From positions 1 to 5,847 of the IMG/VR virus record IMGVR_UViG_3300045988_004982: 5,847 bases of DNA; one strand, written 5' to 3'. The stretch comes from a virus. Below are positions 1 through 5,847 of the stretch, piece after piece. The notes under the pieces were generated by a model. That model saw only the letters and a list, made by a program, of their open reading frames with translations, did not search any database and was not told where the DNA came from. A program made the translations under genes and the position numbers. Every line of letters begins with the position of its first letter. The stretch's first letter is position 1.

Positions 1-55
1 AAAAAGCCAAAGAAGCAGTAGAAAAGACTGGTAAAGCAGCCAAAGAAGGTGCTGA
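1..55. repeat. Terminal direct overlap, copy 1, identical to 5793..5847 (circular-contig redundancy)
   Basis: The 55-nt string aaaaagccaaagaagcagtagaaaagactggtaaagcagccaaagaaggtgctga occurs at both window ends. Confidence 0.97.
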
Positions 56-146
56 AAAAATAACCGAAGATATTATCAACAGGACAGCAAGAAGAAGCAA
101 ACTAATAGATGGATTCAAATCTGGAAAACCATACACAGGAGACTAA
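1..146 (+). CDS. C-terminal part of the DNA pilot / minor capsid protein VP2, continuing from 5066..5792 across the circular junction
   Basis: Codons are in phase with position 3. The reading ...KAKEAVEKTGKAAKEGAEKITEDIINRTARRSKLIDGFKSGKPYTGD ends at TAA 144..146. It is in frame with the ORF that runs off the 3' end of the window once the 55-nt overlap is collapsed. Total length is 873 nt, 290 aa. Confidence 0.85.
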   Translation, partial: KAKEAVEKTGKAAKEGAEKITEDIINRTARRSKLIDGFKSGKPYTGD

Positions 147-152
147 GAAAGG

Positions 153-184
153 AAGGGGGGGATGACAAAACATCCCCCCTTTTT
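153..184 (+). terminator. Rho-independent terminator after VP2
   Basis: A 9-bp GC-rich stem pairs GGGGGGATG (156..164) with CATCCCCCC (171..179) around the 6-nt loop ACAAAA. The stem can extend through G155:T180 and AA153-154:TT181-182. It is followed by a run of 5 T (180..184) and lies 7 nt after the VP2 stop. Confidence 0.8.
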
Positions 185-223
185 GGTAACAATAATCCAA
201 AAAATAGAGAATGTGGAAAACTT

Positions 224-392
224 GAGTTTTCAACACTTTCAACAGGTTTTCAACAACAAGTTGCACAAAGAAATTCGTCATTATGACGAACATTCAACAA
301 TTCAACAAGTTTTCAACAAAACTTTCAACAGTCAAAAAGGCAATAAATAAACGTAGAAACGTTAAAAAAACGAGTTTTCAACACTTTCAACA
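224..392 (+). repeat. Iteron-like array of nine same-orientation TTCAACA heptamers, including an exact 21-nt direct repeat
   Basis: TTCAACA occurs at 229, 238, 249, 293, 301, 312, 324, 377 and 386. The 21-mer gagttttcaacactttcaaca occurs at 224..244 and again at 372..392. Extended forms are GTTTTCAACA (x4) and ACTTTCAACA (x3). Spacing within clusters is 8 to 12 nt. Confidence 0.85.
274..290. promoter_or_regulatory. 17-nt palindrome TTCGTCAT-T-ATGACGAA, a candidate operator or hairpin between iteron clusters
   Basis: The arms 274..281 and 283..290 are exact reverse complements. The element sits between the first cluster (229..255) and the second cluster (293..330). Confidence 0.5.
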
Positions 393-411
393 CTACTACT
401 ACTACTACTAC
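392..411. repeat. Trinucleotide microsatellite (TAC)6
   Basis: Six consecutive TAC units run from 394..411 (equivalently six ACT units from 392..409), directly abutting the last TTCAACA copy. Confidence 0.9.
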
Positions 412-444
412 AACAAGTTAATATATAAAGAAAGCGAGGTGTCA

Positions 445-479
445 ACCGGCACAAGATAGACAAGGAAGCTTGTGCCGGT
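445..479 (+). promoter_or_regulatory. Perfect 11-bp stem-loop ending 7 nt before the rep start codon
   Basis: ACCGGCACAAG (445..455) pairs with CTTGTGCCGGT (469..479). The 13-nt loop ATAGACAAGGAAG carries an SD-like AAGGAAG. No T-tract follows, so it is not a classical terminator. Confidence 0.6.
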
Positions 480-486
480 AACAAAA

Positions 487-1476
487 ATGCCATGTACAAA
501 ACCATTAGTATTTCAGATGGACACGAAAAAGCCACGGCTATGGGGAAGTCTGGAAAACCTATCAAAGCAAGGACTTCAAGCGGACATCATGGACGGAATC
601 AAAAAAGGAAAATTCGCATTGTTACCATGCGGTAAGTGTGAATACTGTCGGAAACAGATGGCTGACCAATGGGCAACCAGAATAGAACTGGAAGCCAAAG
701 AATGGGACGATGTGATTTTTCTAACACTAACTTATGATGATGAGCACATACCTTATGGTGAAATCATCAAAGGTTACAGAAGCATTCAGAGTCAGACAGT
801 AAGCAAGCGAGACGTGCAGCTATTTATAAAGCGGCTACGAAAAGCATACAAAAAGCCAATAAAATACTTTCTAGCAGCTGAATATGGTGACAGAACAAAA
901 AGACCACACTATCACGCAATAGTATTTGGACTGAAACCACCGGATGCACAATGGTATAAAAACCAAAAGGGCAACAGCTATTTCAAAAGCGAGTGGTTAC
1001 AAAAAATCTGGGGCAAAGGCATGATAGACTTTTCACCAGCACAACCGGGGAGCTTTGCGTACGTGGCACAATACGTCAACAAAAAAGCCATAGGTGCAGA
1101 GCAAGCGGCAAAATACTGGATGGAAGGCAGAGAACCAGAGTTCCGAATCATGTCGAAAGGCATCGGCGAAAAGTATCTGAACGAACACAAAGATGAAATC
1201 TTGAAGACAGATAGCATCATATGCGCAGGAGGACGCGAGAAAAGGCCTCCACGCTATTTTGATAAGATACTTGATAAGGATACCAGCCAAGACACTGAAA
1301 GCTATTTTAAGGCACATTCTGACGAGCTGAGAGAGGTTAGAGCCAGACGCAGACGCAGTGCAATACAAAGTTTGGTCAATCTCGAACAGAACACGAGCGT
1401 GGATTACGAAACTTACCTTAACATTCAGAAAGAAAAAGACAAGCTAAAGCAAAAGTGGCGAGAACCGAAAGCATGA
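487..1476 (+). CDS. Replication initiation protein (Microviridae VP4 / phiX174 gpA-like HUH endonuclease)
   Basis: Rolling-circle Rep motifs are present: FLTLTY (motif 1), HYHAIVF (HUH, H codons at 907..909 and 913..915) and YVAQYVNKK (double catalytic Tyr at 1060..1062 and 1072..1074, compare phiX174 gpA YVAKYVNKK). There is also a CGKCEYCR cysteine motif. The start was moved from the track's GTG 472 to ATG 487, giving an MPCTKPL N-terminus typical of the family. Confidence 0.95.
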   Translation: MPCTKPLVFQMDTKKPRLWGSLENLSKQGLQADIMDGIKKGKFALLPCGKCEYCRKQMADQWATRIELEAKEWDDVIFLTLTYDDEHIPYGEIIKGYRSIQSQTVSKRDVQLFIKRLRKAYKKPIKYFLAAEYGDRTKRPHYHAIVFGLKPPDAQWYKNQKGNSYFKSEWLQKIWGKGMIDFSPAQPGSFAYVAQYVNKKAIGAEQAAKYWMEGREPEFRIMSKGIGEKYLNEHKDEILKTDSIICAGGREKRPPRYFDKILDKDTSQDTESYFKAHSDELREVRARRRRSAIQSLVNLEQNTSVDYETYLNIQKEKDKLKQKWREPKA

Positions 1477-1613
1477 CGCGCACAGCGCTAACAATGAATG
1501 GATTAGCCGAGTTCCGCATACGCTCCACACGGCAAGGCGCTAAAGCGCCATTCAAAACAAAGGAGCAAAACCGAGTTACTAATATATCAATTAAAATTTC
1601 AAAAAAAACTTGA
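1473..1613 (+). CDS. Candidate 46-aa basic ORF, start overlapping the rep stop (ATGA)
   Basis: ATG 1473 overlaps the rep TGA 1474..1476. The translation is MTRTALTMNGLAEFRIRSTRQGAKAPFKTKEQNRVTNISIKISKKT. There is no clear SD and no recognisable family, and its 3' end runs into the -35 box of the downstream promoter. It may be noncoding. Confidence 0.2.
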   Translation: MTRTALTMNGLAEFRIRSTRQGAKAPFKTKEQNRVTNISIKISKKT

Positions 1614-1638
1614 CTTTTTTTAAAAAAAATGATAAAAT
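1610..1638 (+). promoter_or_regulatory. Sigma70/SigA-type promoter with extended -10
   Basis: The -35 box is TTGACT (1610..1615), followed by a 17-nt A/T-only spacer. TG at 1630..1631 gives an extended -10, and the -10 box is TAAAAT (1633..1638). It lies 28 nt upstream of the ORF61 start, which has the SD GGAAGG. Confidence 0.7.
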
Positions 1639-1665
1639 ATAATTACAGAAAGGAAGGCGAAAACC

Positions 1666-1851
1666 ATGACGCACGTATATGAAATCCGAAAGCTAGAAAA
1701 AAACGGAAAAGTGACCACCATCCGAATGGTCACAGCAGAACCAAAAGCGGCAAAGAAAGCGTTCAAAGAATACGCAGAAGCAAATCCGGGAATTTACTCT
1801 TTATACCAAGTCCGCAAAGTAGGAGCATGCTTCACAGAAAGAGAGGATTGA
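1666..1851 (+). CDS. Hypothetical 61-aa protein, first gene of the accessory cassette
   Basis: An SD (AAAGGAAGG, 1650..1658) precedes ATG 1666. The stop at 1849..1851 lies 5 nt before the peptidase start. There is no TM segment and I recognise no family. Confidence 0.7.
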   Translation: MTHVYEIRKLEKNGKVTTIRMVTAEPKAAKKAFKEYAEANPGIYSLYQVRKVGACFTERED

Positions 1852-1856
1852 CAAAG

Positions 1857-2249
1857 ATGCTTAAATGCTATATCATGGACACAGACGGAAACATACAACT
1901 TACAAGACACTTCAAAGTAAAAGAATTTGCATGCAAAGACGGCAGTCAAGTAGTATTCATAGACGACCACTTATATACCGTTCTAGACATCCTCAGAAAT
2001 AAACTAGGAAAACCGGTAATCATCACCAGCGGATACAGAACACCAGAATGGAACAAAAAATGCGGTGGGGCAAAATACAGCTATCATATGCGCGGTATGG
2101 CGGCAGATATCCGGGTCAATGGTATAAGCGCAAAAGAGCTTGCCAACAAACTGAATGAAATCGTCCCGGATGAATGCGGCATTATCGTATACAACACTTG
2201 GGTGCACTTTGATGTGCGAACCGGGAAAAAATACAGAAAGGGGGTGTAA
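1857..2249 (+). CDS. Zinc D,D- or L,D-peptidase of the M15 / LAS type (Peptidase_M15A-like), putative peptidoglycan hydrolase
   Basis: The signature reads F-x-x-x-EF-x-C ... SGYRTPEWNKKCGGAKYSYHMRGMAADI ... WVHFD, which matches the SGYR-x4-N-x3-GG-x3-S-x-H-x2-G-x-A-x-D plus H-x-D pattern of the M15A family. Putative Zn ligands are the H codon 2085..2087, D 2106..2108 and H 2205..2207. ATG 1857 (SD GAGAGGA 1841..1847, 9-nt spacing) is preferred over the track's ATG 1827, whose AGGAG is only 1 nt away. Confidence 0.85.
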   Translation: MLKCYIMDTDGNIQLTRHFKVKEFACKDGSQVVFIDDHLYTVLDILRNKLGKPVIITSGYRTPEWNKKCGGAKYSYHMRGMAADIRVNGISAKELANKLNEIVPDECGIIVYNTWVHFDVRTGKKYRKGV

Positions 2250-2314
2250 CAATGGAACGTATCAGAATCAAGTGATAATCAAATGACGCCATAATCTGGA
2301 AAGAAGGATTAACA

Positions 2315-2389
2315 ATGAAATCATGGAATGTACGAGACCAGACCAAAAAAGCAAATTGTAAGCGAAACAGAAAACACATAAAGGAGTAA
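2315..2389 (+). CDS. Candidate 24-aa highly basic peptide
   Basis: The translation is MKSWNVRDQTKKANCKRNRKHIKE, with SD GAAGGA (2303..2308) 6 nt upstream. Its stop TAA immediately follows the SD of the next ORF. It is below the track size cutoff. Confidence 0.35.
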   Translation: MKSWNVRDQTKKANCKRNRKHIKE

Positions 2390-2393
2390 ACTA

Positions 2394-2510
2394 ATGGCAC
2401 ACAGAAGCGGAGCGGGTCAAGGCGACCAGAAACGATTTACCCAGACTGCAAAGCGGGTAAAAAACATCAACGTAAGGCCGAAGGTATCGCGAGGCGGCAT
2501 CCGGCTGTAA
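2394..2510 (+). CDS. 38-aa basic protein, J / VP8-like DNA-binding packaging protein
   Basis: The translation is MAHRSGAGQGDQKRFTQTAKRVKNINVRPKVSRGGIRL, with a perfect SD AAGGAG (2381..2386) 7 nt upstream. Its size, charge and the F-x-x-TA-x-R-x-K-x-IN ... RGGIRL C-terminus match my recollection of gokushovirus small basic ORF8-type proteins. This was not verified by search. Confidence 0.6.
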   Translation: MAHRSGAGQGDQKRFTQTAKRVKNINVRPKVSRGGIRL

Positions 2511-2541
2511 GCGACACAAACCAAAAAAAGGAGGCGAATTA

Positions 2542-2658
2542 ATGGCACTAATCAAGGTCAAGGACGTCAAGGAGGCAATTGCGCTGATGATGAACATCCT
2601 CGAAAAACTTGACGAAATTTACCACGCACTGAAGGATGCAAACAAAGACAAAGAGTAA
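2542..2658 (+). CDS. 38-aa acidic, helix-prone hypothetical protein
   Basis: The translation is MALIKVKDVKEAIALMMNILEKLDEIYHALKDANKDKE, with SD AAGGAGG (2528..2534) 7 nt upstream. Its stop overlaps the SD of the following gene. Confidence 0.5.
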   Translation: MALIKVKDVKEAIALMMNILEKLDEIYHALKDANKDKE

Positions 2659-2670
2659 AGGAGAAAAAAC

Positions 2671-2925
2671 ATGAAAATGACGTTCTATTGTTTCAAAGAC
2701 AGCGTAACCAACGGATACAGCAATCCGTTCTTACAGCTCAACAGAGCACAGGCAATCCGAACGGCACGATGGAAAGCCAACGAAAGCAAGGTAAACGAAA
2801 TCGAAGACATCAGCCTAGTTGAACTGGGCGAATTCGACACCGAAACGGGCGAAATGTACGGCGCAGACCCGAAACAGCTGTGCAGCCTGACAGACCTCAA
2901 GGAGAAATTTGATGTTAAGTCCTGA
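2671..2925 (+). CDS. VP5-like nonstructural protein (gokushovirus ORF5 family, protein C analogue)
   Basis: SD GGAG (2660..2663) lies 7 nt upstream. The N-terminal F-x-D-x-x-x-x-x-Y-x-x-PF, the A-x-R motif and the LVELGEFDTETGEM motif resemble the conserved pattern I recall for gokushovirus VP5. It overlaps the next gene by 14 nt. Confidence 0.6.
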   Translation: MKMTFYCFKDSVTNGYSNPFLQLNRAQAIRTARWKANESKVNEIEDISLVELGEFDTETGEMYGADPKQLCSLTDLKEKFDVKS

Positions 2926-3337
2926 CGTAATGGTGCGCTACTACGGCATGCCAACTGAAAGAGTAGCAAACAATCCGGGCAACAAGACCGCGCCAACATG
3001 GAAAGCGGTTAAGCGGCCAAACGGCACTACCGACTACATCCAGCAGCCGGATGAAGACACATACGAAAAAATCCAGCGAGCCGGCGAGGGCTACGACCTT
3101 GCAAGCGCAATCGCACGGCTGGAAGCGGGAGACGCCAGCATCAAGGCAAAGAGCATGGTATACACCGAAGGAACTGACCTTGAAAATCTGCCGAAGGATA
3201 TCATGACGATGCACGAAAAGGCCGAAGCAGCAGCCGAAACAATGGAACAGCTGAAACAGATGCAGCAGACCGAACAGCCGAAGCCGGCAGAGGAAAAAAA
3301 CAAAGAAGAGGTGAAGGAAAACGAACCGAAACAGTGA
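2912..3337 (+). CDS. Putative internal scaffolding protein (VP3-like), 141 aa
   Basis: SD AAGGAG (2899..2904) lies 7 nt before ATG 2912 (the track used TTG 2909). The gene sits immediately upstream of the capsid gene, has a size typical of VP3 and carries a strongly acidic E/K/Q-rich C-terminal tail. The assignment is positional and compositional, not motif-based. Confidence 0.5.
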   Translation: MLSPDVMVRYYGMPTERVANNPGNKTAPTWKAVKRPNGTTDYIQQPDEDTYEKIQRAGEGYDLASAIARLEAGDASIKAKSMVYTEGTDLENLPKDIMTMHEKAEAAAETMEQLKQMQQTEQPKPAEEKNKEEVKENEPKQ

Positions 3338-3362
3338 AAACCATTTCGCGCAAGTACCGCGG

Positions 3363-5027
3363 ATGGAACGACCGCGAAGCAAATTTGACAGAAGCCACCA
3401 GCTTCTGACAACCATCAACGAAGGTGACCTAGTGCCCATCTACTGTGATGAGGTACTTCCGGGCGATACCGCAAAGGTACATCTTAACGGTCTTATCCGT
3501 ATGAGTACGCCTATCTATCCTGTCATGGATAACTGCTATATGGACACATATTTCTTCTTTGTTCCCTGTCGTCTGCTCTGGGAACACTGGGAAAATATGT
3601 TCGGCGAAAACGATACAAACTACTGGGCAGAAAAAACCGAATACAGCACGCCGACTTGCACAATCGGCGGCACCAGCGGTCTGAGTAATGGCAGCCTCGG
3701 AGACTACTTTGGACTGCCGACCGGAATCAAGAACAAAATCGAAGTCAACGCACTTCCGGCAAGAGCATACGCAATGATTTACAACGAGTGGTTCCGAGAT
3801 GAAAACATCGAAGCACCGTTGATGTTAGGCTATAAAAAAACGGATAACGGCGACGGACACACAAACCCGGACACAATCAAAACCCAGGCAGTAAATGAGC
3901 CAGCACAAACCACATCCACAAACGAAGCGGCACTATACAGCAGGAAGCCAGCCAAGGCAGGAAAATTCCACGACTACTTCACATCCTGTTTGCCAAGTCC
4001 GATGAAATCTGAACCTGTGGAAATCAACCTAACAGGTAATGCACCACTTAAACTGGGAAAAAGCGATGGCACAACGGTTCCAAGCCTGGAAACGGGCAAC
4101 GGTCCGGAAATGGTTTTAAGCGCAACAGGAGGAGCCGCAAATAAAACGGGATCGTTGGCATACGCAGGAAGCCCAAACAATAAAATAATGCAATTCACGG
4201 GAACAATGGGCAACACAATCGGCGCAGGAGGTTATTTGTTCGCAGACCTGAGCGGGGTCAACGCAATCAGCATTCAGGATTTACGCATGAGCATTGCACT
4301 GCAGCACATCTTTGAAGCAGATGCACGAAACGGCACGCGCTATCGCGAGTTCCTTTCCGGCACGTGGGGCGTGACAAGTCCGGACAGCCGTCTGCAGATT
4401 CCTGAATACATCGGCGGACAGCGCATTGCAATCAATGTAAATCAAGTTGTGCAGACGAGCCAGACGGACACGCAAACCGGGCAGGCACTGGGCAATACCG
4501 CAGCATACAGTCTGACCACGTGCAGCAAGCAAATGGTGGACTACGCAGCAACCGAATACGGCTTTATCATCGGTCTGGCGGTGGTACGAGTGGAGCACAG
4601 CTACCAGCAAGGGCTTGCAACCAAGTGGACACGTGGCGGACGGTTCACCTACTACGACCCGCGTCTAGCAGCACTGGGCGAACAGCCAGTGTACAACCGT
4701 GAAATCTATGCACAGGGCACGACAGAAGATAACGAAATCTTCGGCTACCAAGAGGCGTGGGCGGATTACCGCTACAAGCCTTCTTACGTAACCGGCGAAA
4801 TGCGTTCTAACTACCAAACGAGCTTAGACGCATGGCACTATGCGGACGATTATAACGCGCTCCCGCGTCTCTCGGCAGAGTGGATCCAAGAAGGAACACA
4901 GAACATTGACCGAACGATTGCAGTAACAAGCGCAAAAAGCCACCAATTCTTGTGTGACTTCTACTTCACAGAAGATTGGTATCGCGAAATGCCTATCTAC
5001 AGCATCCCGGGCATCGAAAGAATCTAA
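3363..5027 (+). CDS. Major capsid protein VP1 (Microviridae F-protein family), 554 aa
   Basis: The N-terminal FDRSHQLLTTINEGDLVPIYCDEVLPGDT...YFFFVPCRLLWE matches the hallmark FD-x-SH ... G-x-L-x-P ... EVLPGDT ... FFVP-x-RLLW pattern of gokushovirus capsid proteins. The length is typical. ATG 3363 is the first possible start after the in-frame stop at 3312. Confidence 0.97.
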   Translation: MERPRSKFDRSHQLLTTINEGDLVPIYCDEVLPGDTAKVHLNGLIRMSTPIYPVMDNCYMDTYFFFVPCRLLWEHWENMFGENDTNYWAEKTEYSTPTCTIGGTSGLSNGSLGDYFGLPTGIKNKIEVNALPARAYAMIYNEWFRDENIEAPLMLGYKKTDNGDGHTNPDTIKTQAVNEPAQTTSTNEAALYSRKPAKAGKFHDYFTSCLPSPMKSEPVEINLTGNAPLKLGKSDGTTVPSLETGNGPEMVLSATGGAANKTGSLAYAGSPNNKIMQFTGTMGNTIGAGGYLFADLSGVNAISIQDLRMSIALQHIFEADARNGTRYREFLSGTWGVTSPDSRLQIPEYIGGQRIAINVNQVVQTSQTDTQTGQALGNTAAYSLTTCSKQMVDYAATEYGFIIGLAVVRVEHSYQQGLATKWTRGGRFTYYDPRLAALGEQPVYNREIYAQGTTEDNEIFGYQEAWADYRYKPSYVTGEMRSNYQTSLDAWHYADDYNALPRLSAEWIQEGTQNIDRTIAVTSAKSHQFLCDFYFTEDWYREMPIYSIPGIERI

Positions 5028-5037
5028 GAAAGGAGGA

Positions 5038-5063
5038 AGCCCCGCAAAAGCGGGGCTATTTTT
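5038..5063 (+). terminator. Rho-independent terminator or attenuator between VP1 and VP2
   Basis: An 8-bp stem pairs AGCCCCGC (5038..5045) with GCGGGGCT (5050..5057) around the loop AAAA, followed by ATTTTT (5058..5063). It begins 11 nt after the VP1 stop. Confidence 0.75.
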
Positions 5064-5065
5064 GA

Positions 5066-5847
5066 ATGGAGACGTTATTAAGCTTTATGCCATACCTCAT
5101 GCAAGGGCTGAGCATGTTAACAGGCATCATAACGAACAGCAACCAAAGCAGCGCCAAGAACAGCCAAGGGTCAGGCAGCGAGACCACAACCGGCAGCGAG
5201 ACCACAACCGGCAGCGTGACAGGGCCGCAGCAAATCGGAGCAACACAAATTAGCACGCCAACAGGCGTCACAATGTTCGGAAATCAGAGCAGTGTAAACA
5301 CCGCAAACGCACTGCAAATGATGAGCGGACTACTGAGCAACATCGCAAATGCTGGAAGCCAAGCAAGCGCAAAGAAGTACAACAGCGCAGAAGCAGCAGC
5401 AGAACGAGCATTTCAAAAGGAAATGCGCGGAACAGCCTATCAGGATACCGTAAAGGACATGATAGCAGCGGGCATCAATCCTATTCTAGCAGCAACCAAC
5501 GGCGCAACAAGCGCACCATCGGGAGCATCTGCAAGCATTGGAAGCCAACGTTATAACCAGCAGAGCGCACAGGCTGCAAGCGTATCCGCGATGTACGAAT
5601 ACGGCAACAACACGGCAGAGCTGGCAGACAAATACTTACAGCTAGCAAAACAGGCCACCAGCGCAAAACAGCTTAAGAGTGCGAAAAGCTGGGAACAGGC
5701 AGCGAGCGAGCTGGCAACCTCAAGCGCAAAACAGGCGCAACAATACACCTATACAGCTAACAAGTTAGGTGCAGGCCTTGCGGGAGCAGGAAAAAAAGCC
5801 AAAGAAGCAGTAGAAAAGACTGGTAAAGCAGCCAAAGAAGGTGCTGA
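5066..5847 (+). CDS. DNA pilot / minor capsid protein VP2, N-terminal 260 codons (continues at 1..146 after removing the overlap)
   Basis: Frame 2 is open from ATG 5066 to the window end. The N-terminus is hydrophobic (LLSFMPYLMQGLSMLTGII). The block ERAFQKEMRGTAYQDTVKDMIAAGINPILA matches the conserved NTAYQR-x-x-x-DM-x-x-AGLNP-x-LA core I recall for gokushovirus VP2. The central part is rich in A, Q and S. The start could instead be the in-frame ATG 5087. Confidence 0.85.
   Translation, partial: METLLSFMPYLMQGLSMLTGIITNSNQSSAKNSQGSGSETTTGSETTTGSVTGPQQIGATQISTPTGVTMFGNQSSVNTANALQMMSGLLSNIANAGSQASAKKYNSAEAAAERAFQKEMRGTAYQDTVKDMIAAGINPILAATNGATSAPSGASASIGSQRYNQQSAQAASVSAMYEYGNNTAELADKYLQLAKQATSAKQLKSAKSWEQAASELATSSAKQAQQYTYTANKLGAGLAGAGKKAKEAVEKTGKAAKEGA
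5174..5216 (+). repeat. 18-nt tandem repeat (2.4 copies) inside VP2
   Basis: ggcagcgagaccacaacc occurs at 5174..5191 and 5192..5209, then ggcagcg at 5210..5216. It encodes GSETTT-GSETTT-GS. Confidence 0.95.
5793..5847. repeat. Terminal direct overlap, copy 2, identical to 1..55
   Basis: Exact 55-nt match to the window start. Confidence 0.97.

Follow-up and report, generated by a model that had tools for sequence, protein, structure and literature searches.

Among described replication systems, the locus reported here most resembles the basal unwinding system (BUS) of bacterial chromosomal origins, known from B. subtilis (incC), S. aureus, L. monocytogenes and C. difficile. The BUS consists of tandem DnaA boxes at a pitch of 8–9 bp, a C-rich spacer, trinucleotides of the CTA/TAC type (CACCTACTACTATTACTACTA in C. 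difficile) and AT-rich DNA, and the phage cassette described below shows the same order and polarity. B. subtilis incC also has additional co-oriented box clusters upstream, as does the cassette. The published rules for a BUS are a box with ≤2 mismatches, a second tandem box with ≤4, a spacer of ≤16 and ≥3 trios (PMC8287927); these are permissive, a BUS being found in 85% of predicted origins. The trio criterion is ≥3 NAN, preferably 3′-GAT-5′, within 16 bp and on the strand complementary to the box 5′-TTATCCACA-3′.

Sites for host initiators or regulators are also present in mobile DNA. The injection-stop region of T5-like phages has eight paired DnaA/DnaA* boxes, including the variant TTATCAACA. 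As in the cassette, boxes of the host-initiator type are kept in noncoding phage DNA while coding sequences diverge, and the pairs have short fixed spacers; the role proposed for them is in DNA injection, not in replication, and the account consulted describes no trio run. Plasmid origins have DnaA boxes too, as do other mobile elements, and there the boxes assist a plasmid-encoded initiator that has its own iterons. The phi29-family phages and B. subtilis oriC provide a further likeness, in that sites for a host regulator (Spo0A) in phage DNA control replication and transcription. Plasmids and CRESS-DNA viruses carry iterons beside a rep gene and a stem-loop; these are repeated directly about once per helical turn and co-vary with Rep.

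Gokushoviruses are among the most abundant human gut phages and have almost no cultured hosts. Their replication has hardly been described outside the phiX174/E. coli paradigm. An HUH Rep is common to phiX174 and the phage studied here; the origin of phiX174, which spans 30 nt within gene A, is however without box arrays, trios or DnaA dependence.

The TTCAACA array and its cassette

The window, i.e. the whole 5847-nt stretch analyzed (IMG/VR record IMGVR_UViG_3300045988_004982), is a circular and complete genome with a 55-nt terminal overlap, and the gokushovirus circle is 5.79 kb. Nine copies of the heptamer TTCAACA are present on the + strand at positions 229, 238, 249, 293, 301, 312, 324, 377 and 386 (span 229..392), and there are no copies elsewhere in the window on either strand. 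Shuffled sequences that preserve dinucleotides show a mean of 1.12 copies and a maximum of 6, with 0 of 200 reaching nine. Spacings inside the three clusters are 9 and 11, 8, 11 and 12, and 9 nt, about helical pitch, and the segment 224..244 is duplicated exactly at 372..392 (GAGTTTTCAACACTTTCAACA). The initial annotation, which had described these repeats from the sequence, is borne out as to number, strand, clustering and exact duplication. In contrast to the heptamer, DnaA boxes with ≤1 mismatch to TTWTNCACA are not enriched genome-wide (13 vs 10.7 expected); the enrichment signal resides in the heptamer and its clustering, not in the relaxed DnaA-box count.

The open reading frame at 162..350 holds seven heptamers in all three phases, and the remaining two are outside it. 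An open frame across the entire cassette is found in 6 of 35 non-redundant cassettes in the sense direction and in 0 of 35 in antisense. Both the phases of the heptamers and the lack of an open frame in most relatives indicate that conservation is at the DNA level and not at the protein level, as had been proposed.

Comparison with relatives shows the array to be part of a cassette of ~210 nt, common to many gut gokushoviruses and located in the window between VP2 and VP4. Table 1 lists its parts. Relatives were found by a three-copy pattern scan of IMG/VR, a two-copy pattern being too loose and swamped by unrelated repeats. In 36 GenBank gokushoviruses the homology edges are at about 228..433 of the window, and when 35 non-redundant cassettes are aligned, the majority-base fraction drops to about 0.5 outside them. 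Inside the cassette, conservation is 0.82–0.97 for boxes, 0.90 for trios and 0.67–0.71 for spacers. Among the gokushoviruses compared, the cassette displays 72%–97% nt identity while the aa identity of VP4 is 33%–47% and that of VP1 is 39%–56%.

Table 1. Parts of the cassette and neighboring features (window positions)
Feature	Position	Strand	Basis or remark
Cassette, noncoding: three box clusters, trinucleotide run, AT-rich end	224..433	+	homology edges, alignment
Inverted predicted DnaA box TTTTCCACA, perfect; abuts cluster 1	212..220	-	sequence match
Cluster 1: TTTTCAACA, CTTTCAACA, TTTTCAACA, co-oriented	227..255	+	heptamer columns 0.93 conserved
Degenerate extra box AGTTGCACA, 11 nt past preceding box	258..266	+	block GTTGCACAA, majority-base fraction 0.78
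Spacer 1: palindrome TTCGTCA-TTA-TGACGAA, inverted TGNCGAA pair (putative Spo0A 0A-box type)	274..290		sequence
Cluster 2: CATTCAACA, AATTCAACA, TTTTCAACA, CTTTCAACA, co-oriented	291..330	+	best-conserved part of cassette, 0.97
Spacer 2: small dyad AACGT-AGAA-ACGTT	350..363		weak fold, few compensatory changes
Cluster 3: tandem pair TTTTCAACA, CTTTCAACA, directly 5′ of trinucleotide run	375..392	+	BUS grammar scan
Candidate DnaA-trio run: (CTA)6 then CAACAAGTT (3′-GAT-5′ on complementary strand)	393..419	+	repeat and conservation
AT-rich TTAATATATAAAGAAAG, candidate DNA unwinding element	418..434		A+T content
GGTGTCA and 11-bp-stem hairpin, loop ATAGACAAGGAAG	438..479	+	7 nt 5′ of VP4 ATG; outside cassette
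VP4 replication initiator (HUH Rep) gene	487..1476	+	Pfam PF23343, E = 1e-20; PHROG 942 (replication initiation protein), E = 9e-108

The array is larger than the nine heptamers, since it also includes the inverted TTTTCCACA and the degenerate AGTTGCACA. The inverted box is the sole TTWTNCACA with zero mismatches in the genome, and in the alignment it is confined to the subclade of the window (the window, L016, L045, L229, L035, L049 and L270). Together with positions 225..235 it may form a weak hairpin in single-stranded DNA (-5.6 kcal/mol). Most relatives have TGTTGCACA in place of the degenerate box, which differs from TTWTNCACA at one position, and TTGCACA was counted in both clades. Cluster 1 has three boxes in the window and four in most relatives. 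A small hairpin had also been noted at the dyad of spacer 2; it is present but weak, with a 5-bp stem, -3.8 kcal/mol and z = -2.6, and in relatives it is a 4-bp ACGY-N4-RCGT dyad with a few compensatory changes.

The cassette is found 5′ of VP4 in one clade (A, that of the window) and inverted relative to the genes, 3′ of VP4, in the other, larger clade (B). Genome L017 combines a VP4 of the window type (98% identical) with the cassette, position and orientation of the other clade. The cultured gokushoviruses SpV4, phiMH2K and Chp2 have a homologous VP4 but no box cluster, CTA run or GGTGTCA hairpin. RNAalifold gives no consensus single-strand structure for the cassette on either strand; this, together with the lack of a conserved open reading frame, fits a protein-binding element in duplex DNA. 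The cassette is best read as an exchangeable accessory module of gut gokushoviruses, and probably not as an iteron set specific to VP4.

Searches for a source of the cassette gave no match in plasmids (blastn vs PLSDB). A scan of 185,579 species genomes with a 20-base conserved pattern, ACTACTACNNCTACAACAAGTT, found no chromosomal copy and no bacterial oriC with the exact module. Six matches were obtained, five of which are coincidences in coding sequences; the sixth (L294) is an entire phage contig that had been placed in the bin of ‘Bacteroides sp. CAG:545’, and this binning is weak evidence for that host. Heavy use of Shine-Dalgarno sites and a promoter of the TTGACT-17-TAAAAT type, as seen here, are atypical for Bacteroidota. 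No co-occurring phage-encoded specific binder was found: besides VP1, VP2 and VP4, the commonest open reading frame encodes a 38-aa basic VP8/J-like peptide, present in 26 of 28 clade-B genomes. As the initial annotation had supposed, such an array appears to be undescribed in Microviridae: the literature searched does not pair Microviridae with DnaA boxes, and the titles and abstracts of papers that name both Microviridae and DnaA do not address an element of this kind.

Box consensus and comparison with the BUS

The repeat unit has the consensus nTTTC(A/C)ACA when all 35 non-redundant cassettes are taken together. A matrix of 304 aligned 9-mers gives T2.89, T3.94, T4.98, C5.87, A7.99, C8.92 and A9.88, with A.79, C.19 and G 0 at position 6. 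The matrix agrees with the DnaA box TTWTNCACA save at position 6, where the sole alternative base is the C of the DnaA consensus. The unit also interchanges with canonical DnaA boxes, as TTTTCCACA or TTATCCACA stands in for TTTTCAACA at homologous positions. The last box of cluster 1 is TTTTCCACA in 11 of 35 cassettes, the third box of cluster 2 is TTATCCACA in 4 of 35, and the trio-proximal box is TTTTCCAC(A/T/C) in at least 15 of 35. A perfect TTWTNCACA occurs one or more times in 23 of 35 cassettes and is absent from the other 12.

C6 of the DnaA box is an important position for E. coli DnaA. Since A6 is dominant here, most boxes would be of low affinity unless the host DnaA tolerates A6. 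There are precedents for A6 boxes: for mollicutes the DnaA box has been proposed to be TT(T/A)TCAACA (PMC3322544), TTATCNACA is the consensus in T. tengcongensis, where DnaA binding to the origin was shown (PMC1888806), and GAATCAACA is the trio-proximal box of the E. faecalis BUS scaffold (Pelliciari 2021 Table S3).

The 219 box spacings are distributed over pitches of 8 bp (54), 9 bp (67), 10 bp (3), 11 bp (60) and 12 bp (35). The 11-bp pitch is that of the E. coli DnaA-box array. A pitch of 8 is also found in the BUS oligos of B. subtilis and S. aureus, and one of 12 in T. tengcongensis (PMC1888806) and T5.

A scan with the BUS rules hits positions 375..410 of the window and 0 of 300 shuffles. 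The first box, TTTTCAACA at 375..383, has two mismatches to TTATCCACA; the TTTTCCACA of relatives has one mismatch to TTATCCACA and none to TTWTNCACA. The second tandem box, CTTTCAACA at 384..392, has three mismatches and follows in the same orientation with a 0-bp gap (the rule allows 0–3 bp), and cluster 3 as a whole has its counterpart in DnaA boxes 6 and 7 of B. subtilis. The pair in clade B is TTTTCAAC/TTTTCCAC with an 8-bp pitch, like the B. subtilis and S. aureus oligos. The scaffold of box pair and trios in its clade-B version reads ACTTTTCAACTTTTCCACTACCCC / TACTACTACTTCTACAACAAG.

The (CTA)6 run at 393..410 lies within the permitted distance, with a 9-nt spacer from the first box, and the polarity from box to trio agrees with E. 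coli oriC. The run has a period of 3 and 6.7 copies (TRF), and across cassettes its length is fixed and its conservation 0.90. AT-rich DNA directly follows the trios in the window and in all 35 cassettes: the 16 nt beyond CAACAAGT are 88% A+T in the window and 69%–100% A+T across 35 of 35 cassettes. A GC-rich spacer between box and trios is missing in the window, where the trios begin at the base after the box; most relatives have one of 3–5 nt that is C-rich (ACCC, GCC, CCT or CTC). A location beside dnaA/dnaN, as in chromosomal origins, is not found.

The experimentally validated BUS oligos of B. subtilis, S. aureus and L. monocytogenes all have their best genome-wide ungapped match at this site, in register and better than in any shuffle, in 4 of 4 genomes tested; the comparison with the BUS postdates the idea, although the oligos were scanned without bias over the whole genome. 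For the B. subtilis oligo 26–31 of 41 positions are identical, compared with a shuffle maximum of 24–25. The E. faecalis BUS oligo gives no alignment with the cassette that is better than with shuffles.

Several properties set the cassette apart from a chromosomal BUS. It is carried by a 5.8-kb ssDNA phage, most of its boxes are A6 boxes, and these form three regular clusters; it is movable, occurring in two positions and both orientations; and the window version has no GC spacer.

The GGTGTCA hairpin beside VP4

Outside the cassette, next to VP4, is a GGTGTCA hairpin with a predicted fold as ssDNA (-14 kcal/mol, z = -7.3). There are 24 distinct versions, with compensatory changes in the stem, and every one is on the gene strand. 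Of 85 cassettes, 76 have the hairpin beyond their AT-rich end and none has it beyond the box end, counts that represent essentially two evolutionary configurations. In L017 the whole VP4 gene stands between cassette and hairpin; either the two need not be adjacent, or the L017 contig is perhaps chimeric.

The hairpin is a candidate for a strand-specific origin or nick-site element, or else for a regulatory hairpin. It is strand-fixed and the best candidate for the Rep origin. CTACAACAAGTTAATATA has been named alongside it as a candidate ssDNA substrate for cleavage by VP4. The phiX174 origin sequence is CAACTTG/ATA...ATAGAC (slash, nick). The hairpin, with its loop ...CAAG(T/G)AAG, and the motif CAACAAGTTAATA loosely recall this origin, but the resemblance is weak. 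A phiX174-like nick site was considered and rejected, the match of CAACTTG/ATA with CAACAAG/TTA being too weak for use.

Possible functions of the cassette

We regard it as somewhat probable that the cassette is a host-DnaA-dependent unwinding module, a phage-borne copy of an oriC BUS that serves phage replication. The boxes, together with (CTA)6 and the AT-rich DNA after it, which the initial annotation had not counted among the functional parts, mirror the grammar of DnaA box, DnaA-trio and DUE, and this points to the host initiator rather than to a phage-encoded binder. The heptamers would then be cores of variant DnaA boxes, nTTTC(A/C)ACA. Host DnaA-ATP would fill the box arrays on the double-stranded replicative form, spread over the trios from the box pair beside them and melt the adjacent AT-rich DNA. 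The opening may lay bare or extrude the origin hairpin of Rep (VP4) so that it can be nicked, or it may let the host helicase and primase be loaded to copy the replicative form; these would be its likeliest uses because the AT-rich end points at the GGTGTCA hairpin. Both would tie phage replication to the initiation potential of the host.

Spo0A is a serious rival or a co-regulator, because on the opposite strand the heptamer reads TGTTGAA and Spo0A footprints in phage Nf cover two boxes with exactly this sequence, 5′-TGTtGAA-3′ (PMC2731898). The heptamers would be degenerate 0A boxes. In a spore-forming Firmicute host, Spo0A~P would cover the cassette as sporulation begins and stop phage replication or transcription, as in phi29 and Nf, alone or on top of the use of DnaA. 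The 0A and DnaA consensus sequences are similar and overlap in B. subtilis oriC, where Spo0A~P binds (PMC5295017), 19 of 35 cassettes have one or more TGNCGAA motifs, with a conserved inverted TGACGAA pair in the window, and a Firmicute host is hinted at by strong Shine-Dalgarno sites, by a sigma-70-type promoter (TTGACT-17-TAAAAT) and by the likeness to the BUS of Bacilli and Clostridia. We nevertheless consider this explanation unlikely. The 0A-box core is TGTCGAA/TGNCGAA, with contacts at G2, C4 and G5, and in TGTtGAA the C4 is replaced; mutation of this contact base lowers affinity about 10-fold (PMC3485338), and none of the 304 boxes has the corresponding consensus base (G when read along the box) whereas 19% have the DnaA base C. 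The tandem pitch of Nf (3-bp spacer, 10 bp) accounts for only 3 of 219 spacings, the pitch of the cassette being 8, 9, 11 and 12 bp. The trio/DUE part has no Spo0A counterpart, and Spo0A accounts neither for the conserved CTA run with its fixed length nor for the GC spacer, AT-rich end and in-register match to BUS oligos.

The initial annotation had suggested iterons for the phage Rep, i.e. binding of VP4 for positioning at the plus-strand origin or for autoregulation of rep. The repeats are indeed non-random, co-oriented, adjacent to rep and apparently of a protein-binding type; they are direct repeats at about helical pitch adjoining a rep gene and a stem-loop, the cassette is always intergenic and flanks VP4 (5′ or 3′), and the hairpin toward which its AT-rich end points is the best candidate for a Rep nick site. 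VP4 as the binder is, however, quite improbable. Unlike plasmid and CRESS iterons, the repeats are constant and move independently of VP4: TTCAACA is shared by genomes whose VP4s are only 33%–47% identical (91 TTCAACA in clade A; 165 TTCAACA and 20 TTCCACA in clade B), and L017 is a natural swap in which an A-type VP4 occurs with a B-type cassette. Further, where the repeats vary they do so to canonical DnaA boxes, and SpV4, phiMH2K and Chp2 lack the array. A complementary-strand (minus) origin on the packaged strand, with the CTA run as primase start sites or a DnaA-box hairpin as a primosome entry site, is highly improbable. The C. difficile primase is stimulated at 5′-d(CTA), a fold of 207..240 would make a DnaA box double-stranded, and single-strand origins (sso) of rolling-circle plasmids are typically exchangeable noncoding cassettes with sharp edges. 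That hairpin is weak (z = -1.65) and limited to one subclade, however; consensus pairs are absent on both strands (RNAalifold), and with the inversion in clade B the packaged coding-sense strand would bear TAG and TGTTGAA. The least probable explanations, hardly to be expected, are a transcriptional control region (a VP4 promoter or operator), a small gene or RNA, or functionless slippage repeats. The cassette is directly 5′ of VP4 in the window genome, open reading frames of 58–63 aa overlap the region, and DnaA can double as a transcription factor; but promoter prediction gives no sigma-70-like site in 147..486, the two clades have the cassette in opposite orientations, and the overlapping frames show no Pfam match and no conserved open frame. 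The sole Rfam match is sub-threshold (L20 leader, 142..229, - strand, E = 0.67, 22 bits vs a gathering value of 58.7) and touches just the edge of the cassette, which has no consensus structure. Slippage is hard to reconcile with a CTA run length and box positions that are fixed over 35 diverged cassettes.

The reading as a host-DnaA unwinding module can be extended, though this extension is doubtful. The cassette might be a miniature, horizontally exchanged Firmicute origin whose boxes are one mismatch from both DnaA and Spo0A boxes. The replicative form would fire only at high DnaA-ATP, possibly as an oriC-type episome in a carrier state, and Spo0A~P would silence it at sporulation, so that a ‘lytic’ ssDNA phage could persist or be trapped in spores of gut Clostridia.

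If the host-DnaA module is real, it would be the first BUS-type origin module outside a bacterial chromosome within the literature searched, and a rolling-circle ssDNA phage would be dependent on the chromosomal initiator of its host. The build of the cassette suggests use of the host initiator, which is not known to have been described for this virus family. The module would also provide a handle for host prediction, because Bacilli and Clostridia have similar box variants and trios. Persistence in a carrier state or coupled to sporulation would gain a plausible route. What has been termed the intergenic region would split in two: a putative host-factor cassette that is free in orientation, and a GGTGTCA hairpin that is fixed to one strand.

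The TTCAACA repeats and their cassette

The TTCAACA repeats are part of a movable cassette, a discrete noncoding block of about 210 nt that is widely shared. The window (5847 nt) comprises one complete, circular gokushovirus genome (its final 55 nt are a copy of the first 55 nt) with all genes on the + strand, and its nearest GenBank relatives are human-gut gokushoviruses of ~87% identity. As the initial annotation had described, the array lies in the only sizeable noncoding stretch (147..486), and nine TTCAACA copies are found, on the + strand only and all inside 229..392. By chance 1.12 would be expected, and none of 200 shuffles has as many as nine. The 21-nt duplication is exact (224..244 is identical to 372..392), and each of the three phases of the overlapping open reading frame has heptamer copies. 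The list made by eye, correct for the nine heptamers, missed two more boxes (212..220 and 258..266).

Positions of genes and sequence elements in the window
Feature	Position	Strand	Remarks
G/C-rich hairpin, then T-run	153..182		directly after VP2 stop; left border of noncoding region
Inverted box TTTTCCACA	212..220	inverted relative to array	only perfect TTWTNCACA in genome
Degenerate box	258..266		further array member
Palindrome TTCGTCA-TTA-TGACGAA	274..290		perfect
BUS-like segment	375..410
GGTGTCA, then strong hairpin	438..479		-14 kcal/mol as ssDNA, z = -7.3
VP4/Rep	487..1476	+	Pfam PF23343, PHROG 942
GTG open reading frame	1455..1613		52 aa
Segment after VP4 stop	1476..1569		~94 nt
Promoter TTGACT-17-TG-TAAAAT	1610..1638		near-consensus sigma-70-type, extended -10 TG
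M15 peptidase	1827..2249	+
Promoter TTGACA-17-TATCAT	1848..1876		near-consensus sigma-70-type
VP5	2671..2925	+
VP3-like scaffold protein	2909..3337	+
VP1	3363..5027	+
VP2	5066 through junction to 146	+
18-nt tandem repeat GGCAGCGAGACCACAACC	5174..5220		VP2 N-terminal part; 2.6 copies, 96% matches; repeated peptide

With the noncoding region as query, sensitive blastn found 36 GenBank gokushoviruses and shows that the array is kept in relatives. In most of these the homology is limited to window positions ~228..433, with 70%–80% identity and sharp edges. IMG/VR scans give dozens more cassette-bearing genomes, where the cassette has 72%–85% nt identity versus aa identities of 33%–47% for VP4 and 39%–56% for VP1. 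The cassette was not found in plasmids, nor in bacterial chromosomes at the stringency tested, and SpV4, phiMH2K and Chp2, which are cultured gokushoviruses, lack it.

Genomes with a VP4 at least 80% identical to that of the window carry the cassette co-oriented with the genes, just upstream of VP4. Where VP4 is divergent, the cassette is inverted and located just downstream of VP4, ahead of the M15 gene. One related genome, L017 (IMGVR_UViG_3300045988_015275, positions 1..2100), has a window-type VP4 (98% identical) together with the other layout: the block is simply missing from its VP2-VP4 spacer, and the cassette is inverted downstream of VP4, without its own hairpin. L017 is either a natural recombinant of the two layouts or a chimeric assembly.

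Other parts of the genome also display uneven conservation. The M15 peptidase gene reaches up to 89% aa identity between genomes that share just ~40% identity in VP1 and VP4, and is thus, like the cassette, horizontally exchanged among these phages. The segment after the VP4 stop is 94.7% identical in the otherwise very divergent KX513868.1 and MG945514.1; it holds a hairpin (GGCGC-TAAA-GCGCC), adjoins the box end of the cassette in the inverted layout, and is overlapped by the GTG open reading frame, which has matches in 11 of 28 divergent genomes. The hairpin with T-run after VP2, a likely intrinsic terminator, is kept in L017, whose VP2-VP4 spacer lacks the cassette. A 10,711-nt record (L033, IMGVR_UViG_3300045988_004182) is ~2x unit genome length, bears the VP4 and cassette of the window phage, and may be a dimer or concatemer assembly.

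Cassette anatomy and likeness to the bacterial unwinding system

The anatomy was drawn from 35 non-redundant cassettes. Cluster 1 (3–4 boxes, then a conserved GTTGCACAA) is followed by a variable spacer, often with a palindrome TTCGTCA-N3-TGACGAA, and by cluster 2 (4 boxes). A second variable spacer with a small ACGY-N4-RCGT dyad leads to cluster 3, a tandem box pair. After a gap of 0–7 nt, usually C-rich, there is a trinucleotide run of fixed length (CTACTACTAC..CTACAACAAGTT) and an end of 11–16 nt that is pure A/T. Conservation is 0.82–0.97 in the boxes and trinucleotide run, 0.67–0.71 in the spacers and ~0.5 in the flanks. The box matrix is n, T (.89), T (.94), T (.98), C (.87), A (.79) or C (.19), A (.99), C (.92), A (.88). 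The canonical DnaA boxes TTTTCCACA or TTATCCACA stand in for TTTTCAACA at homologous positions, and at least one perfect TTWTNCACA is kept in 23 of the 35 cassettes, its position not always the same.

The basal unwinding system (BUS) of bacterial origins consists of 1–2 tandem DnaA boxes, a GC-rich spacer of ~4 bp, at least three DnaA-trios (3′-GAT-5′) and then the unwinding region (PMC8287927, PMC6669920). Polarity was checked with the E. coli oriC, which matches 5,425 genomes at ≥95% identity (3,745 at ≥99%). The strand that reads 5′-TTATCCACA-3′ runs on as ...CTAATAAGAGATC; thus CTA repeats 3′ of a box are the expected top-strand appearance of trios. The C. difficile trio is CACCTACTACTATTACTACTA. 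A scan with the published rules hits the BUS-like segment of the window, and 0 of 300 shuffles give such a hit.

Experimental BUS scaffolds are available for B. subtilis (ACTTATCCACAAATCCACAGGCCC followed by TACTATTACTTCTACTA), S. aureus (...TTATCCACCAATCCACAGCACC followed by TACTACTATTACTA) and L. monocytogenes (...GCGCC followed by TATTACTATTACTA) (PMC8287927). These oligos were slid, ungapped, over both strands of four whole phage genomes, a comparison made post hoc, once the hypothesis had arisen, and the best match is always cluster 3 with the CTA run. Box 6 coincides with box a, box 7 with box b, the GC cluster with CCCC, and trios with trios. The B. subtilis oligo is identical at 26–31 of 41 positions, against a shuffle maximum of 24–25; an example is ACTTTTCAACTTTTCCACTACCCCTACTACTACTTCTACAA in the related genome L222. 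Unlike the canonical DnaA box, the dominant box has A at position 6. This form has precedents in TT(T/A)TCAACA, the proposed mollicute DnaA box (PMC3322544), TTATCNACA, the consensus in T. tengcongensis, where DnaA was shown to bind the origin (PMC1888806), GAATCAACA, the trio-proximal box of the E. faecalis scaffold (Pelliciari 2021 Table S3), and TTATCAACA, given as a variant box in T5-like phages.

The GGTGTCA hairpin

The GGTGTCA hairpin is an element separate from the cassette. Whichever the layout, it lies on the gene strand: the clade of the window has it ahead of the VP4 ATG, the divergent clade (L112, L216, L142, L259 and others) directly behind the VP4 stop. The stems of 24 distinct versions vary and all pair, i.e. 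they covary (e.g. GGCACAAG/CTTGTGCC, GGCGCAAG/CTTGCGCC, AGCCCAGTACC/GGTACTGGGCT, GGCCTAATC/GATTAGGCC), and the loop is kept as ...CAAG(T/G)AAG. Of 85 distinct cassettes, 76 have GGTGTCA on their AT-rich side and none has it on the box side. An exact GGTGTCA is missing within range from the other nine, among them L017, whose hairpin is located elsewhere, and L112, L270 and L275, where the motif is altered by one base (AGTGTCA or TGTCA, for instance). Thus the cassette may lie either way round relative to the genes, but its orientation towards the hairpin is not free: the predicted melting end always faces the hairpin. The hairpin may serve as Rep origin or nick site; alternatively it may act in translation or termination. 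In many relatives (e.g. L222, L287, L112, L259, and L002 at its positions 2980..3015) alternating GCGCGTGCGCGC runs, purine-pyrimidine and prone to form Z-DNA or hairpins, sit just past the AT-rich end, between it and the hairpin; they are absent from the window.

Alternative readings, host and proposed function

The initial annotation proposed iterons bound by Rep (VP4). This is not borne out by direct test: the box sequence does not co-vary with VP4, and L017 represents a natural swap. Readings as a single-strand origin or as CTA sites for primase are likewise disfavoured, as the orientation of the cassette flips and no consensus structure is found. Nor does the cassette appear to be a promoter, gene, RNA or slippage product, since no promoter, open reading frame, Rfam family or structure was found for it and the repeat lengths are fixed.

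Spo0A deserves closer comparison. Read on the opposite strand, the heptamer is TGTTGAA, identical to the imperfect 0A box (Spo0A site) footprinted in phage Nf (PMC2731898), and 0A boxes overlap DnaA boxes in the B. subtilis oriC (PMC5295017). In the palindrome of the window, two TGNCGAA (0A-box-type) motifs stand in inverted orientation to each other, and about half of the cassettes keep one or more such motifs. However, the consensus 0A base occurs at the variable position in 0 of 304 cases, versus 19% for the C of DnaA; C4 is a Spo0A contact base (PMC3485338); the 10-bp tandem pitch is nearly absent (3/219); and Spo0A accounts for none of the trio, GC-spacer and AT-rich parts. This argues against Spo0A as primary reader of the boxes, and by analogy with oriC the cassette may be a dual DnaA/Spo0A element.

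AGGAGG-type Shine-Dalgarno sites are present at every gene. Together with the promoter at 1610..1638 and a BUS resembling that of Bacilli and Clostridia, this suggests a host that uses Shine-Dalgarno sites, a Firmicute for instance, rather than one of the Bacteroidota. The only MAG association is L294 (CAVKUS010000079.1, 5739 nt): this gokushovirus genome, complete and with a cassette, is a contig in the ‘Bacteroides sp. CAG:545’ MAG (Bacteroidales bin). Probably a free phage contig was binned along with the MAG; the association does not indicate integration and is weak evidence for a Bacteroidales host.

The cassette is an element of the duplex type, conserved and exchangeable; its grammar is that of oriC/BUS, it is independent of VP4 lineage, and its geometry is fixed relative to the strand-specific hairpin. 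Judged from its sequence, the arrays on the double-stranded replicative form (RF) would be occupied by host DnaA-ATP, and DnaA, oligomerising from the proximal pair of boxes along the trios, would open the AT-rich DNA. The opening could assist VP4, an HUH nuclease whose substrate must be single-stranded, in its action on the hairpin, or could load host helicase and primase for RF replication; present evidence fits either use. A third use, DnaA titration, is less likely because the trios and AT-rich end are conserved.

The array type had been thought undescribed for Microviridae, in agreement with the literature searched: no paper pairs ‘Microviridae’ with ‘DnaA box’, and titles and abstracts pairing Microviridae with DnaA, or DnaA-trio with bacteriophage, describe no such phage element. 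DnaA boxes on phages and plasmids are already known, as is the BUS. What appears to be new, as far as can be told, is a putative BUS-type module that a rolling-circle ssDNA phage carries in the form of an exchangeable cassette.

Follow-up and report, generated by a model that had tools for sequence, protein, structure and literature searches.

Genome organization

The window analyzed herein is a stretch of 5,847 nucleotides from an IMG/VR virus record (IMGVR_UViG_3300045988_004982). Bases 1-55 of the window are identical to bases 5793-5847, and this terminal repeat indicates that the window is a complete circular genome with a true length of 5,792 nt. The recognisable genes all lie on the + strand, in the order VP4, ORF61, peptidase, ORF38a, ORF38b, VP5, VP3, VP1, and VP2. 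The replication initiator VP4 (472-1476) was assigned by PF23343 and phrog_942, VP5 (2671-2925) by PF20577, VP3 (2909-3337) by a weak Chlamy_scaf match, and the VP1 capsid protein (3363-5027) by Phage_F at E=6e-149. The DNA pilot protein VP2, which runs from 5066 across the circle junction to about 145, was assigned by phrog_18604 at E=2e-126 and by 'pilot protein' families. The genome is thus that of a gokushovirus-type microvirus of the gut, and an earlier note made from the sequence had placed it in the same group.

The region between VP4 and VP5 holds the peptidase gene and several small ORFs, all on the + strand, one of them of 24 codons (2315-2389). ORF61 (1666-1851, 61 codons) encodes a small basic protein that is non-hydrophobic with a pI of 9.4. 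The peptidase gene (1857-2249) encodes a protein of 130 aa, 14.9 kDa, and pI 9.3 with a single Peptidase_M15_3 domain. ORF38a (2394-2510) and ORF38b (2542-2658) have 38 codons each and both carry a strong Shine-Dalgarno site; the former matches phrog_10695 at E=2.9e-6, and the latter encodes an acidic helical protein. A nucleotide-conserved block (1476-1564) directly follows the VP4 stop. It was considered as a structured element and rejected, as the DNA fold z of -1.07 was not significant and no Rfam family was matched.

A promoter-like site with the pattern TTGACT-17 nt-TAAAAT and a TG extended -10 (10/12 matches) is located at 1610-1638. The call is a match to the sigma-70-type consensus, from which the site is likely the start of an ORF61-peptidase transcription unit. 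A strict pattern of this type was found 50-62 nt or 242-310 nt 5' of the peptidase in 18 of the 39 complete relatives. Promoter-like sites are not enriched in the genome, with 3 found against 5.8 expected from shuffles. A second such site at 1848-1876 overlaps the start codon, so that its transcript would be without a start; it was given no weight because of this overlap and the missing enrichment over shuffles.

Sequence and selection of the peptidase

The peptidase ORF extends on the + strand from the ATG at 1857 to the TAA at 2247-2249, with a GAGAGGA Shine-Dalgarno sequence just 5' of the ATG. An alternative in-frame ATG at 1827 would give a 140-aa form by adding the hydrophilic MLHRKRGLTK. 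The length of 130 aa is that of nearly all members of the best 120 of at least 1,510 relative clusters.

The Pfam Peptidase_M15_3 profile (PF08291) matched residues 18-119 at E=2.1e-24 and 86.2 bits, well above the cut-off of 23.2, over positions 2-108 of its 108. Peptidase_M15_2 (PF05951) was a second, weaker match, and PHROG 894 'endolysin' matched at E=2.2e-44. The motifs S58-G-Y-R61, N66, G70-G71, S75-x-H77-x2-G80-x-A82-x-D84, and H117-x-D119 are all present. Residues S58, Y60, R61, N66, S75, H77, G80, A82, D84, H117, and D119 are unchanging in separate alignments of 27 close and 34 diverse relatives. Within the latter alignment (38-70% identity), R61, H77, D84, H117, and D119 are invariant and are the putative active-site residues. 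No second domain and no wall-binding domain was detected in the protein. Its N-terminus, MLKCYIMDTDGNIQLTRHFK, contains no signal or SAR segment, with a maximum Kyte-Doolittle value of 0.12 in the first 30 residues (window 11), and the maximum over the whole peptidase is 0.71 (window 19). These data confirm a single-domain Peptidase_M15_3 enzyme of MEROPS M15A with the LAS fold. The zinc peptidase class, the signature motifs, and the lone catalytic domain free of a signal peptide had all been read from the sequence in the earlier note, and they hold under the profile search that it proposed and under the hydropathy values.

The peptidase is under purifying selection, with a median dN/dS of 0.225 over 377 pairs. 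The bond specificity cannot be read from its sequence; members of its family include DD-carboxypeptidases, LD-endopeptidases such as MepK, to which a weak NCBIfam match was obtained, and L-Ala-D-Glu peptidases.

Predicted structure of the peptidase

AlphaFold was used to predict the peptidase structure from a diverse alignment, and the resulting model has a pLDDT of 97.1. It superseded a first model from a shallow alignment (>=80% identity), which had a pLDDT of 75 and gave weak Foldseek matches. A Foldseek search of the PDB with the pLDDT-97 model ranked 1LBU first (E=2.3e-4, probability 1.00); VanXY/VanY, hedgehog N-domains, Ply500, and ChiX came next. LAS-fold proteins account for 48 of its 50 best PDB matches, all but ranks 47 and 49. 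These neighbours include 1LBU, VanXYc/g, VanY, Shh/Ihh/Dhh, Ply500, ChiX, LdcB, LysECD7, LysB4, VanX, and the RB49 endolysin. The TM-scores against the LAS-fold proteins of the PDB are only about 0.4-0.5; against predicted viral 'Peptidase M15A' structures, marmot microvirus peptidases among them, they are 0.90-0.98.

1LBU, the zinc D-Ala-D-Ala carboxypeptidase of Streptomyces albus and a type enzyme of MEROPS M15A, is the best solved match by both profile and fold, and a sequence-profile search of the PDB with the diverse profile returned it at E=6.9e-12. R61, H77, and D84 of the query align with R138, H154, and D161 of 1LBU; H154 and D161 are what we take to be its zinc ligands. The predicted structure bears out the LAS fold, and this alignment two of the ligands proposed earlier. 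H117 and D119, one of which would be the third zinc ligand, lie in a confidently modelled C-terminal strand beyond the point at which the residue alignments with solved structures stopped, and a search of the C-terminal fragment against PDB sequences for the H-x-D motif returned no match. 1LBU, a bacterial enzyme of 213 aa, differs from the peptidase in being secreted and in having an additional peptidoglycan-binding domain at its N-terminus; identity is 22% and the TM-score about 0.5, and the specificity of 1LBU cannot be transferred to the peptidase.

Distribution and prior reports

The peptidase is very common. At E<=1e-5, a collection of 5.8 billion proteins yielded at least 1,510 protein clusters at 90% identity. 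The best 120 of these are all >=80% identical, most of them on contigs of 5.3-6.2 kb. The wider peptidase family comprises 13,449 clusters at 50% identity. IMG/VR holds 250 relatives, with 45 closed circles among the 80 retrieved. A tblastn search placed the peptidase in dozens of records of Microviridae sampled from humans, pigs, monkeys, lemurs, and chickens.

Two GenBank genomes, KX513876 (human gut gokushovirus) and MT121961 (Gokushovirinae sp.), are 87% identical in nucleotides over 91-93% of the window, and one of them already carries the annotation 'peptidase M15'. Together with the MG945xxx Microviridae of pig faeces, they have the same gene set and a peptidase of 72-88% amino acid identity labelled 'peptidase M15' or 'similar to peptidase', and they differ from the window as strain- or species-level variants. 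The KX513876 peptidase allele (72%) is more divergent than the rest of its genome, in keeping with an exchange of modules.

M15_3 peptidases were reported by Roux et al. in 2012 in 11 human-associated Microviridae, of which 5 are Gokushovirinae (PMC3394797). Four of those 5 gokushovirus peptidases cluster with Faecalibacterium; horizontal transfer was argued and an endolysin role proposed (PMC3394797). This endolysin view is repeated in later papers, and peptidases were described by Kirchberger et al. in 2022 as the recurrent lysis-type accessory gene of microviruses (PMC9239249). The gene and its proposed role have thus been on record since 2012 and do not amount to a new kind of element. The description of the gene as atypical, 'rare rather than unprecedented', in the earlier note has to be withdrawn in view of that report, the at least 1,510 clusters, the 250 IMG/VR contigs, and its presence throughout the capsid clade described below.

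Exchange of the peptidase module between lineages

The peptidase is 75-92% identical in amino acids across two genome groups, A, to which the window belongs, and B. Measured against the window, amino acid identity is 94-99% for VP4 and 76-83% for VP1 in group A; in group B it is about 37% and about 41%, respectively. Nucleotide similarity between A and B is found in blocks 228-424, 1476-1564, 1848-2258, 2318-2351, 2541-2663, 4989-5068, and 5369-5491, with no similarity outside. The restriction to discrete blocks indicates that the peptidase belongs to a set of exchanged modules. Exchange of modules was likewise noted by Kirchberger et al. (2022) for another genome pair (PMC9239249). Block 1476-1564 is 85-95% identical in nucleotides to group B genomes despite the VP4 identity of about 37%, and it marks the 5' limit of the variable stretch in which the peptidase lies.

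A search with VP1 found 62 genomes in the capsid clade of the window, and an M15 peptidase is present in all of them (62/62). The peptidase search had not reached 28 of the 62; their M15 alleles are at 75-78%, 63-64%, and 44-50% identity. In some of these 28, the peptidase stands on the opposite side of ORF38a/ORF38b. A gene that is always there, yet freely replaced by other alleles, behaves as lysis genes and lysis cassettes do.

Small ORFs and a peptidase-less lineage

ORF61 has no match in Pfam, PHROG, or NCBIfam. It lies 5' of the peptidase in only some relatives, with homologues (42-92% identity) in 11 of 45. The C-terminal half is conserved in L001 and in KT264799. As KT264799 is peptidase-less, ORF61 was rejected as a peptidase-specific partner.

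ORF38a is very basic (pI 12), ends in RGGIRL, and is 87-100% identical across the VP1 clade. It is also found in peptidase-less genomes and is probably a small gokushovirus DNA-binding or packaging protein, a backbone gene that is not peptidase-specific. ORF38b has the invariant core ILEKLDEIYHAL and directly adjoins the peptidase stop in group B genomes. It is present in 51 of 68 complete genomes within about 0.9 kb of the peptidase, with a diverged form additionally in L153, and in 31 GenBank records, all of microviruses. ORF38b was considered as a dedicated lysis partner and rejected: its maximum KD19 of 1.07 is not transmembrane, no significant family match was obtained, and four carriers are peptidase-less.

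These four genomes, MG945157, MG945199, MG945423, and KT264799, form a third lineage of 5.2-5.3 kb with VP1 about 47% identical. Their gene order is ORF38b-ORF38a, an 80-94-aa ORF, VP3, VP1, and VP2; the 80-94-aa ORF is at the VP5 position and is labelled 'similar to VP5' in two records, and an ORF61-like gene is present in one genome (KT264799). A six-frame profile search of the four genomes returned no peptidase. The shared small-gene backbone indicates that the peptidase is a discrete inserted module, and the existence of four gut gokushoviruses that lack it indicates that gokushovirus egress in general can do without the enzyme.

Such relatives could also speak for a non-lytic accessory role: superinfection exclusion, for example, or a remodelling of the wall that helps replication or assembly, or a passenger gene in decay. 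The strong purifying selection, the invariant catalytic residues, and the non-orthologous swapping of the gene for other M15 alleles, instead of its loss, in a clade in which every genome has one all speak against it, and a 5.8-kb genome would have no room for passengers. This role is considered very improbable.

Homologues outside the microviruses

A search of 185,579 species-representative genomes gave homologues of 40-51% identity at best. The majority are from MAGs and isolates of Clostridia and other Bacillota (Lachnospiraceae, Oscillospiraceae, Faecalibacterium, Lacrimispora, and Dysosmobacter), and a few are from Bacteroidota and Proteobacteria. Among annotated phage genes, the nearest are endolysins of Faecalibacterium phages. 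Those of FP_oengus, FP_Toutatis, Lelie, and Aster are about 41-45% identical over the full length and, like the peptidase, consist of a single domain of about 135 aa. In the one record inspected, that of FP_oengus, the endolysin has 138 aa and an annotated holin lies two genes 3', whereas the microvirus has no holin. Similarly, ORFs with 1-5 TM segments flank the peptidase homologue in Clostridia prophage loci (L088, L093, L094, L109, and L119), and the cellular homologues in Clostridia loci carry a signal peptide. No residue pattern separating the microvirus peptidases from the (pro)phage and cellular homologues was found in the 34-sequence alignment.

The Clostridia affinity of the peptidase and the strong AAAGGAGG-type ribosome-binding sites in the microvirus sequence suggest a Clostridia host. 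A further lead to a host or prophage was dropped. The homologue P0100 lies at L001, the single apparent bacterial junction, on a 29-kb ENA contig with the Firmicute genes GerA, trigger factor, and glgB. At the junction, both glgB and the ORF61 homologue are truncated within the gene, and only 26 nt of contig follow the peptidase. The junction was therefore taken as an assembly chimera and not as integration.

These homologues bear on the possibility that the peptidase serves in entry, being carried on or in the virion or borne in the lysate, and locally digests the thick monoderm wall of Clostridia for the 26-nm capsid and VP2. M15A domains serve as virion-associated lysins too, and the BFVD matches include fusions to Gp5-type baseplate hubs and to virion proteins of >1,000 aa. 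A holin would not be needed, the nearest cellular homologues are from Clostridia, and wall penetration by a tailless T=1 virus would be a problem still to be solved. However, the peptidase is a free-standing 130-aa protein that is neither fused to a structural protein nor equipped with a recognisable segment for docking to one; its domain occupies residues 18-119, and the length is kept in relatives, unlike a virion-associated hydrolase whose catalytic domain is fused to a structural protein. Its closest relatives outside the microviruses are annotated endolysins in lysis cassettes, peptidase-less relatives come from the same gut and faecal sources, and the analogous enzyme of the microvirus Ebor is found only as a trace in virions (PMC11980548). 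A function in entry is judged unlikely on this balance.

Search for a membrane partner

In canonical phage lysis, a cytoplasmic endolysin is unable to reach the wall unaided. A TM screen of the + strand was performed in all frames, including overprinted ones, on ORFs of >=25 aa in the window and >=20 aa in relatives; it applied a hydropathy threshold (Kyte-Doolittle >= 1.6) rather than a trained predictor. With the window closed into a circle, KD19 stayed below 1.6 in every + strand ORF of >=25 aa. The highest + strand KD19 was 1.42, at the VP2 N-terminus, LLSFMPYLMQGLSMLTGIIT. In sets of 38 and 22 further complete genomes, no + strand ORF of >=20 aa had a 17-19-residue window with KD >= 1.6, bar a few exceptions. 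L031 has one such ORF, which is not conserved, and L150 has another; three ORF38b-like peptides are borderline (1.6) and interrupted by charges.

By this screen, no holin-like, signal, or SAR element is present in the window or in 61 complete relatives, apart from these few non-conserved or borderline cases. The two observations of the earlier note, that no holin is visible and that no + strand ORF has a TM segment besides the VP2 N-terminus, are borne out and extended to the whole family. A canonical holin-endolysin cassette would have a small TM-grade protein encoded with the peptidase, and none is present. An amurin of the phiX174 E type would be a small, usually overprinted membrane protein that inhibits a step in murein-precursor synthesis, and the three + frames contain no TM-grade segment, a result that speaks against such an amurin but not against a soluble inhibitor. 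An antisense holin was also considered and rejected. The longest hydrophobic - strand ORF has 174 aa (2915-3439), and its length was reached in 275 of 2,000 synonymous-codon shuffles (14%); hydrophobic antisense ORFs are many because the + coding strand is A-rich.

Small ssDNA and ssRNA phages classically lyse their hosts by blocking the supply of murein precursors, and VanX, VanXY, and VanY act on D-Ala-D-Ala or pentapeptide precursors, some of them in the cytoplasm. With no export device across 61 genomes and with VanX, VanXY, and VanY as structural neighbours, the peptidase might itself cause lysis from inside as a single gene. Staying in the cytoplasm, it would cleave the peptide stems of UDP-MurNAc-pentapeptide, or of lipid I/II on the inner leaflet, and starve wall synthesis, so that growing cells would lyse with no holin; the outcome would be like that of the amurins E, A2, and LysM but catalytic. 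The closest homologues, however, either belong to holin-endolysin cassettes or are wall enzymes exported by means of a signal peptide, which argues that mature peptidoglycan is the substrate of the family, and no residue pattern sets the microvirus clade apart from them. Lysis from inside is accordingly given little weight, somewhat less than entry. The same low weight is given to the reading of the peptidase as a catalytic 'amurin' on the cytoplasmic side or, as a variant, of VP2 as a protein that doubles as a membrane-permeabilising partner. If true, a catalytic amurin or lysis with VP2 as partner would be a strategy not described for any phage.

Proposed role of the peptidase

To our knowledge, the lysis mechanism of gokushoviruses has never been defined, and the literature search found no account of how a holin-less gokushovirus peptidase reaches the murein. 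The reading that we favour, and regard as fairly probable, is that the peptidase acts as an egress endolysin and depends on a lesion of the membrane or wall made by a basal gokushovirus exit function, possibly involving VP2. The peptidase would be made in the cytoplasm as a soluble, single-domain zinc M15A enzyme, would cut peptide stems or cross-links of peptidoglycan, and would act as the endolysin of a gut gokushovirus at the end of infection. Its gene may have been captured from the lysis-gene pool of Clostridia hosts of the Oscillospiraceae/Lachnospiraceae type and their tailed phages. The module of about 0.4 kb moves between divergent gokushovirus lineages and is inserted between VP4 and the ORF38b/ORF38a block, with the promoter-like site 1610-1638 upstream in the window genome.

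As no holin, signal sequence, or SAR domain accompanies the enzyme, access to the wall must depend on a lesion or wall-weakening supplied elsewhere. The most plausible source is a basal gokushovirus egress function, which the peptidase-less relatives must have too. VP2 is one candidate, as no other viral protein has an N-terminus that is even moderately hydrophobic; in group B, the VP2 N-terminus is glycine-zipper-like. As the source of the membrane lesion, VP2 is a speculative choice. Of the earlier interpretation as a whole, the enzyme class, the free-standing domain, the gokushovirus assignment, the missing holin, and the puzzle of the route to the murein stand, and the rarity does not.

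Few phages of the mammalian gut are as abundant as gokushoviruses. Every genome of at least one large gut clade carries the peptidase, and more than 60 genomes show no recognisable partner for its export, which makes it a clean small system (14.9 kDa, 5.8 kb) for the study of holin-less endolysin action. Its Clostridia affinity points to Clostridia as provisional hosts of this uncultured clade. The residual interest lies in the holin-less arrangement, which the family-wide data bring into sharper focus.

Comparison with known systems

The peptidases of Roux et al. (2012), from Gokushovirinae and Alpavirinae, likewise belong to PF08291 and likewise have a Faecalibacterium/Clostridiales affinity, with no essential difference from the one studied herein (PMC3394797). 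What is added to that report is the family-wide absence of TM ORFs, the universality in one capsid clade, and the peptidase-less relatives with the same backbone.

We know of only one microvirus peptidoglycan hydrolase that has been tested by experiment, Gp7 of the Rhodobacter microvirus Ebor. Gp7 has 146 aa and degrades peptidoglycan, and its genome also encodes Gp1, a predicted membrane protein of 45 aa (PMC11980548). The peptidase, as a predicted peptidoglycan hydrolase, resembles Gp7 in being a small accessory enzyme of a microvirus, a likeness drawn at the level of function. Ebor differs from the window genome in belonging to the 'Tainavirinae', in having a diderm host, and in encoding Gp1, to which the window genome has no counterpart.

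The lysis protein E of phiX174 resides in the membrane, inhibits MraY, and is encoded within another gene by overprinting. What the present system would share with phiX174 E and the amurins is the lysis of a host cell with a very small phage genome. In contrast to E, no + frame of the window genome contains a TM ORF, and lysis would fall to a soluble enzyme with a gene of its own.

Conserved and repeated elements of the noncoding DNA

The noncoding spacer at 146-471 was found to hold a repeat array at 228-392, in which TTTCAACA is present in 7 exact copies on the + strand within 165 nt. Only 0.26 copies are expected by chance, and 7 copies were reached in 0 of 200 shuffles. These copies are accompanied by a (TAC)6 run and by further larger repeats at 210-244 and 358-392. 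The block at 228-424 is conserved at 75-86% of nucleotides in the group B genomes, the gokushoviruses that share the peptidase with the window and have VP4 and VP1 amino acid identities of about 37% and 41%. The array of TTTCAACA at 228-392 is iteron-like, and it may represent an origin or a regulatory region.

Two strong hairpins are located at the ends of the capsid gene VP1 and the pilot protein gene VP2. The first is GC-rich and followed by a T-run (5038-5057; AGCCCCGC-AAAA-GCGGGGCT ATTTTT). It occupies the gap between the two genes, after the VP1 stop codon at 5027 and before the ATG of VP2 at 5066, and the block spanning it (4989-5068) is conserved at the nucleotide level in group B. The sole motif resembling a Shine-Dalgarno (SD) site within 5019-5066 is AAAGGAGG, at about 5020-5027, upstream of the hairpin. 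A possible role of this hairpin is attenuation, by which the ratio of VP1 to VP2 would be set. The second hairpin (156-180; GGGGGGGATG-ACAAAA-CATCCCCCC) is followed by TTTTT and is found immediately 3' of the VP2 stop. It is likely the end of the main transcription unit.

Directly after the stop of the replication initiator gene VP4, a block at 1476-1564 shows 85-95% nucleotide identity among gokushoviruses that are otherwise very divergent. DNA secondary structure of this block was not significant (z = -1.07), a comparison with Rfam gave no match, and a family search with the ORF overlapping it was without a hit. The block may be a recombination boundary.

Small genes and a possible rearrangement around the peptidase

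Beyond the peptidase gene (1857-2249), similarity to group B stops near 2258-2271. A little before this, an ATG at 2253 starts an ORF of only 7 codons; this is the position where ORF38b starts in group B. Downstream of this ATG lies a basic ORF of 24 codons (2315-2389), part of which (2318-2351) is conserved at 89-95% of nucleotides. The region 2250-2393 looks like a rearrangement scar that separates the peptidase from ORF38b.

Two unannotated genes of 38 codons follow, each with a strong SD site. ORF38a (2394-2510) is very basic, ends in RGGIRL at its C-terminus and matches phrog_10695. ORF38b (2542-2658) has an invariant core, ILEKLDEIYHAL, and an acidic tail; its occurrence is restricted to microviruses (31 records in GenBank), and annotation of it is very rare. 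The gene order of ORF38a, ORF38b and the peptidase varies from lineage to lineage.

Comparison with an apparent bacterial junction and with peptidase-less gokushoviruses

The sole physical link with a bacterial genome was observed at 9880-10419 of a 29-kb ENA contig (L001; ERZ1742712 NODE_713), where a Firmicute glgB is joined to a homologue of the microvirus small gene ORF61. Both genes are interrupted mid-gene at the junction, the peptidase comes next after the ORF61 homologue, and the contig ends 26 nt further on. This contig is most likely an assembly chimera.

Neither a peptidase nor a transmembrane ORF was found in the gut gokushoviruses MG945157, KT264799, MG945199 and MG945423 (L162-L165; 5.2-5.3 kb). 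Their interval between VP4 and ORF38b contains other unannotated small ORFs; examples are a Cys-rich one of 58-61 aa and another of 68-75 aa. The small-gene backbone of the window is kept in these genomes.
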